Shown here: piece after piece, positions 1 to 64,000 of the stretch
How the letters are laid out: every line of letters begins with the position of its first letter
Numbering within the stretch: the stretch's first letter is position 1
Source of the DNA: a virus
UHGV virus genome: UHGV-1455077
Strand: one strand, 5' to 3'
DNA: 64,000 nucleotides
Position numbers and translations under genes: made by a program
Notes under the pieces: model-generated
Database searches by the model: none
What the model was told of the DNA's origin: nothing
What the model saw: only the letters and a program-made list of their open reading frames with translations

Positions 1-64
1 AACAGAATCCTGATTTTAATAAACATAAAACTGAAATTGAAAACTTTATGAAAGGAAAAAATTA

Positions 65-1219
65 ATGATTAAACAATTTGTGGGTATTTTTGGTCTTATT
101 GCTGTTGTCGTATTGGTTTGGCTATCTGGCTCGTTGTTTGAAACAAATAAATTTGGTAATTATCAGATTAAACAAGCCGCAATGACTGGTACAATTTCTG
201 TAAGAAATGAACCTGGTTTCTATTGGCAGGGTGGTGGTTCAATTGTAACGTATCCTGTATCAGAAGATGTTAATTTTGAAACAGAAAATTTGAAAGTAAG
301 ATTTAATGATGGTTCAGTTGCAAGTGTAGTTGGTACTGTAAAATTTAAGTTGCCAACTGACCCTGAAAAGCAGAAAGAATTGCATAGAGATTATGGAAAT
401 TATGATAATGTTGAAAAGAACTTGATTGTTCGTAATGTTAGTGAAGCTTTGTCTAATACTGCAACTTATATGGTAGCTGAAGATTCTTATGCATCAGGAC
501 GTGCTGTATTCTCTGATTTGGCAATGCAACAGTTGAAAGATGGTATTTTTAAGACATCAACTAAAACTGTTGAAGTAATTGATACTGATGGAACTAAATT
601 TAAAAAGAAAGAAATTAGAGTAGTTTATGATGAAAATGGTAATCCTGTAATTCAGAAACCTTCTTTGCTTAAACATTATGGTATTGAAATCTTGCAGTTT
701 GTTGTAAATGACTTTGAATATGATGAAAAAATTAAGGATTTGATTGCTCGTAAAAAAGATGCTGAACAGAATAAAGTTGTAGCTATGGCAAATGCTGAAA
801 AAGCAAAGCAGGATGCTATTACTGCCGAAGAACAAGGTAAAGCTCGTGTAGCAGAAGCTCGTGCTAATGCAGAAGTTGAAAAAATTACTGCGGTAGTTGA
901 AGCCCAGAAGAAAGCAGAAGTTGCAGAATTGGAAGCAAAACAGGCAAAATTTGAAGCCCAGAAAATTGCTGAAAAGGGTAAGGCTGAAGCAGAAGTTGCA
1001 CGGCAGAAGGTTGCCGCTGGTTTGACACCATTGGAAAAAGCAACTCTTGAAAAAGAAACAGCTATTGGTGTAGCACAGCAGTTGGCTAATGTTAAATTCC
1101 CAGACACTATGGTTATTAGTGGTGGTTCAGATGGAAAAGCTAATCCTTGGGATGCTGTTGGTTTGAATCAGATGATGGAAATTACAGCAAAAATTAAAAA
1201 CGCTAAAATGATTCAGTAA
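65..1219 (+). CDS. SPFH/band-7 (prohibitin/stomatin/HflK-like) membrane protein. N-terminal TM helix, C-terminal Ala/Glu/Lys-rich coiled coil
   Basis: N-terminal hydrophobic helix; central band-7-like region; long AEAKAKQ-type coiled-coil tail. GC content and codon use (CAG, GCC, CGG) are clearly higher than in the rest of the window. Confidence 0.5.
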   Translation: MIKQFVGIFGLIAVVVLVWLSGSLFETNKFGNYQIKQAAMTGTISVRNEPGFYWQGGGSIVTYPVSEDVNFETENLKVRFNDGSVASVVGTVKFKLPTDPEKQKELHRDYGNYDNVEKNLIVRNVSEALSNTATYMVAEDSYASGRAVFSDLAMQQLKDGIFKTSTKTVEVIDTDGTKFKKKEIRVVYDENGNPVIQKPSLLKHYGIEILQFVVNDFEYDEKIKDLIARKKDAEQNKVVAMANAEKAKQDAITAEEQGKARVAEARANAEVEKITAVVEAQKKAEVAELEAKQAKFEAQKIAEKGKAEAEVARQKVAAGLTPLEKATLEKETAIGVAQQLANVKFPDTMVISGGSDGKANPWDAVGLNQMMEITAKIKNAKMIQ

Positions 1220-1221
1220 TA

Positions 1222-1247
1222 AAAAGGTGGGAAAACCCACCTTTTTT
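1222..1247 (+). terminator. rho-independent terminator
   Basis: aaaGGTGGGaaaaCCCACCtttttt hairpin plus T-run directly after the stop codon. Confidence 0.7.
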
Positions 1248-1325
1248 ACAAATAAAATTTTAATATTTGATTTTAAGATAATAAAATGATAAATTCTTTA
1301 TGTAAAAAATATTAGGAGATTTTTA

Positions 1326-1562
1326 ATGACTGATGAAGATATTTACTACATATGGAATATATTAAAAGAATTTATTCAATCTAAAGATAGAGAAGAAGCA
1401 TCATTGGCAATGCTAGAATACGTTTATAATAATGATGGTTGCGTTGCTTCAATTAGAGATGCCGCTCAAGAAGAAGATGATGAATTTATAGTTAATTTAA
1501 TTGATAAACATCAAGAAGATTTATTAGATGCTTATGATGATGGATATGAGGAAGATTGGTAA
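1326..1562 (+). CDS. hypothetical acidic protein
   Basis: ORF with AGGAG-like RBS (ttaggagatttttaATG). Confidence 0.4.
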   Translation: MTDEDIYYIWNILKEFIQSKDREEASLAMLEYVYNNDGCVASIRDAAQEEDDEFIVNLIDKHQEDLLDAYDDGYEEDW

Positions 1563-2017
1563 TGCAATATTTTCAATTTATTAAAAAAGATGAAACAAAA
1601 TTAGAAGAAGTTTTAAATTATTTTAATGATGAATATGAATTAGCCCGTGAAGAAATTAAAATTAAAGGAAGATTAAATAAATGTATTGCAGAATTACCTT
1701 CCTTATTTGAAATTAGATTTTCTCAATTACAAGAATTAGAAGCAATTTTAGCTTATTTTAATAATAAATTAAATGGATTAAGAGGTTCAATTTATAGACA
1801 ATTACAAGAACATTCAAAAAGACAGTTAAATTCAACTGATATTAAACAATATGTTGATAGTGATGAAAAAGTTCTTGCAATGCAAACAATTATTAATGAA
1901 ATTGCATTAGTTAGAAATAAATTTATTTCATTGTCAAAAGGATTTGAAACTAAAAATTGGCAGTTAAGTAATTTAACAAAATTACAATGTGCAGGCTTAG
2001 ATGATATTCAAATTTAA
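1556..2017 (+). CDS. hypothetical protein
   Basis: ORF overlapping the upstream stop (ATGA-type junction). Confidence 0.4.
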   Translation: MVMQYFQFIKKDETKLEEVLNYFNDEYELAREEIKIKGRLNKCIAELPSLFEIRFSQLQELEAILAYFNNKLNGLRGSIYRQLQEHSKRQLNSTDIKQYVDSDEKVLAMQTIINEIALVRNKFISLSKGFETKNWQLSNLTKLQCAGLDDIQI

Positions 2018-2035
2018 CTAATTTTGTGAGGAATA

Positions 2036-2446
2036 ATGAAAGTTTATACAACTGTTAAAACACATCAAAATTTTAGTAATATTGGTGTTGTTTTGTTAAG
2101 TGATAAAAATGACATATATATGATGAATAATTTTCAAGTTTCTGAAAAAGATAATGTCAAATCTCATATTTATGGAATTAAAAGAGCATTGAGTTTTGTT
2201 AAAAATATGAAGCTTTTATATGCCAAAAATGATATGGAAATATTAATTCCAGAAGACATTGAATTAAAAAAATTTCAAGAAAGTATTGCAAATGATGAAT
2301 ATATTGTAATGGTTTCAAAACAATTAGATATTAATGTAGTATCAAAAGAAAATTTATTGCCTAATGATGATTACTTTAAAATGATTGCAAAACATCAATT
2401 AAAAAATATTATAAATCCTATTTTTAATATTAAAGAACGAGAGTAA
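2036..2446 (+). CDS. hypothetical protein
   Basis: ORF, RBS gaggaataATG. Confidence 0.4.
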   Translation: MKVYTTVKTHQNFSNIGVVLLSDKNDIYMMNNFQVSEKDNVKSHIYGIKRALSFVKNMKLLYAKNDMEILIPEDIELKKFQESIANDEYIVMVSKQLDINVVSKENLLPNDDYFKMIAKHQLKNIINPIFNIKERE

Positions 2447-2467
2447 ATAATTAAAAAGGATATTTTT

Positions 2468-2704
2468 ATGAATAAAGAACAAGCATATTTAAGTATTATT
2501 AATGCAACTATTCGAACATTGAATGAATGTATTCAAAGAATAGATTCTCACGTCAGAAATTATTCTCAAACTCATCCAGTTTCTTCTAAAGAAAGTGATG
2601 AACATATGAATTATGTTGAAAATGTTATTAAAGTTTTAACTCGTATTGCTAAAGTTGTTAGTTCAAGAGCAAATACTGTATATAAAGCAGGAAAATATGA
2701 TTAG
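2468..2704 (+). CDS. hypothetical protein
   Basis: ORF, RBS aaaggatatttttATG. Confidence 0.35.
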   Translation: MNKEQAYLSIINATIRTLNECIQRIDSHVRNYSQTHPVSSKESDEHMNYVENVIKVLTRIAKVVSSRANTVYKAGKYD

Positions 2705-2770
2705 ACTTAATAAATATTTAAAGATAATGAAATAAATTGTTATCTGTATAATTTATTTAAGGAGAAATTT

Positions 2771-3502
2771 ATGGGAAGACCTCTTGCTGGTTTTGGATTT
2801 TTTAATGCCGAAAAAAGATTTGATGCTGAAGCAGAAAACTTTGAAAAAGTTAAAATTCACGCATTTTTAGAACAAGATGCTGAACCTGCTGTATGGGTAA
2901 AAAATACTCAATATGAAGTTGGTGATAAAGTTAAAAATGGTTCAAAATATTATATTTGCACAACAGCTAATTCACAAGCAACATTTAAAGCAAAAGAAAC
3001 TGCTCCTGCCGCTTGGGTTGCCGCAACTGCATATAATGTTGGTGATAAAGTAACAAATAGTGGTTTATATTATATTTGTAAAACTGCTCATACTTCAAGT
3101 GATGACTTTGCAACTGATTCAGCAAATTGGGATTCATACACATTAATTACCTACTGGACAGAATATACTTTAGGTGGTGGTGCAATTGAAGATGCAAAAA
3201 TTATTAAACAAACAGGATATAACAAATATTTAGTATCTGCTTCTGCTGATGTAAATCGTCAAGGTATTGTTATGTTAGTTGATAAAACTGATGCAACTGT
3301 TGCTGGAACTGCTTATATTTCAGTAACTAAGTTAGCTGATTCATCAACTAAATATGCAAGTAAAATCGTTCGTAATGTTATTGAAACATTTGATGGTGAA
3401 GTTTTAACTTATCAATATGATTTAACCGAAGAAGATGGCGAATTTTCAGGTGCATTTAATAAAGATAAAACAGTTGTTGAATGTTATCCAGAAGTATTTT
3501 AA
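2771..3502 (+). CDS. protein with two tandem chitin/carbohydrate-binding (CBM5/12, ChtBD3-like) repeats
   Basis: Two repeats of form AxW..Y.VGDKV.N....YYIC.TA....W. Confidence 0.45.
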   Translation: MGRPLAGFGFFNAEKRFDAEAENFEKVKIHAFLEQDAEPAVWVKNTQYEVGDKVKNGSKYYICTTANSQATFKAKETAPAAWVAATAYNVGDKVTNSGLYYICKTAHTSSDDFATDSANWDSYTLITYWTEYTLGGGAIEDAKIIKQTGYNKYLVSASADVNRQGIVMLVDKTDATVAGTAYISVTKLADSSTKYASKIVRNVIETFDGEVLTYQYDLTEEDGEFSGAFNKDKTVVECYPEVF

Positions 3503-3577
3503 TTAATATTTGACATTTAATCTAATTAAACCTATCATTAATTTGATAGGTTTAATTTTTAATATAAGGAAAAAATA

Positions 3578-4081
3578 ATGACAGTTAGAGTTGGTAAATT
3601 TGAAAAAATTAGTTTAGAACAATGGCATAAAGATTTTGACAACGATTCATCTAAAATTGTTGATAAAATGTTAAATGAAATTATTAAAATTCCAACCAGA
3701 GCTACAAAAGGGTCGGCAGGTTATGATATTGTTACACCATTTGATATAGATTTGCAACCAGGTGAATCAAGAAAAATCCCGACAGGATTAAAATGTCAAG
3801 TAGATAATGGTTGGTTTCTTGGTATTTTTCCAAAATCTGGTCTTGGTTTTAAATATTCGTTAAGATTAGGTAATTCAGTTGGTATTATTGATGAAGATTA
3901 TCATAATAATGAAAACAATGAAGGTCATATTTGGGTTAAAATTCAAAATGATGGATATAAAGAAGTTCATATAGATGCTGGTAAGGCATTTTGTCAAGGT
4001 ATTTTTTTGCCATATGGTATTACTTATGATGATAAAACAGAAGGTGTTAGACAAGGCGGATTAGGTTCTACTAATTCATAA
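3578..4081 (+). CDS. dut: dUTP pyrophosphatase (dUTPase)
   Basis: All five dUTPase motifs present: SAGYDI, KSGLG, GIIDEDYHN and C-terminal RQGGLGSTN. Confidence 0.85.
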   Translation: MTVRVGKFEKISLEQWHKDFDNDSSKIVDKMLNEIIKIPTRATKGSAGYDIVTPFDIDLQPGESRKIPTGLKCQVDNGWFLGIFPKSGLGFKYSLRLGNSVGIIDEDYHNNENNEGHIWVKIQNDGYKEVHIDAGKAFCQGIFLPYGITYDDKTEGVRQGGLGSTNS

Positions 4082-4108
4082 AAAGAGGGTTTAATAACCC
4101 TCTTTTTT
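4082..4108. terminator. bidirectional rho-independent terminator
   Basis: aaaGAGGGTTtaataAACCCTCtttttt, between convergent genes. Confidence 0.65.
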
Positions 4109-4508
4109 AATATCCACAAGTGTACCATCTTCTTATATTTAAACCGTTACCAGAATAGAAATGAATTACAAATGAAGAATTAGTTACACTTACTATTGTT
4201 GCAGGAATATGCCAACCTGTAACAGTTTGTGACCAAGCACCATTAAATCCAGTTGTTTGAGTTATAAAATAATCAGAATTTGTATAAGGTTTGTGTAATT
4301 GAATTGTAATTTCAGAATCAACTGCATTATAAGATTGTCCACCTTGTTCAATCCAGCCATCTGACCAAACACGATACCATTCAGTTCCTTCATTCCAAGT
4401 TTCAATGATATATTTTCTATTTTCTAAATTAATTAATCGGTTATTTATTTCATCTAATTTTGAAATTAATTCATCTACTCGTGATATAGGTAATTTACTT
4501 GTATCCAT
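4107..4508 (-). CDS. small tail-fibre-associated protein (family A). N-terminal coiled coil plus conserved C-terminal YRVWSDGWIEQGG...GY module
   Basis: Paralog of 36700-37101(-) and 56166-56570(+). The C-terminal module is shared with the fibre proteins at 60.5-64 kb. Confidence 0.5.
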   Translation of the reverse strand: MDTSKLPISRVDELISKLDEINNRLINLENRKYIIETWNEGTEWYRVWSDGWIEQGGQSYNAVDSEITIQLHKPYTNSDYFITQTTGFNGAWSQTVTGWHIPATIVSVTNSSFVIHFYSGNGLNIRRWYTCGY

Positions 4509-4521
4509 TTGAATTATCCCC

Positions 4522-4550
4522 TTTGTCTGTATTTATTAAATACAGACAAA
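4522..4550. promoter_or_regulatory. palindrome TTTGTCTGTATTTATTAAATACAGACAAA immediately upstream of the RBS of 4107-4508(-)
   Basis: Perfect dyad with TATTTATTAAATA core. Same architecture with different arms at 37115, 37687, 56128 and 59974. Confidence 0.5.
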
Positions 4551-4607
4551 CTTTATAAAGAAAAAATTATACAATAAATATTATTATATTGATAGGAGAA
4601 TATACTA

Positions 4608-5126
4608 ATGTTTAATGAAATAGTTACTCAATATGGTTCATCTGAACCTATTAAATCCTCTGTAACAACTTCTGAAAGTTCGGATAAAAAAATTGTTATT
4701 TCTTTTCCTTTATTGATGAGAATTATGGAGTGGTGTCACGAAGATGCTAAAGATGATGTTGAAATGCACAAAGTAATGGAAAAATTAATAGCATTTAATG
4801 ATGGTATGAATCCATTAACTATTGATGTTTATGATTGCTTAATTGCAGATGTATCAGAAAATAATTGTCAAGATATGGTAGAACCTATGCAAACAGGTTG
4901 TTTTTCTGAATATGATATGACTGATGCCGTTAGTGCTGTAAAAAAATCATATGATGAAATGATACCTTTAGATACCAAATCTTTTTCTTGGGAAAAAGGT
5001 TTAGATGATAATTCTACAACAATTACATTAAATGGTGATGAAGAATGTTCTTCTGAACAACCACAAGAAGTTGATGCAGAATTAGAAGAAGAAATTCAAA
5101 ATTTAATTAATTTAAGTAAATTATAA
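4608..5126 (+). CDS. hypothetical acidic protein
   Basis: ORF, RBS ataggagaatatactaATG. Confidence 0.4.
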   Translation: MFNEIVTQYGSSEPIKSSVTTSESSDKKIVISFPLLMRIMEWCHEDAKDDVEMHKVMEKLIAFNDGMNPLTIDVYDCLIADVSENNCQDMVEPMQTGCFSEYDMTDAVSAVKKSYDEMIPLDTKSFSWEKGLDDNSTTITLNGDEECSSEQPQEVDAELEEEIQNLINLSKL

Positions 5127-5138
5127 TTAGGAATATTA

Positions 5139-7877
5139 ATGGCAATTAATTGGATAACACCTCAAGGAATATTAATAAATGATTATGAAGAAACACCTGT
5201 AAATAATTTATTCATACAGGTTGAGCCAACTAATGCAATTATTGAAAAAATTGCTGGGGAATATCCAATGAATATGGATTTAAACTACGTTGAACCAGGA
5301 AAATATCAATTAGTCAGTTCAACAGGCAAATTACCAATTGTAAATGAAGAAACAAATTATTATTTCACATTAAGAGCATCTGTTGATGATGAATATTCTG
5401 ACAGATGGTTTGGAATAACAATTTTAAATAAAACAACCGATTGGAATATGCCTGAAACGGCATTTGAATATTCTGAAACATCATACGTTTCATTACAATT
5501 AAAATTATTAAATGCTCAAGGTAATGAAGAATTTTTTAAAATATCTGGTGAATTGCCACCAAATTTATTAATTAATAAAACTGGTTTAATTTATGGAATT
5601 GTAAATGAACAAGAAAAAGAAAAAACATTTTATTTTACAATTGGGGTTAGAAGAAATGATGAAGTTATTTTAACAAAAGATTTTAGTATAAAAGTTGTAA
5701 AATTATCTTCATTAAATGAACCAATATGGATTACTGAAGCAGGTTTTTTAGGTGTATTAAATTATGATGAAGTTTCAACATTATTTGTAAAAGCATATGA
5801 CCCTAATAATTTGCCAATTACCTATACATTATCAACATCAGGAAATGATAATTTACCACCAGGTTTAACATTAGATACAAATACTGGAAAAATTAATGGT
5901 CGTTTGTCAACAAGATATACTGATACTTGGAATTTTTCTGTTAATGTAAACAATGGAGAATATACAGTTTCCAGAGATTTTTATATTAATACAAATGTGA
6001 TTTCTGAAAATAATAAAATTGAATGGGTTTCTGAATCATTATTAGGAAATATTGCAATTGGTAATAACGTTTATATACAATTAGAAACTAATTCTAAAAA
6101 AACAGTTAATTATACTATTGTAAGTGGTCAATTACCAGATGGATTAACATTTTCTTCAACTGGTTCAATAAACGGCGTATTATCATATCAAGATATTAAA
6201 TCATATTCATTTATTGTTGAAGCATCAAATGGTTCAAATGTTATTCAAAAAGAATTTACTATTAATGTAGTTAAAGGCTTAGGTCAAAATGCATTAAAAT
6301 GCTTTTATTATATTAATAATGAATATATGGTTGAATATAATGAAATGAAAAATTCTTTTGATGTTGAAACAGCTTATCAACCATTAAATATTAAATATGA
6401 TATTGCTACAAAACCTCGTATTGATATTTGTACTTTGAATTGTTTTGATAAAATTTTATTAAAACATTTATTAAACTTTAATACAACTGATACTTATCAT
6501 TGGAAAAGAACAGTAAAACAAAATTTTAATAATGAATATTCTGTATATTATAAAGAATTACAAGAAGATAATAGCGATTCTAATACATATCATATTGCTG
6601 GAAATAAAACATTTATTAAACCATCAGAAACTTCACCAACAGGTTGGGTTACAGAATATAATGATACACCAATTCAACCAAATGATACTTTAGGAAATGA
6701 TTGGATTGATGGAAAAACATATTATATTAACTCATTTAATGAAAAAATTTATATAGAATACTTAAATGATTCTATGTATTATGAAACTGAATCATTAAAA
6801 ATTGTACCAAGTGGAACACCAATTTTTAAAGAACAAGTATTATTTCAAAATGAATTAATAGAATATCTTTATATATTAAAAGATGGTGTAAAATATTTTG
6901 TTACTAATGCGGCTGATAATCAATTGTTAAATGTAGAAACACAAACTGTTTTAGCGGATACCCGTGAAAATATTGAACCATTAAAAGATGAAAAAACTCG
7001 TAGATGGTTCTTTATTCCAAATAGTTCATTAAGTATTGTACCAGCATCAGTATCTGGAATTCGAGATATATTGAATACTCAAATATTTGTTGAAAAAAAT
7101 AATAATGAAAATGTTGTATATGATGTTGCAACTCAAGTTATTATTGATGGAATTGATACAAGTAAGAAATTCATTATTAAATGGGATGAAAAAAGAAAAA
7201 CATATTATACTGAATTTAATGGGGAAGAAGTATATTTAGATGTTTATGCAATTCTTGATACCGACCCAACAAAAACTCCAATTCAAGTTGAAGGTTTTAT
7301 CAATGGAACAAATTATCAATTAGTTCGTGTATGGCAACAATTTAATAATACAGATGTTGATTATTTAAATTATTTAATATATGAAAAAGGAACTAATAAA
7401 TTAGAAGAAAATATAATTTTTGAATTAGATTGGAATCGTGGTAATGAGTTTGTGATTCAAAATGGTGTTGTTCATTTTATTAGTTACATAGATAATCCTT
7501 GGATGTATAAACCTGAATTAAATGAATCTGTTGGTTATGGAGAAGAAATCGTATTACCTTATATTTTAGATTATGATGTAAGAGATATTGATAGTAAACC
7601 GTATATATATTTCTTTGATAAAGCCAACGAGTCATTAATTGAATGGAAAGAAAGATATTTTCCAACTCTTGATTTATTTTATTCAAATCTTAATACAAAT
7701 GTGGTATCATTATCTGAATTAAATCAAAAAGAAAGAAAAGGTGAATATTGGACTGGTAAAAAATTTGTATTTTTTGAAGTAACATTTGAACCAATTTATA
7801 ATAAAAATATTGACATATTTGGGATTCAATTTTATAATCATAATCAACCTAATTCACCAGAATTTCAATTAATTTAG
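5139..7877 (+). CDS. large structural protein with repeated putative Ig-like (He_PIG-type) domains
   Basis: 912 aa. Repeats LPPGLTLDTNTGKINGRL, GQLPDGLTFSSTGSINGVL and GELPPNLLINKTGLIYGIV. Confidence 0.5.
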   Translation: MAINWITPQGILINDYEETPVNNLFIQVEPTNAIIEKIAGEYPMNMDLNYVEPGKYQLVSSTGKLPIVNEETNYYFTLRASVDDEYSDRWFGITILNKTTDWNMPETAFEYSETSYVSLQLKLLNAQGNEEFFKISGELPPNLLINKTGLIYGIVNEQEKEKTFYFTIGVRRNDEVILTKDFSIKVVKLSSLNEPIWITEAGFLGVLNYDEVSTLFVKAYDPNNLPITYTLSTSGNDNLPPGLTLDTNTGKINGRLSTRYTDTWNFSVNVNNGEYTVSRDFYINTNVISENNKIEWVSESLLGNIAIGNNVYIQLETNSKKTVNYTIVSGQLPDGLTFSSTGSINGVLSYQDIKSYSFIVEASNGSNVIQKEFTINVVKGLGQNALKCFYYINNEYMVEYNEMKNSFDVETAYQPLNIKYDIATKPRIDICTLNCFDKILLKHLLNFNTTDTYHWKRTVKQNFNNEYSVYYKELQEDNSDSNTYHIAGNKTFIKPSETSPTGWVTEYNDTPIQPNDTLGNDWIDGKTYYINSFNEKIYIEYLNDSMYYETESLKIVPSGTPIFKEQVLFQNELIEYLYILKDGVKYFVTNAADNQLLNVETQTVLADTRENIEPLKDEKTRRWFFIPNSSLSIVPASVSGIRDILNTQIFVEKNNNENVVYDVATQVIIDGIDTSKKFIIKWDEKRKTYYTEFNGEEVYLDVYAILDTDPTKTPIQVEGFINGTNYQLVRVWQQFNNTDVDYLNYLIYEKGTNKLEENIIFELDWNRGNEFVIQNGVVHFISYIDNPWMYKPELNESVGYGEEIVLPYILDYDVRDIDSKPYIYFFDKANESLIEWKERYFPTLDLFYSNLNTNVVSLSELNQKERKGEYWTGKKFVFFEVTFEPIYNKNIDIFGIQFYNHNQPNSPEFQLI

Positions 7878-7886
7878 GAGAATGAA

Positions 7887-8159
7887 ATGCCTATGATTTT
7901 TTTTGAAGCTGATAAATTGAAAGATTTATCAAACATTGACCTTATACATAAACAACAAGAAATAGAAGAAAAACTATCTAATATTAAAAAGAATTTAATT
8001 TCACCTGATATTTTAGCATCTATGAATATGATGAATGAATATTATAATAATGAAATTGAAAGAAGAATTATTTCTGGTGATTTAGATATGGATGAAATTG
8101 AGGAAATTGAAGAAGAAAACTTTTTTAAGAATTTAAATAATGGAAAATCAAGTAATTAA
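7887..8159 (+). CDS. hypothetical protein
   Basis: ORF, RBS aggagaatgaaATG. Confidence 0.35.
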   Translation: MPMIFFEADKLKDLSNIDLIHKQQEIEEKLSNIKKNLISPDILASMNMMNEYYNNEIERRIISGDLDMDEIEEIEEENFFKNLNNGKSSN

Positions 8160-8670
8160 TTTAGGAAATAGAATTATTGATACTGATGGTAATGTTGTCT
8201 ATTGTATAGACGCATTGATTGAATTATTATACAATGGAGAAATACCTTCGGAAATATTATTTCCATATAATAATGAGGATGTTTTATTATTTAATAAATT
8301 TTCATATGAAAACTTTGATGATATTTTATATAAATTGCCTGAAAAATTATTAACAACAAAAGAAAGACAAAACGATTGGTTTTTTCCTGATTATTATAAA
8401 GAAATTAATTTAGAAGATTATTTCTTAAATTTATGTCAAACGGATATTGAAAAACAAAGAGTTATTGAAGAAACAAAATTATATAATGAAAAAGGATTTG
8501 ATAATTTTTTAAGATTTTGTATATTCTTTTCTGATAAAATTAAAGAAAATAATTGGGTAATTGGCGTTGGCAGAGGTTCATCTTGTGCATCATATCTATT
8601 GTATTTGCTAAAAATACATTTAGTTGATTCTATAAAATATAATTTAGATATTAAAGAATTTTTAAAATAA
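8140..8670 (+). CDS. hypothetical protein
   Basis: ORF. Confidence 0.4.
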   Translation: MENQVINLGNRIIDTDGNVVYCIDALIELLYNGEIPSEILFPYNNEDVLLFNKFSYENFDDILYKLPEKLLTTKERQNDWFFPDYYKEINLEDYFLNLCQTDIEKQRVIEETKLYNEKGFDNFLRFCIFFSDKIKENNWVIGVGRGSSCASYLLYLLKIHLVDSIKYNLDIKEFLK

Positions 8671-8685
8671 TCAGGGAGAGAATAA

Positions 8686-9057
8686 ATGGATAAAGAATTT
8701 TTAAATAATTTATTTCTATGGCTTCAAGAACTTTACAATAATACAACAGGCGGACAATTTGGTGAATATGATGAAATAGAAACATATGGTGATGTAAATG
8801 AAAATGGCTATCCTGAAATAATTAAAATTGAAAAACGCCCAATAGAAGAATTATATGAAATTGTTGATAAGCCAGAAGGAACAAAACAAGAATTTGAGGA
8901 TGAATGTTATGATGATATTCCAACAGCTTATAAATTTTTAACTTATGAGTATTGCGACCAATGGAGAAATGGTGGTTATTCAGGAGATGATTATGCTGGA
9001 CATATGTATTACCCATTGCCAGATGGTAAATTTATGAAAGTTTATTATTCCTGCTAA
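8686..9057 (+). CDS. hypothetical acidic protein
   Basis: ORF, RBS agggagagaataaATG. Confidence 0.4.
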   Translation: MDKEFLNNLFLWLQELYNNTTGGQFGEYDEIETYGDVNENGYPEIIKIEKRPIEELYEIVDKPEGTKQEFEDECYDDIPTAYKFLTYEYCDQWRNGGYSGDDYAGHMYYPLPDGKFMKVYYSC

Positions 9058-9075
9058 TTTTTTTTATTTTTCCTA

Positions 9076-9104
9076 TTGACAAGTAATTTTTATATGTTAT
9101 ATTA
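9076..9104 (+). promoter_or_regulatory. sigma70-like promoter (TTGACA-16-TATATT). Part of a 78-bp promoter-leader cassette that recurs identically at 29057-29135
   Basis: Exact copy of the sequence at 29057-29135, including leader, RBS and ATG. Confidence 0.55.
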
Positions 9105-9138
9105 ACCTTATCAAAAACAACAATGAAAGGTTAATAAG

Positions 9139-9597
9139 ATGACATTATACATTAACAAAGCACTTTACACCGATGTTCAATCTTGGAAAGTTATTGAATT
9201 GGATGAAGAAAAAGGTGAAGCAACTGTTATTGAAGTTGAAAAAAAGCCTGAAAATTTGAATTATGAGCTTGGTGGTTTTGTAGCTCATTTTAGCAATCTT
9301 AATGAAGCTTTTAGAAATGCTCCTATTGTTGAAGTTAAAAATGCCAAACCTTTTAAATTGTATCGCAGAAAAAATGGTTGGTTTAAAAAACAAAATGTTG
9401 GTTATTCTCTTGACAAAAGGATTGTTGATTTAAATAATCTTAAAAAAGAACCAAATACAACTATTGTTGTTGATGAATTTTCAGTTCATTTTTTGAAAAC
9501 AACAAAAACAGGTAAACTTAAAGAAACATTCACAAAATTTTGTGATTTAAATGCAATGTCTGAAAATTGCAATTACTTTTACGACTACAATTTTTAG
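9139..9597 (+). CDS. hypothetical protein
   Basis: ORF driven by the duplicated promoter-leader cassette. Confidence 0.4.
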   Translation: MTLYINKALYTDVQSWKVIELDEEKGEATVIEVEKKPENLNYELGGFVAHFSNLNEAFRNAPIVEVKNAKPFKLYRRKNGWFKKQNVGYSLDKRIVDLNNLKKEPNTTIVVDEFSVHFLKTTKTGKLKETFTKFCDLNAMSENCNYFYDYNF

Positions 9598-9611
9598 TAA
9601 GGATAAAAACA

Positions 9612-10016
9612 ATGCCATTGACCGATGATATTTTGGAAATATTAAAAGACCAACTGCAAAAAACAAATGATAACATTGCAGTTCTTGAAAAAAAGAAATT
9701 TGAAATTCAAGAAGGAATTCAAAAATATATTCTCCAAGCAAAATTATATGAAACAGATTTCGTACCATATAAAGGTCAATGGCTTGATGAAATTACTTTA
9801 ATTATTGAAGATAATTCTGGTATTCATCATATACATTATGATGGTGCATCTGTTGATAATAATGCTCATATTTCAGCATATCATACTGGAGAATTTAGTC
9901 ATTGGGGATATAGTTGGAGTGATAAAGACCAATCTTATGTATATGATACCTGCTTTGATAATACAAAATTCCCCGTTAAAATAATTGGTTTTTATGATGT
10001 TAAAATGGATGAATAA
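9612..10016 (+). CDS. hypothetical protein. Start moved to MPLTDD, which has an RBS
   Basis: ORF; aaggataaaaacaATG. Confidence 0.4.
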   Translation: MPLTDDILEILKDQLQKTNDNIAVLEKKKFEIQEGIQKYILQAKLYETDFVPYKGQWLDEITLIIEDNSGIHHIHYDGASVDNNAHISAYHTGEFSHWGYSWSDKDQSYVYDTCFDNTKFPVKIIGFYDVKMDE

Positions 10017-10361
10017 ATGCTAATAGAAGATGAAGAATTTTTTAAAAATAGTGCTAAAATTAATAGATTATATGCCGAAAATAAAAAAGGGTGCTGTAAA
10101 TTTGTTAAAATAGATACAGATTATCCAAAAATTATTGATGTTTTAGTTGAAGTTGGTATTGTAGAATCAAAAAGTCAATGCAGAAGATTAATTGAACAAA
10201 ATGGTATAACAATTGATGAATCTTGGGAATGTGAACAAAAACCAACAGATATTAATTGTATTGTTGACTTATCTATAGATGATTTTTTTGATGTTAGAAT
10301 TGGGAAGAAAAAGCATTTTAGAATTTTTTGTTTAACTCCTAAAGAATTTTTAAAAAATTAA
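10017..10361 (+). CDS. S4-like RNA-binding domain protein
   Basis: IDVLVEVGIVESKSQCRRLIEQNGITIDE...RIGKKKHFRI matches the S4 fold seen in the TyrRS C-terminus and Hsp15. Confidence 0.45.
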   Translation: MLIEDEEFFKNSAKINRLYAENKKGCCKFVKIDTDYPKIIDVLVEVGIVESKSQCRRLIEQNGITIDESWECEQKPTDINCIVDLSIDDFFDVRIGKKKHFRIFCLTPKEFLKN

Positions 10362-10497
10362 AAAAGTTTTGGACTTGGAAAAATCTTAATAGAAATAGAA
10401 TTACAATTAAATTTATTGATTTAATTTTTCTTAAATGTTATTGGAATATTAAATTATTTAATAAAATAAATATTATCATATTAATAGAGGAATTAAA

Positions 10498-10833
10498 ATG
10501 ATTGTTGATATTAACTTAAATAAACCAAATGTTTTTCAAAGTGAAGATTTATTAAATGTTTTGATAATGGATTATAAAAAATTAAAAAATAAAATTAATA
10601 ATGTTCAAATTTCTATGACAGATAGAAATTTATATAAAACTTTACTGCAATATGAAACTTCCTATATGGATGGAGTAGATTTAGAATATTTAGGAGATGG
10701 CGGTAATAAACAAAGTAAAGAATTCTATGTTAATTTTATTGCTATGGTTTTAGAAGCTAAAAAAAGAAATTTGCCATTAAATTATGAAAAATTGATAAGA
10801 AATATTGAATATGTTTGGGCAAATTATTATTAA
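10498..10833 (+). CDS. hypothetical protein
   Basis: ORF, RBS agaggaattaaaATG. Confidence 0.4.
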   Translation: MIVDINLNKPNVFQSEDLLNVLIMDYKKLKNKINNVQISMTDRNLYKTLLQYETSYMDGVDLEYLGDGGNKQSKEFYVNFIAMVLEAKKRNLPLNYEKLIRNIEYVWANYY

Positions 10834-10905
10834 TAACATTTTTTGTTATTTTTAGTGATATATAAATAGATTCTAAAAATTTTTTAAATTTTTTATAAAA
10901 AATTC

Positions 10906-10934
10906 TTGACAAGTAAAATTATTTATATTATATA
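10906..10934 (+). promoter_or_regulatory. sigma70-like promoter TTCTTGACA-17-TATATA
   Basis: Consensus -35/-10 hexamers; no ORF downstream. Confidence 0.5.
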
Positions 10935-11158
10935 TGAATGTACAGAGAGGAAATAAGGTGAAATACCTTATTGAGAGAATTTAGTAAGAAGTACAATGAA
11001 AAATTTTCGATGGTGTATAAAAGCAACACTCTGACTGCTATAAAAGTATTTTACAATATTTTTAATAGAGATATTATAAAATATTTTTAAGGTTTTTAAT
11101 TTATTATTATAAATATCTTATGAACAAATAAATATTTTATGAAAAAAGAAAAAAATTC

Positions 11159-11187
11159 TTGACAAGTAAAATAAATAAGTTTATAAG
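11159..11187 (+). promoter_or_regulatory. sigma70-like promoter TTCTTGACA-17-TATAAG
   Basis: Consensus -35/-10 hexamers; no ORF downstream. Confidence 0.5.
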
Positions 11188-11384
11188 ATAGATATTGAAA
11201 AGGAAAAAAGTGATACACAGTAATGTGGAAAATAATTCAAGAGATTATCAAATGTTTGCGATTAAACCTGCAAGCAAAAGGGCTTATATGTAACTATACA
11301 AAGGTATAAAATAGATACAAAATAAGCTCTAAAAGAAAATCTTTAGAGCTTTTTCTTTTTAATAAAAATAAATTAAAAAAGTTC

Positions 11385-11413
11385 TTGACATTAAAAAATA
11401 AATGATGTATAAG
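11385..11413 (+). promoter_or_regulatory. sigma70-like promoter TTCTTGACA-17-TATAAG
   Basis: Consensus -35/-10 hexamers; no ORF downstream. Confidence 0.5.
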
Positions 11414-11479
11414 AACAAACATTGAAAGAAATTGAAAACATAAGTTGAAAAATCTTTCAAAAATAAATTAAAAAAGTTC

Positions 11480-11508
11480 TTGACAAACAAAATTAAATAG
11501 TTTATAAA
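11480..11508 (+). promoter_or_regulatory. sigma70-like promoter TTCTTGACA-17-TATAAA
   Basis: Consensus -35/-10 hexamers; followed by about 400 nt without an ORF, then the tRNA array. Confidence 0.5.
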
Positions 11509-11955
11509 GAACACATAAAGAACGAAAGTTCTTGTTATAAAAGAAAAAATGGAGACCTTGCTCCTTGATAAACTTCAAATAATCTAAATCACCAAGGGAT
11601 AACCTGACGACTATATGGTGTAACAGCAGATATAGAGAACGGTTAGAGGGAGATAGCAAAAACCCCTCAATTTATATAAGTGGTTAATAATGTGGAACTC
11701 ATAAAAGTAATATTATAAGTATGCGATAAACGACATAGATGTAAGTGAAAGTAATATGAAATGAACGGAGTTTAAATTCCATAGACCATATGCGAAAAGA
11801 TTAGGTATGGACACTTTTTAGTTTATTAACCATTTATATAAATTTATTTGAGCAACAAGATATTCGGGTCTCTACCGAATACGTTAGAACCTTCGGCGAT
11901 TTTAGCAACAGTTCTTCACGATAATTACGATAAGATTATCAAAGATTTTTTTAAT

Positions 11956-12041
11956 GCAGAGTTATACCGTAGGAGTAGCGGGACAGACTGTAAATCTGTT
12001 GCCTTTTGGCTCGGGTGGTGCGACTCCATCACTCTGCACCA
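11956..12041 (+). tRNA. tRNA-Tyr(GTA), long variable arm, CCA encoded
   Basis: Acceptor GCAGAGT/ACTCTGC; anticodon loop CTGTAAA; T-arm GGTGG-TGCGACT-CCATC. Confidence 0.7.
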
Positions 12042-12051
12042 TTATTTTAAT

Positions 12052-12127
12052 GGCACTCTAGCAACCACGGTTGATGCGTCTGTCTGAAGAACAGAATAAC
12101 TCGGTTCGACTCCGAGGGGTGCCACCA
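12052..12127 (+). tRNA. tRNA-Phe(GAA), CCA encoded
   Basis: Acceptor GGCACTC/GGGTGCC; anticodon loop CTGAAGA; T-arm CTCGG-TTCGACT-CCGAG. Confidence 0.7.
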
Positions 12128-12135
12128 ATTTTATT

Positions 12136-12215
12136 CGGGTAGTTGGGGAGTTTGGTTACCCCGCTTGCTTTGGGAGCAAGAGAACTCGCAGGTTCGAATC
12201 CTGCCTACCCGACCA
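12136..12215 (+). tRNA. tRNA-Pro(TGG), CCA encoded
   Basis: Acceptor CGGGTAG/CTACCCG; anticodon loop TTTGGGA; T-arm GCAGG-TTCGAAT-CCTGC. Confidence 0.65.
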
Positions 12216-12299
12216 TTTTTAATAAATTAAATGTTCCAATAGTTTCTAACTAGCTAGTAGAATAAAGGATAATAACCTTTTTGGAACGCCGAGTTTCTT

Positions 12300-12377
12300 G
12301 GGCCAGTAGTTCAGTTAGGGAGAACGCCTGCTTTGCAAGCAGGATGTCGTGGGTTCGATTCCCACCTGTGTCCACCA
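12300..12377 (+). tRNA. tRNA-Ala(TGC)-like with a one-nucleotide bulge in the 3' acceptor strand (G3:U70 retained)
   Basis: GGGCCAG...anticodon loop TTTGCAA...T-arm GTGGG-TTCGATT-CCCAC...CTG(T)GTCC-A-CCA. Confidence 0.5.
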
Positions 12378-12663
12378 ATTTTTAAAAAGATTTGTGATAG
12401 GTGAAAACTATCATAAAAATGGGTAAATGCATACCGTTAGTCACAAGCATTCGGAGTCAGCCGCTTCGTTAGATAAGGGTATCGCCGTTTGAGATTTTAA
12501 GCGTTATTAATAAATCTCACCAGTTAGGTAGACAACTCCTGATTTGACTAATCCAGAACATTAGGTGAAGATGTTTTTAATATATATTGAAAAGAGAAGC
12601 CGAGCGTCACTCGCTCTAAAGGAGTAATTGTAAATCGCTCACCAATTTATTTAAGTTTAAAAA

Positions 12664-13008
12664 ATGATAGAATTAAGAAATTGTAAAAAACACGGTTTAA
12701 CAGAATTTTCATATCATAAATCTGGTAATAGATGGAGATGTAAAAAATGTATGGTTGAAGCTGTTAAATTAAGAAGGAAAAAAATTAAAGAAAAAGCTGT
12801 CGAATATAAAGGTGGAAAATGCGAAATCTGTGGATATAATAAATGTATAGATGCATTAGAATTTCATCATTTAAATCCAAAAGAAAAAGATTTTGGAATT
12901 GGAGAAAAAGGTTATACTCGCAGTTGGATAAAAATTCAAGAAGAACTTGATAAATGTATTATGGTGTGTGCAAATTGCCATAGAGAAATACATAATAAAG
13001 ATACGTAA
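12664..13008 (+). CDS. HNH homing endonuclease
   Basis: CxxC...CxxC zinc ribbon plus HNH core (EFHHLNP...CANCHREIH); located inside the tRNA array. Confidence 0.7.
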   Translation: MIELRNCKKHGLTEFSYHKSGNRWRCKKCMVEAVKLRRKKIKEKAVEYKGGKCEICGYNKCIDALEFHHLNPKEKDFGIGEKGYTRSWIKIQEELDKCIMVCANCHREIHNKDT

Positions 13009-13015
13009 TTTTTAT

Positions 13016-13092
13016 TCTGACGTAGCTCAGTTGGTTAGAGCGTTCGCCTGTTAAGCGAAGGGTCATAGGTTCAAGTCCTATCGTCAGAGCCA
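13016..13092 (+). tRNA. tRNA-Asn(GTT), CCA encoded
   Basis: Acceptor TCTGACG/CGTCAGA; D-arm GCTCAGTTGGTTAGAGC; anticodon loop CTGTTAA. Confidence 0.75.
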
Positions 13093-13287
13093 ATATTTAA
13101 TAAAAAATTTGTATGAAAGCTAGTGAGTAATACAGATAGTTTAACCCATCTGTACTTCAACAGGGTTCTTGCCATAGAAATAAATGGTCGTTGGATAGAA
13201 AATGTCAATGTTATGAAAAGGAACATTCAAAGTTTTAGTTTTTGAGTGGTAGTTACTAAATTAACAAATAAACTACCATACTTTTAT

Positions 13288-13363
13288 GGTTCGGTGACAG
13301 AACGATTAATGTACCCGTCTGCAAAACGGTGTTTAGTGGGTTTGACTCCCACCCGAATCTCCA
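13288..13363 (+). tRNA. tRNA-Cys(GCA), CCA encoded
   Basis: Acceptor GGTTCGG/CCGAATC; anticodon loop CTGCAAA; T-arm GTGGG-TTTGACT-CCCAC. Confidence 0.6.
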
Positions 13364-13389
13364 TTATTGTTTTTTCAAAATTTTTAAGA

Positions 13390-13520
13390 ATGGTGAGAAA
13401 TTGATTTACATAGACTGGAAATCCGTGTGTAGAAAGTTCGATTCTTTCCCCATCGACCATTTAACGGTGGGTAGCTCATTGGTAGAGCAACGTAAAATGA
13501 TAATCAATTGTTATGTTCCT
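13390..13520 (+). ncRNA. permuted or split tRNA-like unit 1. A tRNA 3' half (T-arm, 3' acceptor strand, ACCA) precedes a 5' half (5' acceptor strand, D-arm), and is itself preceded by the 25-nt motif
   Basis: 3' acceptor CCCATCG at 13449-13455 pairs 7/7 with 5' acceptor CGGTGGG at 13465-13471, 9 nt downstream. D-arm GCTCATTGGTAGAGC follows. A second copy with compensatory acceptor changes is at 23324-23455. Confidence 0.4.
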
Positions 13521-14178
13521 TCTTAATTTTAAAAGTTTTGGTAGTTGGAAGTTAAGCTTTTGGGGCAGGAGCAACTTAACTTCCATCTATTGATGCGTGT
13601 CCTGATTTAATTAATTACCTTCTCGTGGTTCAGGATGTAAGTAAGAATTGCAGTTTTTGACATAAGACAATTCTGAAACTAAAGATTAATATTAAAATGA
13701 TTTAATTGAAGTATAGTAAATTAAATAAGTTGATTAAATAAGTGAGCAAGATAGAATCAACTAAAGGTAATAATATGCAGATTATATGCCGAACTACTAA
13801 CGCTTAAGGTAGATGTAGGAAATAACCTCGGTAGGGCAATTTAATTGTTAATCTCTTAGAAGTCCTAAAAAAATAAACCGTTTTAAAAAACTGCGTTAAA
13901 TTAAAATTTTGAAATTGTTGTTCTCCTTTCATTGTTTTTCATACAACAAGAGTAAAAATATTCTTAGTATCGGGAGAGGTAATATCTTATCTCTCTCTTT
14001 TTATAAAAATGCTGGCAATATTGGTTCGAATCCAATATGTATATCTTATCCTAAAAATTACTATTATAGTATTAGATTTAAATAGTAATGATATGTCAAA
14101 TTTAATAAGAACGTGTTATTGAATTATATACATTAGTTTAATGGTAGAACCCCAGCATTTCTATAAGAAGATTTTTAT

Positions 14179-14245
14179 GGGTGTATAAGTCAACGGTTAG
14201 ACTAACAGCCTTTTAAGCTGTAGATTCGGGTTCGATTCCTTTATA
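14179..14245 (+). pseudogene. degenerate tRNA-Lys(TTT)-like element
   Basis: D-arm AGTCAACGGTTAGACT and anticodon arm ACAGC-CTTTTAA-GCTGT are present, but the T-stem and 3' acceptor are not recoverable. Confidence 0.25.
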
Positions 14246-14736
14246 ATCAATAATGTATAAGAAAAATAACAAATTTCTTTCTTGATAATTAGGTAATGAA
14301 ATTAATGCCTAATTATGACAAGTATTTAACAAAATTTTCTGACTCTAATCAAAGAATTAGTGATTGATAGTTTAAGAATTATCTGTATACGTGAATGACA
14401 CCCTTTATCAACGTTTGCATACATAACTGCATAAATCAAGATGGGTTAGGTGGTCGTTTATCCGTTTCACCTTTCATATGATAAACAAAACGAAAAACGG
14501 ATTGCATTTTTTATAATATTCAAAATGGGTATTAGATAAGATATTGGTAGCTAGATAACCCAATATATGATAAAAACCATTATTGATAAGGTTTAAGATT
14601 TCGACCTTTAACCCAATGGAAATCCAGTTTATCTATTGTACTTGGTTAACAATAGCGTAGAATTGGTCATTCTCAAAAAGGTACGTAAGCCTTTTTATAT
14701 TAAATAAATATCTTATATAATTTATGAGGTATTAAA

Positions 14737-15159
14737 ATGAAATTAATTGACATATTAGCATTATTTAAAGCTATAAAAAATACTGCTAAAAAATATCATT
14801 GGAAAACTGTTGGCACAACATTTATGTCTGACCATTTATTATTTGATAGAATTTATGATGATATTGATGATGACCAAATTGATACAATTGTTGAACAATA
14901 TTATATGGGTCTTGGAAGAAAAGATATTGATGATTTAGATAATTTAATTGCATTATCTGCTCAATATGAAGGACAGTCTTTTACTGCTTCTTCTGAAAAT
15001 TTATTAATGATGTATCAAGAATTAGCAAGAATGATGAATACATTTTTAGTAAATGTTGAAAAATTAAATTTATTAAGAGGTATAAATTCTGAATTAGATA
15101 ATATTGCATCAACAATTACTCAATTATATGGTTTAGTAACTGCAAGATTAATTCAGTAA
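14737..15159 (+). CDS. hypothetical protein
   Basis: ORF, RBS atgaggtattaaaATG. Confidence 0.4.
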   Translation: MKLIDILALFKAIKNTAKKYHWKTVGTTFMSDHLLFDRIYDDIDDDQIDTIVEQYYMGLGRKDIDDLDNLIALSAQYEGQSFTASSENLLMMYQELARMMNTFLVNVEKLNLLRGINSELDNIASTITQLYGLVTARLIQ

Positions 15160-15190
15160 TTTATAAATTTAATATTATAAACATTTAAAT

Positions 15191-15267
15191 GACCCCATCG
15201 TCTAAATGGTTAGGATACCACCCTTTCAAGGTGAAGATTACGGGTTCAAATCCCGTTGGGGTCGCCA
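15191..15267 (+). tRNA. tRNA-Glu(TTC), CCA encoded
   Basis: Acceptor GACCCCA/TGGGGTC; anticodon loop CTTTCAA; T-arm CGGGTTCAAATCCCG. Confidence 0.7.
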
Positions 15268-15495
15268 ATTTTGGTTGCTATCGGAAATCAAGTGCGAATT
15301 TATGATATGATATATCGGATAAATCATATGGAAAAATGGTAACTTGTGGTACGCCAAACTTAATATGTACCGATAATGTATTAAGTTAAAAATAGCGTTT
15401 TAATATTCAATTTGTCCTTGCCTTTACTTTATAAAGGACTTACAGGCGAGGGGGTGGTCTGGAGTTTAAATAGAGGAAAGTCCCCCAACATTTTT

Positions 15496-15569
15496 GGTGT
15501 ATTAGTTTAATGGTAAAACTCCCGACTGTCTATCGGAAATCAAGGGTTCGATTCCCTTATACACCGCCA
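15496..15569 (+). tRNA. tRNA-Asp(GTC), CCA encoded
   Basis: Acceptor GGTGTAT/ATACACC; anticodon loop CTGTCTA; T-arm AGGGTTCGATTCCCT. Confidence 0.7.
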
Positions 15570-15894
15570 TTTTTTATTTTATGGGAATATTATCATTCGA
15601 TATTATATTTTTATCTATCAAATAGTGATAAATCAACAGCTTAAGATTAGGACACTTAATAAATGAAACAATGTAATTTTTGTGTGTAGTAAAATTTATT
15701 GGTAGTAATTTATTAATATATGGAAAATCTAATGAATCATTAATGTAGAAATACACAACTTTAATGATAGTGAAAAATAATTGTCAATGGTATTTCAAAC
15801 AATTGTTTGATTTGATATATAACCACGATATAATTATATAATCAAGGTTTTACCTTGGTATTCCCCACCAAATTTATTAGAAGGATTTTTAATA

Positions 15895-16221
15895 ATGAAA
15901 TATAAAAAGAAATATATTGTAGTTGGTGCATACAAGATGAAAGATAATACAATTAATTATTCTTTTTATTATATGAATGAATGCTTTTTAAATACTTTTG
16001 CAACAACTTATTCATTAAATGAAGCTAAAGAAATTGTTAAACAGCTTTATAAAAATGTTAAAAAAGTTAATAAGCTAAAGAAAAATCGAAAAAGATATAC
16101 ATATTTCATTGTTAAAGCACATACATCAAAAACAAAATTATCTAATGGAAAATATTTATATATTAATAGAGATATACTTGATGAATTTAGTTCATATTGT
16201 ATTAAATGTGAAATTAAATAA
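15895..16221 (+). CDS. hypothetical basic protein
   Basis: ORF, RBS aggatttttaataATG. Confidence 0.35.
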   Translation: MKYKKKYIVVGAYKMKDNTINYSFYYMNECFLNTFATTYSLNEAKEIVKQLYKNVKKVNKLKKNRKRYTYFIVKAHTSKTKLSNGKYLYINRDILDEFSSYCIKCEIK

Positions 16222-16538
16222 AAATGAGATATATGCCTAATGTTTTCGGTAAAAAATCAAGAAAACAAATGCCTAAATGGTCAAGACATATATCAATAGT
16301 CTGTGGTACCAAATTCCGTAAGGTTCAGCGGGAACTCCTGTATTTATACTTTCCTGCTGGTAAAAAGTTCAGTCATCGAACATAGAATGACCAAACCAGC
16401 GATAAAGGTGGAAAGCCTTTAACAATATATGTGTAGATATGGCGAAAGTTGGTAAAAGCTCCGAGTGATATTGGTTTTAGGTTGTTTGAATTTTGAAGGT
16501 TAAAATTCAATTCCTTTTTCTATGTATATAATTAATTT

Positions 16539-16614
16539 GGGTGTGTAACTTAATTGGTAGAGAAACTGACTCTTAATCAGTATGATGAGGGTTCGAGTCC
16601 CTCTGCACCCACCA
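16539..16614 (+). tRNA. tRNA-Lys(CTT), CCA encoded
   Basis: Acceptor GGGTGTG/TGCACCC; anticodon arm ACTGA-CTCTTAA-TCAGT; T-arm GAGGGTTCGAGTCCCTC. Confidence 0.7.
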
Positions 16615-16629
16615 ATATGTAAATTTAAT

Positions 16630-16705
16630 TGCACCCATAGGCTAATTGGACAAACCCAAAGTCTTCTAAACTTTTATTACAGGTTCGAGTCCTGTTGGGT
16701 GTGCC
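16630..16705 (+). tRNA. tRNA-Arg(TCT), CCA encoded
   Basis: Acceptor GCACCCA/TGGGTGT; anticodon arm AAAGT-CTTCTAA-ACTTT; T-arm ACAGGTTCGAGTCCTGT. Confidence 0.7.
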
Positions 16706-16737
16706 ATTTATAAAAAATGATGAAACGGTGTGGCGGT

Positions 16738-16868
16738 GTACACGTCTGAAAGTAATAGACCTAGACTTTTAGTTTGAAAGTGAAAGCTAAACAAAGGTAT
16801 TACCGTTAGAGGAAGTAAGAAGTCATTGGTTCAACTCCAATTTTCATCACAAATGCTCGGTTAGTTCA
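16738..16868 (+). ncRNA. 131-nt tRNA-like element: acceptor GATGAAA/TTTCATC and a canonical T-arm, but about 55 extra internal nucleotides
   Basis: 5' GATGAAA...ATTGG-TTCAACT-CCAAT-TTTCATC-A; no CCA; the interior does not fold as a standard cloverleaf. Confidence 0.3.
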
Positions 16869-16873
16869 GTTGG

Positions 16874-16949
16874 AAGAACACCGCTTTTACACAGCGGGGG
16901 TCGGCAGTTCGAACCTGTCACCGAGTACCAAAAAATATCTTGACAATAA
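16874..16949 (+). tRNA. tRNA-Val(TAC), CCA encoded
   Basis: Acceptor GCTCGGT/ACCGAGT; D-arm GTTCAGTTGGAAGAAC; anticodon arm CCGCT-TTTACAC-AGCGG. Confidence 0.7.
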
Positions 16950-16958
16950 ATAAAATAA

Positions 16959-16987
16959 ATTATATAATAAAGTTATATTGGAAAGTC
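16959..16987 (+). promoter_or_regulatory. sigma70-like promoter TCTTGACA-17-TATAAT, 11 nt upstream of tRNA-Gln
   Basis: Consensus hexamers. Confidence 0.55.
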
Positions 16988-16997
16988 ATCTAAGGGT

Positions 16998-17071
16998 AGG
17001 ATAGCGGACTTTGACTCCGTTCATACTGGTTCGAATCCAGTCTTTCCAGCCATTTTTTAACTGGGGTTATG
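16998..17071 (+). tRNA. tRNA-Gln(TTG), with U1:A72 and G73 as in bacterial tRNA-Gln
   Basis: TGGAAAG...anticodon loop CTTTGAC...ACTGG-TTCGAAT-CCAGT-CTTTCCA-G-CCA. Confidence 0.7.
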
Positions 17072-17336
17072 ACTGTTATTCCCCATTCAGGTAAATGATA
17101 CAGCTATTGTTATGAAGTAACACGTTGAGGAATACTATCGTGAAAAAGTATTGGTTTGTTGGTTATTTGTTAGATATGTCAAAGTTTTGGAATTCCCAAA
17201 AACCTGAAATCAACAGGGTATAATAAAACATCCTTGAGTTATATTAAGTTTGTCTTAAAGCATTTAATATAAACATTAAAGTTTTATTCGTGAATACTGA
17301 AACAATGTTAAGTACGTTAATCTTAACAATGTTAAT

Positions 17337-17428
17337 GGAATGTTACCCAAGTCTGGTGAAGGGGACTGTTTGCTAAACAGTTAGGAGCAGTAATGTTCGC
17401 AGAGGTTCAAATCCTCTACATTCCGCCA
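17337..17428 (+). tRNA. tRNA-Ser(GCT), type II long variable arm
   Basis: Acceptor GGAATGT/ACATTCC; anticodon arm ACTGT-TTGCTAA-ACAGT; T-arm AGAGGTTCAAATCCTCT; discriminator G plus CCA. Confidence 0.7.
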
Positions 17429-17458
17429 TTTTGAAAAATAATTTTTCAAAAAAAGTTC

Positions 17459-17487
17459 TTGACAATATAAATTAAATATATTATATT
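17459..17487 (+). promoter_or_regulatory. sigma70-like promoter TTCTTGACA-17-TATATT
   Basis: Consensus hexamers; roughly 400 nt of non-coding sequence downstream, before tRNA-Ile. Confidence 0.5.
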
Positions 17488-17891
17488 AAGTTCATAAGGA
17501 GTTACCATTAGTCCTTAAATCACAATCATAATGGCGTTAGAATATCACGAGACGATATTTGGTTTGTAGTTATCCAGAACTATAATGTCACAATACGGAC
17601 ATTTCGTAAATTTAAAAACTGTATTGCGTGGCTGATTACCCATACCATTACGACAAGATGGTTAAAAAATTTAGGTTAAAATGTGATTCCTATAAATCAA
17701 AAAAGACATTCTTTTACTATTTTAGAGTTAGAAAATAGCGTTCATAATTAGAGTGAAATTATCGGTGAATTTGATATTACATCGTGATAAAAAATATTGA
17801 AGGAAGGAAAACCGTGTTGAAACCTTATTTAATCATTGTTATAAATGATTCGTGGTGATTCAATAACTATTACGTGAATATAGTTTTTAAT

Positions 17892-17969
17892 AGGCTCGTG
17901 GTGTTAATGGTTGGCACGTTCGCCTGATAAGCGAGAGGTTTGTGAGTTCGAATCTCACCGAGCCTACCA
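17892..17969 (+). tRNA. tRNA-Ile(GAT), CCA encoded
   Basis: Acceptor AGGCTCG/CGAGCCT; anticodon loop CTGATAA; T-arm GTGAGTTCGAATCTCAC. Confidence 0.65.
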
Positions 17970-18004
17970 AATTAAAATTAATTTTTTGTGGGAGTATAAA
18001 ATAA

Positions 18005-18217
18005 ATGCCAATGGAAAAGAAAGTTCTTACACAGGAAGAAAAAGAACTTAAAAAGAAAGAACAAGAATTTAATAAACATATGAATCAAGTATGGAAGCTA
18101 AGACCATATAAAATTAATGGAATTTCTAAGAATGTTGGTAAAGCTCCAAAATGTAATACAAAAGTTAAAACTGAAAGACCAGTTGAAATGGTAAATCAGA
18201 AAAAGAAAAAGAAGTAA
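18005..18217 (+). CDS. small Lys-rich basic protein
   Basis: ORF of 70 aa with a poly-K tail. Confidence 0.3.
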   Translation: MPMEKKVLTQEEKELKKKEQEFNKHMNQVWKLRPYKINGISKNVGKAPKCNTKVKTERPVEMVNQKKKKK

Positions 18218-18358
18218 TTAAAAAATATTTTTAATCGAAATTGAGTAAATCTTGAATATTTTATATTTGCAAGATAAATGCGATAGAGTAGCGAGAATCG
18301 AACGCTTGTAACAAATGTTCGGCTGTTAGAGTTCAGTATAAAAACTCATTTTTCTTAT

Positions 18359-18438
18359 TCTCTGGTAGCTAAACTGGTTGTAGCGGCGGTCTTATAAACC
18401 GTGTCTTTATGTGAGTTCAAGTCTCATCCAGAGAACCA
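18359..18438 (+). tRNA. tRNA-Ile(TAT)-like (AUA decoder), CCA encoded
   Basis: Acceptor TCTCTGG/CCAGAGA perfect; anticodon arm CGGT-CTTATAA-ACCG; T-arm GTGAGTTCAAGTCTCAT. Confidence 0.55.
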
Positions 18439-18836
18439 TTTTAAAAAATTTTTCAGAAATATATAAAATGGAACAAATGCTAGATAGTTCAATTCTATCA
18501 ATCTTGTTAAAGATAAAGGACGGTATTTGAAAAGGTTTGAAGCCCATTATATTACTGAAATTTGGTTCAGACAATATCCATACAGCCGTATAACGTGTGG
18601 TGAGCCAATTAATTTATGGGTCGCTCCCAATTAACGAATGGGTCTGATGACTTTTATAATTTTTCAATAAGAAAAAGTGTTGCAACAACCATTGATATAA
18701 AATCGTTTGCTAACAAGTTCGTGTATATCATATATGGTTAATAATGTTAGAGGAATAATTTGATATTTTGACTATGTAGAAAATATCCGATAGATTGGAT
18801 AATCTTCATAAATCATTCGTTAAGTGATTATTTTAA

Positions 18837-18909
18837 TGCGGAATAGAGCAGAGGTAGCTTAACTGGCTCATAACCAGGAGGTCGGGCGGTTCGAATCCCC
18901 CTTCCGCAA
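18837..18909 (+). tRNA. tRNA-Met(CAT), elongator-type (U1:A72 paired); no CCA encoded
   Basis: TGCGGAA...D-arm GAGCAGAGGTAGCTT...anticodon loop CTCATAA...GGCGG-TTCGAAT-CCCCC-TTCCGCA-A. Confidence 0.6.
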
Positions 18910-19014
18910 CATCTAACAAAAGCAAAACCTTTACGTGGTGTTAGATATAAGTAATTCGATTTGAATGAAACCAATTTGCTTAATTATTGAAAAATAGATA
19001 TTTAAGGTTCAATA

Positions 19015-19680
19015 ATGTATTACCTAATTTATAAAATAACTAATAATGTAAATAATAAAATCTATATTGGAAAACATCAAACGGAAAATAAAGATGATGA
19101 TTATATGGGTTCTGGAAAAATAATAAAAAGAGCTATTGAAAAATATGGTATAGATAAATTTACAAAAGAAATATTATATGAATGTAATTCATTAGAAGAA
19201 ATGAATGAAAAAGAAGCAGAAATTGTTGATGAAGAATTTGTTGTTCGTTTAGATACATATAATATTAAATTAGGTGGTCAAGGTGGATGGGATTATGTCC
19301 ATAAATATACTGATTGGAATGGATTTAAATATATAAATTCACAAAAGTTAAATAATAAATCGAATCAGTATAAAATATCTGCTGAAAAACTTAAAAATGA
19401 TGAAAAATATGCAAAAGAATTTTCTTTAAAAATTTCTAATGGATTAAAATTATATTACCAATTACATAATAATCCATTTAAAGGGAAAAAACATACAATT
19501 GAATCAAAAATAAAAATTGGTAAAGCAAATGCTATTAAACAAGCTGGTGAAGGAAATTCCAATTATGGAAAATGTTGGATTTATAATGAAGAATTAAAAG
19601 AAAATAAATCTATTAAAAAAGAAAATTTACAATCTTGGTTAGAGAAAGGTTGGAAAAAAGGGAGAAAAATGAAATTTTAA
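19015..19680 (+). CDS. GIY-YIG homing endonuclease (Seg/I-TevI-like)
   Basis: N-terminal YYLIYKITNNVNNKIYIGKH GIY-YIG motif with conserved Arg, Glu and Asn downstream. Confidence 0.75.
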   Translation: MYYLIYKITNNVNNKIYIGKHQTENKDDDYMGSGKIIKRAIEKYGIDKFTKEILYECNSLEEMNEKEAEIVDEEFVVRLDTYNIKLGGQGGWDYVHKYTDWNGFKYINSQKLNNKSNQYKISAEKLKNDEKYAKEFSLKISNGLKLYYQLHNNPFKGKKHTIESKIKIGKANAIKQAGEGNSNYGKCWIYNEELKENKSIKKENLQSWLEKGWKKGRKMKF

Positions 19681-19811
19681 ATTATTTATATAATTTAATT
19701 TTTTACTGGTAGGTACGAAGATAGCTCAAATACCTCGTTAAACTAAATAGTCGTGCTATCCGCAAACCTTTAGGAAGTAAATGGCGTTATAAGTAACTTC
19801 CTGTTTATAAT

Positions 19812-19886
19812 GGCAATGTAGTGAAAAGGTTATCACGACTGACTCATATTCAGTAATTTCAAGTTCGATTCTTGACATTGCTACCA
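19812..19886 (+). tRNA. tRNA-Met/fMet/Ile2(CAT), second CAT-anticodon tRNA, CCA encoded
   Basis: Acceptor GGCAATG/CATTGCT; D-arm GTGAAAAGGTTATCAC; anticodon arm ACTGA-CTCATAT-TCAGT; T-arm TCAAG-TTCGATT-CTTGA. Confidence 0.65.
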
Positions 19887-19916
19887 TTCATTATTAACTT
19901 GTGGGATATTAATTTA

Positions 19917-21080
19917 ATGACAAATTACATTATAAATAATAATATCGTCAGAATTTTTGGCGAAGATGAAATCAATATTAAACCAGAAATTCCATTAGGA
20001 ACATATTTGGTTAAAGAAAATGAATTAACAGGTGAATTGTTTTTAGAAAGAACAGCAGATTTTGTAAAGCCTGAAAAAATATATGGAGAATGTGAATTCC
20101 AATCTGAACGAATTATTAAAACATTTAAAGACAGACCTAATAATACTGGAGTTCTTTTAAATGGTGCAAAAGGTTCAGGAAAAACATTTTTAACTAAGTA
20201 TATTTCCTATAAGCTTTTAAAAGATAATTATCCAACAATAATTATTAATGATATATTTAGTCCAACAAAGTTATCTTTATTAATTCAAACAATTAGTGAA
20301 CCTTGTGTCATTATTTTTGATGAATTTGAAAAAATTTATCAATCAAATAAAAAAGATGATTTGCAAAACCCACAGAATGGTTTACTTTCATTGCTTGATG
20401 GTTTATTTCAAACTAAAAAGCTATTCATCTTTACTTGTAATGATGATAGTAATATTTCAGATTTGATGAAGAATAGACCTGGTAGAATTTTTTATAAATT
20501 GGAATTTAAAGGAATTACTGAAAAAACAATTGAAGAATATTGTGAAGAAAAATTAAATAATAAATCATATATTTCTCAAATTTTTAGTATTCGTAAAATG
20601 ATTAAAGATTTTACCTTTGATATTTTACAAGCAATTGTTGAAGAAGTTAATCGTTATAATGAAACTCCTTTAGATGTTGTTAAAATGCTTAATGTAACTC
20701 CAGAATCTTTATATGCAAAATATACTGTATCAATTAAGCCATTAAAGAATCAACAAATTGTAAAATTTGAAAAATCTTTATGGGTAAATCCATTATCTTC
20801 AGAAGAAGAATCAGTATGGATTTATAGAACTAAAACATCAAATGCAGATGATAATAAATATGTTGTTGAAGACGAGGATATTAAAATTTGTGAGCTTAGT
20901 TGTGAAACTGATGATGATGAAGATAATAATGTTAAAACAGTTACTGATTATTTTCCAGTATCATTGCTTACAATGGTATCATCTAACAAAAATACTTATG
21001 TGTATCAGAATGAAGAATATCAGGTTACTTTAACTAAAAAGATTATTGATACTGATGATATGTGGAAGTATGCATTTTAA
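19917..21080 (+). CDS. AAA+ family ATPase. Start moved to MTNYII, downstream of the tRNA
   Basis: Walker A GAKGSGKT, Walker B IIFDEFE, sensor RPGRIF. The listed ORF start at 19872 overlaps the tRNA. Confidence 0.6.
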   Translation: MTNYIINNNIVRIFGEDEINIKPEIPLGTYLVKENELTGELFLERTADFVKPEKIYGECEFQSERIIKTFKDRPNNTGVLLNGAKGSGKTFLTKYISYKLLKDNYPTIIINDIFSPTKLSLLIQTISEPCVIIFDEFEKIYQSNKKDDLQNPQNGLLSLLDGLFQTKKLFIFTCNDDSNISDLMKNRPGRIFYKLEFKGITEKTIEEYCEEKLNNKSYISQIFSIRKMIKDFTFDILQAIVEEVNRYNETPLDVVKMLNVTPESLYAKYTVSIKPLKNQQIVKFEKSLWVNPLSSEEESVWIYRTKTSNADDNKYVVEDEDIKICELSCETDDDEDNNVKTVTDYFPVSLLTMVSSNKNTYVYQNEEYQVTLTKKIIDTDDMWKYAF

Positions 21081-21268
21081 AAAATTATTGACATATAAAA
21101 AATATTATGTTAATTGTTATAACAAAAGGGAAAATAAAAAACGCCCCTCTGTTAGAAATATATGAGTAGAAATAACAAGTCGTTAAGAAGATTCGCCTTA
21201 TCTAACAAGGTTAAAGAGTTTTTTCCTAAAGATGATTTAGGTTTGATGATAAATCAGTAAAAAATATA

Positions 21269-21297
21269 TTGACATATGTTAATTATTATGATATATT
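21269..21297 (+). promoter_or_regulatory. sigma70-like promoter TTGACA-17-TATATT
   Basis: Consensus hexamers; precedes the structured non-coding region. Confidence 0.45.
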
Positions 21298-21299
21298 TA

Positions 21300-21880
21300 A
21301 TTATATTTTAATTTTAAGTAATATATTAAAATCATTTAATAATTGGTTGGCAAGACCAATAGGATGCCTTTTTAAGGCAATGAAAGTAAAATCTTTCTTT
21401 TAATATATGAAGATAAATTATGTCGTGAATGATTTAGTCGGAGAGATAAGCGACTAAGATAAAATAAAAAAATCTCAAATTCCATAGACGTATGGACGGC
21501 ATAATAAATTAAATTGTTGTAACTCAAACAATGGGTAGCCTGCCCATAAGAGTATGCTGGATAATCTGAAAAGATTTGAAGGTAGTTGTGAGTAATACGA
21601 ATCATAAGGTTGAAATAGCCACGGTTGGCTAACCGTGAGTGACGTAAGAACCAGACAAATCGTACAGATGAATAGGTCTGATGGCTGTATCTGGTTGGGA
21701 GTAGTCATTCTCCCCATCCATTAAGCAAAGGAGTAATTAACCTTTGTGGGTGTGACTGAATAATGTGTCGTATGAGGGGCTTGTTGGTAGTCAGGAGTCC
21801 AACCAATAATTTAATTTTAACAGTTTGTGGCAGTCGTTCTGTTTAAAAACTCTGCCTTTTTAAACAAACAGATAGTGATT
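21300..21880 (+). ncRNA. roughly 580-nt ORF-poor region with many stable hairpins; candidate large structured RNA of unassigned family
   Basis: Hairpins TAGTCGgagagataagCGACTA, ATGGGtagcctgCCCAT, CACGGTTggctAACCGTG, GGGAGtagtcattCTCCC, and CTGTTTAAAAA...TTTTTAAACAAACAG. GACTA and TAGTC elements could form a group-I-like P7 helix. Confidence 0.3.
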
Positions 21881-22095
21881 ATTAGATTTACATAGTTCGA
21901 TTCTATATTTTTTCATATAAAAAGGAAAAATGCCAAAAGGGTGGCGTTTACAATCTAATGAATTTTCTTCTGTTTATTTAAAAATTTTCGATAGTGAGTA
22001 TAAGATTTACATAGACCAGACTTTTAATCTGACATTTACAAAATCTTATAGATTGTTCTTCGAATTAATACTTTTTTGTGAATAGTGAGATATTA

Positions 22096-22170
22096 GGTTT
22101 ACATAGCTAAAGTGGTTAAAGCATTTGACTTGAAATCAAAGTATTGTAGGTTCGATTCCTACTGTAATTT
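22096..22170 (+). tRNA. tRNA-like, anticodon TGA (Ser codons) but type I (no long arm); one-nucleotide bulge in the 5' acceptor strand; preceded by the 25-nt motif
   Basis: GGTTTACA-TA-GCT...AGC-A-TTTGA-CTTGAAA-TCAAA-GTATT-GTAGG-TTCGATT-CCTAC-TGTAATT. Confidence 0.35.
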
Positions 22171-22244
22171 TAACTTAATAAAATGTTCTTTCACAAATTT
22201 AATTATTTGACACTTTATTATAAATGTTATATAAATAATAATAT

Positions 22245-22330
22245 GGAAGGTAACTGGCTGGATGAAGACACCGACTTGAAATCGGCTGGGCGTAACTGCT
22301 TTGGGGGTTCGAGTCCCTCACCTTCCGCCA
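22245..22330 (+). tRNA. tRNA-Ser(TGA), type II, CCA encoded
   Basis: Acceptor GGAAGGT/ACCTTCC; anticodon arm CCGA-CTTGAAA-TCGG; long variable arm; T-arm GGGGTTCGAGTCCCTC. Confidence 0.7.
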
Positions 22331-22337
22331 TTTTTAT

Positions 22338-23031
22338 TTGGTATTGTGGGATATGATAAAAGTAAGTAGAAAAGAATACGAAAATAATCCAGAAAAATAT
22401 ATTATATATTGTACAAAATGTAAAAAACCAATAATATTTAAAGATTATAGACATTATTGTGATAGAGTTAATAAAATTAATATTAGACATCATCAACCAT
22501 TTTGTTCAAAAGAATGCTCATATGAATATCATAGATTATTTACAAATAAAGGAATTTGTGATTTTTGTGGTAAAGAGTTTATTAGACAAAATGTTTATGG
22601 GGATAAAAGACAAAAACATACATTTTGTTCACAAAAATGTTCTGCAAAATATTTTAATAGTCATAAAAAATTTGGTTATAGAAAATCAAAAGCTGAAGAA
22701 TATATTGTAAGTCAATTAAAAAAAAGATTATCCGTATTTAAATATTAAAGAAAATGATGTATCAACAATAGGTAAAGAACTTGATATTTATTTACCAGAT
22801 TTAAATTTAGCATTTGAAATTAATGGTATAGTTCATTATAAACCTATATATGGAAAAGAAAAGTTAAATAAAATACAAAATAATGATTTTTTTAAAAAAG
22901 AATTATGTGAAAGTAAAAATATTTTATTGACAATAATTAATATAAGTGATATAAAAGTATTTAAAGAGAATTTAATTATAAATAAATATAATTACATTAA
23001 AGAAATTATAAGTAATACAATGCCACGATAG
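22338..23031 (+). pseudogene. frameshifted Zn-finger/Vsr-like endonuclease gene
   Basis: Frame 0 (22338-22748) encodes a Cys/His-rich domain. The +1 frame from an A-run at 22720 continues as ...GKELDIYLPDLNLAFEINGIVHY... (Vsr/PD-(D/E)xK-like) to 23031, ending inside tRNA-Thr. Confidence 0.4.
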
Positions 23032-23086
23032 CTCAACTGGCAGAGCAACCGATTTGTAATCGGTAGGTTGGGGATTCGACTTCCTC
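23011..23086 (+). tRNA. tRNA-Thr(TGT), CCA encoded
   Basis: Acceptor GCCACGA/TCGTGGC; D-arm GCTCAACTGGCAGAGC; anticodon arm ACCGA-TTTGTAA-TCGGT. Confidence 0.75.
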
Positions 23087-23323
23087 TCGTGGCACCAGAT
23101 TTTAATAAGCTCCCCCGCTAAAGATACTTTGTGTATACAGCGAATATGGGTCAAAGTTTAAACTTTGCATTAAATTATAATAATTGTACAATAAAAAATT
23201 ATGTGAGCATTTTTTAATTTTGTATGGTAATAGTGACTTAAAGAATTACATAGATAACTGATTATTGTCTGCCAAAACAAGAAATTCTTTAAAATTATTC
23301 TTTACCATTTAAACTATTTTAGC

Positions 23324-23455
23324 AATAGTGAGAAAAGGATTTACATAGGTTTGTAACCCGTTGGTAATTGGTTCGAATCCAATCAAGTAATTGAAATATA
23401 TTATTTGTAGCTCATTGGTAGAGCAACGATAAAAAATAATCCTTTATTATGTTCT
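23324..23455 (+). ncRNA. permuted or split tRNA-like unit 2 (paralog of unit 1 at 13390-13520)
   Basis: 25-nt motif, then T-arm ATTGG-TTCGAAT-CCAAT, then 3' acceptor CAAGTAA. Ten nt later 5' acceptor TTATTTG pairs 7/7, followed by TA, D-arm GCTCATTGGTAGAGC and a conserved hairpin ATAAT...TTAT-GTTC. Confidence 0.4.
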
Positions 23456-23489
23456 TTGCTAACAAATATTTGGTGATAGTGATTAATTA

Positions 23490-23563
23490 GGTTTACATAG
23501 CTTAATGGTTAGAGCATTGATTTAACACATCAAACGTTACAGGTTCAACTCCTGTTGTAATTA
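23490..23563 (+). tRNA. tRNA-like, anticodon AAC, bulged 5' acceptor strand; preceded by the 25-nt motif
   Basis: GGTTTACA-TA-GCTT-AATGGTTA-GAGC...TTGAT-TTAACAC-ATCAA...ACAGG-TTCAACT-CCTGT-TGTAATT. Confidence 0.3.
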
Positions 23564-23643
23564 ATACCTAATTTACTATTCTTCACCAGTTCAATTTTGC
23601 ACCCAAGAACATATGTTCTTGGGTATTTTTTTATATAAGTTAT

Positions 23644-23672
23644 TGACAAATCATCTATAAATGAAGTATATT
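23644..23672 (+). promoter_or_regulatory. sigma70-like promoter TTGACA-17-TATATT
   Basis: Upstream of ORF 23699. Confidence 0.45.
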
Positions 23673-23698
23673 AATAAAAAACGTAAAAAGAGGTAAAA

Positions 23699-23998
23699 AT
23701 GAGCTATATTACAAATGAAGATGAACATCAACATATGACATTGTTTGTCTATTTTCCTTGTTCATTAGGTTATGAATGTGCAAAAATTATATTGCAACCT
23801 GGTGAGAAATTTTTTGCTAATGATGATGAAATTATTATGAAAATAGATAATAATAAAAATCCATTAAATAAAGATTTTGTAGGAATTAAAAACGGTGTTT
23901 TATATGCTGTTGGTCAAGAAATATATAAATTAGGAATGTTTAGAGAAAAACCTAAACAAATGACATTTGCCACGACAATGTTTAAATATACAGAATAA
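23699..23998 (+). CDS. hypothetical protein
   Basis: ORF, RBS aagaggtaaaaATG. Confidence 0.4.
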   Translation: MSYITNEDEHQHMTLFVYFPCSLGYECAKIILQPGEKFFANDDEIIMKIDNNKNPLNKDFVGIKNGVLYAVGQEIYKLGMFREKPKQMTFATTMFKYTE

Positions 23999-24022
23999 AT
24001 TAATTATAAGGATTAATAAATT

Positions 24023-24205
24023 ATGGATTATAATGAAGAATGGACTTTAGCTGATATTGATAATAATCACGATACACAGATGCTCAATGAATATTTTTCA
24101 CAAAAAAGTATTAAAGAAAGAATATTAGAAAATAAAGAAAAATATCGTGCAGAACAAATACTTAAAACTAAAATGATTAAAGAAAATTTAGGTCAAAAAA
24201 GATAA
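24023..24205 (+). CDS. hypothetical small protein
   Basis: ORF, RBS aaggattaataaattATG. Confidence 0.3.
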   Translation: MDYNEEWTLADIDNNHDTQMLNEYFSQKSIKERILENKEKYRAEQILKTKMIKENLGQKR

Positions 24206-24214
24206 AAAAAGTAG

Positions 24215-24243
24215 TTGACTAATAAAACTAAAAATGTTATAAA
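24215..24243 (+). promoter_or_regulatory. sigma70-like promoter TTGACT-17-TATAAA
   Basis: Upstream of the Ro60-like gene. Confidence 0.4.
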
Positions 24244-24277
24244 AACAATGTAAAATTAACTTATGGAGTGTTGAAAA

Positions 24278-25564
24278 ATGAAAACAAATAAAGCTGAAAA
24301 GAAACCAGCAATTTACACTAATGAAGGTGGTAAAGCATCTCATATTAGTGATTTAGAAGAATTGAAAAGAGCAACAATGTCTTGTTTGCTTTGGGAAGAT
24401 AACTTCTATGAAGATGGTGTATCAATTGCTGACAGAATTACCTCTTTAGTTAAAAATTGTATTGATAAAGGTCATTATGATGATGTAATTGATATTTTGA
24501 AAACTGTAAAATTTGATATGAGATTACGTCATTGTCCATTGTGGATGATTGTTGCAATTTATAAAGCAGGTAAAACTATTGATAAGAATGTTATTGCATC
24601 TATTCTTACAAGACCAGATGATATGGGAGAATTACTTTCTCTTTATCGTAAAGACCAAGCAAATGCACCTATTCCAAATGCTATGAAAAAAGCTATGGCT
24701 ATTGCCATTACTAAATTTGATGAATATCAATTGGCTAAATGGAATCGTGATGCTAATTACAAATTGGTTGATATTGTAAACATTTGTCATCCACAAGTAA
24801 CTGAAGCTATTGATAAGTTGGTTAAAGGAACTTTAGAAACTCCAAAAACTTGGGAAGTTCTTCTTTCTGCCGCTGGTTCTGATAAAGAAAAGAAAAAAGA
24901 AGCTTGGTTGGATTTGATTGAAACTAATAAATTACCTGATATGGCTCTTTTGAAGAATATTCGTGGTATGTTGGATGTAGGTGTTTCTAAAAACACATTG
25001 GTTGACCGTATTAATAATATTAAAAATGGTAGATTATTGCCAATTGATTATATTAGAGCGGCAAATACAAATCCATCATTGGAAAATGAAATTGAAAAGA
25101 AATTCTTAAATTGCTTTGAAAAACCTTCTTTGAATGGTAAGACTGCAATTTTAGTAGATGTGTCAGGTTCTATGGATGGAGAAAGATTAAATTATGCAAA
25201 TGCATTAGCGATGATTGGTCGTGAAATGTGTGAAAATGTTGATATTTACTCATTCTCTAATGAAGTCAAATTCATTCCAAATCGTAGAGGATTTGCTTTA
25301 GCAGAAGCTATTGATAAATCACAATACCATAATGGAACTTATATGTGGGATGCTATTAGTACAGTTGAAAAAGCTCATTACGATAGATTAATTGTTATTA
25401 CTGATGAGCAAACAATGGGTATGCCACACAACGCAGTTATTAAAAATGCATACATTATTAATGTTGCACCATATAATAAAGGTGTTGGTTACAATAATGG
25501 TTACAAACATATTAATGGTTTTTCAGATAAAGTATTTAATTATATTACTGAAATTGAAAAATAA
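24278..25564 (+). CDS. Ro60/Rsr-like protein: TROVE-like N-terminal region plus C-terminal von Willebrand A domain with MIDAS motif
   Basis: N-terminus NEGGKASHISDLEELKRATMSCLLWEDNFYEDG resembles the Ro60 TROVE start (N.dGGy...L.RfL.fGsEggtYY). vWA domain ILVDVSGSMDG with downstream T and D residues. Confidence 0.45.
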   Translation: MKTNKAEKKPAIYTNEGGKASHISDLEELKRATMSCLLWEDNFYEDGVSIADRITSLVKNCIDKGHYDDVIDILKTVKFDMRLRHCPLWMIVAIYKAGKTIDKNVIASILTRPDDMGELLSLYRKDQANAPIPNAMKKAMAIAITKFDEYQLAKWNRDANYKLVDIVNICHPQVTEAIDKLVKGTLETPKTWEVLLSAAGSDKEKKKEAWLDLIETNKLPDMALLKNIRGMLDVGVSKNTLVDRINNIKNGRLLPIDYIRAANTNPSLENEIEKKFLNCFEKPSLNGKTAILVDVSGSMDGERLNYANALAMIGREMCENVDIYSFSNEVKFIPNRRGFALAEAIDKSQYHNGTYMWDAISTVEKAHYDRLIVITDEQTMGMPHNAVIKNAYIINVAPYNKGVGYNNGYKHINGFSDKVFNYITEIEK

Positions 25565-25920
25565 TTAAATAAATATAATAAACAAACCCGATAGGCTTCT
25601 TATTTAATGAGTAGTATGGGTATATTGGTTAAAGTTAGACTTGCCCCCCTCTGCTACTCACATCAATAAATGCTTCTCGTTAGTCCACGAAGATTAACCG
25701 CCTAGATATTGATGAGTTTAAATACAGCACAATTATCTTTCTGGAATTGACCAGATAAGTTTATTAATATTCCTAGGTTCAATTAATAAATGGGTAGATT
25801 TATTTTTAACTTAATAAATTCCAATCAAAAAATTTAATTATAAGTATTAAAATATAAGTTGGAGTTTAGTGTTAATTAATTTAACAAGAAGGATTGATTT
25901 CTTTCTTGTTAAATTATTTT
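25565..25920 (+). ncRNA. 350-nt non-coding region downstream of the Ro60-like gene; candidate Y-RNA-like partner
   Basis: No ORF. Helix TGAGTAG...CTACTCA (25608/25648) and a terminal hairpin TTAACAAGAAggattgatttcTTTCTTGTTAA at 25881-25912 followed by a T-run. Confidence 0.25.
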
Positions 25921-25921
25921 T

Positions 25922-26158
25922 GTGAAAAAGGATATGAAAATGTTAAATTTGAAAAGTATTTTAAATGATAATATGAGAGTTAAATTTGATTTTTATCGTG
26001 ATGGTGCTTTATGGTATTCAACAATGAATGGGTTTCAATTTCCTGTTCCTGTGAGAACTTTAGCCGCAACATCAATATTAAAAGCTAATGATAAAGCAAC
26101 AGCATTCAGTTATTATATTAAAAAATACTATAATGAATTAAATAAAAATAAGGAATAA
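25922..26158 (+). CDS. hypothetical protein
   Basis: ORF. Confidence 0.35.
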   Translation: MKKDMKMLNLKSILNDNMRVKFDFYRDGALWYSTMNGFQFPVPVRTLAATSILKANDKATAFSYYIKKYYNELNKNKE

Positions 26159-26163
26159 TTTTT

Positions 26164-26583
26164 ATGAAAATGCAATTTTATGTTAGTACAAAAGAAATAA
26201 GTGAAAATAATTATTTGTATGGTGTAATGTCAATGATTAATGATGAACCATTTGATTTTATTGTTGGTCAAATGAATGGAGAAAAGGATGATATTATTAA
26301 TTTAATATCTAAAAATACATTGATAAAAAATAAAACAGTATTGAAAAATAATTATTATACTTTTAAATATGAGGATTTATATACAACAAAAAAAATGTTA
26401 TCAAAATTTCATACAGATGATTTTTATAAATCATATTCAAAAGAACAGCAAACTGATTTAGATGCTTTGCCAGCATTATTTCTTTCGGATACAACAAAAA
26501 TGATGCCATTAAATAAAAAGATGAATAATTATAAACAAATGCTTCAATATTATCAGATAACAAAAGAAAAAAATCGGAAATAA
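26164..26583 (+). CDS. hypothetical protein
   Basis: ORF. Confidence 0.4.
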   Translation: MKMQFYVSTKEISENNYLYGVMSMINDEPFDFIVGQMNGEKDDIINLISKNTLIKNKTVLKNNYYTFKYEDLYTTKKMLSKFHTDDFYKSYSKEQQTDLDALPALFLSDTTKMMPLNKKMNNYKQMLQYYQITKEKNRK

Positions 26584-26599
26584 AAAATCCGATTTTTTT
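26568..26599 (+). terminator. rho-independent terminator
   Basis: AAAATCGGAaataaaaaaTCCGATTTTTTT. Confidence 0.6.
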
Positions 26600-26600
26600 C

Positions 26601-26628
26601 TTGACAGTTAATTTTTTTATGTTATATT
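26601..26628 (+). promoter_or_regulatory. sigma70-like promoter plus conserved leader (related to the 9076/29070 cassette)
   Basis: TTGACAgttaatttttttatgTTATATTgaCCTTATC...AAAGGaatataacaATG. Confidence 0.45.
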
Positions 26629-26736
26629 GACCTTATCTTAAACAATTAAAGGAATATAACAATGATTTATCTTTTCTTTGCCTGCGTAATTTTTTTCATT
26701 ATTTTTAATGATTCTATTGGTTAATGGAGAAAAATT

Positions 26737-26976
26737 ATGAAATGGTACACACAACAAGATATGCCTTATGGAAAAGACCCAATTGTGATTAAAACAATTG
26801 ATAAACAAATATTTGTTGGTAATCATCAACATATCCATAATTCAAGTCTTAAGCATAAATTTAAGAATGAAGAACAATGGGTATTAACGACTAATCAAAA
26901 TAAAATTGAATGGTCAAAGGTTAAAGAATGGCATTATGTTCGTAAATTTATTGAAGTAATAGAAAGGAATTTTTAA
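26737..26976 (+). CDS. hypothetical protein
   Basis: ORF, RBS atggagaaaaattATG. Confidence 0.35.
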   Translation: MKWYTQQDMPYGKDPIVIKTIDKQIFVGNHQHIHNSSLKHKFKNEEQWVLTTNQNKIEWSKVKEWHYVRKFIEVIERNF

Positions 26977-26977
26977 A

Positions 26978-27247
26978 ATGTCAAATTATCTAATAATGGT
27001 CTATGGTTTTTCTCATTGGACTTGGATTTACGATTTTAAAAATAAAAAATGGGATAGATTTAATTGGTGTAATAAAAACGCTAATGAAAAATTTATTGAA
27101 GTTGTTAAAACTCATCATACTTTATTTTTTAATGCAACTGAAATGGAAGAAGCATATACAAAATTTGATGAAGATGAACTTGAATATATGGGTTTTGAAA
27201 ATCCTAATTGGAAAGATTTTGTAAAGGTTGTTAGTTATGTTTGTTAA
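26978..27247 (+). CDS. hypothetical protein
   Basis: ORF, RBS aaaggaatttttaaaATG. Confidence 0.35.
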   Translation: MSNYLIMVYGFSHWTWIYDFKNKKWDRFNWCNKNANEKFIEVVKTHHTLFFNATEMEEAYTKFDEDELEYMGFENPNWKDFVKVVSYVC

Positions 27248-27587
27248 AAAAATATTGATTTTTTGGATTACATTAATTACACTTGTTTTATGTATTTCTA
27301 TAAGTGAAGCTAATGCAAAATATGTTATTGCATCAAGTTATCAATATTCAACTGATGATTTTGCAACACTTATAGAAATTTCTGAATTAAAAGGTTGCCA
27401 ATTAAAAGGTAATATTTTTAATATTTCAAATAATGTAATTGGTATATTAATGGAATGTCCTCATAATTTTGATTATGATAAAATCTTTGAAAGATATATG
27501 GAAATTATGGATAATGAACATATGGAAATTATGGATAATGAACATATTAAAATTGAAATGCCACGAGATATAGGAAGATTTCTATAA
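27228..27587 (+). CDS. hypothetical secreted protein with a 24-bp tandem duplication (MEIMDNEH x2)
   Basis: Signal-peptide-like N-terminus; direct repeat at 27497-27544. Confidence 0.35.
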   Translation: MLVMFVKKILIFWITLITLVLCISISEANAKYVIASSYQYSTDDFATLIEISELKGCQLKGNIFNISNNVIGILMECPHNFDYDKIFERYMEIMDNEHMEIMDNEHIKIEMPRDIGRFL

Positions 27588-27600
27588 ATATTTTAACAAT

Positions 27601-27689
27601 GGTGGACGTAGCCAAGTTGGTCGAAGGCGTTAGATTGTGGCTCTAATACATTAGAAACATCGTGGGTTCGAATCCCACCGTTCACCCCA
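27601..27689 (+). tRNA. tRNA-His(GTG)-like with G-1 and C73, but an unusually long variable region
   Basis: G(-1)-GTGGACG...D-arm GCC-AAGTTGGTCGAA-GGC...anticodon arm TTAGA-TTGTGGC-TCTAA...GTGGG-TTCGAAT-CCCAC-CGTTCAC-C-CCA. Confidence 0.5.
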
Positions 27690-27692
27690 GAT

Positions 27693-27769
27693 GGCTCGTT
27701 AGGCGAATTGGCATAGCCGTCTGTCTTAGGTACAGATGTTTGGGGGTTCGAGTCCCTCACGAGCTACCA
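27693..27769 (+). tRNA. tRNA with anticodon TAG (Leu CUA codon) but a short type-I variable arm, CCA encoded
   Basis: Acceptor GGCTCGT/ACGAGCT; anticodon arm TCTGT-CTTAGGT-ACAGA; T-arm GGGGG-TTCGAGT-CCCTC. Confidence 0.55.
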
Positions 27770-27802
27770 AAAATTAAATAATCTATTTTGAGAGTAATAT
27801 AA

Positions 27803-28360
27803 ATGTCAGACATACAAAAAGTTAAACAAGAAGAAGTCATTTATTGTGATGATGAATCTAAATGGGATAAAATTAAAGAAAAGTTTGATGATATTCTTTA
27901 TGAAATATTACCTCGTTTTTTATATAGATTTTTACATAATTTATTTAATTTATCTATGTGGAGAGGAAAAATTAGAAGATTTTTCCAAAGAATAATAAGA
28001 GGATGGGATGATTCTGATACTTGGTCATTAGATACAACTTTTTATCAATGGTTTTTACCAAGATTTAAAAGATTTCAAGAATTAAATTGTGGTTATTCTT
28101 GTGGTTATGAAACATTTGAACAATGGGATAATGAGTTAAAAGAAAAAATTTATGAGTTGGAAATGCTTATTAAATATATGGATGATAATAAAAATTTTCC
28201 AATTAACAAATATTTAACAAGTGAATTTATTAAAGAATTTGATATTGATAATAATAAAATTAAAAATGACAAATCTTATCATAATTTATGGGCATATACA
28301 GCTTGTTTAGAAAATTTTAATAATTGGTTTGGTAAAAAAATTAATCATTTGTGGTGGTAA
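27803..28360 (+). CDS. hypothetical protein
   Basis: ORF. Confidence 0.4.
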   Translation: MSDIQKVKQEEVIYCDDESKWDKIKEKFDDILYEILPRFLYRFLHNLFNLSMWRGKIRRFFQRIIRGWDDSDTWSLDTTFYQWFLPRFKRFQELNCGYSCGYETFEQWDNELKEKIYELEMLIKYMDDNKNFPINKYLTSEFIKEFDIDNNKIKNDKSYHNLWAYTACLENFNNWFGKKINHLWW

Positions 28361-28703
28361 AAAATGTTTAAAGATTTATGGTTTGAAATTAAAGAATGGT
28401 TATATGCTATTTGTTGGCTATTTAAATAAAAGTTGGAAAAGAAATTATAAAGGAAAACATCAATAGAAGGAATCATAATGGCAACATTAAGTAAAGATTC
28501 TAAATATTATGATATTTCCAATGGCTCAAGAAAATATATAAAATATATTACCAAAAGAAAAGCCAGAAGAAATTTTAAAAAAGGATTGATGGAAGTTAAT
28601 TCTAAAAAATTAATTGGCTGTAAAGAATATTATTTCGATAGATATTGGTAAATAAAAAAAGAATTAAAAATAATTATTATGTCAAACTTAATTACTATGT
28701 TTT

Positions 28704-28994
28704 ATGGAAAATAAAGATAGTTTAATTTTTCAGATGTACCACGTTAATAACGGTAAGTCCTTTGATTCAAAAAATTGTGTGCTTCTAATGGATTCAAAAG
28801 TTCATAAGTACCCAGAAGAAAAGTGTCCGTTTTGTAATAGTGTTCTGGAAGAAGGTCATTCAAAGGATTGTATGATGTATGAATATCCAGAAATATCTAT
28901 TTGGTGGTTTATTTTACCCATATTACTGTTAATTATGACAGGTTATATGTGGTTAAAATTTAAAATAAATGAATATCGTAAGCGAAAAAAATAA
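28704..28994 (+). CDS. hypothetical protein with a C-terminal TM helix
   Basis: ORF. Confidence 0.35.
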   Translation: MENKDSLIFQMYHVNNGKSFDSKNCVLLMDSKVHKYPEEKCPFCNSVLEEGHSKDCMMYEYPEISIWWFILPILLLIMTGYMWLKFKINEYRKRKK

Positions 28995-29019
28995 TTTTTG
29001 CAACTAATTTTTTCATTTT

Positions 29020-29060
29020 AAGTGTATTACTGCTTGTGAAAGTCGTATACACTTTTTTTA
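29020..29060 (+). terminator. rho-independent terminator (long loop)
   Basis: AAGTGTAT...ATACACTTTTTTTAT. Confidence 0.4.
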
Positions 29061-29069
29061 TTTTTCCTA

Positions 29070-29097
29070 TTGACAAGTAATTTTTATATGTTATATT
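29070..29097 (+). promoter_or_regulatory. sigma70-like promoter; second exact copy of the 78-bp promoter-leader cassette
   Basis: Identical to 9063-9141. Confidence 0.55.
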
Positions 29098-29132
29098 AAC
29101 CTTATCAAAAACAACAATGAAAGGTTAATAAG

Positions 29133-29330
29133 ATGTCTAAAATTGCTAAATTTGTTTTAAGATTTGGTTACAAAGATAAATTTGTTTTAAAAACAGGTAA
29201 TTTATATTCTGAACGTGGCGTTAACTCCATTGAAGAAGCTAATCAATTAGTTAAAGAAGCAAATATGAAAATGTTTGATGAGGTAACTTTATTTAATCAG
29301 CGTAATTGGAGCATCGTTAAAAAGTATTAA
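29133..29330 (+). CDS. hypothetical small protein
   Basis: ORF driven by the duplicated cassette. Confidence 0.35.
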   Translation: MSKIAKFVLRFGYKDKFVLKTGNLYSERGVNSIEEANQLVKEANMKMFDEVTLFNQRNWSIVKKY

Positions 29331-29337
29331 AAAAGAC

Positions 29338-29365
29338 TTGACAATATTGCAACTCCTTGTATAAT
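29338..29365 (+). promoter_or_regulatory. sigma70-like promoter TTGACA-16-TATAAT
   Basis: Consensus hexamers. Confidence 0.45.
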
Positions 29366-29409
29366 ACCAGTTATACAAGGAGTTTTTTATTTATAAAAAG
29401 GAATAAAAT

Positions 29410-29677
29410 AATGTGTAACTATGATATTGATGTTTTATATGTCAGATTAGAAAACGCTGAAAAGAAAATTGCAGAATTAACAAATACTTTAAATGAAGTT
29501 ATTAGAATTAATAACTTATTTACTAAAGAATATCCAATAACAGTACCAATGGTAACAAAATTAATGGAAAAAACAGGTGAATGTTATTATACCTGTGAAA
29601 AAGCATTAATTAAAAATCACGGTGATATGGAAAAAGCATTAGCGGGATTGGTTCGTTATACAAAGGAAGATATATGA
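29410..29677 (+). CDS. hypothetical protein. Start moved to MCNYDID
   Basis: RBS aaaaaggaataaaataATG. Confidence 0.35.
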
Positions 29678-29940
29678 AAACACCAATTAAAATTAAACCC
29701 TGTTCTTGTGGTTGTAAACATCCAAAATTTTATTCAGAAATGAATAAAGAGAAAACAACTGTCCATAATAATGAAGATGGTATAATGCTAGAAAAAGAAA
29801 ACTGGTTTCCAGTAGGAACAGCTTATTTTGGAACAGTAAAATGTAATGTTTGTGGTAAAACTAATGAAATGATTTCGTGGGGAACATCTTGGGAATCTTG
29901 TGCTAAAATTGCTATTGAAGATTGGAATAAAGACAAATGA
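29674..29940 (+). CDS. hypothetical zinc-ribbon-like protein
   Basis: CSCGC...CNVCGK cysteine pairs. Confidence 0.35.
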   Translation: MKTPIKIKPCSCGCKHPKFYSEMNKEKTTVHNNEDGIMLEKENWFPVGTAYFGTVKCNVCGKTNEMISWGTSWESCAKIAIEDWNKDK

Positions 29941-30155
29941 TAGGTATGGAAAAAATTCTTGCTGAAATATTAATTGATAAGCAAAAAGAAGTAATTGCTC
30001 AATATGAAGAAATAATTAAAAAGAAAAATGAACAATTAATAAAAGAAATGAAAAGAGCTAACGAATTGTTTCAATTATCATATAAGAGAAAATTAAGAAT
30101 TCAAGAATTAGAAAATGAATTATCTCAACTTAAAAATGAAAGAAATAAATTATGA
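29937..30155 (+). CDS. hypothetical coiled-coil protein
   Basis: ORF. Confidence 0.3.
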   Translation: MIGMEKILAEILIDKQKEVIAQYEEIIKKKNEQLIKEMKRANELFQLSYKRKLRIQELENELSQLKNERNKL

Positions 30156-30565
30156 AAAAATATAAATGTACTTGGGGAAGTATTGAACAAATAATATGTT
30201 GTAATTCAGAAGATGAAGCAAGAGAGGAATTTGTATCATCTCTTATTTCTGATGAAGAATTAAATAATTTTTATTTTTATGAAGATTTACGTTTTGAAAC
30301 AAAAGTTCAAGAAATTTTAAATATTGAAGTTGGTAAATGTTATCTGTCAAGAGATGGTAGAAAATGCTTTGTTTATTCTAAACCAAAATGCTTAAATGAT
30401 ACTTTTTTATTTAGCCGTGAAGAATTTCCAGATGATGTATTTTGGGAAACAAAATTAGATACAAAATTTTATCAATGCGATTCATCAGGAAAGATTTATA
30501 AAGATTATTGTGATAATGAATTAAAAGAAATATTTAAAAATTTTGATTTAGTAGAGGAAATTTAA
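30152..30565 (+). CDS. hypothetical protein
   Basis: ORF. Confidence 0.35.
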   Translation: MKKYKCTWGSIEQIICCNSEDEAREEFVSSLISDEELNNFYFYEDLRFETKVQEILNIEVGKCYLSRDGRKCFVYSKPKCLNDTFLFSREEFPDDVFWETKLDTKFYQCDSSGKIYKDYCDNELKEIFKNFDLVEEI

Positions 30566-30567
30566 TT

Positions 30568-30810
30568 ATGACAAAAACAGAAATAACTAATAGTGGTATA
30601 TATGGATTTGGATTATTAATTATTATATTTTTATTTACACTTACATTAGCAATACCTGGTTGTATAGCTTATGACCAACAAAAAAGTAATCTTCGGTCAG
30701 AGGTTATAAATGATTTATGCAATCAAAATAATGGAAAATATGATTTTTATGTATTAGATAAAACAACTTATCATTATATTGAAAAGGTCAATGAAAATGG
30801 CAGAAAATAA
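30568..30810 (+). CDS. hypothetical membrane protein
   Basis: TM helix. Confidence 0.3.
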   Translation: MTKTEITNSGIYGFGLLIIIFLFTLTLAIPGCIAYDQQKSNLRSEVINDLCNQNNGKYDFYVLDKTTYHYIEKVNENGRK

Positions 30811-31534
30811 TAATTATATAAATTTTGATGGTAGTTATCCTCTTGTTAAAGAAGATGATACAGGTATAAGACCTGCGGGAAAACCTGATGAATGTTTTTA
30901 TTGTGGTAGTAAAGTTGGTGAACCTCATAAACACGGATGTGTTACAGTTGTAAAAAAAGTTAAGTTAAAAGCAACAATTGAATATGAAAAAGAAGTTCCC
31001 GCCGATTGGGATGATGAACAAATTTATTATCATTACAATTTAGGCACTTGGTGTGCAAATAATATTGTTGATGATTTAAAAGATTACATTGATGAATTAA
31101 ATGAATATAATGATTGTTTATGTCATTATTCTGAAATAGAAGTTATTGAGGAACAAAAAATGAATGATATAAAAATTGAAAAGATAGATGTTAATTGTCC
31201 AGCAAGACCATTAAGTGAAGATTTTCAAGAATATTTTGATAAGTTATATGGTCGTCCTTGTACAGATATGTATGATTTTGAATTTCTTACTCTTGAAGAA
31301 TGTGAAGAAAAAGGTTTAGATTGGGGTTGGAAATCTAAAAAGAAAGAAAATATTACAGAAGACCAAAAGATTAAAAAACAACGTGAAAAATATTCATATT
31401 TAGATATGAAACCTCTCATTGTTACAGAAGAAATGACTAATATATCAACAGGTATAACTGAACAAGTTACAAATGAATTAAAAAAAGTTATTGATGAAGC
31501 AATTTTGGAAAGGCTATTTGAAAATGAATATTAA
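30779..31534 (+). CDS. hypothetical protein
   Basis: ORF. Confidence 0.4.
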   Translation: MKRSMKMAENNNYINFDGSYPLVKEDDTGIRPAGKPDECFYCGSKVGEPHKHGCVTVVKKVKLKATIEYEKEVPADWDDEQIYYHYNLGTWCANNIVDDLKDYIDELNEYNDCLCHYSEIEVIEEQKMNDIKIEKIDVNCPARPLSEDFQEYFDKLYGRPCTDMYDFEFLTLEECEEKGLDWGWKSKKKENITEDQKIKKQREKYSYLDMKPLIVTEEMTNISTGITEQVTNELKKVIDEAILERLFENEY

Positions 31535-31982
31535 TGCAAAAATGTTCGAATTATTAAAATCAATATATCCTAAAATTGTAGCAGAACAGCTTACTTCTGT
31601 TCAATCTATTACTTCAAATTTTAATGATGAATTAAGAAAAGAAATAGTTATTCCAGAATTTTATCAACAAATTATTGATGAAATTTCTAGTATGAAAACA
31701 AATTTTCGTTTCATTCATTATGATAATCGTTTTGATAAAATTTCAGGTCACATTAATTTAGTAAATTATGACACACATATTTTTACTGGAAATTTAAAAA
31801 GCGAAAGTATCAAAGACAAATATTTTGATATGTATAAAGAAGATATTGACATTATTAAAAATATTTGTAAGAATTACAATGTTAATGTTGAATTTAAATT
31901 ATCTGATTTACATTGCTTTGCATTTGGGTGGTGTAATATAATTGATATGGAAATAAAGAAGAAAGATGAAAATAATGGCTGA
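31491..31982 (+). CDS. hypothetical protein
   Basis: ORF; start possibly at 31524. Confidence 0.35.
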   Translation: MMKQFWKGYLKMNINAKMFELLKSIYPKIVAEQLTSVQSITSNFNDELRKEIVIPEFYQQIIDEISSMKTNFRFIHYDNRFDKISGHINLVNYDTHIFTGNLKSESIKDKYFDMYKEDIDIIKNICKNYNVNVEFKLSDLHCFAFGWCNIIDMEIKKKDENNG

Positions 31983-32454
31983 TAATCTAAATAGGTATAT
32001 TATAAAATTATGTAATGATTTACAAGATGGTAAAGAATTATTTTATGAAATCCCTTTATTTGATAATATTGAAAAAATTATAAATGATAAAAATATGATT
32101 GATGAAAAACAAATTAAAAATAATTTTCAAATATTCATTTCTGCATTAAATCATTTACCAAGAAATAGTTTTATATTTAAAACAATTATAATTAAAAAAC
32201 CAACTAATAGTAATGATATTACAAATAAATTGCAAAAATGGTTTCAAGAAAGTTTAGAAAATTTAGGTGATTTATTAAATTATGCTATTGGTTTTGAATT
32301 AGATAATATTGAAGATTTAATTTGGAAAAATAATCCTAAATATGCTATTTATAAAACACCCATAGGATTACTTAAAATATTTCCAATGACTTGGTTTTGT
32401 AACGATAATTTTGAAATATTGTGCAGTAAAATTATTAATGGAGATAATAAATGA
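31966..32454 (+). CDS. hypothetical protein
   Basis: ORF. Confidence 0.4.
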   Translation: MKIMADNLNRYIIKLCNDLQDGKELFYEIPLFDNIEKIINDKNMIDEKQIKNNFQIFISALNHLPRNSFIFKTIIIKKPTNSNDITNKLQKWFQESLENLGDLLNYAIGFELDNIEDLIWKNNPKYAIYKTPIGLLKIFPMTWFCNDNFEILCSKIINGDNK

Positions 32455-32474
32455 AAATAAAAAGGAAATAATAA

Positions 32475-32705
32475 ATGCAAAAACTAAATATTAAAATGCC
32501 ACGCCCTATGCCTGATGATTATAATATTGAATTAGAAAAAGGCAATTATATTGTTAAAGATACTAGAGGTAATTTTTATATTGATACTTGGTTAGATAAT
32601 ACAATGGGATTTTATTGTTGGGAACTTGATGCTTTATCAGAAATTGTATGTAAATTGCCTGATTGTGAAACTTTAATGAAAATTTTGGAAGACTATAAAA
32701 ATTAA
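32475..32705 (+). CDS. hypothetical protein
   Basis: ORF. Confidence 0.35.
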   Translation: MQKLNIKMPRPMPDDYNIELEKGNYIVKDTRGNFYIDTWLDNTMGFYCWELDALSEIVCKLPDCETLMKILEDYKN

Positions 32706-32717
32706 GGAGATTTTTAT

Positions 32718-33035
32718 ATGAAAAAAATATTTTTAGTTATTTTAATGTGTTTAATTTCATATAATGCAAATGCAGGAATATTTACATATTTGGAAGCATC
32801 AGGTGCTAATAATGCGGCTAATAAGGCATTAAATAGTCAAGAACAATTAAATAATAGACTTATTCGTTTAGAAAACGAAATAATTCAAATAAAAAATGAA
32901 ATTGTTGAAAATAGAAAGTATTTAATTATAATTAAAGAACATTTGAAAGCAGATGAAAAAGAAATTGTTAAGAAACAGGTTTCTTATCCTATAATGCCTA
33001 ATAATGAATTAAAAAATTATACAATACGATATTAA
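32718..33035 (+). CDS. hypothetical secreted coiled-coil protein
   Basis: Signal peptide MKKIFLVILMCLISYNANA. Confidence 0.35.
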   Translation: MKKIFLVILMCLISYNANAGIFTYLEASGANNAANKALNSQEQLNNRLIRLENEIIQIKNEIVENRKYLIIIKEHLKADEKEIVKKQVSYPIMPNNELKNYTIRY

Positions 33036-33043
33036 AGGACAAA

Positions 33044-33607
33044 ATGAATAATATAACATTTATTTCTAATGGTAATGTAAAAGATTACCCAAGTCAACCT
33101 GTTAGTTATACATTAACTTGGAAAAGACAAACAATAAATTTTAATAAGGAAACAGAAATGCAAGATAAAATTTTAAACGCTTATAAGCAGGCAGTTAAAG
33201 AAAATGATTTTTGGAGAAAGAAAGTTTTAACTACTTTACGCTCTGAAATTAAAAATATGGAAATTATGCTTCGTCCAAAAAATTTAACACCAACTGATGC
33301 AGATATTCTTTGTGTTATTCAAAAAATTATTAAACAAGATAAAGAAGCACTTGGTATGTTTATTGAAAGTGGACGACAAGATTTGATTGATGCAACTAAT
33401 ACTGAAATTACAATTCTTGAAGAATTTTTACCAACACAATTAACAAATGATGAAATTGATAATATCATCAAACAAGAAATTGAAAATAATAGCTATTCAT
33501 CAATGAAAGATATGGGCAAATTGATGGGATATTTTAAGAATAATTATTCTGGTCAATGTGATATGGGATATGTATCTAAGAAAATTAAGGAGATGTTAAA
33601 TGGATAA
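33044..33607 (+). CDS. GatB/YqeY-domain protein
   Basis: ...EILEEFLPTQLTNDEIDNIIKQEIENNSYSSMKDMGKLMGYFKNNYSGQCDMGYVSKKIKEML matches the YqeY/GatB C-terminal domain pattern. Confidence 0.5.
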   Translation: MNNITFISNGNVKDYPSQPVSYTLTWKRQTINFNKETEMQDKILNAYKQAVKENDFWRKKVLTTLRSEIKNMEIMLRPKNLTPTDADILCVIQKIIKQDKEALGMFIESGRQDLIDATNTEITILEEFLPTQLTNDEIDNIIKQEIENNSYSSMKDMGKLMGYFKNNYSGQCDMGYVSKKIKEMLNG

Positions 33608-33857
33608 TATATTTGCAGGATTATCTAAAAAGCAAATATTATTAATATTGATGATGGCATATAAATGTAGTACATTAGTATCTCCATTAGATATGAAAAA
33701 AATTTACAATATTTCTTATGATAGAAATTTTTCAGAATTTTTAAAAGATTTATGTTATAAAATTGATAATAATGAAATAATGAATATTGATAATGATTAT
33801 TTTTATTCAAAAGTTTTAAATAATTTAGAAAATGAATTAATAAATGAGGAAAAATAA
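33600..33857 (+). CDS. hypothetical protein
   Basis: ORF. Confidence 0.3.
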   Translation: MDNIFAGLSKKQILLILMMAYKCSTLVSPLDMKKIYNISYDRNFSEFLKDLCYKIDNNEIMNIDNDYFYSKVLNNLENELINEEK

Positions 33858-34344
33858 AATGTTTAAACTAATCGGTAATACTATTGATAAAATGATGTCA
33901 AGTTTTGATAAATGTTTCGATAAATTCGATAAATTGGATAAATGTATAGATAAATTTGAAAGTAATTTTGCAGGTGGTACATTTACAAATTGTAACTTTA
34001 AAAGTTTTAGAATTTCAAGTAAAGAAAAAAATAATATTCAAATTGGTAATAAAACGTATAATGGTAAAAATATTAGAGGTGTTAATAATAAAATTATTAT
34101 TGATGATAATATTGTGCTTGATTCTTCTGAAATTCCTATAATTATTATTAATAGTGATGTTGATGGTATAGATGCCACTTCTGTAATAGTTAATGGTAAT
34201 GTTAATGGAGATATTGATTGTACATCTATTAAAGTAGCTGGAAATGTAAAAGGTGATATAGATGGTACAAATGTTACTATTGAAGGAAATTATGAAGGCA
34301 ATATTGATGGACTAAATGTTACAATTAATAACAAAGGAAAATAA
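33844..34344 (+). CDS. hypothetical protein with bactofilin-like beta-helical repeats
   Basis: NGNVNGDIDCTSIKVAGNVKGDIDGTNVTIEGNYEGNIDGLNVTIN. Confidence 0.3.
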   Translation: MRKNKMFKLIGNTIDKMMSSFDKCFDKFDKLDKCIDKFESNFAGGTFTNCNFKSFRISSKEKNNIQIGNKTYNGKNIRGVNNKIIIDDNIVLDSSEIPIIIINSDVDGIDATSVIVNGNVNGDIDCTSIKVAGNVKGDIDGTNVTIEGNYEGNIDGLNVTINNKGK

Positions 34345-34559
34345 TGAAAAACGAAAGTTGTATAATATCAGATGTTCTTGATTGTGATGGTTTATATCAA
34401 GTAACATATAATAGAAAATGCAATAATTGTGATTATCAAGAATTAAAAGATAGAAAATTTGTTCAAGTTTTAAAAAATGGATATACTCAAGATATTGATA
34501 ATTGGCGTTGTCCAAAATGTAATTCATTAAATATTACTCAAATAATTGCAGATAAATAA
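34344..34559 (+). CDS. hypothetical zinc-ribbon protein
   Basis: CNNCD...CPKCN. Confidence 0.35.
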   Translation: MKNESCIISDVLDCDGLYQVTYNRKCNNCDYQELKDRKFVQVLKNGYTQDIDNWRCPKCNSLNITQIIADK

Positions 34560-34591
34560 GTTAAAATAATAAACTTAAAAAGGAGTCTGTT

Positions 34592-34879
34592 ATGACATTT
34601 AAAGAAATTTGGACATCATTTTGTGATAAAACAAAAGAACAAGGAATTAAGGCTTGGGAAGGCATCAAACAAGTATGTTCATCATCTTTTACAATTTTAA
34701 AAAATGCAGTTGTTGGTTTCTTTACAGGAATCTATAATTGGTTAATTGAAATTGTAACTGGTGTAGGTAAAATTGCTATGGCATTAATTTCATTTGTTTT
34801 TACTGCAATTGGTTCAGCTATTTTTGCAACATTAAAATTATGTTTAGATAAATTAGTTGATTGGGTAATGAAATGGTAA
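34592..34879 (+). CDS. hypothetical membrane protein
   Basis: Two TM helices. Confidence 0.35.
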   Translation: MTFKEIWTSFCDKTKEQGIKAWEGIKQVCSSSFTILKNAVVGFFTGIYNWLIEIVTGVGKIAMALISFVFTAIGSAIFATLKLCLDKLVDWVMKW

Positions 34880-34946
34880 TCTAATTTAAATTAGACTAAT
34901 CTATACTATATAAATAAATGCATAATAAAGAAAAAAGGATTTTATT

Positions 34947-35615
34947 ATGCATTTTTTATTTTCAACAATAAGTGGTTTTATTGAATCAATCTGGCGTAGA
35001 TGGTATGGTGGTTGGATTGAAGGAACTATGGAAGATAAATTACCTAAATGGTTATATAGATTTTTATCTTCTCGTGGAACACAAACTATTTTTAATTTAA
35101 TTGTTTTATTTGGCATCTTTATGCTTAATCCTATATGGACGACAACACCATTGTCTTCTTGGTTAATTTCTCACGGAATATATGATTGGTGTATAGCATC
35201 AATAATGTCAATTATTATACAATTTGAATTTTGGAGTCGAGGACACGGCCCAGCATTTGATGAAGGCAGAGGAATACCAACACAAGAAACAATAGATAGA
35301 TACCAAAAAGTTTGGTGGGTGTTCATTCCGAATAAATTAGTTCCTAAAGAACATTGGTATGGTTTTCTTTATGATTTTATTTGGATGTGGACAAGATATA
35401 CTATTGGATTATTCTTAATGATTCCATTTTTATGGTCATTTAATATTCTTTGGTTAGGCTTAATTACAACAAGCATTTATGCATTATGTTGGACTTTATA
35501 TGAACGAGAACCTTGGATATTTCCATTAATACCGTGGAAAATGACATCAGTCGCTACACAATTAGCTGAATTATTAGTAGGGTTTGTAGTAGGTTTTTGG
35601 CTAATGTGGTTTTAA
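34947..35615 (+). CDS. polytopic Trp-rich membrane protein
   Basis: Multiple TM helices. Confidence 0.4.
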   Translation: MHFLFSTISGFIESIWRRWYGGWIEGTMEDKLPKWLYRFLSSRGTQTIFNLIVLFGIFMLNPIWTTTPLSSWLISHGIYDWCIASIMSIIIQFEFWSRGHGPAFDEGRGIPTQETIDRYQKVWWVFIPNKLVPKEHWYGFLYDFIWMWTRYTIGLFLMIPFLWSFNILWLGLITTSIYALCWTLYEREPWIFPLIPWKMTSVATQLAELLVGFVVGFWLMWF

Positions 35616-35654
35616 TATTTTGTAGAAAAGTGTTATACATTTTCTACAAAAATC

Positions 35655-35682
35655 TTGACATTATTAAAAATTATGATATAAT
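35655..35682 (+). promoter_or_regulatory. sigma70-like promoter TCTTGACA-16-TATAAT
   Basis: Consensus hexamers. Confidence 0.45.
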
Positions 35683-35714
35683 AAATATAATTTTTAATTT
35701 ATTGGAGAAATAAA

Positions 35715-36065
35715 ATGTTGAATTATGAAAAATACAAAAATACATTAAAACCTGCACCAAGATTTTATGATGAATGTATTGAACTTAAGAAATTACAAAA
35801 ACTTAATGAATTAACTCCTGCTCAACAGTTAAGAGTAAAAGAATTAGAAAATTTTATTGAGAACGCCAAAAAGCAAGCCGATTTATATGATGCTGAAGAA
35901 AAGCAATTGCGTGACCTTTGGATTAATGATTTGTATGAAGAATATGGTGTAAAAGATAATCCTAAAGCAGATGATGCTTACCATCTTGCTTATGAATATG
36001 GACACGCTTATGGATATTCTGACATTGAAAATTATTTTAGTGATTTAGTAGAACTTATTAAATAA
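35715..36065 (+). CDS. hypothetical protein
   Basis: ORF. Confidence 0.4.
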   Translation: MLNYEKYKNTLKPAPRFYDECIELKKLQKLNELTPAQQLRVKELENFIENAKKQADLYDAEEKQLRDLWINDLYEEYGVKDNPKADDAYHLAYEYGHAYGYSDIENYFSDLVELIK

Positions 36066-36090
36066 ATTTAATATTATTTAAATTTTCCTA

Positions 36091-36118
36091 TTGACAAATA
36101 AAAAACTGGTGTTAATAT
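36091..36118 (+). promoter_or_regulatory. sigma70-like promoter TTGACA-16-TAATAT
   Basis: TTCCTATTGACA context as in the 9076 cassette. Confidence 0.4.
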
Positions 36119-36151
36119 AACATCAGTTTTTAACTTATATGGAGATAAAAA

Positions 36152-36688
36152 ATGACCACTTTAACAACAACAATTTGCTGGAATCCTTTTATCTTGAATG
36201 GCAGACGAGTTACTAACATCATTTTTTATAATGATGAAGGAATTATGTTTGAAACACATCGTGGTTGGTTTGGCAATGGAAATAATGTTTTCAGAACATT
36301 AAATGTTGGTGATGTTAAAACTCGTAGAGTTACTGCTTTGGAGAAAATGGATAAAAAAGAGAATTTCTGTGTTACAACAAAAATTCCTTATTCAAATGAT
36401 AAAGGTTATGTCCTTTACTTGTATGTTGATGGTGAAGGTATTCAACTTATTAAAGAAGAAGAAAAAGAAGAAATTTTTTCTCCTACACAAATTAGAAAAT
36501 ATGTTGAGCGTACAATTAGATTGTACGGGATTATGATTGATTTGGAAGAAACTTTAAAATTTATTGATAATGAATTTGGTAAAAAAGTTAAAGAATTTCA
36601 AAAAGAATTAGAAAGTTTTGGAATCAAACTTAATTGTTGGGATGCAGAAAACATTTTAAAACATTATGAATTTGTAAGGCGGTCTTAA
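36152..36688 (+). CDS. hypothetical protein
   Basis: ORF, RBS atggagataaaaaATG. Confidence 0.4.
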   Translation: MTTLTTTICWNPFILNGRRVTNIIFYNDEGIMFETHRGWFGNGNNVFRTLNVGDVKTRRVTALEKMDKKENFCVTTKIPYSNDKGYVLYLYVDGEGIQLIKEEEKEEIFSPTQIRKYVERTIRLYGIMIDLEETLKFIDNEFGKKVKEFQKELESFGIKLNCWDAENILKHYEFVRRS

Positions 36689-36702
36689 TGACCGCTTTTT
36701 TA
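36675..36702. terminator. bidirectional rho-independent terminator
   Basis: AGGCGGTCttaatGACCGCTTTTTT between convergent genes. Confidence 0.65.
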
Positions 36703-37101
36703 ATAACCATAAGCATACCAAATAGTATGACGGTTATGATAACAAGAAAATGATGATGTTGTTCGTGTACCTCTATTTATTGTAGCATTTCTTGAATTGT
36801 CAGATGTGCTTGATGGGTCTGATTCTGAAAATAAAACTTCATAATTTGTTGTTGTAAATTCTTTTAACAATTGAACTGTTACTGTTGCACTAGTTCCAGA
36901 TGTTATGATACTTCCTTGTTCAATCCAGCCATCTGACCAAACTCTATACCAATCATCTCCATTGGAATATGTTTCAATAATATGTTTATGTGATTCTAGT
37001 ACACTTATTCTATTTGATAATGAAGTAATATTGTTATTAATTTCTTCAAGTTTTGTTAATAATTCGTCAACACGAGAAATAGGTAATTTACTGCTATCCA
37101 T
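36700..37101 (-). CDS. small tail-fibre-associated protein (family A paralog)
   Basis: MDSSKLPISRVDEL...WYRVWSDGWIEQGS...WYAYGY, closely similar to 4107-4508(-). Confidence 0.5.
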   Translation of the reverse strand: MDSSKLPISRVDELLTKLEEINNNITSLSNRISVLESHKHIIETYSNGDDWYRVWSDGWIEQGSIITSGTSATVTVQLLKEFTTTNYEVLFSESDPSSTSDNSRNATINRGTRTTSSFSCYHNRHTIWYAYGY

Positions 37102-37114
37102 TGAATTATCTCCT

Positions 37115-37140
37115 TTATTTCTATTTAATAAATAGAAATA
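37115..37140. promoter_or_regulatory. palindrome TATTTCTATTTAATAAATAGAAATA upstream of 36700-37101(-)
   Basis: Same architecture as 4522-4550 with compensatory arm changes. Confidence 0.5.
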
Positions 37141-37143
37141 AAC

Positions 37144-37677
37144 TCAATATTTAATGAAGTAATTAACTATTGAAGCAGGTGGTTGAACGGTATTTGATTT
37201 ACCATAAATTGAATTATATGAATTTAAATTACCATTGATAATAATTTTACGTGGAGCATTACTTCCTGTATCAGCACCACCATTAGCATTTTCTATAGCT
37301 CCAGAATCACTTCCTGAAATAGAGCCTGTATTATTTTGTAAGCCAATAAATCTACCGTGGGCTTCTACTAAATAAAATGAACCACTCATATCTACATTTG
37401 GTAAACCAGCTTCAATTTCCTGACCTAAAGATTGATTATCATTTATCATTTGAAGAAATTTACCTTTGTAATTAGGCACATTAAATGTTGTTGTGCCGTC
37501 ACCAAAGCCAAAAGTTGTTCCAATAATTTCAAATAAATCTACATAATCAGTTCTTGATACTTCCTGACCGTCACATAAAAGCCAACCATTTTTATATGTT
37601 CTTAATGAATATGTTAAATCACCTGGTTCAACACCATCATCAATACGATTCATTTTAATTTTTGATATATCAGCCAT
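37144..37677 (-). CDS. phage tail collar domain protein (short fibre/collar-like)
   Basis: WLLCDGQEVSRTDYVDLFEIIGTTFGFGDGTTTFNVPNYKGKF matches the tail collar domain. Confidence 0.7.
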   Translation of the reverse strand: MADISKIKMNRIDDGVEPGDLTYSLRTYKNGWLLCDGQEVSRTDYVDLFEIIGTTFGFGDGTTTFNVPNYKGKFLQMINDNQSLGQEIEAGLPNVDMSGSFYLVEAHGRFIGLQNNTGSISGSDSGAIENANGGADTGSNAPRKIIINGNLNSYNSIYGKSNTVQPPASIVNYFIKY

Positions 37678-37686
37678 ATTAACCCC

Positions 37687-37715
37687 TTTGAAGTTATTTA
37701 ATAAATAACTTCAAA
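37687..37715. promoter_or_regulatory. palindrome TTTGAAGTTATTTAATAAATAACTTCAAA upstream of 37144-37677(-)
   Basis: Same core TATTTAATAAATA with different arms. Confidence 0.5.
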
Positions 37716-37770
37716 CCTTTTTAATGATTCTTCAATGAATAAATATTTGTATAGTTTTAAAGGTTATTAA

Positions 37771-40440
37771 ATGGCTGAAATTTTAGGAAGTAAATTAAAA
37801 ATTAATTCAATTGATATTATCCCTTCTACCATCAATCATAATGATGAATATTTAAAAGTAGCAACGGATGAAACTACTTATGAATATGTTTCTAATCAAG
37901 ATGTTAAAAATGAATTAAATATATCTTATGAAAAAAATGCTGTTGTAAATAAAGGTTATAATAAAACTTACGATTTATCTTTAACTAATTTCTCAACAGG
38001 TTTATTAACATCAAATTATAGTAATGGTTTTGTTATTACAACAAATGGTTCACAATATGATAGTAGTTGGTCAGTATTAAATGCTTTCAATGGAATAATA
38101 TTAGGCGAATGGTATTCCGCAAAAGCTGATAACATTTATCTTCAAATACAAACCCCTGTTCCAATGGCTTATACAGGAATATTGAGAAGGGTTATTGATT
38201 GGTATGATAATGTTAGAGCATTTGAACCTTTAAATTTTGTTGTTGAAGCATCAAATGATGGGCAAACATTTGTTGAAATGTTAAATCAAACAGAAGTATC
38301 ATTAGCACCTGCAAATGTTTATGAATATACTTTTAATGAAAATAAAGTAAAATATTTATATTGGCGTATAAGATACCCAACTGCTGGCGTAACTGGACAA
38401 AGATTTTCATATTGCTTTTTAGGAGAAATTGAACCAAATTTGTTTACTCAAACAGAATATCAGAAAAATAAATTGGTAAAATTAACTCCATTTTGGATGC
38501 AAGAATTAATTACTTATAGAACAACTTATTCAAATGAAAATGGAACTGTATCTGGAAGTGATAATATAACAGAATATAATGCAAACAATCAAATGTGGCA
38601 AGCATTTAGAGGTCGTGTTGATACATCAAATCAAGGTTGGATGTCAGCAAATACTCAAGCAGTCCCTTGTGATTTAATTTATACCCCAACAGAAATTTAT
38701 ACGTCAGGTTATTATTCTTTTTCATTTAGAAAAGGTATTTGGGGTGATACTTGGGGTTATACTCCTACTAATGTTGCGATACTTATTGTTGATGAAAATG
38801 ATGCCGAACACGTAGTATGGCATAGAGTTATGCATTATATTAATCCAGCAACATTTTCAACTGAAATTTTATATATTCCATATAATTTTAAACAAGTTAA
38901 ATGGAGAATAATTTCAAAATATTCAACACACGTTTCAATGGGTTGGTGTCAAGTATTAAAATGTAAAAATGAAAATGAATTTAATGTTGGTACACTTAGA
39001 CAAGATTATAATATCTTTATGGCTAATAAAGGAACAAATTTAAGAGCTGGTGGATATTTTCATAATCCGCATATTGAATTTAATGTTGATGAAAATAATC
39101 CATTAGACGTTACATTTCCTGATAATTCTAAAAAAACATTTACATCATTAAATGCGATAGATATTAAACCTCAAAAAAAATTTCGTTTAATTACTCCAAA
39201 ACATTTAGAATCAGATACATATAATTCAGCAATATTTGGAGAAATTAGTAATAATACAGATTATGTAAATATTGTTCAAGGAACTTGTACAGGAGTTGGT
39301 TCACAATTAGATGCTTCAAGATATTTTTGGAGAGCTATGTGTACTGATGTTAGAACAGCAGATGATTGTTGGCTTACTACAAATAATGGTGCATTAGGTG
39401 GCCCAATTTATAAATGGAATCAAATGAAGCCAAAAGGAAAATATGTATTTAAATTTAATACAGGTTGGTGGAAAGATACTAATGGATATTCTGCATCTGA
39501 AGTTAGAGTTCACGTAAGAAATGGCGATTCAGATGAATGGAAAACTGTTTGGAATGTCGTAAATATACCAGCAACTTATTCAACTTATTGGTGGTCACCA
39601 GTTATTGATATTAATTTTGAATTTAATCAAGTTTATTTTGAAATGGTATCACGAAACCAATCATATCACGGTGGTCTTGCTTGCTGTGCAGTTTTCCAAG
39701 AATGTGATTATGATTATCAAATTGTAACTGGAGTTGCTGAAAAAGAAAGATATTTATTTGAAAGAGCATATCAATATGCATATGATTATCAAGAATCACA
39801 AAACCTTTATTTGAAAAAAGATGGAATAGTATATGGTTTATCAAATAATGTTTATAGACAAGCCGAACAACCAGCAGAACCAGTAGAAAATGATATTTGG
39901 TATGATAATAAACAAGAACCATTAAGAGTATATCAATACAAAAATAATGAATGGATATTATTTAATGATGTATTATTAGGTAACTTTAATTTAATTAATG
40001 GTATGATTCAAACATTTCACGAAAATCCATATAATGATAATGGAACTTATAAAAATTCAGATTGTATTTGGTCAACAGAATTGACATTATCTGATGAAGC
40101 AACTATATTTGATGGCGATGTATTTTCTATTGTTAATTTAATATCAAATGTTTATCATAATTTAAATATTCAAGATACAACTAAGTATAAAGCTGAATGT
40201 TATTTAAAATGCGTTGCTGAAGATTGTGGCTATGAACCAGGTGATATTGGTATGGGTACAGTTGTAATGTTAAGTGATACATTGTTTGCTCAACCAATAC
40301 CATATTTAACAAAAAATACAATTGGTATTTGGACATCTAATTTAAATACTGGTTGGAGAGTAATACATAAATGGTCTGGACAAATTGTTAATGCAAATTG
40401 TAATAATTGGAGATTAGTATTTAAGATAAGGGAATTATAA
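37771..40440 (+). CDS. long tail fibre/receptor-binding protein with a galactose-binding-like (discoidin-type) domain
   Basis: 889 aa. SWSVLNAFNG...YLQI...EASNDGQTFVEM. C-terminal approximately 70 aa shared with 40440-42353 and 42362-44068 (...NWRLVFKIREL). Confidence 0.6.
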   Translation: MAEILGSKLKINSIDIIPSTINHNDEYLKVATDETTYEYVSNQDVKNELNISYEKNAVVNKGYNKTYDLSLTNFSTGLLTSNYSNGFVITTNGSQYDSSWSVLNAFNGIILGEWYSAKADNIYLQIQTPVPMAYTGILRRVIDWYDNVRAFEPLNFVVEASNDGQTFVEMLNQTEVSLAPANVYEYTFNENKVKYLYWRIRYPTAGVTGQRFSYCFLGEIEPNLFTQTEYQKNKLVKLTPFWMQELITYRTTYSNENGTVSGSDNITEYNANNQMWQAFRGRVDTSNQGWMSANTQAVPCDLIYTPTEIYTSGYYSFSFRKGIWGDTWGYTPTNVAILIVDENDAEHVVWHRVMHYINPATFSTEILYIPYNFKQVKWRIISKYSTHVSMGWCQVLKCKNENEFNVGTLRQDYNIFMANKGTNLRAGGYFHNPHIEFNVDENNPLDVTFPDNSKKTFTSLNAIDIKPQKKFRLITPKHLESDTYNSAIFGEISNNTDYVNIVQGTCTGVGSQLDASRYFWRAMCTDVRTADDCWLTTNNGALGGPIYKWNQMKPKGKYVFKFNTGWWKDTNGYSASEVRVHVRNGDSDEWKTVWNVVNIPATYSTYWWSPVIDINFEFNQVYFEMVSRNQSYHGGLACCAVFQECDYDYQIVTGVAEKERYLFERAYQYAYDYQESQNLYLKKDGIVYGLSNNVYRQAEQPAEPVENDIWYDNKQEPLRVYQYKNNEWILFNDVLLGNFNLINGMIQTFHENPYNDNGTYKNSDCIWSTELTLSDEATIFDGDVFSIVNLISNVYHNLNIQDTTKYKAECYLKCVAEDCGYEPGDIGMGTVVMLSDTLFAQPIPYLTKNTIGIWTSNLNTGWRVIHKWSGQIVNANCNNWRLVFKIREL

Positions 40441-42353
40441 TGACACAAGTTAATCCAAAAGTAGAATATGATAATTTAGAAGGATTTCCATCATATGATG
40501 GAAATGAAATTCATTATCTTAAAAGTACAACTGATTTAGTTAATTTAAAAGATGTTTCTGTGAATGAAATTAAAACAGAAATGGATTTTAATAATCCTCA
40601 AAAATTAAATTATAATTATATTCAAGAAGCTCCTGCAAATATTTTACAAGATATTAAAAAAGAAATTTTTACATTTCCTGTAATGACTGCCAACGAAACA
40701 ACTGTTGGAGATATTACTTATATTGCTTCTTCATCATCACAATATAATGATACTTATGCCGCTTGGAAAGCATTTACAGGTACATTTGCGGCAGAAACTG
40801 ATGCTTGGCAATCAGTTGCATTACCAACTGTTGATGCTCCACAATGGCTTAAAATATATTGTGGTGGGCAAGATATTTTTCCATTATATTGGACATTTGG
40901 AAATTGTGGTTCTTATACACGCTCAATGAAAAATTTTGTTATTCAAGGTTCTAATAACGATACTGAATGGACTGATTTAGTAACTGATATTAATTATTCA
41001 AATATAGCTAATGATACATTTTTTGTTTATTCAACTATTAAAAATCAATCATTTAAATATTTTAGAACACTTATTACCACAGGAAATGCAACTGATTTGG
41101 TAAAAATTGGTAATTGGTCAATGATTGGTTATTTAAATTCATCTACTATTACAATTCCATCAAACATTGATGAAAATAATCCATTAAAATATGTAGATGA
41201 TAATGGTACTGTTCATACAATTACAACTCCATTATCTATTAATGTCCAGCCAAATAGTTATACTAATATTGTACCTCATATGAATAGTAATGAAGAACAA
41301 GGTTGGACATTAACAAGTAATAGAATGAATGGATATGCATATGCTCAACCATATTTTATGACAAGTGGAATTAACACGCAAGGTTTTCATTGTAATACCG
41401 CTATTGCTACAAATAACATAAGCTATGTAAGTTATGCTAAAGATACAACATTTACTCCAGTAGCATTTAAAATTAAAAATAGATGGGATTATGGAAGTGG
41501 TATTGCTTATGAAGCAATTATTGGTTTTAATGTTAAAAATGAAAAATCAAATGTTTTATATAGAACTAATCAACATTATCGTTTAGCCCAAAATACTTGG
41601 CAAGAATTTAAATTACAAAGAATTGAACCTTGTACTTCATTTATTATTGAAGCATTTAATAGTGATAATACAAATTCATATCATAATTATGGCAGAGGAT
41701 TTGAAATTTTAGTAGAAGATAATAATGGTACAGATTTCTTAGAATGGAGTACATCATATATCTTTTTAAATACTACAACTAATCAATTGATTGAAGAAAA
41801 AGGTAAATTTACTATTTCGCAAATAATTCCAGCAACTCCTAAAAATAATGACCTTTGGTTAAGTATTTTAGATAAGAGCAGAGTTTATAAATTTGATGGT
41901 ACAAATTGGAATTTAACAACATATATACCCATTGCTATGATTGTATTTAATTATTATCAAATAGCAAAGGTATATAACTATCCAATAAATGCTAACTGGT
42001 ATGATTTAACAACTAAATCTATGTGGAAATCTGCGGAATTAATGCCTGCAACAAATGCGTGGATAATGTATCCTCATAATCAACAAATGCAAAATATTAA
42101 AAATAAATTTTATGACGTAATATTAATTAATAAAGTTGCTGAATTTGGCTATGAACCAGGTGATATTGCTGAAGGAATTTCTATGGATTATGTTGCAACA
42201 GATAATCGTTATCCAATGATTTATTTAGATGATGAATTAATTGGTATTCATACTGGAACTTTAAATACAGGTATTTCAATACTACAAAAAAATAGTTCAA
42301 CTGAACAATATATTACATTAGCTAATTGGCGTTTAATATTTAGAATATGGTAA
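40440..42353 (+). CDS. tail fibre/receptor-binding protein paralog
   Basis: 637 aa; discoidin-like segment AWKAFTG...PQWLKIY...; C-terminus ...NWRLIFRIW. Confidence 0.6.
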   Translation: MTQVNPKVEYDNLEGFPSYDGNEIHYLKSTTDLVNLKDVSVNEIKTEMDFNNPQKLNYNYIQEAPANILQDIKKEIFTFPVMTANETTVGDITYIASSSSQYNDTYAAWKAFTGTFAAETDAWQSVALPTVDAPQWLKIYCGGQDIFPLYWTFGNCGSYTRSMKNFVIQGSNNDTEWTDLVTDINYSNIANDTFFVYSTIKNQSFKYFRTLITTGNATDLVKIGNWSMIGYLNSSTITIPSNIDENNPLKYVDDNGTVHTITTPLSINVQPNSYTNIVPHMNSNEEQGWTLTSNRMNGYAYAQPYFMTSGINTQGFHCNTAIATNNISYVSYAKDTTFTPVAFKIKNRWDYGSGIAYEAIIGFNVKNEKSNVLYRTNQHYRLAQNTWQEFKLQRIEPCTSFIIEAFNSDNTNSYHNYGRGFEILVEDNNGTDFLEWSTSYIFLNTTTNQLIEEKGKFTISQIIPATPKNNDLWLSILDKSRVYKFDGTNWNLTTYIPIAMIVFNYYQIAKVYNYPINANWYDLTTKSMWKSAELMPATNAWIMYPHNQQMQNIKNKFYDVILINKVAEFGYEPGDIAEGISMDYVATDNRYPMIYLDDELIGIHTGTLNTGISILQKNSSTEQYITLANWRLIFRIW

Positions 42354-42361
42354 GGTAAAAA

Positions 42362-44068
42362 ATGGCAAATAAAACAAGTTATAAAAATGTTGAAGGATTA
42401 GTACCATTACAAAATAATGGTGGTAAATTTATTGGTATAAAAAATAACCAATTACAAGCAGTATCTAATATGGAATTATTAGATGCATTTAATATTAGTC
42501 AACGAGTACCATTTAGTAAAAATGCTTGTTCTAATAATTTTATTAAACCATATGGAATTATTTCAAGTGGTAATGAAATAACTTTATATCCTATGAAATT
42601 AATGGATTCAACAAATACAGTAGAAATAAATTTAACACAGACATTAACAAAAAATATGAATTTATTTGCTGAAGGTAATAATCAGGGTTGTAAAGATAAT
42701 TCTTACACAAAATGGCAACAACCGATTATGACTGGTGAATATGCTCCAATGGGTCGTTGCTATCAATCTCAAGGAACTATGACTTCTGCACCTTATATGG
42801 CTATGGATGGTATTATAGATTCTCCATTAAATCAATGGTTAGCATCAACAATTAATTCAACTTGGATTTATGTTAATCCTAATCCAATTATTGTCGAATC
42901 ATTATATTTACATAATACTAATACTATAAACAGAAGTAGAGATTTGGATATTTTTGTCAATGAAAATATTGAAGATAAAATATTATCTGATTATGTATGT
43001 TCTCCTGATATATACGATGTCAATTATGTTAATATACCTTATGAAAATCGTAAAGAATCAACATCTATTGGTATATTAGTTAAAACTGCATTTGTTGGCA
43101 CAACAGTTGGATTTACTGAAATTGAAATTAATGCAAAAACAAAATATGTTCAGCCAAAAACATATTATAATGTATTTTTAATTATGAATGAAGATAAAAC
43201 TAAAGTAGATTTTATTATTTCATCAGATGCAAAACCAATAATGCCAACTGGATTTGAGAATGGTTTTTATGCATATGTTAAACAAGTTCAAACTGATATA
43301 ATTTATACAGTATTTGAAACTTCTTTAGGAGATGGATTAGTTTTTGATTTATCTCGTGATTTAATTATTACTAATTGTAACAACCAAACATCTATAATTA
43401 CAAATGAATTACCAATATTAAAATTTAATGATACTGATTTAACAAAAGAAATAATTCATACTGTTTATTGTAAAATGGATGGTACAGTATATGATAGAAC
43501 ATCAAAATTTTATAAAAATATTGATAATTTACCAGTAGCCACAGAAGTTGGTGAAGTAGCATTTGTTACAAGTAAATATGCTGATGGTAAAGCATTTGAA
43601 TGGAATGGTGAAAGTTGGGTAGAATTTAATGATGTTCCTTTATGTGAAGTTTATAGATATAATAATAAAACAATAGCTATAAATCAATTTCCTTGTAATA
43701 ATAATTTTTATATTAATGCTATTCAAAATAATGTATGGATTCATAAAGAAACATTGAAATTAGGTTATAATTATATTATTCCCCATAATTTAAATATTGA
43801 AGACATTACAGATTATAAATTTGATTGCCAACTTTTATGTGTAAATGCAGATGCAGGATATATGGCAGGAGAAATAGCTATGTGTCCAACACGTTTATTT
43901 AATACTTCTAATAATATTAAAAATATTCAACCTTATTTAACTAAAAACTATATTGGTTTAATGTCAGGAACTGTTAATGCTGGTTTTTGGGTTGTACATA
44001 AAACAAGAGGTTATGCGTGGGATATTAATATAAACAAATGGCAACTTGTGTTTAGGATTTGGAAATAA
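42362..44068 (+). CDS. tail fibre/receptor-binding protein paralog
   Basis: 568 aa; C-terminus ...KWQLVFRIWK. Confidence 0.55.
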   Translation: MANKTSYKNVEGLVPLQNNGGKFIGIKNNQLQAVSNMELLDAFNISQRVPFSKNACSNNFIKPYGIISSGNEITLYPMKLMDSTNTVEINLTQTLTKNMNLFAEGNNQGCKDNSYTKWQQPIMTGEYAPMGRCYQSQGTMTSAPYMAMDGIIDSPLNQWLASTINSTWIYVNPNPIIVESLYLHNTNTINRSRDLDIFVNENIEDKILSDYVCSPDIYDVNYVNIPYENRKESTSIGILVKTAFVGTTVGFTEIEINAKTKYVQPKTYYNVFLIMNEDKTKVDFIISSDAKPIMPTGFENGFYAYVKQVQTDIIYTVFETSLGDGLVFDLSRDLIITNCNNQTSIITNELPILKFNDTDLTKEIIHTVYCKMDGTVYDRTSKFYKNIDNLPVATEVGEVAFVTSKYADGKAFEWNGESWVEFNDVPLCEVYRYNNKTIAINQFPCNNNFYINAIQNNVWIHKETLKLGYNYIIPHNLNIEDITDYKFDCQLLCVNADAGYMAGEIAMCPTRLFNTSNNIKNIQPYLTKNYIGLMSGTVNAGFWVVHKTRGYAWDININKWQLVFRIWK

Positions 44069-44101
44069 TAAATATTCTATATAAGAAATGAAGGAAATTT
44101 A

Positions 44102-44833
44102 ATGTCTACAATTTATGATATAGCTGGTACAACATCTGATGCTTTTAATCTTAATGGTAAAGTAACTTTCTTACAAGGTGATGAAGCTCCAGAAGTATAT
44201 CAAGGTATTAATGGAGATGTTTATTTTAGAACAAATGGTTTAATTTATTCTAAACAAAATAATACTTGGTTAAACTTATCATCTGCATCTTTACCTGATG
44301 CCGCTTCTGGTGCAGGAAAATTTATTATGTCAAATGGACAGAACTATGAATTTGCTGAAATACCTGTTCAAGATATTGCATCTAAAACAGAAGATAATGT
44401 ATGGTCAGGTAATAATACATTTACAGGTACAATAAATGGTATTTCAATGGGTTCATATTGGGGTGACTTAGCAGAATATTATGAATCTGATAATGAATAT
44501 CCTAAAGGAACTTTAGTTAAATTTGGTGGTGAAAAAGAAATTACTATTGCAGATGATACTGTTAATGCTGTTATTACATCTAATCCAGGTTTTATATTAA
44601 ATATGGGAATGAATAAAAAAACTCGTCAAGCAATTGCATTAGTTGGTCGTGTTCCTGTAAGAGTTATTGGTAAATGTAATAAATTTGATTATTTAACATT
44701 ATCTGATGTTCCTGGTATTGCAAGAGCATTGGAACAAAATGAATTTCCAATGAATGTTATTGCAAGAGCGTTAGAAAATAAAGATGAAATTAAAGAAGAT
44801 TTAGTTCTTTGTGTGGTCAAACTTGACTTATAA
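44102..44833 (+). CDS. tail-fibre-associated structural protein (hypothetical)
   Basis: ORF in the fibre operon. Confidence 0.4.
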   Translation: MSTIYDIAGTTSDAFNLNGKVTFLQGDEAPEVYQGINGDVYFRTNGLIYSKQNNTWLNLSSASLPDAASGAGKFIMSNGQNYEFAEIPVQDIASKTEDNVWSGNNTFTGTINGISMGSYWGDLAEYYESDNEYPKGTLVKFGGEKEITIADDTVNAVITSNPGFILNMGMNKKTRQAIALVGRVPVRVIGKCNKFDYLTLSDVPGIARALEQNEFPMNVIARALENKDEIKEDLVLCVVKLDL

Positions 44834-44858
44834 ATATGATTATTGAAAACTAATTAAA

Positions 44859-44892
44859 AATCTCTTATGATGAATACCATAAGAGATTTTTT
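44859..44892 (+). terminator. rho-independent terminator
   Basis: AATCTCTTATGatgaataccATAAGAGATTTTTT. Confidence 0.65.
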
Positions 44893-44912
44893 ATAATAAA
44901 TAGTTAATATAA

Positions 44913-45635
44913 ATGGAGAAAATAATGGTAGAGTTTTCATACGATTTAATAAAAACAAATAAAGTAGAAAGAAATGATGAAAATGGTAAAAAAATTATTG
45001 AATTATTACCACAAACAGATATTACATCAGACGAATTATTAGAATTATTAAATTATGTTTATAATTTAGAAAATAATGAAGAATTTAAAGATACAATTCT
45101 TTTACAATTAAAAGGCTTAAACAAAAATCTTTTAATTGATGCCTTTAAATATTCATTATCAAGAGAAGATTTAAAAGACCCAATAATGATTTTAAATATT
45201 ATTAATCTTATTAAAATTTATAATAATTTAAATGATAATTTCTTTCAAGATGAAAACATTTATATTTCTTCAAAAGCTGATTTATTAGATATTAAGAAAA
45301 ATTTGAAACCTGAATTAAAAGAATTTGTAAAGAAAGTTAGTATTTACTTTTTATCAGTTATTAAATCATATAATAAAGTAACTTATACTTCACTTGATAC
45401 TTTTGAAATATTACCTAATATTTACAGAACTATCTTTTTATCATCAGACTTTTTAACATTATCAGGTATTTTTTCAGTTTCAGAACCATTTAATACAGAA
45501 GAATGTGTAACAATCAAAGATTCTTTTACTTATGTGTCGGCATTTTTAACAAAGAATTTAATTGGATTAAATTTTATGGATTCATTCTTCAAAAATTTAG
45601 AACAAAATAAACCTATTGAAAATAAGGAAGAATAA
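44913..45635 (+). CDS. hypothetical protein
   Basis: ORF. Confidence 0.35.
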   Translation: MEKIMVEFSYDLIKTNKVERNDENGKKIIELLPQTDITSDELLELLNYVYNLENNEEFKDTILLQLKGLNKNLLIDAFKYSLSREDLKDPIMILNIINLIKIYNNLNDNFFQDENIYISSKADLLDIKKNLKPELKEFVKKVSIYFLSVIKSYNKVTYTSLDTFEILPNIYRTIFLSSDFLTLSGIFSVSEPFNTEECVTIKDSFTYVSAFLTKNLIGLNFMDSFFKNLEQNKPIENKEE

Positions 45636-46282
45636 TGGCTGTACAAAAAGGTGAATTAATTGTATATCAGGATTTAATTGATTTTGTATTAACAAATATT
45701 AAATCACATTGTTCAAATATTGATGCATTTGCAAGTAATGTTCCTGTATCTTTAAGAAATGGGTCAAGTTATGTATTAGCATCTACACCTGGTGGTAATG
45801 GAACTGTTACAGCCACAGGTACAGTTAATGATGGTTTATTAGTTACCGTTTCAAGTGCAACTGTTGAACAACAATTAAATGATTTTTTAGTTGCTAGAGG
45901 TATTAAAAATAAACCTGATAGAGTTGTAGCATTTAAAGATATTATGAATTTTTACAATAATATTGCTTCATTTTTAGCTACAAAATTAATGTTTGTAAGT
46001 AATAGTTTTGGTAGTGGTACTTTTATTTTTTATAATAGTGCAAATACATCATTTCCTTCTGTTAATTTAGATATTACAAGTATTGATTTTACTAATCCAG
46101 AAGTTAAAACAAGTATAACTGATTTAATGAACGCAATTAATAATGTTTCAAATACACATTATGCCGCTACAACTATTGTTTATACTTGTTCATCAAGTAG
46201 TTCATCTAGTTGTTCTTCATCAAGTAGTTCATCTAGTTGTTCTTCATCAAGTTCAATGTTTATTGCATATATGGATATATAA
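45635..46282 (+). CDS. hypothetical protein with a Ser/Cys-repeat C-terminal tail (SSSSSSSCSSSSSSSSCSSSSS)
   Basis: Tail encoded by a 27-bp tandem repeat; paralog of the next gene. Confidence 0.45.
   Translation: MAVQKGELIVYQDLIDFVLTNIKSHCSNIDAFASNVPVSLRNGSSYVLASTPGGNGTVTATGTVNDGLLVTVSSATVEQQLNDFLVARGIKNKPDRVVAFKDIMNFYNNIASFLATKLMFVSNSFGSGTFIFYNSANTSFPSVNLDITSIDFTNPEVKTSITDLMNAINNVSNTHYAATTIVYTCSSSSSSSCSSSSSSSSCSSSSSMFIAYMDI
46187..46253 (+). repeat. 27-bp tandem direct repeat (about 2.4 copies) encoding the Ser/Cys-rich tail
   Basis: TCATCAAGTAGTTCATCTAGTTGTTCT repeated. Confidence 0.6.
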
Positions 46283-46833
46283 TGGCTATACAAAATATTA
46301 CATATAATGAAATTGTTGAAGCAGTTAAAAATTATGCAAAAAGTAACTGTATGAATATTGCTAATTTTGGAGCTATTCCAGCGGCATTTAAAGCAGGATA
46401 TTCTTTATCAGGAGATATTAGTTCATCGGGAAATAGATATACATCTAAATATGTTGTTACAATTACTAGAGCTGTTTCGCAAGTAGCTTCAAGTGTAGTT
46501 GATACAGATATGAATAATTTTTTAACAAGCATAAATGTTGCTAATAAATTAAATGACAATATTCCTGCAAGTGAATTTATTAATTTTATAAATGATATGG
46601 TAAGTTTTTGTTCAACAAAATTATGTTTTGCTACCAGTCAATATGATGGCAATAGATATTTAATTTATTATACAGCAAATACTTCTTATTCATCAGTAGT
46701 TTCTATTACAACAAATAATCAATTAAAACTTATTGAAGCAAGTGATGTTAATTCAATCTTAAATATGCTTTTTAATGTTGTCAAACAAAATATTAGAAAT
46801 GTACCTTGTACATATAATATTGCATTATCTTAA
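46282..46833 (+). CDS. paralog of 45635-46282 lacking the Ser/Cys tail. Start moved to MAIQNIT
   Basis: Shares NDFL..., F(C/L)ATKL..., YY(T/N)ANTS(Y/F) blocks with the upstream gene; TAATG start/stop overlap. Confidence 0.45.
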   Translation: MAIQNITYNEIVEAVKNYAKSNCMNIANFGAIPAAFKAGYSLSGDISSSGNRYTSKYVVTITRAVSQVASSVVDTDMNNFLTSINVANKLNDNIPASEFINFINDMVSFCSTKLCFATSQYDGNRYLIYYTANTSYSSVVSITTNNQLKLIEASDVNSILNMLFNVVKQNIRNVPCTYNIALS

Positions 46834-46880
46834 TTTTTTTAATATAATTATTTCCATAAACTATTTTAAGGATATTTTTT

Positions 46881-47747
46881 ATGAATTGTAAGCCTGTATA
46901 CGAATTTTTATTATGGGATAATTGTAATAATAATTGTAAATTCTGTTGGCAACGAGAAAATCCAAGAATTTTTAATAAACAACAACGAGAAAAAATATTA
47001 AATAATGTAATTAAATTTATTGAAAGTAGTAAATTTAAAAAAGGCAGTCATATTCTTATCGTTGGTGGAGAAATATTTGATAAACCTTCTGATTTTGAAA
47101 TGCTCGATGCTTTCTTTTGTAAAATTCTTGAATTTATGATTGCTGGAGTAATTGATTTATTATATATTAATACAAATCTTATCTATAAAGATTTAACTGG
47201 TATTGTCCGCTTATTACAAAGAATAAAAATATTAAATTTATTTGATAAATTAAGATTTACAACTTCTTATGATACAGAAGGAAGATTCAAATCATTAGAA
47301 GATAAAGATTTAATGTTATCTAATTTAAAACTTCTTACAGGTATATATGATAAACTACAAACAGTTACAAATGTAATTTTAACTAAACCAACTTGCCAAG
47401 CAATTATTAATAAAGAATTTAGTATTAAAGACTTTATGAATAATTTTAATTGCTGGGTTAATCTTATTCCGTATATTGTATTAAATAATGATTTGACGGC
47501 TAACAGAGAAGAAATATTTAATGCTTTGCAATTTGTTGATGAAGAAAATAATGGATATTTACAAAAATACATTACTAATTTGGATTTAGCTCAAGATAAA
47601 TTATTATATATGTTTAAAGATGGTAGATTTCAATTTTGTAGTTGTGAAAATGCAGATTGTGGACATTCAATCAATTTTAAAAAATATTCTAATACTAATG
47701 AATGTTTTATATGTGATTTAAAGGAATTATTTAATGGAAAACTTTAA
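46881..47747 (+). CDS. radical SAM enzyme paralog 1
   Basis: N-terminal WDNCNNNCKFC (Cx3Cx2C), GGEIF motif, SYDTEGRF, C-terminal CGHS...CFICD. Confidence 0.65.
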   Translation: MNCKPVYEFLLWDNCNNNCKFCWQRENPRIFNKQQREKILNNVIKFIESSKFKKGSHILIVGGEIFDKPSDFEMLDAFFCKILEFMIAGVIDLLYINTNLIYKDLTGIVRLLQRIKILNLFDKLRFTTSYDTEGRFKSLEDKDLMLSNLKLLTGIYDKLQTVTNVILTKPTCQAIINKEFSIKDFMNNFNCWVNLIPYIVLNNDLTANREEIFNALQFVDEENNGYLQKYITNLDLAQDKLLYMFKDGRFQFCSCENADCGHSINFKKYSNTNECFICDLKELFNGKL

Positions 47748-48654
47748 GAATAGAAATCGTTTTATTCAATATGAATTATGGAAAGATTGTAGTTTAGGTT
47801 GCAAATTTTGTTTTAATAAAAAACAAAAAGATGCCGATAAAATAGAATCATTGTTATTTGTTATTGATAAATTAGATAATCCAGAAGTTTTAGATTATAA
47901 TGAAGTTGGTTTTATTGGCGGAGAATTTTTTAATGGTGAAATAGCTAAACCAAAAGTAAAACAATTATTTTATAATTTGTTTAAAAAACTTTCAACAATG
48001 CATTTTGAAAAAATATATATAACAGGTGCATTAATGTATGATATGAATACTTATTTAATTCCTTTTTTAGATTATTTAAAAGAAATTAAATTATTAGATA
48101 AAACTTTATTCTGTACATCCTATGATTTAAAATATCGTTTTTATACAAAAGAAAGAGAAGATTTATGGAAAAATAATATGTTATTACTTCATAAATTATA
48201 TCCTGAATTAAAATTACATACAGAAACTGTTATTACACAATATTTTATAGATGCTGTATTAAATGATGAATTTAGTATAACTGATTTTTGTAACACTTAT
48301 CATACAAGATTAGATTATATTGAACCTACATCAGGATTATATTATAAAGATAAGCAAGAATGTATAAAAGATATTCCAGATTTTTTTCCTACAAAAGATA
48401 GTTTTATTGATTTTATGATGAAAACAGGTGTAGAATCAAATGAAATTGATTTAAAAACATTTTTATCTATGGAAATACGTTCTAATAAATTATATTATTT
48501 AGATGAAGGCATTAGATGTGTATCAGCCGATAGACGAGAAAATGACGGAATGATAGTTCCAAAAAATAATTCAGTTAAGTATGAAATAGGTTTTTCAGAT
48601 TCAGATGATAATATGCCAGAATTAGTTAGAGATTTTTGTTTAACAGTAGGATAA
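47734..48654 (+). CDS. radical SAM enzyme paralog 2
   Basis: WKDCSLGCKFCFN (Cx3Cx2C), GGEFF, SYDLKYRF. Confidence 0.65.
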   Translation: MENFKNRNRFIQYELWKDCSLGCKFCFNKKQKDADKIESLLFVIDKLDNPEVLDYNEVGFIGGEFFNGEIAKPKVKQLFYNLFKKLSTMHFEKIYITGALMYDMNTYLIPFLDYLKEIKLLDKTLFCTSYDLKYRFYTKEREDLWKNNMLLLHKLYPELKLHTETVITQYFIDAVLNDEFSITDFCNTYHTRLDYIEPTSGLYYKDKQECIKDIPDFFPTKDSFIDFMMKTGVESNEIDLKTFLSMEIRSNKLYYLDEGIRCVSADRRENDGMIVPKNNSVKYEIGFSDSDDNMPELVRDFCLTVG

Positions 48655-48658
48655 CATT

Positions 48659-49648
48659 ATGGATTTAATAGATTGGTGGATAAACTTAGAACCTTTGTCA
48701 GTAGAAGAAAAAAAATTATTAACTTCTTCAAGAAATGATGAATTTATAGATAAAATTTTTACAGTATCATTGACATCAGAATTTATTAAAAGATTACCAA
48801 ATTGTAATTTATCTAATGAATATCAAGTACGTGTAGATAATTGTGCAACGAATTTAATTCAAAGTTTATTTAATACATATATTGATGATGATACTCTTGT
48901 TATATATACCGAAAATGAGCATTATAAAATTAAAGGAATTCTTGATGCATTTAAAAATAAATTGGTATTAAGTTATAATGATATACTTAAATTAAATATG
49001 TCTAAAATAGCTTCTCAATTATCTAAATTCAAAAAAGTTTTTGTTTATATTATTGGAACTCAATTATCAAGTGGAGAAATAACTTCTCAATATTTTTTCA
49101 TAAAATTAAAAGAATTATTAAATACTTATAAATGTCAATATAAATTAGTTTTAGATGATGTTCACGGAATGTTTTTTGTCCCTCGTGATTATAGCATATT
49201 TGATTATATTATTGGAACAACACACGCCCTCATTCCATCATATCATATGGGGATTTTAATTGGTAAAGAAAATATGGATAAATTTGGAAGAATACAATAT
49301 CAATGGGAAGATGAATATCTTAGAGCATTAGATGTATTATTAAAAAGAAAAGAAAAAATTTATCAATTTAAATATATAATGGAACAAAGTTTAGCTAAAA
49401 TTATTTCTGAAGGTAAATGTCATTTATTAACTCAAACTGCCCCACATTTGTTTACTTTAAAAACCGACCAATTACAATATAATCAAGAATTTAAAGATGA
49501 ATTGGATAAGTATGGAATAAGGTTAGAAGGGGTTAATGAAGAATTAAAATATATTTTATGTAGAGTATCACAATTTATTATTAATCCTAATATATTAAAA
49601 GAAGGTATTGAAACATTAAATATTGTATTAAACTATATGTATGAATAA
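48659..49648 (+). CDS. hypothetical protein; possible degenerate fold-type-I PLP enzyme-like protein (VLDDVHGMF motif), no obvious catalytic Lys
   Basis: YKLVLDDVHGMFFVP...DYIIGTTHALIPSYHMGIL resembles the (D/E)EAHG...SK(A/T)LG pattern of alpha-oxoamine-synthase-like enzymes, with His in place of Lys. Confidence 0.3.
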   Translation: MDLIDWWINLEPLSVEEKKLLTSSRNDEFIDKIFTVSLTSEFIKRLPNCNLSNEYQVRVDNCATNLIQSLFNTYIDDDTLVIYTENEHYKIKGILDAFKNKLVLSYNDILKLNMSKIASQLSKFKKVFVYIIGTQLSSGEITSQYFFIKLKELLNTYKCQYKLVLDDVHGMFFVPRDYSIFDYIIGTTHALIPSYHMGILIGKENMDKFGRIQYQWEDEYLRALDVLLKRKEKIYQFKYIMEQSLAKIISEGKCHLLTQTAPHLFTLKTDQLQYNQEFKDELDKYGIRLEGVNEELKYILCRVSQFIINPNILKEGIETLNIVLNYMYE

Positions 49649-49659
49649 GGAAAAAAATT

Positions 49660-50586
49660 ATGGGTAATATGGTTCAATTTGGAGTTTGGTCTAATTGTTG
49701 TAATGCGTGTGATTTTTGTTTACGTGAAGAAAGAATTCCATATAGCAAAGAAAAACAATTATATTATTTAGATATGATTAAAAAGAATATTGAATATATT
49801 GATTGGAAAGATAAATTTTCATATGGAATTTCATTACTTGGCGGAGAATTATATTACATTACTGATAAAGATTTACAAAAATCATTTCTTGAATTAATTG
49901 ATGTTATTATTGAAAAAGTATTAAAAGTTTCTACTAATCCAGAATGTAAGTATTCAACTGTTACAAATGGATTATACGACCCTGCATTTTTATATCAAGT
50001 TATTGATAAAATTGTTAATGAAGTAGGATTAAAAGCAATTGATGTTAATTTTTCATATGATTTAAAATACAGATTTAAATCAGAAGAAGACCGTTTAAAA
50101 TGTTTAAAAAATATTAATGATTTTCATTCAAGATATGATTATAATGTTGGTGTGCAAATGATTATGACACAATATGTTATTAATGAATGGAAAGCTGGAC
50201 GATTTGATGTCAATAAATTTATGGAAGAAGAAATTCCAGGAAATTATTTAACGTTTTTATATCCACATCCTGTAAGAACAGGTAAAAAATTAGATGATTT
50301 TAATTTTAACAGAAATGATTTTTTAGATTTTATTCAATATTTAAAAGATGAATGTTATAATGTTTATTTGTCATTTTTACATTCAACAAAAAATTCAGGA
50401 ACTTTTAAATATACAGGCTTACAAAATCGTATTCATCCATCAGTTAATGCCCAGCCTGTATTATCAGATGGTAAAGAAATTATAAATCAAGAATGTGGTC
50501 ATTCTATCATATATAAATGTTATAGCGATTGTGATGATTGTGTCTTATGCGATTTAAAAAATTTTGATGAGGAAGTATATCTATGA
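49660..50586 (+). CDS. radical SAM enzyme paralog 3
   Basis: WSNCCNACDFC, GGELY, SYDLKYRF, C-terminal CGHSIIYKCYSDCDDCVLCD. Confidence 0.65.
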   Translation: MGNMVQFGVWSNCCNACDFCLREERIPYSKEKQLYYLDMIKKNIEYIDWKDKFSYGISLLGGELYYITDKDLQKSFLELIDVIIEKVLKVSTNPECKYSTVTNGLYDPAFLYQVIDKIVNEVGLKAIDVNFSYDLKYRFKSEEDRLKCLKNINDFHSRYDYNVGVQMIMTQYVINEWKAGRFDVNKFMEEEIPGNYLTFLYPHPVRTGKKLDDFNFNRNDFLDFIQYLKDECYNVYLSFLHSTKNSGTFKYTGLQNRIHPSVNAQPVLSDGKEIINQECGHSIIYKCYSDCDDCVLCDLKNFDEEVYL

Positions 50587-51569
50587 AAAAACAAATGCAA
50601 TTTGAATTATGGGACGAATGTAATTCTAAATGTACTTTTTGTCATTTATGTAATAAAAATGGAAATACTCCAAATAATATAAAATTAGAAATGCTTCAAG
50701 ATACATTAGATAAAATTTCTGATTTATCAATTTATTCTGAATATAATACAATTGGTTTTATTGGTGGGGAATTTTTTCAAGGACAACTTAATACGCCTGA
50801 AATTAAATCTAAATTTATGGAATTGATGGATAAGGCTTGTTGGTTATTAAATAATGATTATATAGATAATGTTTGGATTAATGCTACATTAACAATTGGA
50901 AATCAAGATGATTTATATGCCGTTTTAAAGCGTTTTGAGGGGCATAAAGGAAATTTATGGATACTTACCTCATTTGATACATTAGGACGCTTCCACACCC
51001 AAAAAATGAAAGATAATTGGGATTATCATATGAAGAATATTCATAATTTATATCCAGAAATTAAATTTAATATTACTACTATTTTATCAGGTGATTTTAT
51101 TGAACGCTATTTAAATGATGAAATAAATTTTGAGCAATTTATGCAAGAATATAATGCTTCATTATTTTTTAAAGTTCCTGCATTACAAAAAGAATATTAT
51201 CATACTAATAAAGAAATGAATGATAAAATTGGTTATTTTTTTCCTACACGGGATTTATTTTTAGAATTTTTATCAAAATTTAGACAAACAGAACATCCTG
51301 ATTTATGGAATAAATTATTTAATATTGAATATCGTGCCGATACATTATATTGTAAAGAAAATGGCGATGATATAGAAATAACTCGTTCTAAAGATAATAA
51401 TTATATGGAAACAATTATAGATACAACCATTAATGAACAAATGGAAAGAGTAAAAGAAAAGCAAATGGATTATATTATGGATTGCGGGCATTTAAGTACA
51501 TATAATTCTTATATAGATGAAGATGGTTGTGCATTATGTGATAAGTTAATGTTTGAAGAACTAATATAA
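50583..51569 (+). CDS. radical SAM enzyme paralog 4
   Basis: WDECNSKCTFC, GGEFFQGQLNTPEIKSKFMEL, SFDTLGRFH, CGHL...CALCD. Confidence 0.65.
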   Translation: MKKQMQFELWDECNSKCTFCHLCNKNGNTPNNIKLEMLQDTLDKISDLSIYSEYNTIGFIGGEFFQGQLNTPEIKSKFMELMDKACWLLNNDYIDNVWINATLTIGNQDDLYAVLKRFEGHKGNLWILTSFDTLGRFHTQKMKDNWDYHMKNIHNLYPEIKFNITTILSGDFIERYLNDEINFEQFMQEYNASLFFKVPALQKEYYHTNKEMNDKIGYFFPTRDLFLEFLSKFRQTEHPDLWNKLFNIEYRADTLYCKENGDDIEITRSKDNNYMETIIDTTINEQMERVKEKQMDYIMDCGHLSTYNSYIDEDGCALCDKLMFEELI

Positions 51570-51589
51570 ATATTTCAAAAGGTAAAATA

Positions 51590-52540
51590 ATGAGTAAACA
51601 GATGCAATTTGAGTTATGGCAAGAATGCAATTCTAAATGTAAATTTTGTTATTTAGGAAAAGAAAATTGTCATACACCAGATGAATTAAAATTACAATCT
51701 TTACAAAATGCAATTGATAAAATTTCTGATTTATCAATTTATTCTGAATATGATACTTTATCATATCTGGGTGGAGAATTTTTTCAAGGACAACTTAATA
51801 CGCCCGAAATTAAATCTAAATTTATGGAATTGATGGAAAAAACCGCTTGGTTATATGATAATGATTATATTAAACACGTATGGATTTATGCTACATTAAC
51901 TATCGGCGACCAACAAGATTTATATGATACTTTGAAATTATTTAATAAAAAAGATGAATTATGGATTTTAACATCATATGATACAATTGGTAGATTTCAT
52001 ACTAAAAAGATGTTTGATAATTGGGATTATCATATGAAGAATATTCATAATTTATATCCAGAAATTAAATTTAACATTACTACTATTTTATCAGAAGACT
52101 GTATAGACAAGTATTTAAATGATGAATTGTCATTTAAAGATATGATGGAAGAATATCATTGTTCATTCTTTTTTAAGCAATGCGGCAATGGTTCTTATAC
52201 AAAAGAAGAAATGAATACAATTATTCCTCACTTCTTTCCACCTAGAGATAAATTTATTGACTTCTTACAAAAATTCCGCAATGAAGAAAATGATGAAATG
52301 TGGAATAAATTATTTAATATTCATTATAGAGCAGATAGTTTGTATAGGAATTTCAATGATAAAAATCATCAAATGGAATTAAATGTTCGTCATAAAGATT
52401 CATTAAATGAAATTGAAAATGATAATAAAGATGAAATGGAAACAAATGAATGTGGTCATTTAAAAGTTTATGCGGCATATATTGATTGTGATGAGTGTGT
52501 ACTTTGTGATAAATTAATGATAGAAGAATTTTTAAAATAA
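51590..52540 (+). CDS. radical SAM enzyme paralog 5
   Basis: WQECNSKCKFC, GGEFFQGQLNTPEIKSKFMEL, SYDTIGRFH, CGHL...CVLCD. About 77-bp and about 65-bp tracts are near-identical to paralog 4. Confidence 0.65.
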   Translation: MSKQMQFELWQECNSKCKFCYLGKENCHTPDELKLQSLQNAIDKISDLSIYSEYDTLSYLGGEFFQGQLNTPEIKSKFMELMEKTAWLYDNDYIKHVWIYATLTIGDQQDLYDTLKLFNKKDELWILTSYDTIGRFHTKKMFDNWDYHMKNIHNLYPEIKFNITTILSEDCIDKYLNDELSFKDMMEEYHCSFFFKQCGNGSYTKEEMNTIIPHFFPPRDKFIDFLQKFRNEENDEMWNKLFNIHYRADSLYRNFNDKNHQMELNVRHKDSLNEIENDNKDEMETNECGHLKVYAAYIDCDECVLCDKLMIEEFLK

Positions 52541-52550
52541 GGAAATATAA

Positions 52551-53027
52551 ATGATTACAATTGAAAATAATGATAATGATATTATGATTGAAAATGATGT
52601 CAATCAACCATATGTAAAAAAAATTATATTAAATAAAAGTATTACTATTAAAGCACAAACTAATACTTCTTTTGATATTAATACTGTCTTTAAATTTACT
52701 GATAATAATGATTTTGCATTTGTTGAAGGTGTTATTGTTGATGCAAAAGATTATTATGTAGTTGGAGAAGTATATAGTTTAGACCGCCAAAATAATAAAT
52801 TATCTTTATTAATTGGTAATAATTCAAATGTATCTTATACAATTCCAGCAGGAACTCATATTGCTAATATCTATACATTAGCAAAAAATTTTAGTGGTAA
52901 TGTTATATATAATAATGGAAATATTGCAGTAATAGATTATAATAACTATTATAAAGTTAGTGATACAACTTTAACTGAATTTCCAGATGGAAAAAAAGCT
53001 ATAACAATTAATTTAGATAAAGAATAA
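52551..53027 (+). CDS. hypothetical protein within the rSAM array
   Basis: ORF. Confidence 0.35.
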   Translation: MITIENNDNDIMIENDVNQPYVKKIILNKSITIKAQTNTSFDINTVFKFTDNNDFAFVEGVIVDAKDYYVVGEVYSLDRQNNKLSLLIGNNSNVSYTIPAGTHIANIYTLAKNFSGNVIYNNGNIAVIDYNNYYKVSDTTLTEFPDGKKAITINLDKE

Positions 53028-53983
53028 TGAGTTTACAAATACAATATGAATTATGGAGAGAGTGTAATTGTAAATGTACATATTGCACTCTTGGAATAGA
53101 TAATTGCTTAACAAGTAATGAATTAAAACTTCAATCAATGCAAACAGCAATTGATGAAATGAAACAATTTAAATCAAATGAACATCAAACAGTTGGTTTT
53201 ATTGGTGGAGAGTTTTTTCAAGGACAACTTAATACACCTGAAATTAAATCTAAATTTATGGAATTAATTACAGAAGCAAATAATTTATTAAATAATAATA
53301 TTGTAAAAGATTTATGGCTTAATGCATCATTATTAATCGGTAATCAAGATGATTTATATGAAGCAATAAATTTAATTAATGATAAAACAAAACTATGGGT
53401 TTTAACATCATATGATACAATTGGTAGATTTCACACATCTAAAATGTTAGATACTTGGAAATATCATATGAATAAACTTCATAATGATTATCCAGAAGTT
53501 AAATTAAACACTACAAGTATTTTAACGGGTGATTTTATTGAAAAATATTTAAATGATGAATTTGATATTGAAGATTTTAAAGCTAAATATCATACCAATT
53601 TATTTTTAAAAACAACTGTTAAACCTGGTCATTTAAGCCATTTAACAAAACAAGAAATTAATGATAAGATAGGTAATTTTTTTCCTACACAAGAAAAATT
53701 TCAAGAATTTTTATTTACATATTATTCACGTGAAGGAGAAGATGAATATCATAAATTGTTTAGTAATGATTTAAGAGCCGATGAGGTTCGTAAAAATTTC
53801 AATGATGAAAATAAAAGAAATATTAAATTTATAAGAGATAAAAACACTCTTGAAGAAACAATTGATTGTATTGATGAACATATTGATAATTTATCTTGTG
53901 GTCATTCATCTATCTATCAATCTTATGTTGATTCAGATGATTGTTCAATATGTGATAAACAACAAATTTTGGATATAATTTAA
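53027..53983 (+). CDS. radical SAM enzyme paralog 6
   Basis: WRECNCKCTYC, GGEFFQGQLNTPEIKSKFMEL, SYDTIGRFH, CGHS...CSICD. Confidence 0.65.
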   Translation: MSLQIQYELWRECNCKCTYCTLGIDNCLTSNELKLQSMQTAIDEMKQFKSNEHQTVGFIGGEFFQGQLNTPEIKSKFMELITEANNLLNNNIVKDLWLNASLLIGNQDDLYEAINLINDKTKLWVLTSYDTIGRFHTSKMLDTWKYHMNKLHNDYPEVKLNTTSILTGDFIEKYLNDEFDIEDFKAKYHTNLFLKTTVKPGHLSHLTKQEINDKIGNFFPTQEKFQEFLFTYYSREGEDEYHKLFSNDLRADEVRKNFNDENKRNIKFIRDKNTLEETIDCIDEHIDNLSCGHSSIYQSYVDSDDCSICDKQQILDII

Positions 53984-54618
53984 TGCCTGATTTTGAAAAA
54001 AATAATTATTATAAAATTATAGATATAAAAACAAATGCTATTATTTGTGCAGGGAAGATTGCATTTATTAAACAAACTAAAGATATGCCTATTCTAATTA
54101 GTTTTGATAATAAATTCTTCTTCAATTCCGAAGGAACTTCAAAATATAAAGTTGTTAAATCTGATACAGAGGTTGATGTTCCTTTATTAAGAAATATTAT
54201 ATTAGAATCTTATAAAATATGCTTATATGAAGATTATTTTAATTATCCTGATTATGATATATTTAGAGAATATGATATTAATGAATTAGATGAGCCAGTT
54301 ATTAAATTAGTTACTATATTAAATAAATTTGATGATATTGAAACCACAGGAAGTTGTTGCGGACACGGTGATAATTATTTATGGGTTGATATTATGTTTC
54401 ATTCGTTATCATCTATTAATTTAATTATTGATTTATTAAATGATGATAAATGGAATAATAAATTTATTTTAAGTAATTATTATACTAATAAAAATAAATC
54501 TAATTATTCTGTTATGCTACATTTACGTTCATTTACTAAAGGTGAAGAAGCATATAAAGATGCTAGTTTATTAGCAGATGATTTACAAGAAATTTATGAA
54601 TTACTTTATGGATTATAA
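53983..54618 (+). CDS. hypothetical protein with TTGSCCGHGD motif
   Basis: ORF; ATGA start/stop overlap with rSAM6. Confidence 0.35.
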   Translation: MPDFEKNNYYKIIDIKTNAIICAGKIAFIKQTKDMPILISFDNKFFFNSEGTSKYKVVKSDTEVDVPLLRNIILESYKICLYEDYFNYPDYDIFREYDINELDEPVIKLVTILNKFDDIETTGSCCGHGDNYLWVDIMFHSLSSINLIIDLLNDDKWNNKFILSNYYTNKNKSNYSVMLHLRSFTKGEEAYKDASLLADDLQEIYELLYGL

Positions 54619-54662
54619 ATGATATTTAGATTTTAAATAATTTATTATAGAAATAAACTATA

Positions 54663-54690
54663 AAAAAGAGAGCTTTTTAAAGCTCTCTTT
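54663..54690. terminator. bidirectional rho-independent terminator
   Basis: AAAGAGAGCTTTttaaAGCTCTCTTT between convergent genes. Confidence 0.65.
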
Positions 54691-56098
54691 AACTATCACC
54701 TTGAGCAAAAATTATTCTAAAAGCTACTGTTGGACCATCAAATGTGTAACCTATTGTAAATTTTTGTCCTTTTCTAACAGGAAAATAAAGAACATCATTA
54801 ACACCACTTGTTGACCATTTTATTGCAATTGTATTTTCATCAACGCTAGTTGATGGTAAATCATTATCATAAGCAATCATATATTGACCACTAGCAGTTG
54901 CTTGTTTAACAAATTGAATATATCCATTTGCTAATGCTGTATAAGTTGTTCCAGATACACCTAATTCTAAATCAACATATTTAGAAGAAGGCATTGCTTG
55001 TTCTGCAATAAAAGTCGTATCATTTTTATCTAATAATTGATTTGTATTATATGGATTAAAAGAAATTATTTTACCTAAATTATTAGATATTGCTGTTCCA
55101 CAAATATATCTTTGTTGATTATCCCAAGTAGTTCCATTATAATAAAACATTTTATTATCATTTAAAACAAAATAATTTCCATTTCCAAAAACTTCTTCTT
55201 TTGTTTTAATGGTAAATATTGGTCTAAATAAAAGGGAATTAGATTGTTGAATAAAAATATATCCATTTCTTTCAATAGTTTCATTATAAATTAATACATT
55301 TGTTGTAATCGTTTCAATATTATTTAAACTACCATCTGAATTTCTATTATTTGGAATCAATCCTTTAACTCCAGGTAATGCAAATATTGTTGAACCAATA
55401 AAACCCAATCCATTAAATATCTGGTCAATAGAAATAATTCCAGTACCATTTGTTATATTTAATAAACTAAATGGCAACGAACAACCATTTTGCCAATTTG
55501 CTCCATTATCAATAGTATATTTAATAATATTATTTGCAGTATCATACCAAAAAGCATATGTTGCAGTAACGGTTGGTGCAGTATCTCCACTAAATTGTTG
55601 AGTTGATATTACCAATGCTTGAATTAAATTTGTTGGTAATAAACAAGCCATATGTTGGTTAGAAGCATAGGTTGATGCATTAAAACTAATATCATTCTCA
55701 ATTATTTTAATATCAAATTTTTTAGTAGTACCATCAGTTTCAAAACCATTAGGAATATATAATTTACTACCTGCTTTTAAAGTAATCGTATTATCTGAAT
55801 TTAATTCTACTTTAATATCTTGAGGTATTTCAGTAATGCAATTAGTAACTTGATTATAACCTATTTGTTCTTCACGCCATATTAAATTAGTGCCATCATT
55901 ACTTAATATTTGTTGACTTGTTTCAGTATTAAATTCTGGTATTGCTCCACCGTCAGGAGTTATATAAAATTCATTTTCAACTAATTGTCCAGCTTCTTTT
56001 AATTCTTCATATTTTGCTGAACTCATTTTATTAAATTTTAATTGTGCAATATCTGTATTTGTTGTCATAATAAACTTTTCCTTGATAAACTTATACAA
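54689..56098 (-). CDS. tail-fibre-like protein (paralog of 56895-58160)
   Basis: Shared blocks VTNCITEIPQDIKVELN..ITLKAGSKLY and IDQIFNGLGFIGSTIF. Confidence 0.5.
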   Translation of the reverse strand: MYKFIKEKFIMTTNTDIAQLKFNKMSSAKYEELKEAGQLVENEFYITPDGGAIPEFNTETSQQILSNDGTNLIWREEQIGYNQVTNCITEIPQDIKVELNSDNTITLKAGSKLYIPNGFETDGTTKKFDIKIIENDISFNASTYASNQHMACLLPTNLIQALVISTQQFSGDTAPTVTATYAFWYDTANNIIKYTIDNGANWQNGCSLPFSLLNITNGTGIISIDQIFNGLGFIGSTIFALPGVKGLIPNNRNSDGSLNNIETITTNVLIYNETIERNGYIFIQQSNSLLFRPIFTIKTKEEVFGNGNYFVLNDNKMFYYNGTTWDNQQRYICGTAISNNLGKIISFNPYNTNQLLDKNDTTFIAEQAMPSSKYVDLELGVSGTTYTALANGYIQFVKQATASGQYMIAYDNDLPSTSVDENTIAIKWSTSGVNDVLYFPVRKGQKFTIGYTFDGPTVAFRIIFAQGDS

Positions 56099-56127
56099 AT
56101 ATTTATTTTAAAATTATTGATAATAAA

Positions 56128-56156
56128 GTTTGTGGATATTTATTAAATATCCACAA
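56128..56156. promoter_or_regulatory. palindrome TTTGTGGATATTTATTAAATATCCACAAA between divergent fibre genes, just upstream of 56166(+)
   Basis: Perfect 29-nt dyad; identical copy at 59974-60002. Confidence 0.55.
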
Positions 56157-56165
56157 AGGGGATAA

Positions 56166-56570
56166 TTGATGACTGATATAAGTAAAATAGATATGGAACG
56201 AATTAATGGATTACTTGATAAACTTGAAGAAGTAACTGATAAACTTAATTCAATGAAATATGTTGTGGAAACTGGTGGAGATTCAACGCAATGGTATAGA
56301 AAATGGAATGATGGTTTTATAGAACAATGGGGGAATATAATTTTTTCACAATCTGCTGGAAGTTATACTAATCAAACAACAACATTACCAATAGCATTTT
56401 CTTCAACTGCATATTATATAACACTTATTGCAACAAATTCAAATAATCAACAAAGTCACACCTGTGGTATTTTAGTTAAAAATAAAAATTCATTTAATTG
56501 GTCATCATCATATTGGTGGGCAAGAGATGCATATGTTTCAAGCTTTAATTGGTATGCGTGTGGATATTAA
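56166..56570 (+). CDS. small tail-fibre-associated protein (family A paralog)
   Basis: ...QWYRKWNDGFIEQWGN...WYACGY. Confidence 0.5.
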   Translation: MMTDISKIDMERINGLLDKLEEVTDKLNSMKYVVETGGDSTQWYRKWNDGFIEQWGNIIFSQSAGSYTNQTTTLPIAFSSTAYYITLIATNSNNQQSHTCGILVKNKNSFNWSSSYWWARDAYVSSFNWYACGY

Positions 56571-56598
56571 AAAAGAGAGGTTTTAAAACCTCTCTTTA
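56571..56598. terminator. bidirectional rho-independent terminator
   Basis: AAAAGAGAGGTTTTaaAACCTCTCTTT. Confidence 0.65.
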
Positions 56599-56895
56599 TT
56601 CTTTTGGATATTTTTCTTTAATTGATTTAATTAATGTTTGCCAGTTATTTGTTCCATCTTCTAAATCGTGATATATCATATCTAACTGTTCAGCTAATGG
56701 TGGATATTCTTTTAATCTATTATTAATAGCAACAGCATTATGTGATTCAGATTCTTTAATATATTCTCCATTAACTAAAATATATTTTTCATTTGTTTTC
56801 ACTATTTTATCAAATTCCATAAGAGGAATAGATTCAATTTCTTTCTTTGTATTTTTAACTACAATAATCTTGTTATTTTGATAACCTAACCACAT
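56596..56895 (-). CDS. hypothetical protein
   Basis: ORF; ATGA overlap with the upstream gene. Confidence 0.35.
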   Translation of the reverse strand: MWLGYQNNKIIVVKNTKKEIESIPLMEFDKIVKTNEKYILVNGEYIKESESHNAVAINNRLKEYPPLAEQLDMIYHDLEDGTNNWQTLIKSIKEKYPKE

Positions 56896-58160
56896 TATAT
56901 TTCCCCTTTTGCATAGATAAATTTAAAACTAATTAAATTTGTAAATTCAGTATCAAACAATATTTGACAAGTTTCACCTTTTAAAACAGGTATAATTGTT
57001 CTTAAATATTTGTCTGCACTTCTTGATGCATAACAATAACCATAATTTAAACCACTTCTTATAATAGCTATATCAACCCAGTTTGGCCCTTGCCCATCTA
57101 TACTGAAATAACCATTTGCTGGAGCAATATAAGTTGCTCCTGATGCTCCTAAAGTTAATGAAACATATTTACTACCTGGCATAACTTGTTGTGTAATAAA
57201 TGTAGTATCATTTTTATCAAATAATTGATATGCATTATTAAAACTAAATGTAGTAATTTTTCCAGAAGCATCAGTTAAAAATGTTCCAATTGGACATACT
57301 ACCCAATCATTTAACCATCCATTTGAAATATCATTTAAAACATATTTCCATTTATTTTCATTTGGAGAATACCAAATAGAATATGTAGATAATGTTGGTG
57401 CATTATTTTGATAATAAACTTTTGATGTTTCTAAAAACTCTAATTGTCTTTCATCATCTGAAACTCTAGCAAATAATGTATATGATGTATTTGGAGCTAA
57501 AGATATTGTCCAATAAGTTAAAGTAGGTAAAATTTTTACAATATTATTTTGACTTCCATCATCATTGTTACCATTTGGAAATATATAAGTATTTCCACCA
57601 TTTTTAATTATTGTATTTCCAATAAAACCAAATCCGTTAAATACTTGGTCAATAGATGTCCAAGATGTTGTAGTAGATGTTCCAATAGCAAATGGAAAAG
57701 AACATTCTTGCCAACCATCAGTTGTATCCAAATAACATTTTTTATCAGTTGTATTAAAATAAATTTTAAATGTTGCAGTTGATTCGGGTAATTCAGATAC
57801 AGTTTCACCTGTTAAAAATCCAGTTAATAATACATCATAATCTTTAGAAAGTGCTAACATAACTTGACCATCATAATTTGCATTTGCACTTGTAATATCT
57901 GTTGTGGTAGTTTTCATAATACCATTACCATTATAAACTTTACTACCTGCTTTAAGTGTAATTGTACCATTATTTAATTCAAGTTTAATATCTTGAGGTA
58001 TTTTTGTTAAACAGTTTGTAATTTGACCATAAGTCCAATATGGTTTAGAACCATTATTACTTAACATCATTCCTGATGTTTCATCATTCATTAATGGCAT
58101 TTGAACACCATTTAACATAATTTTTTGACTAAGTTCATTGTTACCTAAATATAATGTCAT
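56895..58160 (-). CDS. tail-fibre-like protein paralog
   Basis: ITNCLTKIPQDIKLELNNGTITLKAGSKVY...IDQVFNGFGFIGNTI. Confidence 0.5.
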   Translation of the reverse strand: MTLYLGNNELSQKIMLNGVQMPLMNDETSGMMLSNNGSKPYWTYGQITNCLTKIPQDIKLELNNGTITLKAGSKVYNGNGIMKTTTTDITSANANYDGQVMLALSKDYDVLLTGFLTGETVSELPESTATFKIYFNTTDKKCYLDTTDGWQECSFPFAIGTSTTTSWTSIDQVFNGFGFIGNTIIKNGGNTYIFPNGNNDDGSQNNIVKILPTLTYWTISLAPNTSYTLFARVSDDERQLEFLETSKVYYQNNAPTLSTYSIWYSPNENKWKYVLNDISNGWLNDWVVCPIGTFLTDASGKITTFSFNNAYQLFDKNDTTFITQQVMPGSKYVSLTLGASGATYIAPANGYFSIDGQGPNWVDIAIIRSGLNYGYCYASRSADKYLRTIIPVLKGETCQILFDTEFTNLISFKFIYAKGEI

Positions 58161-59914
58161 TATTCACCCCAATCTACTATTGTTGCCGCAATATATGTTT
58201 TTAAAATTTTGTACATTTCCATCCAGTATGTTGTATTTGTTAATTCTGTTCCCGCTGGAATATTATCTTGTAATCCTAAATAACCATATTGAGCTGTACT
58301 ATCTTCATATGTTACAAAATCACTAGCAATATATGCTTTACTTGAATCCCAATCACCTTTAGGATTAATACCTTTACCACTTGTAATATCTACTGGAGTT
58401 GGGTTTTCTAAACCACCGTCATTTGTCCAAGATAATGTATAACCATTTTCCATAGGAGTTAATTCTGGAGTAAATGTTATACCTTCTGTACCAATATTAA
58501 GATTGTAAAAATATTTTAAATCTACTAATGTTCCAGCAGTTAATCCAGAAACTAATGTAACTGTTTTTTTATCTGTTCCTAATGTATAAGCCGCAGAAGT
58601 TAATTCTGTATTACCAACATTTACAGACAATACTGATTTATCATAAATTTCGTGAGAAGCTACAAAAGTTGTTTGTCCTTCTGTGGCTGTAAATGATTCA
58701 ACAATTCTTTGTGCATAATTAGTATAGATAGAAATTGTTTCAGGATTATCTAAATTTTTATTATTTGTAAATGAAATTGTTGCTTCGTGTGCATCTTGTG
58801 TTGTATGTGGTGTATATGTAACACCATCAGAAATAACAACGTCCGTTGGATTAGGCAATCCAGCATCATTTGTCCAAGATAATGTTGTATCCAAACCAAC
58901 TTTAGTTTGAGTTGGAGTATAGGTTGCACCATCTTTTATAATAACAGTATTTGGATTTTCCAATTCTCCATCATTTGTCCAAGATAATGTTGTTTCTGTT
59001 CCTGTTTTAGATTGTGAAGGAATAAATGTAACACCATCATAGATATGAGAATCTGCTGGGTTTTCTAAACCACCGTCATTTGTCCAAGATAATGTTGTAT
59101 CTCTATCAACTTTATTAATATGAGGAGTATAAGTTGCACCTACTTGAATCTCTAAATTATTAAACCAAGATAATTGAACTCTTGTTCCTATTGGAACAGC
59201 ATTTTTTAAAACAACGGTATCTAAAGTTTCATTTAAATCCCATTCAGAATTTAAAATAACTGAATTTTCAATATTAACAGTAATTAAATCTTTTTTAAGA
59301 ACTTTTTCACCTAAAGGAAAATCAGTTGTACTTTCTAAAGTTGTTGTAAATGATTTTGAAACAATTTGAGATACGTTTGTTGGAATAATCATATTACCAT
59401 ATACAATTACTTCAATATTATTACCTGGTTCAACTGGCTCATTAAAAGTAAGAGTTTTACCATCTTCAGCTAATGTATAGTTATTTGATTGTAATAAAAG
59501 GTTATTAATATTAACTGATAAAGATTCTTTGTTAGCAACTGCATCATCTAATACAACACTTGTAATTTCATTTACAGGGTCATAGAAAAATTTAGATGAT
59601 TTAAAATAACCTGCTAATAATTGCCATTTATTAAAATCAAATGGTTCTTGAGCTGTATGTTCCATTCTACATTGAAATAAACTATTATTATATGAAACAA
59701 TATCGCCAACACGGTAAGTAATACCAGGTGTCCAAATTGTTGAAGTATTATCACCACCTGTACCACCAATATCGTGAGCAACTTCATCAGGTGTTAAATA
59801 TTGAGCAAAACCATCATTATTAATTTTTACATAAGTATTAGGATTATCCTTAAAAGGTGATTGAAATTCATCAATCATACTTGTTGTAATTTTTATATTT
59901 GGTGTTCCAACCAT
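58160..59914 (-). CDS. tail-fibre-like protein with four to five tandem ~40-aa repeats (TLSWTNDGGLENP). Start moved to MVGTPN
   Basis: RBS aaggaaaattgaaATG at 59914. Internal repeats are visible as recurring tcatttgtccaagataatgt at 58418, 58867, 58970 and 59075. Confidence 0.5.
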   Translation of the reverse strand: MVGTPNIKITTSMIDEFQSPFKDNPNTYVKINNDGFAQYLTPDEVAHDIGGTGGDNTSTIWTPGITYRVGDIVSYNNSLFQCRMEHTAQEPFDFNKWQLLAGYFKSSKFFYDPVNEITSVVLDDAVANKESLSVNINNLLLQSNNYTLAEDGKTLTFNEPVEPGNNIEVIVYGNMIIPTNVSQIVSKSFTTTLESTTDFPLGEKVLKKDLITVNIENSVILNSEWDLNETLDTVVLKNAVPIGTRVQLSWFNNLEIQVGATYTPHINKVDRDTTLSWTNDGGLENPADSHIYDGVTFIPSQSKTGTETTLSWTNDGELENPNTVIIKDGATYTPTQTKVGLDTTLSWTNDAGLPNPTDVVISDGVTYTPHTTQDAHEATISFTNNKNLDNPETISIYTNYAQRIVESFTATEGQTTFVASHEIYDKSVLSVNVGNTELTSAAYTLGTDKKTVTLVSGLTAGTLVDLKYFYNLNIGTEGITFTPELTPMENGYTLSWTNDGGLENPTPVDITSGKGINPKGDWDSSKAYIASDFVTYEDSTAQYGYLGLQDNIPAGTELTNTTYWMEMYKILKTYIAATIVDWGE

Positions 59915-59973
59915 TTCAATTTTCCTTATATATTCATATAAGATATTTATAAAAAAATTTAGGAATAAAAAAG

Positions 59974-60002
59974 TTTGTGGATATTTATTAAATATCCACA
60001 AA
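59974..60002. promoter_or_regulatory. palindrome TTTGTGGATATTTATTAAATATCCACAAA, second copy, upstream of 60023(+)
   Basis: Identical to 56128-56156, including the flanking AAAG...AAAGGG. Confidence 0.55.
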
Positions 60003-60022
60003 GGGTTATTTTGGAAATAGTT

Positions 60023-60541
60023 ATGGCTGATATTAGTAAAATTAAAATAGATAGAATTGATGGTCTTGAAGAAGAACTTCAAAAAGTATCATCACCTGGT
60101 GATTTATGTTATTCATTATGTACTTCAAAAACAGGTTGGCTTTTATGTGATGGAACAAGTTATTCAGTTTCAGATTATCCAAACTTATTTAATGTCATTG
60201 GTTATACCTTTGGTGGAAGTGGAGATAATTTTAATGTGCCTAATTACAAAGGTAAATTTCTTCAAATGATAAATGATAATCAATCTTTAGGTCAGGAAAT
60301 TGAAGCTGGTTTACCTAATATTGTAGGTAAATTTTCAGGAAGATGTATATTAAATGATTCTATACAATATTCAGGTGCCCTTTATGAAGATAATACATAT
60401 ACTACTCAATTAGCTGGTGGTACATCAGGTAATCATACTAGAGGTATTGGTTTTAATGCATCAAAATCAAATACAATTTATGGTAAGTCAAATACAGTTC
60501 AACCACCTGCTTCATTAGTTAATTACTTCATCAAATATTAA
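60023..60541 (+). CDS. phage tail collar domain protein (paralog of 37144-37677). Start moved to MADISKIKID
   Basis: WLLCDGTSYSVSDYPNLFNVIGYTFGGSGDNFNVPNYKGKF. The 26-aa block NYKGKFLQMINDNQSLGQEIEAGLPN and the C-terminus YGKSNTVQPPAS(I/L)VNYFIKY are identical or near-identical to 37144-37677. Confidence 0.7.
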   Translation: MADISKIKIDRIDGLEEELQKVSSPGDLCYSLCTSKTGWLLCDGTSYSVSDYPNLFNVIGYTFGGSGDNFNVPNYKGKFLQMINDNQSLGQEIEAGLPNIVGKFSGRCILNDSIQYSGALYEDNTYTTQLAGGTSGNHTRGIGFNASKSNTIYGKSNTVQPPASLVNYFIKY

Positions 60542-61801
60542 TTAATATCCTTCTGCTTGCCAATAACCAGCAGTAATTGTCATACCTGTTGTTGTAATAT
60601 TAGTTGCTCCAACAGTTGTTGTTAATGGTATATTTTCAAATGCAACAGGAAATACTGGATTAGCATTATTTCCCCATTGTTCTTTCCATCCGTCTGAATA
60701 AATTCTATATCCAATTGTTGTTGCTTGTTCTTTAACTACAAAATGATGCTCAAAACTTGAAGTTAAATCTCGTGTTGGAAAATAAGAACTTAATTGTGAA
60801 GATGTTGCTTTAAATCTACCAATTAATTTATATCTATTTGTTGGTTCAACATCAGAATAAATGAAATCATCATTTATAAAATCATAATATACATTATATG
60901 TTACATTAATTTTTAATGATTCTGTATTAAAGTATTCAATTTTCATATAACCATTAGAACCATTATAAGCAATAGTATTACTACCAGAAGTATTTGAATC
61001 TCCACCTTTACCATATGTTTCATAAACTGGTGTGCCACCATTTTTATAACCACCATTTGCTCCATAATTTCCTGAAACACCATCTAAATTAAATACTTCT
61101 TCTTCAATAGTAAAATTAATTACTGTTGTTAATCCACCAGTCTTTGCGGCTTCTGCTCCACTTCTCCACCAAGAATGTCCACCAAAACCACCAGGTGTTG
61201 AAATATATTGGCTATCTGATAATTTTAATATTGTTGCTCCACCTGTATCACCAGTTGCATTCATATCTAAACCATATTTTGCATTACCACCTTGACCAAC
61301 AGTTAAAGTATAAGTTCCTTCTGCTAAAAATACTTTACATTGATATGCTGAACCAGATGCACCTGCGGATGATGCAGATGAATTACTTGATTGTGTTCCT
61401 GCTCCGCCACCACCAGCACCAACAGTTGTAATAATATAAAAACCAGAAGGTAAATATTTTTGAATAGTTTGTGGTGTATCACTTTCAAATAATATTTCTC
61501 CAGCAGTTAAATCAATTTCACTTTCATCAGCAAATTTTAAGTTTTTTACTGTTGGTTTATTAAAAATATATAATTTTTCTGTTTCTTCATCATAAAATGA
61601 GCCTTCACTTATAATAAGTCTATTATCAAAATTTGATAAAGTTAAACCATTATTATATTCACGTAATGCCATATGAGAAACTAAATCATCTTGTGGAATA
61701 TAATTAATTGTTTTCTCATCTTCAAAAACTGCAATGTTATTTGCATTATTAAATGGTTTAATATTTAATTCTAAACGTGGATTTGATATTTTTACACTCA
61801 T
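60542..61801 (-). CDS. fibre protein with Gly-rich domain and conserved C-terminal YRIYSDGWKEQWG...GY module
   Basis: C-terminal module shared with 61803-62780, 62782-63975 and the family A small proteins. Start chosen at MSVKIS (RBS aaaaggctattaaaATG); the longer ORF to 61837 is possible. Confidence 0.5.
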   Translation of the reverse strand: MSVKISNPRLELNIKPFNNANNIAVFEDEKTINYIPQDDLVSHMALREYNNGLTLSNFDNRLIISEGSFYDEETEKLYIFNKPTVKNLKFADESEIDLTAGEILFESDTPQTIQKYLPSGFYIITTVGAGGGGAGTQSSNSSASSAGASGSAYQCKVFLAEGTYTLTVGQGGNAKYGLDMNATGDTGGATILKLSDSQYISTPGGFGGHSWWRSGAEAAKTGGLTTVINFTIEEEVFNLDGVSGNYGANGGYKNGGTPVYETYGKGGDSNTSGSNTIAYNGSNGYMKIEYFNTESLKINVTYNVYYDFINDDFIYSDVEPTNRYKLIGRFKATSSQLSSYFPTRDLTSSFEHHFVVKEQATTIGYRIYSDGWKEQWGNNANPVFPVAFENIPLTTTVGATNITTTGMTITAGYWQAEGY

Positions 61802-61802
61802 T

Positions 61803-62780
61803 TTAATAGCCTTTTGCAAACCAATAACCAGCGGCAATTGTCATTCCTGTACGAGTAACAGCAGAAGCCCCTCTTGAAATAGATAATGGAATTTCATTAA
61901 ATGCTACTGGAAATACAGGATTAACTAAATTACCCCATTGTTCTTTCCATCCGTCTGAATAAATTCTATATCCTGTCGTTCCTGATTGCTCTTTAATTAT
62001 ATATCTATTTTGATATGATGTTGCTAAATCTTGTGTTGGATAATAACGAACAATTGAGGTGCTATCACTTGCAGTTACAAAATAGCCTATTTCTCTAAAT
62101 ACTTCTCCATTATTTTCAAAATCAGTATCTGCACTTTGTGATAGTACATAAGGATATAATGCATTAGGTTGTAATGTTGGCATATCAATAATGAAATCTT
62201 GAGTAATTTCTAAATATTTTTTATCTAATATTTTTTTATAATGATATTCATTATTAATCGGAACATAATATAATAATTCATCACCTTCATTCATTATTGG
62301 TTTATCTGCATAACTTGTTATAATCATATCATATTCATTAATATGATTTTTAATACGGCAAAGATAATATTTTAATGTTTCTCCTGTTGATGAATCTAAT
62401 CCGCCATCACCATTTGTATTATATAAATTAGTTGTATATCTTACTTGATAATTATTAACTGTTAAATCCATCGGTTGAAATTGATATGTTACATTAATAT
62501 CCCATAATGGATAATTTGAATGAAAATGCTGTTGATTAGAATTTATTTCAAGATAGTAATCACAAACTGTATCTAAAAAGGTATGCCCTTTTGTAAGCAT
62601 TAATTGCCCATTTACCATTTTAAATGTTAATCCAGAAGAAGCATTTGAAAGATTATATTTTTCTGCAAGTTCAGTTGAAGAAATAGTATCTAATGCAGAA
62701 GCGTTTGAATTTATTACAACAAATCCATTATTATCAGGCAATGGACGTTCAAATCTATTAAATTTTATTTTATTTGTCAT
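61803..62780 (-). CDS. fibre protein paralog with the conserved C-terminal module
   Basis: ...GYRIYSDGWKEQWGNLVNPVFPVAFNEIPL...GYWFAKGY. Start chosen at MTNKIKF (RBS gaaggttgaaggatattaatATG); the alternative start is at 62795. Confidence 0.5.
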   Translation of the reverse strand: MTNKIKFNRFERPLPDNNGFVVINSNASALDTISSTELAEKYNLSNASSGLTFKMVNGQLMLTKGHTFLDTVCDYYLEINSNQQHFHSNYPLWDINVTYQFQPMDLTVNNYQVRYTTNLYNTNGDGGLDSSTGETLKYYLCRIKNHINEYDMIITSYADKPIMNEGDELLYYVPINNEYHYKKILDKKYLEITQDFIIDMPTLQPNALYPYVLSQSADTDFENNGEVFREIGYFVTASDSTSIVRYYPTQDLATSYQNRYIIKEQSGTTGYRIYSDGWKEQWGNLVNPVFPVAFNEIPLSISRGASAVTRTGMTIAAGYWFAKGY

Positions 62781-62781
62781 A

Positions 62782-63975
62782 TTAATATCCTTCAACCTTC
62801 CAATTTCTTGCTGTAATTGTCATACCTGTTGTTGTAACATTTGTAGCATCTCTTTCAACAATTTGTGGTATTCTAATAAAAGCAACAGGAAATGTTGGAT
62901 TAGCATTATTTCCCCATTGGACTTTCCATCCATCTGAATAAATTCTATATCCAATTGTTTCAAGTGATTCAGCAATAACATTACCGTGCATAAATGATTC
63001 TTCAAGAGTTAATGATGGATAAAAATATTCAGTTTCATTTAAAATATTTGTGTTATAAAAACCTATTTTAGCATATTCAGTATATCCATCAGGCAAAGTT
63101 GGAATGTTATCAATTGAAGTTAATATTTTTCCTTCTTTATTTTCTCCACCTATTGCAAAAATATTATATGATTGATTAGGTATTCTAAAATCGTGATAAT
63201 ATGCAACAATTATAAATCTTCCTATTGATACATATCCTTCTGCGTGTGTTGAAGCATAATTAACATATCTAAAATAACTATATTCTTTTAAAGTTTCTTT
63301 TGCTTGATATTCATTAATAGCATTTTCCACAGTATTTGGAATAATATCTTTATTATTAACAGAAACCAATATGTCCCAATTAACTCCATCTTGAGAAGCT
63401 AAAATATCAAAAACTGTTCCACTTGTTGTTGCATCAGCTTGTCTATTTTGAATAACAAATTTTTCAACTCTTATTGGAAATATTGTTTTATATTGTAGCC
63501 AATGTGGATATTCCGTAGAATTATTTTTTGAATGCCAGCAATCAGTATTAGAACTATTTGTTCCATTAAATGCTTTCCAAGGATAATAATTATTATCATA
63601 AAAACTACTTGCTGTAACTTCTCCATAAGGTGTTGTATAATTTGTCATTATTGGTTGATTCCATAATCTTTCAACTATTTTATCACCTATTTCATTATCA
63701 TTAACCCCTTTTGAAGTGTCAAATGTTCCGCCATTAAAACGAATTATTTTATTATTTTGACTTAAAACTGAACCGCCAGAAACATTAATTGAAGTTCCTG
63801 TCATAGAATTTATTTTAAATGAATTCACAGTATTATCTAAACCAATACCATTTGCTAAATCATCTTTATTAACATAAATTGTTTGATTATTATTACGCAA
63901 AATAAGTTTACCAGTATTATTACTTAATTCTGGTATTTTCTCATTTAATCTTGTAATTTTAATTTTATCAACCAT
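62782..63975 (-). CDS. fibre protein with galactose-binding-like (discoidin-type) domain plus the conserved C-terminal module
   Basis: CWHS...PHWLQYKTIFPIRVEKFVIQNR...FDILASQDGVNW, then GYRIYSDGWKVQWG...NWKVEGY. Confidence 0.5.
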   Translation of the reverse strand: MVDKIKITRLNEKIPELSNNTGKLILRNNNQTIYVNKDDLANGIGLDNTVNSFKINSMTGTSINVSGGSVLSQNNKIIRFNGGTFDTSKGVNDNEIGDKIVERLWNQPIMTNYTTPYGEVTASSFYDNNYYPWKAFNGTNSSNTDCWHSKNNSTEYPHWLQYKTIFPIRVEKFVIQNRQADATTSGTVFDILASQDGVNWDILVSVNNKDIIPNTVENAINEYQAKETLKEYSYFRYVNYASTHAEGYVSIGRFIIVAYYHDFRIPNQSYNIFAIGGENKEGKILTSIDNIPTLPDGYTEYAKIGFYNTNILNETEYFYPSLTLEESFMHGNVIAESLETIGYRIYSDGWKVQWGNNANPTFPVAFIRIPQIVERDATNVTTTGMTITARNWKVEGY

Positions 63976-64000
63976 TTATTACCTTAATTTTTGCTAAATT

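Follow-up and report, generated by a model that had tools for sequence, protein, structure and literature searches.

The stretch without open reading frames (ORFs) at positions 21300–21880 of the window, the 64,000 nucleotides of virus genome UHGV-1455077 that were analysed, is a real gene for a folded RNA of roughly 300 nucleotides that giant gut phages carry beside tRNA genes. Positions 21512–21807 on the plus strand encode a non-coding RNA of about 296 nt that represents a conserved family. Its core fold, built from at least 12 covariation-supported helices, has a central domain with multiple branches, a hairpin capped by GAAA and two internal loops of the UAA/GAAUAA type. Sequence and structure models indicate that the RNA is detectably related to manA (RF01745), of which it would be a larger, previously undescribed cousin whose shared modules are reordered within a larger architecture. 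A literature search for structured RNAs of Lak phages or manA-like RNAs of megaphages found nothing.

The region is GC-enriched (0.40–0.445 at 21500–21800 versus a background of about 0.25), lies 3′ of a conserved sigma70-like promoter and contains no conserved ORF. The initial annotation had seen no credible ORF here, and the comparison with homologs bears this out. ORFs of at least 30 aa that touch 21300–21880 comprise a 44-aa TTG ORF on the plus strand (21269–21403) and antisense ORFs of 77, 80, 30 and 33 aa, none of which is conserved among homologs; the family retains no ORF on either strand. A minus-strand gene in particular was rejected: stop-to-stop lengths across the invariant block spread from 12 to 155 codons in 48 distinct homologs (all three frames), and core lengths range from 286 to 335 nt, most of them not multiples of 3. 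The ‘hits’ that tblastn returns for an antisense ORF in 34 loci arise because the nucleotide sequence is conserved. The minimum free energy z-score of the 581-nt stretch is −4.1 for the plus strand and −5.0 for the minus strand.

Homologs were collected by blastn to Lak phages and then by pattern searches that yielded 17 viral, 3 genome and 50 metagenome loci. Because these patterns fix UGAGUGACGUAAGAA, the diversity of the family is under-sampled. One locus (L023) was discarded as a chance pattern match that by eye is part of a coding gene. A covariance model of the core, R1, hits the 64-kb window just once (279.5 bits) and scores 75 related loci at 221–295 bits over the full length, again with one copy per locus. 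These loci come from megaphages (Lak-A, Lak-B and Lak-C), from a phage of 735 kb, and from further contigs of viral or metagenomic origin.

Covariation strongly supports the initial proposal of a large structured RNA at 21300–21880, although the conserved unit proves narrower than that extent (21512–21807). In a 69-pair model evaluated on 53 distinct sequences, 97.5% of cells are paired versus 33–45% in slid controls, and 51 of the 69 pairs show compensatory changes; alignment A4 was made to the nested structure of the model, which inflates the percentage paired for nested helices and not for loop or pseudoknot pairs. A manual model for 36 sequences gives 91.5% paired versus 37–45% when slid, a value attained by 0 of 500 shuffles, and 39 of the 55 pairs in an RNAalifold consensus are compensatory. 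The plus strand is fixed by G·U pairs that are invariant or alternating. The elements of the core are as follows.

21512–21807, plus strand: conserved RNA core and functional unit, about 296 nt, defined by R1 and covariation
21520–21554, plus strand: stem A (UA-CUC/GAG-UA), internal loop AAACAA/(U)AA and hairpin B (AUGGGU-AGCCU-GCCCAU), equivalent to manA P3
21563–21576, plus strand: hairpin D (AAUCU-GAAA-AGAUU, invariant CUGAAAAG) with a GNRA tetraloop, equivalent to manA P6 in the cmscan alignment
21603–21611, plus strand: N (CAU) and M (GGUU), each the 5′ half of a long-range helix completed at 21754–21766; between them lies the UAA of a UAA/GAAUAA internal loop
21620–21637, plus strand: hairpin E (CACGGUU-GGCU-AACCGUG), loop centre 21627–21630 self-complementary
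21638–21648, plus strand: junction AGUGACGUAAG, part of UGAGUGACGUAAGAA, invariant in all sequences
21649–21696, plus strand: helix F (AACCAGA/UCUGGUU) around CAAAUCG, a variable hairpin and CUGAUGGCUGUA, equivalent to manA P8 in the cmscan alignment
21678–21682, plus strand: CUGAU, partner by covariation of the hairpin L loop (21790–21794)
21697–21714, plus strand: hairpin H (GGGAG-UAGUCAUU-CUCCC), positional equivalent of manA P9
21715–21752, plus strand: helix I (CAUCC/GGGUG, equivalent to manA P2) around hairpin J (GCAAAGG-AGUAAUUAA-CCUUUGU, equivalent to manA P1)
21754–21766, plus strand: GACU-GAAUA-AUG, which completes M and N from the 3′ side and supplies the GAAUAA half of their internal loop
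21783–21803, plus strand: hairpin L (GUUGG-UAGUCAGGAGU-CCAAC), 5 bp with an 11-nt loop, a second P9-like hairpin aligned to manA P9

Stem A and hairpin B are 94% and 100% paired, with compensatory changes at 10 of their 11 pairs. The corresponding values are 97.7% (4 of 5 pairs) for hairpin D, 99.7% (5 of 7) for helix F, 99% (4 of 5) for hairpin H, 98–99% (12 of 12) for helices I and J, and 100% (4 of 5) for hairpin L. The long-range helices N and M are 100% and 99% paired, and M varies as GGUU:GACU, ACCU:GGGU, AGCU:GGCU and AGGU:GCCU. By eye, N seems to extend outwards in the window (as AUACG/CGUAU), Lak, LR756501 and L014; this extension was kept out of the model because length variation in the region reduces its pairing to 42% in alignment A3. 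The invariance of the junction at 21638–21648 is not independent evidence because the search patterns partly imposed it. A local helix AUC/GAU in domain F (60–77% paired, devoid of compensatory changes) was replaced by pairing of CUGA with the L loop; by eye, neither the B loop nor GACU covaries consistently with the L loop in the alignments.

In the window, the core is flanked by elements that resemble a transcription unit of its own.

21269–21297, plus strand: sigma70-like promoter, TTGACA-17-TATATT with TG, the highest-scoring site of the region at 11 of 12 matches
21342–21401, plus strand: 5′ leader of three hairpins (21342–21360, 21366–21378 and 21382–21397) and a U tract, window sub-clade only
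21433–21496, plus strand: leader insertion with a possible H-type pseudoknot (21433–21476) and a hairpin (21481–21496)
21829–21861, plus strand: terminator-like GGCAG...CUGCC followed by UUUUU, read from the sequence

The promoter, noted in the initial annotation and confirmed here, is kept in the close relatives L012, L045, L047, L053, L067 and L068, which also carry the three-hairpin leader outside the widely conserved core. The third leader hairpin changes from GAAAG/CUUUC to GCGUG/CUCGC in L068. The putative pseudoknot combines AGUCG/CGACU with GAGAU/AUCUC and an A-rich linker; both of its stems and the hairpin at 21481–21496 have compensatory changes in L068, and the whole insertion is limited to the window, L009, L030, L059, L067 and L068. 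A weak Rfam 6A match at 21430–21484 reaches 29 bits, short of the gathering score (41.2). The terminator-like hairpin was missed by a terminator scan because its loop exceeds 8 nt; it is kept in L012 and L068, where GGCAA/UUGCC constitutes a compensatory change. Transcription is predicted to begin near 21303 under the promoter at 21269–21297 and to terminate at 21829–21861, such that the window RNA would comprise a clade-specific 200-nt leader, the core, and an end at a hairpin and U tract.

Three loops of the core vary in ways that suggest contacts beyond its helices. The hairpin E loop is self-complementary in 22 of 23 variants (GGCC, GUAC, GCGC and GAUC, and with wobble GGCU and GGUC; the exception is GGAU in L047), and its adjacent nucleotides, treated as a ‘pair’, are 99–100% complementary with the types GC, CG, UA and AU, although this covariation rests on a few lineages because most sequences carry GGCC. 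The centre of the J loop, UAAUUA in the window (21734–21739), is likewise self-complementary. Its central tetranucleotide occurs as AAUU, CAUG, GAUC, AGCU, CGCG or GGCU, and the adjacent-nucleotide pair is 100% complementary (AU in 26, GC in 24), with UGCU in the L014 clade as an exception to the palindromes. Covariation of adjacent loop nucleotides among GGCC, GAUC and AGCU has been used, and structurally validated, as a sign of intermolecular kissing for OLE L9.3 and GOLLD L21a (PMC12286853). Finally, the L loop and CUGA(U) are 92% paired. The outermost of these pairs is CG in 29, AU in 4, GC in 2, UA in 1 and UG in 1, and is mismatched in 13 of 50 distinct sequences, mainly from Lak; the next is UA in 47 and GC in 3.

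In view of these patterns and of the genomic setting described below, the product is best read as a self-assembling RNA that acts in trans and is encoded in phage tRNA islands, a reading that we regard as probable. Precedent comes from manA RNAs, which form pentamer-based 8-, 10- and 60-mers through L5–L7′ and L8–L9′ kissing loops and a GNRA–receptor contact; these cages assemble free of protein, and cryo-EM places the L8–L9′ contact between molecules (bioRxiv 10.64898/2026.07.01.735769; manA coordinates, PDB 23NT and 24QD). By analogy, each self-complementary tetranucleotide in the E and J loops would kiss the same loop of a second copy to form a symmetric contact, and the L loop would find its pairing partner, CUGA(U) of domain F, in the same molecule or, like manA L8–L9′, in a neighbour. 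One head-to-tail interface and two two-fold interfaces would then yield closed homo-oligomers rather than a monomer.

A more specific proposal, which we advance tentatively as possible rather than probable, is that Prevotella and related hosts, when infected by megaphages, contain a new type of natural closed assembly made only of RNA, be it a ring, a cage or a dihedral particle, with the present RNA as its protomer. Such an assembly would retain the L-loop:CUGA contact from manA and add the two new two-fold loops E:E′ and J:J′, and manA and the present RNA would form a superfamily of self-assembling tRNA-island genes that are not riboswitches. The quaternary structure of manA is not simply transferable because the modules are reordered and P5 and P7, which supply the L5–L7′ interface, are absent.

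The same loops might instead belong to a structured monomer that acts in trans, such as a scaffold or decoy to which tRNA-processing enzymes or a protein of the host or phage would bind, with the palindromes serving as sites for dimeric proteins or being incidental and L:CUGA forming an ordinary pseudoknot. Such a monomer is compatible with the dominance of GGCC in the E loop and with the L:CUGA covariation, which cannot separate intramolecular from intermolecular pairing. However, adjacent loop nucleotides are unable to pair in one chain, yet they covary in both loops (GC/CG/UA/AU in E and AU/GC in J), and a sequence-specific protein site would not drift over five palindromes. A protein partner is suggested by a TROVE/Ro60-like protein encoded 2.5 kb downstream in the window and again near the RNA in the distant lineages L024 and L058. 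A search within about 5 kb returned this protein in four lineages and homing-endonuclease-like zinc-finger ORFs at 13 loci, and found no conserved protein partner across lineages besides the homing-endonuclease-like ORFs. Given also that the related manA RNAs assemble without protein, we consider a monomer unlikely.

The company that the RNA keeps in the genomes points to a role in RNA metabolism or in the take-over of translation, as it includes tRNAs, tmRNA and the Ro60-like protein. tRNAs are present in 62 of the 75 loci and lie within 300 nt of the RNA in 47 of 75, on the same strand in all 47. In L031 and L071 the RNA adjoins a separate tmRNA. In Lak-A, Lak-B and Lak-C it sits between two complete tRNAs (tRNA-Thr and tRNA-Met in Lak-B), from which the processing nucleases RNase P and RNase Z could free it.

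This setting also bears on whether the RNA could be a cis-regulatory element or riboswitch for a downstream gene. Such a role would accord with a fold complex enough to bind a ligand, and manA, which Rfam annotates as cis-regulatory, was itself proposed as a riboswitch candidate in 5′ untranslated regions (PMC2864571). However, what follows the RNA in the window is a hairpin with a U tract and then tRNA-like sequences rather than an ORF, and the downstream genes vary among loci. Moreover, a true manA in the cyanophage S-CREM1 likewise lies between two tRNAs (tRNA-Leu and tRNA-Asn). Embedding in tRNA arrays and this placement of a cyanophage manA argue that these RNAs are trans-acting products of tRNA islands rather than cis-regulatory leaders, and a riboswitch is therefore very improbable.

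The initial annotation had raised an intron-like, possibly group I element, on the grounds of GACTA and TAGTC elements that might form P7 and of a motif at the 3′ edge that looked like a disrupted tRNA. The following motif copies lie downstream of the core.

21872, 21991, 22082 and 23476: four copies of a tRNA leader/5′-end motif, the first of which reads ATAGTGA..AGATTTACATAG and then TTCGATTC at 21872–21906

The size, GC enrichment and many stems of the region would suit a self-splicing intron or its remnant, group I introns do occur in phages, and the truncated tRNA-like motif at 21872–21906 is indeed present. Nevertheless, this motif is a separate degenerate copy of a tRNA leader/5′ end, one of four, and not an exon; the flanks are complete tRNAs in Lak and a promoter and terminator in the window rather than exon halves, and the element interrupts no gene. 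The GACTA and TAGTC elements also exist, but instead of pairing at long range as P7 they form the arms of the leader hairpin at 21433–21458 or lie in the loops of H and L. The covariation-supported helices show neither a P3–P9 arrangement nor a P3/P7/P8 pseudoknot. A Rfam/Infernal scan, the check originally proposed, gave no match to intron models (Intron_gpI included) or to RNase P, tmRNA or 6S models at E ≤ 10, even for the core alone, and at gathering thresholds the whole window matches tRNAs only. An intron is hence scarcely credible.

Equally hard to credit is a divergent phage version of RNase P RNA, tmRNA, SRP RNA or 6S RNA: a position among tRNAs, and beside tmRNA in L031 and L071, might suggest one, and a phage with more than 20 tRNAs might gain from its own RNase P, but the core has no such Rfam match at E ≤ 10, ARAGORN reports no tmRNA here, the fold lacks a tRNA-like end domain, and a P4-type long-range pseudoknot with its conserved GGAAAGUC-type block, and L031 and L071 already carry separate tmRNAs. 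The original remark that the region is not identifiable as RNase P RNA or tmRNA therefore holds. By-eye resemblances to RNase P CR regions (UCAUAAGGU and GUGNNGUAAGA), a cobalamin B12 box (AGUCAGGAAUCC), and a hammerhead CUGAUGA and box C/D were dropped, as no model matched them.

Natural RNA-only assemblies are newly recognized, with OLE, ROOL and GOLLD in 2025 and manA cages in a 2026 preprint. The family described here adds a well-supported RNA of about 300 nt from the largest known gut phages, which is related to manA and differently built. Its two covarying self-complementary loops make oligomerization directly testable in vitro. It offers structural biology a new protomer, and serves as a marker gene that joins gut megaphages, cyanophages and tRNA-island RNAs.

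Among known RNAs, manA alone in Rfam yields a match to the core (23.5 bits, E = 3 × 10−4), a score far below the gathering score of 55.2, so that the RNA is not a manA member by score. It is also the only family to match the core recurrently, at 16.5–26.3 bits in 12 homologs, compared with 96.6 bits for a true manA. In the reverse search, R1 was run on 50 true manA loci and picked out the manA position in about 35 (E from 4 × 10−4 to about 2). A blastn search of the phage collection with a true manA returned just the query itself. In Lak-B the cmscan alignment contains two manA-like halves.

The shared modules can be specified. The UGAAUAA/UAA internal-loop hairpin of manA P3 recurs twice here, in A/B and N/M, and A/B is aligned to P3 both by cmscan and by R1 on true manA RNAs. 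As in manA P1–P2, GUGACUGAAUAA follows a GGGNG strand behind a hairpin (J–I here), and at 21754–21766 it agrees with the manA consensus GUGaCUGAAUAA; some manA P1 loops even share the J-loop palindromes (UGAUCA, UAGCU and, in one variant, CGUAAUUAA). The GAAA-capped P6 corresponds to D, the long CUGUA-containing P8 to F, and the P9 hairpin of 5 bp with an 11-nt loop (UA..CAG.AAU) to H and L. In both RNAs a P9-type loop covaries with CUG(A) of the P8-type domain, here the UCAG of L with CUGA at 21678–21681, and both can lie flush between tRNAs.

The differences are equally specific. The present RNA measures about 296 nt and manA about 190 nt, and manA is found in T4-like cyanophages, marine metagenomes and Photobacterium rather than in Lak-type gut megaphages. 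Whereas manA P2 (GGGaG...CuCCC) closes the P3–P9 domain and P1 lies at the 5′ end, here the order is permuted: the GGGUG strand (21748–21752) pairs with the upstream CAUCC (21715–21719) and not downstream, and cmscan flags the pairs of P2 as non-standard. Here it is the central domain that the UAA/GAAUAA module closes, whereas in manA this module caps a hairpin, and the GAAUAA and P9-like modules are doubled. The manA four-way junction with P5 (GUGGUG) and P7 (ACCA) loops is absent, its positions being deleted in the cmscan alignments and no GGUGGUG being seen in the aligned cores, and the L5–L7′ interface is missing here because these two hairpins are absent. Conversely, manA has nothing that corresponds to hairpin E or to the invariant GAGUGACGUAAGAA junction, and the link to tRNAs is stronger here, with a tRNA within 300 nt in 47 of 75 loci versus 14 of 120 manA loci.

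The proposed contacts have parallels in other RNAs. The HIV-1 DIS and MoMuLV GACG hairpins homodimerize through a self-complementary loop that varies among palindromes. Those hairpins are parts of viral genomic RNA and serve genome dimerization, whereas the present RNA is an independent gene. Neither RF01998 (GOLLD) nor RF03087 (ROOL) matches the window or the core at E ≤ 10. Nonetheless, GOLLD and ROOL, which assemble into nanocages of RNA alone, are likewise carried by phages (and by prophages) and lie beside tRNA islands, and have symmetric kissing loops shown by palindrome covariation, a signature described in PMC12286853 and seen here in the E and J loops. This likeness is a functional resemblance and not homology, since the present RNA is one-half to one-third their length and occurs in other hosts.

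The region at 21300–21880, which the initial annotation described as ORF-free and hairpin-dense, is correctly observed: GC content rises to 0.40–0.445 in a very AT-rich window (~25% GC), the longest ORF is ≤80 amino acids, MFE-type folding beats shuffled sequences with z-scores of −4.1 and −5.0, and the sigma70-like promoter is borne out by a promoter-like site (TTGACA-17-TG-TATATT) at 21269–21297. However, alignment with Lak-A1, Lak-B1, Lak-C1 and LR756501 reveals that only about 300 nt are retained, and this conserved block has a tRNA gene on either side in Lak phages. By blastn, the nearest kin of the window are Lak megaphages of Prevotella (540–550 kb), and the same search places it beside a 735-kb uncultured phage. 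IMG/VR contig 3300045988_152892 (217 kb) is identical to the window over the region.

Pattern scans based on an invariant UGAGUGACGUAAGAA block recovered 17 loci from IMG/VR (contigs mostly 180–550 kb), 3 true loci from GTDB genomes and 50 loci from metagenome contigs. A covariance model called R1, built from 36 sequences, gives just one hit across the window, at 21512–21807 on the + strand (279.5 bits; the core), and a single full-length copy in each remaining locus (221–295 bits). Locus L033 additionally carries a truncated second copy (1–99, − strand) roughly 120 nt from its full copy at 217–511, and thus tandem copies exist in some phages.

The element is a conserved, structured, non-coding RNA of the + strand that resides within phage tRNA islands. 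RNAalifold predicts 55 pairs, 39 of which are compensatory. When a manual model was applied to alignment A3 (36 sequences), 91.5% of cells were paired, compared with 37–45% when partners were slid; double changes occur in 51 of 70 pairs, and none of 500 shuffles matched the observed values. A model-based alignment of 53 distinct sequences, which is fitted to nested helices and leaves loop and pseudoknot pairs outside that fit, yields 97.5% paired cells (33–45% slid) with 51 of 69 pairs compensatory. Some G.U pairs are invariant and others alternate (for instance, UG in 51 of 51 or 50 of 50 sequences, or GU in 29 and AU in 15); such pairs make sense only on the + strand, which establishes the strand assignment. 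A search for a conserved reading frame on both strands found none. The covariation upholds the earlier proposal of a large structured RNA, whose core is organized as follows.

21520–21554, + strand: stem A (internal loop AAACAA/(U)AA) and hairpin B
21563–21576, + strand: hairpin D, carrying invariant CUGAAAAG
21603–21611 with 21754–21766, + strand: long-range helices N and M, flanking a second internal loop, UAA/GAAUAA
21620–21637, + strand: hairpin E, inside the N/M closure
Inside the N/M closure, + strand: invariant junction AGUGACGUAAG
21649–21696, + strand: helix F around CAAAUCG, a variable hairpin and CUGAUGGCUGUA, inside the N/M closure
21697–21714, + strand: hairpin H, inside the N/M closure
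21715–21752, + strand: helix I around hairpin J, inside the N/M closure
21783–21803, + strand: hairpin L (5 bp, 11-nt loop), 3′ of N

An intron-like reading, in which GACTA and TAGTC form a group I P7 helix, is rejected, because no intron model matches at E ≤ 10, the element never lies inside a gene, and these strings are accounted for locally as the arms of a leader hairpin or as parts of the H and L loops. Rfam models for RNase P RNA and tmRNA, neither of which the initial annotation could recognize by eye, likewise give no match at E ≤ 10, nor do those for 6S, SRP, ROOL, GOLLD, OLE, HEARO and drum.

Several further features surround the core.

21433–21476, + strand: possible H-type pseudoknot (AGUCG/CGACU and GAGAU/AUCUC, A-rich linker) in the clade-specific leader
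21481–21496, + strand: leader hairpin in a 100-nt insertion, with compensatory changes in locus L068
21829–21861, + strand: conserved GGCAG...CUGCC-UUUUU element with one compensatory change
21872–21906, 21991–22015, 22082–22106 and 23476–23500, + strand: motif ATAGTGA-N5-6-AGRTTTACATAG
22245–22330, + strand: tRNA-like gene identified by eye (7-bp acceptor stem, anticodon UGA, long variable arm, encoded CCA)
24278–25564, + strand: 428-aa ORF matching the TROVE (Ro60-like) domain at 63.6 bits and, weakly, the VWA domain

The promoter and a leader of about 110 nt with three hairpins are common to the window and its nearest clade, and the extra 100-nt insertion, which contains the possible pseudoknot as well as the 21481–21496 hairpin, is confined to the closest relatives. 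Both stems of the possible pseudoknot show compensatory changes in L068, and this stretch weakly matches Rfam 6A (29 bits versus a gathering score of 41.2). Given this leader, the core and the terminator-like element, the 580-nt region probably corresponds to a primary transcript. At the 3′ edge, the tRNA-like motif noted previously is present at 21872–21906; it is separate from the RNA and recurs elsewhere. The copies at 22082 and 23476 lead into tRNA genes (22096 and 23491), and the other two, including the reported ‘bare T-loop’, head degenerate tRNA-like remnants. The motif is also kept 3′ of the RNA in L012, L022 and L068.

Bacteroidetes promoters are of the TTTG / TAnnTTTG type. Seven loci (L002, L010, L016, L019, L025, L027 and L046) share GTTCTTTGAAA followed by a TAATTTG-like sequence 30–40 nt 5′ of the core, which by sequence resembles this promoter type, whereas the window clade has the TTGACA/TATATT site instead.

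ARAGORN predicts 21 tRNAs in the window, every one on the + strand, and the Rfam tRNA model gives 23 matches. Stored flanks contain tRNAs at 62 of 75 loci, with one located within 300 nt of the RNA at 47 (always on the strand of the RNA, 47 of 47) and within 100 nt at 27. ARAGORN also reports tmRNA genes adjoining the RNA in L031 (2622–2962) and, in the same tRNA array a few hundred bases away, in L071 (1251–1638). CTA-anticodon tRNAs (ARAGORN ‘tRNA-Pyl’) occur near the RNA in several lineages (L018, L026, L033, L036, L041, L051, L054 and L064); these are amber-suppressor-like, as would fit phages that recode TAG. The gene at 22245–22330, missed by ARAGORN and the Rfam tRNA model and scoring 30.7 bits with the tRNA-Sec model, is probably a class II tRNA-Ser, and the ‘tRNA-Ser(tga)’ that ARAGORN calls at 22096–22171 lacks a long variable arm and has a mismatched acceptor stem. 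In Lak-A1 (L001, ~2280–2400), the anticodon loop of the tRNA directly upstream of the RNA is interrupted by about 95 inserted nt, a segment which is missing in Lak-B1 and Lak-C1 and itself holds a tRNA-like sequence (2309–2391, Rfam tRNA 30.4 bits).

No protein family accompanies the RNA at every locus. The most recurrent neighbour is a zinc-finger ORF family (13 related loci), whose members look by eye like homing endonucleases. GIY-YIG/NUMOD3 and zf-FCS-type ORFs are scattered in the tRNA arrays, as at 19015–19680 and 22338–22748 (+ strand) of the window. The TROVE and VWA protein lies 2.5 kb downstream of the RNA in the nearest clade, and distant loci L024 and L058 also carry TROVE homologs near the RNA (26–28% identity). 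L038 has a sub-threshold Y-RNA-like (YrlA) match at 2080–2203 (45.7 bits versus a gathering score of 69). The same tRNA island may house a phage Ro60/Y-RNA system. In L025, a contig in a GTDB Bacteroidales MAG (46% GC), the RNA (3532–3824, − strand) is without tRNA neighbours; a 155-aa ORF and a gene for a 563-aa reverse transcriptase (RVT_1) come after it, in the same orientation.

Two loops of the core are under selection for self-complementarity. The E loop centre is mostly GGCC, with GUAC, GCGC and GAUC in separate lineages and the wobble-containing GGCU or GGUC elsewhere, such that 22 of 23 variants are self-complementary. The J loop centre is AAUU, CAUG, GAUC, AGCU, CGCG or GGCU, at a fixed place in a 9-nt loop with non-palindromic bases on either side; UGCU, the version in the L014 clade, lacks self-complementarity. 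Adjacent nucleotides of one chain cannot pair together. When the two middle nucleotides are nevertheless treated as a ‘pair’, it is 99–100% complementary in the E and J loops, through several pair types (GC/CG/UA/AU, and AU 26 / GC 24). The same argument was made for OLE L9.3 and GOLLD L21a, which alternate among GGCC, GAUC and AGCU, and was validated by cryo-EM (Kretsch et al., PMC12286853). In addition, the L loop UCAG (21791–21794) covaries with CUGA (21678–21681), 92% paired, through UCAC:GUGA, UCAU:AUGA, UCCU:AGGA and UCCA:UGGA; in L025 the loop is UAAUCACUAGU, and GUGA compensates. The RNA is likely self-assembling, and would form homo-oligomers through E:E′, J:J′ and possibly L:CUGA′. 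It would be transcribed from the 21269 promoter, or co-transcribed with tRNAs and then freed by RNase P and RNase Z, and would act in trans within the infected cell.

The closest relative is manA (RF01745), which is the sole Rfam match in a core-only search (23.5 bits, E = 3e-4) and the sole family recurrently matching the core in homologs (12 homologs, 16.5–26.3 bits), matching Lak-B twice, over A...H and J...L. In reverse, of 50 true manA loci taken from marine viral contigs, R1 picks out about 35, and does so where manA itself lies (E 4e-4 to ~2). Alignments demonstrate common modules, equating A/B with P3, D with P6, F with P8, H with P9, I with P2 and J with P1, and also N/M with a second P3-like and L with a second P9-like module. 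However, connectivity is permuted, with the GGGNG strand pairing upstream rather than downstream, P5 and P7 are absent, two elements (hairpin E and the GAGUGACGUAAGAA junction) are new, and the score falls 30 bits short of the Rfam gathering score. We therefore regard this RNA as a relative of manA that forms its own family, and not as a manA member.

True manA copies can also adjoin tRNAs: that of Synechococcus phage S-CREM1 (L076, 1716–1930) is flush with tRNA-Leu on one side and tRNA-Asn on the other, although only 14 of 120 manA loci have a same-strand tRNA within 300 nt. Many marine copies (L077–L196) lie 3′ of a TGnTATAAT-like box, some then followed by a hairpin and U tract. The ‘cis-regulatory’ label of manA may be wrong. 

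According to a July 2026 preprint (bioRxiv 10.64898/2026.07.01.735769), manA assembles without protein into octamers, decamers and an icosahedral 60-mer cage. The building blocks are pentamers, joined through two kissing-loop interactions, L5-L7′ and L8-L9′, together with a GNRA-receptor contact. The L:CUGA pairing is the counterpart of L8-L9′, and by eye manA sequences exhibit comparable covariation (CAG:CUG, CAU:AUG and AAG:CUU); certain P1 loops carry J-loop palindromes, including CGUAAUUAA. The finding is real and interesting, and this RNA is a new, larger variant of manA-type phage RNAs.

What the first reader, a model, noticed from the sequence alone, without database searches (positions are those of the whole stretch)
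23324..23455. Second copy of the permuted tRNA-like unit
Same architecture as 13390-13520: the motif, the T-arm ATTGG-TTCGAAT-CCAAT, CAAGTAA, 10 nt, TTATTTG-TA-GCTCATTGGTAGAGC, and the hairpin. Recorded separately so both loci can be examined. The two copies lie 10 kb apart within the tRNA island.
Basis: seen in the sequence. Interest (0 to 1): 0.55.

Follow-up and report, generated by a model that had tools for sequence, protein, structure and literature searches.

The report
Phage Y RNA mimicking a tRNA
The unit is a real, conserved small-RNA gene of a known kind: a YrlA-type "Y RNA" whose core is a circularly permuted tRNA look-alike, sitting 0.8 kb upstream of the phage's own Ro60/Rsr RNA-binding protein gene. 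It is a divergent new example of that kind, not a new kind of element.

Summary
Window 23321-23460 (+) holds a T arm, a 7-bp acceptor stem closed by a 10-nt loop, and a D arm in permuted order, enclosed by a long stem made from the RNA's two ends.

- **Rfam:** the YrlA model (Y RNA-like, RF02553) matches both units full-length but below its curated threshold (35.4 and 42.5 bits; threshold 69).
- **Neighbouring gene:** the ORF 817 nt downstream on the same strand (24278-25564) is a Ro60/Rsr protein. It has a TROVE domain, and its best solved relative is Thermus phage phiLo Ro60.
- **Conservation:** the same RNA lies upstream of rsr in sister and distant phages and in two bacterial MAGs. In 15 aligned copies, 90.6% of cells are paired against 59.8% in shuffles, and 28 of 36 pairs have changes on both sides.
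- **Literature:** YrlA RNAs are already described as resembling circularly permuted tRNAs.

Unusual features:
- The Ro-binding motif has diverged (AGUGAG in place of GNCGAA).
- A small hairpin plus P3 add up to a 5-bp, 7-nt-loop anticodon-arm look-alike.
- Seven RNAs in the tRNA island share the same "handle", including two cloverleaves called as tRNAs.

It is not a permuted tRNA gene that matures into a decoding tRNA.

The parts
23321..23460 (+). Whole U2 RNA gene (YrlA-type Y RNA), 140 nt, from outer helix to outer helix
   Evidence: Rfam YrlA full-length hit at 23334-23448. Orthologues in L002/L003.
23321..23325 (+). P1 5' strand AGCAA, pairs with TTGCT at 23456-23460
   Evidence: 5 of 5 pairs. 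It covaries among elements and phages (GGTAA/TTACC, GACAA/TTGTC, GGTGA/TCACC, GATGA/TCATC and others).
23326..23333 (+). Conserved handle, 5' side: bulged U, AG step (pairs with CU at 23454-23455), then UGAGA. A diverged counterpart of the GNCGAAN0-1G Ro-binding motif.
   Evidence: Motif series GGCGAAUG (L005) > GGCGAGCA > GGUGAGAA (U1) > AGUGAGAA (U2). AG/CU in U2 versus GG/CC in U1 is compensatory. RNAalifold predicts the bulge plus 2-bp step.
23334..23341 (+). P2 5' strand AAAGGATT, pairs with AATCCTTT at 23438-23445
   Evidence: 8 of 8 pairs. Compensatory changes in L002 (AAAAGATT/AATCTTTT), L003 (GAAAGATT/AATCTTTC) and U1 (AATTGATT/AATCAATT).
23340..23343 (+). UUAC, matching the conserved YUAY of YrlA RNAs; part of the clade-wide TTTACATAG block
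   Evidence: YUAY is defined in PMC4201824.
23348..23358 (+). Small hairpin GG-UUUGUAA-CC (the "V" stem-loop of Chen et al.). Read here as the lower half of an anticodon-arm mimic.
   Evidence: Hairpin stem plus P3 = 5 bp in 12 of 12 copies, and the loop is 7 nt in 10 of 11. The loop is identical to that of the phage tRNA-Thr(UGU) at 23022-23097. The pairing rests on hand alignment; in the MAFFT alignment only 66.7% of cells pair.
23359..23361 (+). P3 5' strand CGU, pairs with ACG at 23426-23428 (equivalent to tRNA 41-43 : 27-29)
   Evidence: The two shared P3 pairs are 100% paired, with 4 and 3 pair types, in 15 sequences.
23362..23366 (+). 5-nt variable loop UGGUA; its last base A48 partners U15 (Levitt pair)
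   Evidence: 15:48 covaries as G:C, A:U or U:A across the family.
23367..23383 (+). T arm ATTGG-TTCGAAT-CCAAT
   Evidence: 100% of cells paired, and 4 of 5 pairs have changes on both sides.
23384..23407 (+). Acceptor-stem mimic CAAGTAA / TTATTTG (7 bp) closed by the loop TTGAAATATA; no CCA encoded
   Evidence: Compensatory in L003 (CAGATGA/TCATTTG). All 7 pairs have changes on both sides.
23408..23425 (+). U8-A9, D arm GCTC-ATTGGTA-GAGC (with G18 G19), then A26
   Evidence: The D stem is nearly invariant across the family.
23429..23455 (+). 3' side: linker AUAAAAAAU, P2 3' strand, then the conserved handle AUUAUGUU-CU
   Evidence: The 3' block (U)AUGUUCY is conserved from the window clade to distant phages as CGCUUGUUCC.
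24278..25564 (+). rsr: Ro60/Rsr orthologue (428 aa), the presumed protein partner, 817 nt downstream on the same strand
   Evidence: Pfam TROVE 2.5e-17 plus a weak VWA match. PHROG 850 RNA-binding protein 1.7e-28. Best PDB relatives 9KOP/9L5Y, Thermus phage phiLo Ro60, E = 1.9e-13 over residues 14-427.
13384..13526 (+).
   Evidence: Rfam YrlA 42.5 bits. Same segment plan. Nearly identical in L133/L135.
23226..23306 (+). Short handle-bearing RNA (YrlB-like), insert AGATAA-CTGATTA-TTGTCT, 14 nt upstream of U2
   Evidence: Orthologues in L002/L003 have compensatory P1.
23472..23587 (+). Handle-bearing RNA whose insert is a whole cloverleaf (ARAGORN "tRNA-Val aac"), 11 nt downstream of U2
   Evidence: No CCA encoded. 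The orthologue has anticodon TGA.
21868..22194 (+). Three more handle-bearing RNAs: 21868-21973 (T-arm-like insert), 21987-22064 (hairpin with CUUUUAA loop), 22078-22194 (cloverleaf called "tRNA-Ser tga")
23601..23634 (+). Intrinsic-terminator-like hairpin plus T run, ending the tRNA/sRNA unit that contains U2
   Evidence: Also present in L002/L003.
23643..23672 (+). Promoter-like site TTGACA-18-TATATT ahead of two small ORFs and rsr
   Evidence: 11 of 12 consensus matches. This is a consensus match only.

Best explanation
U2 is a phage-encoded Y RNA of the YrlA type.

**Shown by sequence and comparison**
- The transcript folds so that its 5' and 3' ends pair into a long stem: P1, then a conserved bulged internal module, then P2.
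- That stem carries a tRNA-shaped domain made of a T arm, a closed 7-bp acceptor stem and a D arm, joined by a short helix P3.
- The nucleotides that give tRNA its L shape are present: U8, A14, G18 G19, the UUCGAAU T loop, and a 15:48 pair.

**Inferred from the family**
- The conserved terminal module (U-AG-UGAG // UAUGUU-CU) is the binding site for the phage Ro60/Rsr ring encoded 0.8 kb downstream.
- The tRNA-like domain is the effector module. It tethers or gates Rsr with respect to a host partner, most likely the exoribonuclease PNPase, as in the Ro60-Y RNA-PNPase complexes (RYPER) of Deinococcus and Salmonella and the complex reported for Thermus phage phiLo. The phage could thereby redirect host decay of structured RNA during infection.

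**Inferred for this clade**
- Because the acceptor stem is 7 bp with an 8-10-nt loop, RNase P may cut it and CCA may be added, as shown for Mycobacterium smegmatis YrlA. That would give a two-piece RNA.
- U2 is probably cut out of a polycistronic tRNA/sRNA transcript that ends at the terminator at 23601-23634.
For: - **Rfam:** YrlA matches both units over the full model and on the + strand only. It also matches directly upstream of rsr in L002, L003, L005, L010 and L011.
- **Protein partner:** the ORF 817 nt downstream on the same strand has a TROVE domain. Its closest solved structure is phiLo Ro60, which binds phage-encoded Y-like RNAs and forms a ternary complex with host PNPase (PMC12135203).
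- **Independent structure prediction:** MAFFT plus RNAalifold on 15 copies recovers P1, the bulge plus 2-bp step, P2, and the T, acceptor and D arms, with 25 of 31 pairs compensatory.
- **Pair counts:** 90.6% of cells paired against 59.8% shuffled (0 of 500 shuffles reach it) and at most 46.8% with slid partners; covariation score 0.79 against 0.21.
- **Swapped-partner control:** 97-100% pairing with the own partner against 46-63% with other elements' partners.
- **Tertiary pair:** the Levitt 15:48 pair covaries as G:C, A:U or U:A.
- **Handle motif:** it grades into the published GNCGAAN0-1G, with an exact GGCGAAUG in L005. UUAC matches YUAY.
- **Distribution:** the same scaffold accompanies rsr in distant phages (Xanthomonas phage Tabio, Caulobacter phage CcrColossus) and in two bacterial MAGs.
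- **Coding potential:** no ORF of 50 aa or more overlaps U2.
- **Published criteria and precedents:** PMC4201824 and bioRxiv 10.1101/312249.
Against: - The Rfam score is about half the curated gathering score (35.4 against 69), so a standard pipeline reports nothing here.
- The literal GNCGAAN0-1G / CGAA motif is absent from U2. In phiLo, single CGAA substitutions weaken binding 3-4 fold.
- There is no direct evidence of transcription, RNA ends, Rsr binding, RNase P cleavage or a PNPase partner.
- Folding energy alone is unremarkable (z = -2.0 on the + strand, -2.5 on the - strand).
- U1 lies 10.8 kb from rsr, outside the 4-kb rule used in the literature.
- Three of the Rsr loci inspected show no clear handle-bearing RNA.
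Confidence: 0.85

Rival explanations
1. A true circularly permuted tRNA gene. The transcript would be cut at its termini, circularised, and opened at the acceptor loop by RNase P and RNase Z, giving a normal decoding tRNA (here Thr, anticodon UGU).
For: The order is right: 3' half, then 10 nt, then 5' half. When un-permuted in silico, U2 and 10 relatives are all called tRNAs by ARAGORN (U2 as tRNA-Thr UGU), and none are when the small hairpin is left out. The 7-nt loop equals that of the phage's tRNA-Thr.
Against: - The termini do not form the defining bulge-helix-bulge (BHB) motif. At the junction there are 6-nt and 9-nt linkers followed by an 8-bp helix (definition in PMC3978253).
- Permuted tRNA genes are known only from algae and one archaeon, which have the splicing endonuclease. 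No such enzyme or RNA ligase was seen among the window ORFs scanned.
- The phage already has a normal tRNA-Thr(UGU) 0.3 kb upstream.
- The conserved handle and the adjacency to rsr would have no explanation.
- The "anticodon" differs freely among homologues (UGU, GGA, AGG, UUU, GUU, UGG).
- ARAGORN still of 11 with a shuffled hairpin, so that test is weak.
Confidence: 0.03
2. A handle-bearing tRNA mimic that works independently of Rsr. It could be a decoy or sponge for host tRNA-directed nucleases or tRNA-binding enzymes, or the shared flanks could be a common processing cassette (RNase III/E sites) for island RNAs.
For: The same flanks surround cloverleaves and anticodon-loop-like hairpins as well as U1 and U2. 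U1 is 10.8 kb from rsr. All of these lie in a polycistronic tRNA island.
Against: - The handle travels with rsr across very distant phages and bacteria, usually immediately upstream and on the same strand.
- It grades into the published Ro-binding motif.
- The 17 ordinary tRNA genes that encode CCA lack it.
- A decoy role and Rsr binding are not mutually exclusive.
Confidence: 0.08
3. A decayed remnant of two adjacent tRNA genes: the T arm and 3' end of one, and the 5' end and D arm of the next. This is a known false-positive source for YrlA searches.
For: The unit lies in a dense tRNA island. Chen et al. warn that dimeric tRNAs can score as YrlA.
Against: - The two "acceptor" strands are complementary to each other (7 of 7) and covary together in orthologues.
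- No tRNA call overlaps the unit.
- The missing halves are replaced by conserved, covarying P2, P1 and P3.
- Two paralogues and many homologues keep the same plan.
Confidence: 0.02
4. A two-piece (permuted) tmRNA-like gene.
For: Permuted order of the acceptor/T piece and the 5' piece. U1 carries G3.U70, A73 and CCA, as tmRNA does.
Against: ARAGORN, which detects tmRNA genes, finds none in the window. The element is only 140 nt, with no tag reading frame or pseudoknots, and its D arm is a full tRNA-type D arm. The Rfam best hit is YrlA, not tmRNA.
Confidence: 0.01

Closest known systems
YrlA (Y RNA-like A; Rfam RF02553) of Salmonella Typhimurium, Mycobacterium smegmatis and about 250 bacteria plus 22 phages (Chen et al. 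2014, PMC4201824; crystal structure of the tRNA-like domain, bioRxiv 10.1101/312249)
   Same: - Encoded next to the Ro60/Rsr gene on the same strand.
- Terminal stem formed by the 5' and 3' ends.
- T arm, closed acceptor stem and D arm in permuted order.
- YUAY motif and tRNA tertiary-pair nucleotides, including a covarying 15:48 pair.
- A fourth "V" stem-loop upstream of the T arm.
- The 7-bp acceptor stem resembles M. smegmatis YrlA, which RNase P cuts and which receives CCA.
   Different: - Scores only 35-43 bits against the Rfam model (threshold 69).
- The 5' motif is AGUGAG/GGUGAG, not GNCGAA.
- The 15:48 pair is U:A.
- Very AT-rich.
- Sits inside a jumbo-phage tRNA island with six sibling RNAs that share the handle.
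- I read the "V" hairpin plus P3 as a 5-bp, 7-nt-loop anticodon-arm mimic, whereas S. Typhimurium YrlA is described as lacking an anticodon loop.
Yrl1/Yrl2 and phiRo60 of Thermus phage phiLo (PMC12135203; PDB 9KOP, 9L5Y)
   Same: A phage-encoded Ro60 with Y-like RNAs encoded upstream of the gene. phiRo60 is the closest solved relative of the window's Rsr. It gives experimental precedent for phage Ro60 binding phage RNAs and engaging host PNPase.
   Different: The phiLo RNAs were defined by CGAA motifs and predicted folds. By inspection, the phiLo upstream region shows neither the P1 / bulge / GG...GUUCC scaffold nor a tRNA-like domain. Protein identity to the window Rsr is only about 25%.
Deinococcus radiodurans Yrn1 (Y RNA of the RYPER complex)
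   Same: A Ro-binding stem plus a tRNA-like effector module that tethers Rsr to PNPase. Its module has the ordinary (non-permuted) orientation with an anticodon-like arm, like the two cloverleaf-bearing siblings at 22078-22194 and 23472-23587.
   Different: U2 has the opposite (permuted) orientation. No Yrn1 sequence was compared here.
Circularly permuted tRNA genes of Cyanidioschyzon merolae, green algae and Thermofilum pendens (PMC3978253)
   Same: The 3' half precedes the 5' half, with a short intervening sequence that closes the acceptor stem. RNase P and 3' processing are expected at that loop.
   Different: Those genes have a BHB motif at the termini, are circularised by the splicing endonuclease and ligase, and yield ordinary aminoacylated tRNAs. 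U2 has no BHB, and instead has a conserved protein-binding handle. It lies in a phage, where no such pathway is known.
Two-piece tmRNA from permuted ssrA genes
   Same: A permuted gene order that gives a tRNA-like domain assembled from two strands. U1 (not U2) shares the alanine identity set G3.U70 / A73 / CCA.
   Different: No tag ORF, no pseudoknots, far shorter, and not called by ARAGORN.

Membership tests
YrlA / bacterial Y RNA (Rfam RF02553; Chen et al. 2014) | Encoded within about 4 kb of a Ro60/Rsr (TROVE) gene on the same strand | tested here: met
   U2 ends 817 nt upstream of the TROVE ORF at 24278-25564, both on the + strand. U1, at 10.8 kb, does not meet this.
YrlA / bacterial Y RNA (Rfam RF02553; Chen et al. 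2014) | Covariance-model score at or above the curated threshold | tested here: not met
   35.4 bits (U2) and 42.5 bits (U1) against a gathering score of 69. The matches are full-length (model positions 1-114); E = 1.5e-4 and 1.3e-6 in 18 kb. Nothing is reported at gathering thresholds.
YrlA / bacterial Y RNA (Rfam RF02553; Chen et al. 2014) | GNCGAAN0-1G motif near the 5' end (presumed Ro60 contact) | tested here: not met
   U2 has AGUGAGAA and U1 has GGUGAGAA at the homologous position. Relatives form a graded series up to an exact GGCGAAUG in L005 5322-5454. The motif is diverged, not absent.
YrlA / bacterial Y RNA (Rfam RF02553; Chen et al. 2014) | Long stem formed by pairing of the 5' and 3' ends | tested here: met
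   P1 (5 bp), a 2-bp step and P2 (8 bp). The P1-plus-step helix is 93% paired and P2 is 85% paired over 15 sequences. All 8 P2 pairs and 6 of the 7 P1-plus-step pairs have changes on both sides.
YrlA / bacterial Y RNA (Rfam RF02553; Chen et al. 2014) | Conserved T and D stem-loops with a closed acceptor-like stem-loop between them (permuted order) | tested here: met
   T arm 23367-23383, acceptor mimic 23384-23407, D arm 23410-23424. Covariation.
YrlA / bacterial Y RNA (Rfam RF02553; Chen et al. 2014) | tRNA tertiary-interaction nucleotides, including a compensating Levitt 15:48 pair, and the YUAY motif | tested here: met
   U8, A14, G18 G19, UUCGAAU and UUAC are present. The 15:48 pair is U:A in the window clade and G:C or A:U in relatives. 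This was tested by sequence only.
YrlA / bacterial Y RNA (Rfam RF02553; Chen et al. 2014) | Physical association with Rsr; TruB/DusA modification; PNPase tethering | not testable with these tools
   Needs RIP/CLIP, EMSA and modification mapping.
Circularly permuted tRNA genes (Soma et al.; PMC3978253) | 3' half upstream of the 5' half, joined by a short intervening sequence at the acceptor end | tested here: met
   CAAGTAA, 10 nt, TTATTTG.
Circularly permuted tRNA genes (Soma et al.; PMC3978253) | Leader and trailer form a bulge-helix-bulge (BHB) motif at the junction (two 3-nt bulges around a 4-bp helix) | tested here: not met
   At the junction (between tRNA positions 29 and 30) there are 6-nt and 9-nt single strands, followed by the 8-bp P2. 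Definition.
Circularly permuted tRNA genes (Soma et al.; PMC3978253) | Joining the ends restores a full cloverleaf with a 5-bp anticodon stem and a 7-nt loop | tested here: inconclusive
   The geometry fits: hairpin plus P3 = 5 bp, loop 7 nt, and ARAGORN of 11 un-permuted RNAs. But 9 of 11 are still called with shuffled hairpins, and the hairpin stem in U2 is only 2 bp.
Circularly permuted tRNA genes (Soma et al.; PMC3978253) | Splicing endonuclease and ligase present; circular intermediate; mature aminoacylated tRNA | not testable with these tools
   No such enzyme was found among the window ORFs scanned. The rest of the 217-kb genome and the host are not available here.
Two-piece tmRNA | Tag-peptide reading frame and pseudoknots attached to the tRNA-like domain | tested here: not met
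   ARAGORN finds no tmRNA, and the 140-nt element has no room for them.
Ro60/Rsr protein (for the partner ORF 24278-25564) | TROVE (HEAT-repeat ring) domain followed by a vWA domain | tested here: met
   TROVE 2.5e-17, above the Pfam cut-off. VWA_2 is weak (0.0025, below the cut-off). The alignment to phiLo Ro60 covers residues 14-427. PHROG 850.

The most novel reading that the evidence does not exclude
The phage carries a "tRNA-part display" array: at least seven RNAs share one Ro60/Rsr-binding handle but present different pieces of tRNA.
- Two are complete circularly permuted tRNAs, with an anticodon arm nicked between positions 29 and 30. One of them, U1, carries the alanine identity set G3.U70 / A73 / CCA, like tmRNA.
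- Two are ordinary-orientation cloverleaves whose anticodons change between close relatives.
- The rest are isolated hairpins that resemble anticodon loops or T arms.

On this reading, the modules direct the phage Ro60 ring to host factors that recognise tRNA (anticodon nucleases, tRNA repair or modification enzymes, aminoacyl-tRNA synthetases, PNPase), or act as decoys for them. The "V arm" of YrlA RNAs would in general be an anticodon-arm mimic and not a variable arm.
Probability: 0.15. Interest if true: 0.7.

Novelty: new variant of a known kind. Interest (0 to 1): 0.4.

Why it matters
Ro60-Y RNA particles are conserved from bacteria to humans, but the role of the tRNA-like module in bacterial Y RNAs is still unknown.

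- **Comparative material:** a jumbo phage that places two YrlA-type RNAs and five sibling RNAs with the same handle inside its tRNA island gives a compact natural set of variants, one handle with many modules. This could show what the module recognises.
- **Anti-defence link:** it fits recent evidence that phage Ro60 engages host PNPase.
- **Annotation:** these RNAs fall below Rfam's curated threshold, so pipelines miss them. Two handle-bearing cloverleaves are called tRNA-Ser and tRNA-Val, which may inflate or distort predicted phage tRNA repertoires.

Tried and rejected
- **Nucleotide search of cultured phages** with 1.4 kb around U2: only the neighbouring tRNA-Thr matched, and there was no close relative.
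It was useful only after filtering for the full scaffold.
- **MAFFT alignment of the five close copies** (A1): it misplaced gaps around L003's shorter acceptor loop. I replaced it with a hand-segmented alignment and a 15-sequence alignment (A2).
- **Thermodynamics**: z-scores near -2 on both strands do not discriminate. The MFE holds 29 of 36 model pairs for U2 but only 19 of 38 for U1. An alternative GUGA/UUAU pairing in the handle, seen in the MFE, is not conserved in distant relatives.
- **Un-permuting test with ARAGORN**: positive for 11 of 11, but the shuffled-hairpin control is still called in 9 of 11. It supports only size and geometry.
- **Looking for the parent tRNA**: un-permuted U2 and U1 are 62-68% identical to several phage tRNAs (median 57-58%), with no specific parent.
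- **phiLo Yrl1/Yrl2**: the region upstream of phiRo60 has the two CGAA motifs but not this scaffold, so it gives no direct bridge to the validated RNAs.
- **Neighbouring ORFs**: no RtcB, RNA ligase, PNPase, CCA-adding enzyme or splicing endonuclease was found in the window.
- **Bacterial genome scan with the Rsr protein**: only three loci came back, too few to name a host.
Full report
**1. The observation**

In exact coordinates:
- T arm ATTGG-TTCGAAT-CCAAT, 23367-23383
- CAAGTAA, 23384-23390
- 10-nt loop TTGAAATATA, 23391-23400
- TTATTTG, 23401-23407, which pairs 7 of 7 with CAAGTAA
- TA, then the D arm GCTC-ATTGGTA-GAGC, 23410-23424
- AAAGGATT (23334-23341) pairing with AATCCTTT (23438-23445)

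Unit 1 (13384-13526) has the same plan, with different but still complementary stems. The window is a 26.6% G+C phage tRNA island. ARAGORN tRNA genes, all on the + strand. The window corresponds to a 216.8-kb viral contig, IMGVR_UViG_3300045988_152892.

**2. What it is**

- **Rfam hits.** A permissive Rfam scan gave two hits in the island that are not tRNA matches and are not easily dismissed as chance. Both are to YrlA (Y RNA-like, RF02553), both cover the full model on the + strand, and they fall exactly on the two units. Scores are 42.5 bits (13407-13520) and 35.4 bits (23334-23448), against a gathering score of 69. At curated thresholds nothing but tRNAs is reported.
- **The neighbouring protein.** The ORF 817 nt downstream on the same strand (24278-25564, 428 aa) has a TROVE domain (2.5e-17) and a weak vWA match. 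It belongs to PHROG 850, "RNA-binding protein". Its closest solved structure is the Ro60 of Thermus phage phiLo (9KOP/9L5Y, E = 1.9e-13, residues 14-427).
- **Published definition.** Chen et al. 2014 (PMC4201824) define YrlA RNAs as encoded within 4 kb of the Ro60 orthologue on the same strand. They have a 5' GNCGAAN0-1G motif, a YUAY motif, nearly invariant T and D stem-loops with an acceptor-like stem-loop between them, often a fourth "V" stem-loop, and tRNA tertiary pairs including a compensating 15:48 pair. They reported 355 candidates in 254 bacteria and 22 phages.

**3. Comparative evidence**

Using the Rsr protein I fetched 12 viral loci, three bacterial MAG loci and cultured-phage loci.

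- **Sister phages** (Rsr 86% identical) carry orthologous U2 copies with compensatory changes. P2 is AAAGGATT/AATCCTTT in the window, AAAAGATT/AATCTTTT in L002 and GAAAGATT/AATCTTTC in L003. The acceptor stem is CAAGTAA/TTATTTG in the window and CAGATGA/TCATTTG in L003. U1 orthologues are almost identical to the window copy.
- **An outer helix.** The 4-7 nt just 5' of TAGTGA pair with the nt just 3' of TGTTCTT and covary. Examples are GGTAA/TTACC versus GACAA/TTGTC, GGTGA/TCACC versus GATGA/TCATC, and GTGAA/TTCAC versus GCGAA/TTCGC.
- **Distant loci.** The same scaffold appears where Rsr is only 34-40% identical, in GC-rich phages and in two bacterial MAGs. The plan is P1, a bulged nucleotide, GG, YGNRR, P2, UUAC(UUC), insert, P2', CGCUUGUU, CC, P1'. 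Rfam YrlA also hits immediately upstream of rsr in L005, L010, L011, L002 and L003.
- **Hand-segmented alignment.** In 10 YrlA-type copies, each helix pairs 97-100% with its own partner against 46-63% with partners swapped between elements.
- **Independent check.** MAFFT plus RNAalifold on 15 copies recovers P1, the bulge plus 2-bp step, P2, and the T, acceptor and D arms, with 25 of 31 pairs compensatory.
- **Pair counts.** After adding the short P3 and hairpin pairs, 90.6% of cells are paired, against 59.8% in shuffles (0 of 500 reach it) and at most 46.8% with slid partners. The covariation score is 0.79 against 0.21.
- **Tertiary pair.** The 15:48 pair covaries as G:C, A:U or, in the window clade, U:A.
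- **Strand.** G.U pairs in the acceptor stems fit RNA on the + strand only.

**4. The handle**

U2 lacks a literal GNCGAA. Homologous positions form a graded series: GGCGAAUG (exact motif, L005 5322-5454), then GGCGAGCA (L005 5730-5867), then GGUGAGAA (U1), then AGUGAGAA (U2).

The first two bases of this block pair with the CY that precedes P1'. U2 has AG/CU and U1 has GG/CC, which is a compensatory difference. UUAC at 23340-23343 corresponds to YUAY.

In phiLo, single substitutions in CGAA weaken Ro60 binding only 3-4 fold, so a diverged motif paired with a co-evolving protein is plausible. That this module binds the phage Rsr is an inference from position, conservation and family precedent. 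It has not been shown.

**5. Features beyond the textbook YrlA**

- **(a) A possible anticodon-arm mimic.** The small hairpin 5' of P3 (Chen's "V") has a 7-nt loop in 10 of 11 copies, and its stem plus P3 total 5 bp in 12 of 12: 2+3 in the window clade and L005 copy 1, 3+2 elsewhere, and 0+5 in L007.
  - The strand Vb+P3a is continuous (CCCGU in U2) and is followed by a 5-nt variable loop and the T arm. P3b follows N26.
  - Geometrically this is an anticodon arm nicked between positions 29 and 30, where the strands leave for P2.
  - Un-permuted in silico, 11 of 11 are called tRNAs by ARAGORN (U2 as Thr-UGU) and 0 of 11 without the hairpin. But 9 of 11 are still called with the hairpin shuffled, so the test supports size, not pairing.
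  - In the MAFFT alignment the hairpin columns pair only 66.7%. I treat this as a plausible reinterpretation, not a result.
- **(b) The acceptor stem.** It is 7 bp with an 8-10-nt loop in this clade, against 5-8 bp closed by 4-8-nt loops (tetraloops in most) in the more distant copies. According to Chen et al., only the 7-bp M. smegmatis YrlA is cut by RNase P and receives CCA, so processing into two pieces is predicted here.
- **(c) Transcription context.** There is a promoter-like site at 21269-21297. A terminator at 23601-23634 follows right after the next element. A second promoter-like site at 23643-23672 precedes two small ORFs and rsr. U2 is therefore probably processed from a polycistronic tRNA/sRNA transcript (inference).

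**6. Siblings**

Seven elements in the window share the handle:
- U1 and U2, with the permuted tRNA-like insert
- 22078-22194 and 23472-23587, with whole cloverleaves that ARAGORN calls tRNA-Ser(tga) and tRNA-Val(aac)
- 21987-22064 and 23226-23306, with short hairpins carrying 7-nt loops
- 21868-21973, with a T-arm-like hairpin

L005 has a similar array of five plus one genuine tRNA directly upstream of rsr. Multiple Y RNAs per locus, and short YrlB-type RNAs, are already known.

**7. Function**

By analogy with Deinococcus and Salmonella RYPER and with phiLo, the most likely mechanism is a phage Ro60-Y RNA particle. The handle binds the Rsr ring, and the tRNA-like module engages or gates a host partner, with PNPase the best candidate. 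This would alter decay of structured RNA in the infected cell. No partner gene was found in the window.

**8. Rivals**

- **True permuted tRNA gene.** It fails the BHB criterion and the phyletic and enzymatic context, and it leaves the handle unexplained.
- **Remnant of two tandem tRNAs.** Excluded by the mutual complementarity and covariation of the two acceptor strands and by the enclosing helices.
- **Two-piece tmRNA.** Excluded by size, the absence of a tag, and ARAGORN.
- **Rsr-independent decoy or processing cassette.** Cannot be excluded, but it does not explain why the handle travels with rsr across phyla.

**9. Verdict**

This is a real RNA gene and a divergent representative of a known class: a YrlA-type Y RNA next to a phage Ro60. 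It functions like a YrlA and is connected to canonical members by intermediates. It fails two strict membership tests, the Rfam threshold and the literal motif, so I file it as a new variant of a known kind. Interest is moderate. The class and its phage members have been known since 2014, but the one-handle, many-modules array, the possible anticodon-arm mimic, and U1's alanine-type acceptor end are worth following up.

Noticed in passing
window 13384-13526 (U1), acceptor 13447-13469: U1's acceptor mimic CGGTGGG/CCCATCG has a G3.U70 wobble pair. The closing loop begins ACCA, an encoded A73 plus CCA. Together these are the alanine identity set used by AlaRS and by tmRNA. U2 has neither. The sequence is identical in L133 and L135.
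   Followed up: partly
window 22078-22194 and 23472-23587: Two RNAs called tRNA-Ser(tga) and tRNA-Val(aac), with Rfam tRNA scores of 59-61 bits, are embedded in the same P1/handle/P2 scaffold as the Y RNAs.
- They lack the encoded CCA that 17 of the 21 island tRNA calls carry.
- They have weak 1:72 and 2:71 pairs.
- Their anticodons differ in close relatives (TGA/TTT/GTT and AAC/TGA).
- The L005 homologue (5459-5573) has no real acceptor stem.

They may be tRNA-like Y RNA modules in the ordinary orientation and not decoding tRNAs.
   Followed up: partly
window 22245-22330: A class II tRNA with a long variable arm, anticodon loop CTTGAAA (UGA) and a 3' GCCA. ARAGORN missed it, and Rfam reported it only as a weak tRNA-Sec hit (30.7 bits). 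It is probably the real tRNA-Ser(UGA), which would make the "Ser tga" call at 22096 redundant.
   Followed up: partly
window 21868-21973 and ORF 21930-22085: This handle-bearing element has an insert with a T-arm-like hairpin (ATAG-TTCGATT-CTAT). It also contains a Shine-Dalgarno-like AAAGGAAAAATG that starts a 51-aa ORF running through the next Y-like element. Whether that ORF is real is unknown.
   Followed up: no
window 21987-22064 and 23226-23306: Short YrlB-like RNAs whose only insert is a hairpin with a 7-nt anticodon-loop-like loop (CAGA-CUUUUAA-UCUG and AGAUAA-CUGAUUA-UUGUCU).
   Followed up: partly
window 13288-13360 and 11958-12036: Two extra tRNA-like hits from Rfam (46.8 and 29.8 bits) that ARAGORN does not call. 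The first lies immediately upstream of U1.
   Followed up: no
window 13549-13590: A strong hairpin, GGAAGTTAAG...CTTAACTTCC, downstream of U1. In sister phages a TTGACA promoter-like box follows U1 instead.
   Followed up: no
window 19015-19680 and 19872-21080: A GIY-YIG/NUMOD3 homing-endonuclease-like ORF and an AAA+/STAND-like ATPase (PHROG 2376) sit in the middle of the tRNA island.
   Followed up: no
L009 about 5720-5960; L008 about 2230-2480; L141 1810-1900 and 2613-2758: Distant phage rsr loci carry tandem arrays of two to three short handle-bearing RNAs (P1 - UGGCGUAG - P2 - AUACUUC ... CGCUUGUUCC - P1'). CcrColossus has a second YrlA-type copy with a different D arm. None of these is annotated in the public records.
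   Followed up: partly
Phage collection hits H63-H83: crAss-like Bacteroides phages (crAss001, the PhiCrAssBcn series, cr106_1, cr112_1) encode TROVE/Ro60 proteins 31-33% identical to this one. Their flanking RNAs were not examined.
   Followed up: no

What the first reader, a model, noticed from the sequence alone, without database searches (positions are those of the whole stretch)
24278..25920. Ro60/TROVE-vWA-like protein followed by a 350-nt non-coding stretch: possible phage Ro-Y RNA module
The ORF combines a TROVE-like N-terminal region (NEGG...SCLLWEDNFYEDG resembles the Ro60 N-terminus) with a C-terminal vWA/MIDAS domain (DVSGSMDG). This is the domain architecture of Ro60/Rsr. Bacterial and phage Ro orthologs are typically adjacent to Y RNA genes, some with tRNA-like modules. 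A 350-nt ORF-free region lies immediately downstream. It has a long-range helix TGAGTAG/CTACTCA and a terminal hairpin plus T-run at 25881-25920. Proximity to the tRNA island is notable given that bacterial Y RNAs mimic tRNA.
Basis: inference. Interest (0 to 1): 0.65.

Follow-up and report, generated by a model that had tools for sequence, protein, structure and literature searches.

The report
Phage Ro60 gene with unclassified RNA
An uncultured giant phage encodes a compact version of the Ro60 RNA-quality-control protein; its recognisable Y-RNA partners lie upstream among the tRNA genes, and the gap after the gene holds a different, conserved, folded RNA of a kind not in any catalogue.

Summary
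The ORF 24278-25564 is a genuine compact Ro60 ortholog. It passes the Pfam TROVE cut-off, aligns full-length to the solved Thermus phage phiLo Ro60, has a conserved MIDAS motif, and a confident model matches every solved Ro60 ring. The 357-nt gap after it is non-coding and holds a real structured RNA ("element 1", 25581-25804). This is a four-helix junction supported by compensatory changes across about five lineages. A decayed paralog ("element 2") and a conserved terminator follow. Element 1 is not a recognisable Y RNA. Rfam YrlA gives no hit even at E<=10, it has no T/D arms and no long bulged 5'/3' stem, and a model of this clade's own Y-RNA module does not score it. The Y-type RNAs lie upstream in the tRNA island: seven copies, two of which match Rfam YrlA below its gathering score, one of them 830 nt before the Ro60 gene. 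Element 1 was found only in phages whose Ro60 is at least 69% identical. It always lies within about 520 nt of the gene on the same strand, in three different gene orders. Whether Ro60 binds it is untested. Verdict: a known kind of module (phage Ro60 plus Y RNAs) with a new, unclassified linked RNA.

The parts
24214..24243 (+). Promoter-like site (TTGACT, 17 nt, TATAAA) before the Ro60 gene; GGAG ribosome-binding site at about 24265
   Evidence: Read from the sequence. Relatives carry TTGACA-17-TATAAT at the same place. Not listed by the consensus scan, which requires T at the last position of the -10 hexamer. Inference.
24278..25564 (+). Compact Ro60 ortholog (428 aa): TROVE/HEAT-repeat ring plus C-terminal vWA domain with MIDAS residues D294, S296, S298, T375, D376
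   Evidence: Pfam TROVE 63.6 bits. Profile against PDB: 9KOP/9L5Y E=1.8e-29 over residues 12-430. MIDAS residues invariant in 42 homologs. AF2 pLDDT 88.7. Foldseek top hits 9kop, 1yvp, 2nvo, 9nen with TMq 0.62-0.67.
25581..25804 (+). Element 1: conserved four-helix-junction RNA, 105-109 nt in its compact form and 224 nt here because of two inserted hairpins
   Evidence: Covariance model R1 finds it in all clade members at 63-122 bits. 86.7% of cells pair against 29-49% when partners are slid, and 0/500 shuffles reach this. Hand-registered table: 94.6% paired, 11/26 pairs changed on both sides, 0/2000 shuffles. Independent folds recover the helices. No Rfam match.
25586..25597 (+). 5' strands of P1 (ACCC, 25586-25589), P2 (GAUAG, 25590-25594) and P2b (GCU, 25595-25597). 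Partners: GGGU 25792-25795, UUAUC 25733-25737, AGC 25726-25728
   Evidence: P1 changes C-G to U-A. P2 changes G-C to A-U and A-U to G-C. A conserved G.U pair in P2 fits an RNA read from the + strand.
25608..25660 (+).
   Evidence: Present in the window, L002-4, L017/18 and L308. Absent from the compact copies in L013, L014, L015, L306, L312, L022, L307 and L311. Predicted stem. The stem does not vary, so covariation cannot test it.
25661..25714 (+). Inserted hairpin 2, found only in the window's phage; its 3' half can alternatively pair with P4
   Evidence: A 52-nt insertion relative to L002-4. Unconstrained fold -52.0 against consensus-enforced -47.7 kcal/mol.
25740..25755 (+). P3 hairpin: UCUGG / loop AAUUGA / CCAGA
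   Evidence: The second pair is C-G, U-A, G-C or A-U in different lineages. The loop GGAAWKRACC is nearly invariant.
25760..25790 (+). P4 hairpin: 9-bp stem and 13-nt loop holding the palindrome CCUAGG (25772-25777); it abuts the 3' strand of P1
   Evidence: Five P4 pairs change on both sides. The loop palindrome differs between lineages (CCUAGG, AUCCAUGGAU, GAUGCAUC, ACCGGU, UCCGGA). Each has a 6-26% chance of arising in its own shuffled loop.
25817..25866 (+). Remnant of element 2: closing stem AAUUCCAA/UUGGAGUU plus one hairpin. Relatives have a full four-helix RNA of about 110 nt here
   Evidence: 43-nt deletion relative to L002-4. Alignment, consensus fold and single folds of element 2. 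Model R1 weakly hits L014's element 2 (26 bits).
25877..25921 (+). Intrinsic-terminator-like hairpin (17 bp) with T-run; probable end of the Ro60-element 1 transcription unit
   Evidence: Conserved in L002-4, L017 and L308. An equivalent hairpin follows element 1/element 2 in L013, L014, L015, L306 and L307.
23225..23309 (+). Y-like RNA Y5: simple stem / AUAGUGA-UUCUU internal loop / stem hairpin
   Evidence: Model R2 72.2 bits, but it was a training sequence.
23320..23463 (+). Y-like RNA Y6: YrlA-type tRNA mimic (T-arm AUUGG-UUCGAAU-CCAAU, closing stem-loop, D-arm UAGCUCAUUGGUAGAGCA), 815 nt upstream of the Ro60 start
   Evidence: Rfam RF02553: 35.4 bits, E=5.3e-4 for the whole window and 2.1e-6 locally; below the gathering score of 69. 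R2 37.8 bits, not a training sequence.
23471..23590 (+). Y-like RNA Y7: the same Y stem wrapped around a complete, unpermuted tRNA-like cloverleaf (ARAGORN 'tRNA-Val(aac)' 23491-23563), followed by a terminator-like hairpin at about 23600-23632
   Evidence: R2 41.2 bits.
21867..22197 (+). Y-like RNAs Y2 (21867-21976), Y3 (21987-22067) and Y4 (22077-22197). Y4 wraps ARAGORN 'tRNA-Ser(tga)', which lacks the long variable arm
   Evidence: R2 43.6, 72.4 (training sequence) and 37.9 bits.
13385..13527 (+). Y-like RNA Y1: YrlA-type, 10.8 kb upstream of the Ro60 gene
   Evidence: RF02553 42.5 bits, E=4.8e-6. R2 37.2 bits. Sequence.

Best explanation
Shown: the ORF is a compact phage-type Ro60 (a TROVE ring plus a vWA/MIDAS domain). 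The gap after it is not a Y RNA of any tested type. It encodes a separate conserved structured RNA, element 1, read from the + strand. Element 1 is a four-helix junction: a 4-5-bp closing stem; an arm that tolerates large inserted hairpins; a hairpin with an invariant AAUUGA loop; and a 9-bp hairpin whose loop always carries a self-complementary hexamer or longer. A decayed paralog (element 2) and a terminator follow. The phage's recognisable Y RNAs are seven copies in the upstream tRNA island. Inferred: in this phage, element 1 is transcribed as the 3' part of the Ro60 message, because it starts 17 nt after the stop codon and the terminator lies beyond it. It probably acts as a stable RNA in trans, because in other genomes it sits in the small-RNA array upstream of the gene, apparently with its own promoter. 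The most likely role is as an additional, clade-specific RNA partner or substrate of the phage Ro60, alongside the Y RNAs. The palindromic loop may let two copies pair loop to loop.
For: Protein. The RNA is real: z=-5.1; near-invariant core where the protein is 69-86% identical; 86.7% paired against 29-49% slid, with 0/500 shuffles reaching it; 94.6% paired and 11/26 compensatory pairs in the hand-registered table; independent folds agree; indels of 43, 52 and about 65 nt and no ORF over 26 aa. Strand: the G.U pairs in P2 and P4 would be A.C mismatches on the other strand. Link to Ro60: all 12 distinct genomes with element 1 have a TROVE gene within about 520 nt on the same strand, in three gene orders. 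A protein-independent pattern scan of 185,579 species' genomes gave one true hit, 13 nt after a 77%-identical TROVE gene. L307 keeps a 13-residue TROVE C-terminal remnant 8 nt before element 1. Acting in trans: in L022 and L311 a terminator and a promoter-like site separate it from the TROVE gene. Precedent: phage phiLo Ro60 binds two adjacent phage-encoded RNAs and forms 2:2 complexes (PMC12135203).
Against: Nothing here shows binding or expression. Element 1 lacks what marks Ro60 ligands of the Y type. It has no long bulged 5'/3' stem. Its CGAU at the P1/P2 junction is not conserved (CAGU, CGGU and CGCA in relatives). It has no T or D arms, no RF02553 hit and no hit with the clade's own Y-module model. 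Relatives with 37-61% protein identity have Y-like RNAs but no element 1, so Ro60 does not need it. A recombination breakpoint lies exactly between the TROVE stop and element 1, and element 1 has moved together with the two downstream small genes. The 78-aa gene follows it in 10 of 12 genomes. Only about five independent lineages are available, and both the model-fitted and the hand-registered alignments lean towards the structure.
Confidence: 0.42

Rival explanations
1. Element 1 (and element 2) is an independent structured small RNA of the phage's RNA island, or works with the two small genes downstream (78 aa and 139 aa). It only happens to lie next to the Ro60 gene.
For: There is a mosaic breakpoint at the TROVE stop. 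Element 1, element 2, the terminator and the two genes are 94-98% identical between L002 and L017, while the TROVE gene is 66-88% identical. The 78-aa gene follows element 1 in 10 of 12 genomes. Element 1 has none of the Y-RNA features. In L022 and L311 it sits in a dense array of small RNAs and tRNAs, where neighbours may be unrelated.
Against: A terminator separates element 1 from the 78-aa gene in every genome. The 78-aa gene is absent from the L022 and L311 loci, where element 1 still lies within about 420 nt of the TROVE gene. All 12 genomes carry element 1 next to a TROVE gene, in three arrangements. The L307 remnant shows direct adjacency is ancestral there too.
Confidence: 0.3
2. The gap is a cis-acting 3' untranslated region. 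Its stable structures protect the Ro60 message from 3'-to-5' exonucleases or help termination, and have no function in trans.
For: It starts 17 nt after the stop codon, ends in a strong terminator and folds very stably. It lies directly after the gene in 10 of 12 genomes.
Against: In L022 and L311 it lies upstream of the gene, behind a terminator and a promoter-like site, so it cannot be part of that message's 3' end. Simple stability would not need invariant loop sequences (AAUUGA, AGCACAAU), a maintained loop palindrome or a conserved four-helix architecture.
Confidence: 0.1
3. The gap encodes a divergent Y RNA in the strict sense (YrlA/YrlB family). It would bind Ro60 through its 5' CCCGAUAGG, which resembles the GNCGAAN0-1G / CGAA motif.
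For: It is on the same strand and within 4 kb of Ro60, which is Chen's positional criterion. The window's CCCGAUAGG contains CGAU. CGAUAG also occurs at the stem/loop junction of Y3 (21988) and of L307's YrlA. The first inserted hairpin has a pyrimidine-rich loop like those of vertebrate Y RNAs (my own knowledge).
Against: No hit with the clade's own Y-module model. The motif is not conserved in element 1 homologs. The closing stem is only 4-5 bp, and no conserved extension was found. There is no T or D arm.
Confidence: 0.08
4. The conserved features act at the DNA level. The palindromes would be protein-binding or recombination sites, in line with the mosaic breakpoint, and no RNA would be involved.
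For: The loop palindromes are 6-10-bp DNA palindromes. A recombination breakpoint lies at the 5' edge of the element.
Against: Compensatory changes keep four separate helices intact, including G.U pairs that work only on the + strand as RNA. A DNA site would not require such long-range pairing.
Confidence: 0.05

Closest known systems
Thermus phage phiLo Ro60 with Yrl1/Yrl2 (PDB 9KOP, 9L5Y; PMC12135203)
   Same: A phage-encoded compact Ro60: a TROVE ring plus a vWA domain with the same LVDVSGSM...ITDEQT MIDAS signature. It is the best sequence and structure match. Phage-encoded small RNAs lie next to the gene on the same strand.
   Different: Only about 22% identical, and 428 aa against 500 aa. 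The phiLo RNAs lie upstream and are stem-bulge-stem hairpins with a CGAA motif. Element 1 here is a four-helix junction without a conserved CGAA, and nothing is known about its binding.
Bacterial and phage YrlA RNAs (Rfam RF02553; Chen et al. 2014, PMC4201824)
   Same: The window's RNAs at 23320-23463 and 13385-13527 have the YrlA layout: a terminal stem, then T-arm, closing stem-loop and D-arm in permuted order. They are on the Ro60 strand and match RF02553 significantly.
   Different: Their scores (35-43 bits) are below the family's gathering score of 69. The 5' motif is (A/G)GUGA rather than GNCGAAN0-1G. The downstream element 1 does not match at all. Seven copies, including two built around unpermuted tRNA-like cloverleafs, is more than I know to have been described (my own knowledge).
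Salmonella YrlB and Deinococcus Yrn2: second, simpler Y RNAs beside rsr (Chen et al. 2014)
   Same: More than one Ro60-linked small RNA per locus, and some lack the full tRNA-like module. Chen et al. state that some Ro60-bound RNAs eluded bioinformatic discovery.
   Different: Those RNAs keep the Ro-binding 5' motif and a long stem. Element 1 does not. The window's Y3 and Y5 are the better counterparts of YrlB.
Kissing-loop dimerisation hairpins such as the HIV-1 DIS (my own knowledge)
   Same: A 6-nt self-complementary sequence displayed in a hairpin loop and kept self-complementary while its sequence changes between lineages.
   Different: No evidence of dimerisation here. The setting is unrelated: a phage small RNA rather than a retroviral genome.

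Membership tests
Ro60 / TROVE protein family (for ORF 24278-25564) | TROVE domain profile match above the curated threshold | tested here: met
   PF05731: 63.6 bits against a cut-off of 23, E=2.5e-17. All 120 listed homologs carry PF05731 or PF25045.
Ro60 / TROVE protein family (for ORF 24278-25564) | Ring of alpha-helical repeats followed by a vWA fold, as in solved Ro60 structures | tested here: met
   AF2 model: pLDDT 88.7, pTM 0.83, helices to residue 278 and then an alpha/beta domain. Foldseek PDB: 9kop, 9l5y, 9nep, 1yvp, 2i91, 2nvo, 1yvr and 9nen at E 6e-17 to 1e-8, TMq 0.62-0.67. The C-terminal part also matches vWA domains.
Ro60 / TROVE protein family (for ORF 24278-25564) | MIDAS motif DxSxS...T...D in the vWA domain | tested here: met
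   D294, S296, S298, T375 and D376 are invariant in 42 homologs. They align to LVDVSGSM and ITDEQT of phiLo Ro60. The stand-alone Pfam vWA models are below their cut-offs (VWA_2 18.8 against 27; vWA_Ro60 12.1 against 27.7).
Ro60 / TROVE protein family (for ORF 24278-25564) | Binds Y RNAs or misfolded RNAs | not testable with these tools
   Needs co-immunoprecipitation or gel-shift assays.
YrlA (Rfam RF02553), applied to the gap 25565-25921 | Covariance-model match | tested here: not met
   No RF02553 hit in 25500-26000 at E<=10 or in the whole-window scan. Positive controls: the same model hits window 13407-13520 and 23334-23448, and L311, L022, L021, L307 and L309.
YrlA (Rfam RF02553), applied to the gap 25565-25921 | tRNA-like module: T-arm and D-arm separated by a closing stem-loop | tested here: not met
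   The pattern for T-loop, stem-loop and D-arm hits 25 of 105 TROVE loci but nothing in the window's gap. No tRNA-clan hit at E<=10.
Y RNA in general, applied to the gap 25565-25921 | 5'-proximal GNCGAAN0-1G / CGAA motif (Chen 2014; phiLo Yrl) | tested here: inconclusive
   The window has CCCGAUAGG (CGAU). Homologs have CCCAGUAGG, CUCGGUUGG and CUCCGCAAG. The motif is therefore not conserved in the family.
Y RNA in general, applied to the gap 25565-25921 | Long stem formed by the 5' and 3' ends, interrupted by a bulge or internal loop | tested here: not met
   The closing stem P1 is 4-5 bp. I saw no outer extension conserved between the flanks of the window, L002 and L013, read by eye from the sequences (not scored by any tool).
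Y RNA in general, applied to the gap 25565-25921 | Encoded within 4 kb of Ro60 on the same strand | tested here: met
   17 nt after the stop codon on the + strand. The same holds in all 12 genomes, at 520 nt or less.
Y RNA in general, applied to the gap 25565-25921 | Bound by Ro60 in vivo (the operational definition) | not testable with these tools
   No expression or binding data are available.
This clade's own Y-like module (model R2), applied to the gap | Stem a / AUAGUGA...UGUUCUU internal loop / stem b | tested here: not met
   R2 finds seven copies in the window at 37-72 bits and none in 25565-25921 at E<=1.
YrlA (Rfam RF02553), applied to 23320-23463 and 13385-13527 | Covariance-model match, T-arm and D-arm, Ro60 strand | tested here: inconclusive
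   35.4 and 42.5 bits (E=5.3e-4 and 4.8e-6), below the gathering score of 69. T-arm, closing stem-loop and D-arm align to the model. One copy is 815 nt and the other 10.8 kb from the gene.
Intrinsic terminator, applied to 25877-25921 | Stable hairpin directly followed by a T-run | tested here: met
   17-bp stem, 6-nt loop, TTTTTGT tail. Four terminator-like sites were found in the region against 0.6 expected. Conserved in relatives. The stem has only 3 G-C pairs.

The most novel reading that the evidence does not exclude
Elements 1 and 2 would be a new class of Ro60-associated RNA, unrelated in architecture to Y RNAs. They would be four-helix, cloverleaf-like RNAs that pair with each other through a palindromic loop. 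That pairing would bridge two Ro60 rings, or present a tRNA-shaped decoy or substrate, so the phage could redirect host RNA-decay or tRNA-targeting enzymes. This would show that Ro60 proteins have recruited structurally distinct RNA partners more than once.
Probability: 0.2. Interest if true: 0.75.

Novelty: new variant of a known kind. Interest (0 to 1): 0.58.

Why it matters
Ro60 and its Y RNAs are an ancient RNA-surveillance system whose function in bacteria and phages is still poorly understood. This locus offers a compact phage Ro60 together with an unusually rich set of candidate RNA partners. There are seven Y-like RNAs of three architectures, two of them built around complete tRNA-like cloverleafs. 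There is also an unclassified structured RNA, tightly linked to the gene, that no existing model detects. If the protein binds element 1, the range of Ro60 ligands is wider than current definitions allow, and motif-based or YrlA-model searches miss part of it. If it does not, element 1 and element 2 are still a new RNA motif in giant phages, with a testable loop-loop dimerisation feature. Either way, the experiments are simple: gel shifts, native gels and metatranscriptome mapping.

Tried and rejected
1. A loose DNA pattern (GGAAWTRACC...ATGGG..TAGA) against the viral and metagenome collections gave about 200 loci. Filtering with a profile left only contigs already known plus one duplicate.
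2. A pseudoknot between the P3 loop AAUUG and the upstream CAAUU was rejected. The L022 group and L014 change one side without the other (sequences).
3. Pairing of the 5' strand (UAGG) with the P4 loop palindrome was rejected. It fails in L013, L306 and L014.
4. An outer helix extending P1 (AAUAAA/UUUAUU in the window) was rejected. It is not conserved in L002 or L013, and in such A+T-rich flanks it is likely chance.
5. Element 1 as a leader of the downstream 78-aa gene was rejected, because a terminator always intervenes.
6. Small peptides in the gap were rejected. No ORF exceeds 26 aa, and the indels are not multiples of three.
7. The MAFFT and model-fitted alignments misregister P1, P2 and P4 for the L022 group, and the window row starts inside insert 2. 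I therefore added a hand-registered pair table, which has its own bias towards the structure.
8. The supplementary covariance models of Chen et al. are not held in the library. Rfam RF02553 was used instead.
9. A near-identity DNA search of cultured phage genomes found nothing. Protein homologs there are at most 41% identical.
10. A compact-form pattern scan of the viral collection found nothing.
Full report
THE OBSERVATION. The window is an A+T-rich stretch identical to IMGVR_UViG_3300045988_152892, a 216,815-bp viral contig. The next gene starts at 25922, and the 357 nt between them hold no ORF longer than 26 aa. TGAGTAG (25608) and CTACTCA (25654) are the arms of a predicted hairpin. A 17-bp hairpin with a T-run lies at 25877-25921. 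The gap folds far better than its shuffles (-86 against -59.8 +/- 5.1 kcal/mol, z = -5.1) and has a local G+C bump.

THE PROTEIN. Pfam TROVE scores 63.6 bits against a cut-off of 23, while the stand-alone vWA models fall below their thresholds. The family is large, with 5,206 hits among the candidates scored. A profile of 42 homologs aligns over residues 12-430 to the Ro60 homolog of Thermus phage phiLo (9KOP/9L5Y, E=1.8e-29), including LVDVSGSM and ITDEQT. D294, S296, S298, T375 and D376 are invariant. An AlphaFold2 model (pLDDT 88.7, pTM 0.83) has every solved Ro60 as its best structural matches: phiLo, Xenopus 1YVP/1YVR/2I91, Deinococcus Rsr 2NVO and human 9NEN (TMq 0.62-0.67). Its C-terminal part also matches vWA domains. 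This is a compact phage-type Ro60. Cultured phages have homologs of at most 41% identity (Ralstonia RsoM2USA, Xanthomonas phages, Caulobacter CcrColossus, crAss-like phages).

IS THE GAP A Y RNA? Chen et al. 2014 define bacterial Y RNAs by a 5' GNCGAAN0-1G motif and, for YrlA, a T-arm / closing stem / D-arm tRNA mimic. They reported candidates in 22 phages. phiLo Ro60 binds two upstream stem-bulge-stem RNAs that carry CGAA. Rfam holds YrlA as RF02553. It gives no hit in 25500-26000 even at E<=10. The model works on this phage group, since it hits the RNAs beside the TROVE gene in L311, L022, L021, L307 and L309 (E from 3e-9 to 1e-2). In the window itself it hits 13407-13520 (42.5 bits, E=4.8e-6) and 23334-23448 (35.4 bits, E=5.3e-4). 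All these scores are below the family's gathering score of 69 bits. Reading those regions showed a shared module: stem a, internal loop AUAGUGA / UGUUCUU, stem b, with GAUUUACAUAG on the 5' side. That last motif occurs 9 times in the window against 2.7 expected. A covariance model of the simple form (R2) finds exactly seven copies in the window. All are on the + strand and five were not in its training set: 13385-13527, 21867-21976, 21987-22067, 22077-22197, 23225-23309, 23320-23463 and 23471-23590. It finds none in the gap. Two copies are YrlA-type, and three are simple or of another form. Two more wrap complete unpermuted tRNA-like cloverleafs that ARAGORN calls tRNA-Ser(tga) and tRNA-Val(aac). 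So a Ro60-Y RNA module exists here, but its Y RNAs lie upstream.

WHAT THE GAP HOLDS. Relatives at 69-86% protein identity keep two nearly invariant blocks of the gap. Relatives at 72-78% have a compact RNA of 105-109 nt directly after the stop codon. I call this element 1. Twelve distinct copies were collected. Independent single-sequence folds recover the same helices in most copies:
- P1 (ACCC/GGGU);
- P2 (GAUAG/UUAUC plus GCU/AGC), which closes a variable region;
- P3 (5 bp, loop AAUUGA);
- P4 (9 bp, 10-14-nt loop), which abuts the 3' strand of P1.

On the model-registered alignment, 86.7% of cells pair. This compares with 73.4% in shuffles (0/500 reach it) and 29-49% when partners are slid. 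That alignment contains two bad rows and misregisters one group. A hand-registered table of eight sequences gives 94.6% paired, 11 of 26 pairs changed on both sides, and 0/2000 shuffles reaching either value. Both alignments lean towards the structure, and only about five lineages are independent. Even so, the independent folds and the P3 pair that takes all four Watson-Crick forms make a structured RNA the clear reading. G.U pairs place it on the + strand.

In the window, the variable region carries two inserted hairpins. The second (25661-25714) is unique to this phage. The consensus fold of the full-length window RNA costs 4.3 kcal/mol more than an alternative in which insert 2 pairs with P4.

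Downstream, relatives carry element 2, an RNA of about 110 nt with the same four-helix topology. The window keeps only its closing stem and one hairpin (25817-25866), after a 43-nt deletion. No Rfam family matches either element in the window or in seven relatives.

AN UNEXPECTED FEATURE. The P4 loop of element 1 always contains a self-complementary stretch of 6-10 nt whose sequence differs between lineages: CCUAGG, AUCCAUGGAU, GAUGCAUC, ACCGGU, UCCGGA, and UCUGGA with one wobble pair. The last loop of element 2 does the same (CAGCUG or CAUAUG). Each has a 6-26% chance of arising in its own shuffled loop. Such sequences cannot pair within one loop, so loop-loop pairing between two molecules is the simplest RNA-level reading. 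This is inference only.

LINKAGE. Model R1 finds element 1 only where the TROVE protein is at least 69% identical to the window's. None of about 80 loci with 37-61% relatives has it, although several of those have Y-like RNAs. In all 12 genomes, element 1 lies within about 520 nt of the TROVE gene on the same strand, in three arrangements:
- TROVE, element 1, element 2, terminator, 78-aa gene;
- TROVE, an inserted 64-aa ORF, element 1 (L307), where a 13-residue remnant of the TROVE C-terminus still sits 8 nt before element 1;
- tRNA, element 1, element 2 or a Y-like RNA, YrlA, terminator, promoter-like site, TROVE (L022, L311).

A protein-independent pattern scan of one genome for each of 185,579 species gave one true hit, 13 nt after a 77%-identical TROVE gene. 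Against this, L002 and L017 show a sharp mosaic boundary at the stop codon. The TROVE gene is 66-88% identical per 100 nt, while everything from element 1 to the second downstream gene is 94-98% identical. The 78-aa gene accompanies element 1 in 10 of 12 genomes. The TROVE gene is therefore the most constant neighbour, but linkage to the downstream genes is not excluded.

MECHANISM. Shown: a Ro60 ortholog, seven upstream Y-like RNAs, and a separate conserved four-helix RNA plus terminator downstream. Inferred: in this phage, element 1 is made as the 3' part of the Ro60 transcript. I infer that it acts in trans, because elsewhere it stands alone in the small-RNA array. Its most likely role is as an extra, clade-specific partner or substrate of Ro60 (confidence 0.42). 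Its short closing stem followed by a U-rich single-stranded tail (sequences) resembles what Ro60 is known to accept in misfolded RNAs (my own knowledge of the Xenopus Ro60-RNA structures). The rivals are an unrelated small RNA or one tied to the downstream genes (0.30), a cis-acting 3' UTR (0.10), a divergent true Y RNA (0.08) and a DNA-level element (0.05).

COMPARISON AND NOVELTY. Phage Ro60 genes with adjacent Y RNAs are known (PMC4201824, PMC12135203), and TROVE proteins have been noted in a subset of jumbo phages (PMC7824862). The protein and the upstream YrlA-type RNAs are new members of known kinds. Elements 1 and 2 match nothing in Rfam 15, and two full-text searches found no paper describing them. 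The module as a whole is a new variant of a known kind. Interest is moderate to good (0.58): it is directly testable and would widen the definition of Ro60-linked RNAs. Function is unproven, and the clade is small and uncultured.

Noticed in passing
window 13385-13527, 21867-22197, 23225-23590: There are seven Y-like RNAs on the + strand inside the tRNA island. All share one stem / AUAGUGA-UGUUCUU loop / stem module. Three of them stand in tandem at 23225-23590, ending in a terminator-like hairpin at about 23600-23632.
   Followed up: yes
window 22096-22171 and 23491-23563: ARAGORN's tRNA-Ser(tga) has no long variable arm, and tRNA-Val(aac) has the unusual A34. Both sit inside extended Y-type stems (Y4, Y7). 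They may be Y RNAs with an unpermuted tRNA-like core, or tRNA precursors with a Ro60 handle, rather than ordinary tRNAs.
   Followed up: partly
L311 28-2300: A 2.2-kb gene-free stretch upstream of the TROVE gene is packed with promoter-like sites (TTGACA...TATAAT) and structured RNAs. These include element 1, two simple Y-like RNAs, a YrlA-type RNA and a tRNA-like sequence that ARAGORN does not call.
   Followed up: partly
window 21726-21813; L311 494-808; L307 794-884: Weak matches to the manA RNA motif (RF01745, 23-26 bits against a gathering score of 55, E 0.006-0.07) recur in the RNA islands of three related phages.
   Followed up: no
L002 versus L017, boundary at the TROVE stop codon (L017 about 3796): There is a sharp mosaic breakpoint. 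The TROVE gene is 66-88% identical in DNA, while the next 1.1 kb or so (element 1, element 2, terminator, two small genes) is 94-98% identical.
   Followed up: yes
L306 752-2128: An IS605-type TnpB/OrfB gene (PF12323, PF01385, PF07282) lies just upstream of the TROVE gene in one relative.
   Followed up: no
L309 3892-4458, L310 1778-2344, L311 4514-5047, L022 4730-5263, L014 4835-5991, L017 4945-5556: Phosphoesterase genes (Metallophos, His_Phos_1) recur within 0.1-1.5 kb downstream of the TROVE gene in relatives. This may point to an RNA end-healing or repair context. None was identified in the window near the gene.
   Followed up: no
window 19872-21080: A 402-aa AAA/STAND-type NTPase ORF (AAA, nSTAND3, NACHT matches) sits in the middle of the tRNA and Y-RNA island.
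   Followed up: no
window 11958-12036, 13288-13360, 22245-22326: Rfam finds two further tRNA matches that ARAGORN does not call (29.8 and 46.8 bits), and a weak tRNA-Sec-like match (30.7 bits, below threshold).
   Followed up: no
window 25661-25714 against 25760-25777: The 3' half of the window-specific insert is an inverted near-repeat of the P4 5' strand and its palindromic loop. This gives an alternative fold 4.3 kcal/mol more stable than the consensus.
   Followed up: partly
window 22338-22748: A 136-aa ORF with FCS-type zinc-finger matches (zf-FCS, 23.5 bits) lies between Y4 and the tRNA-Thr gene.
   Followed up: no
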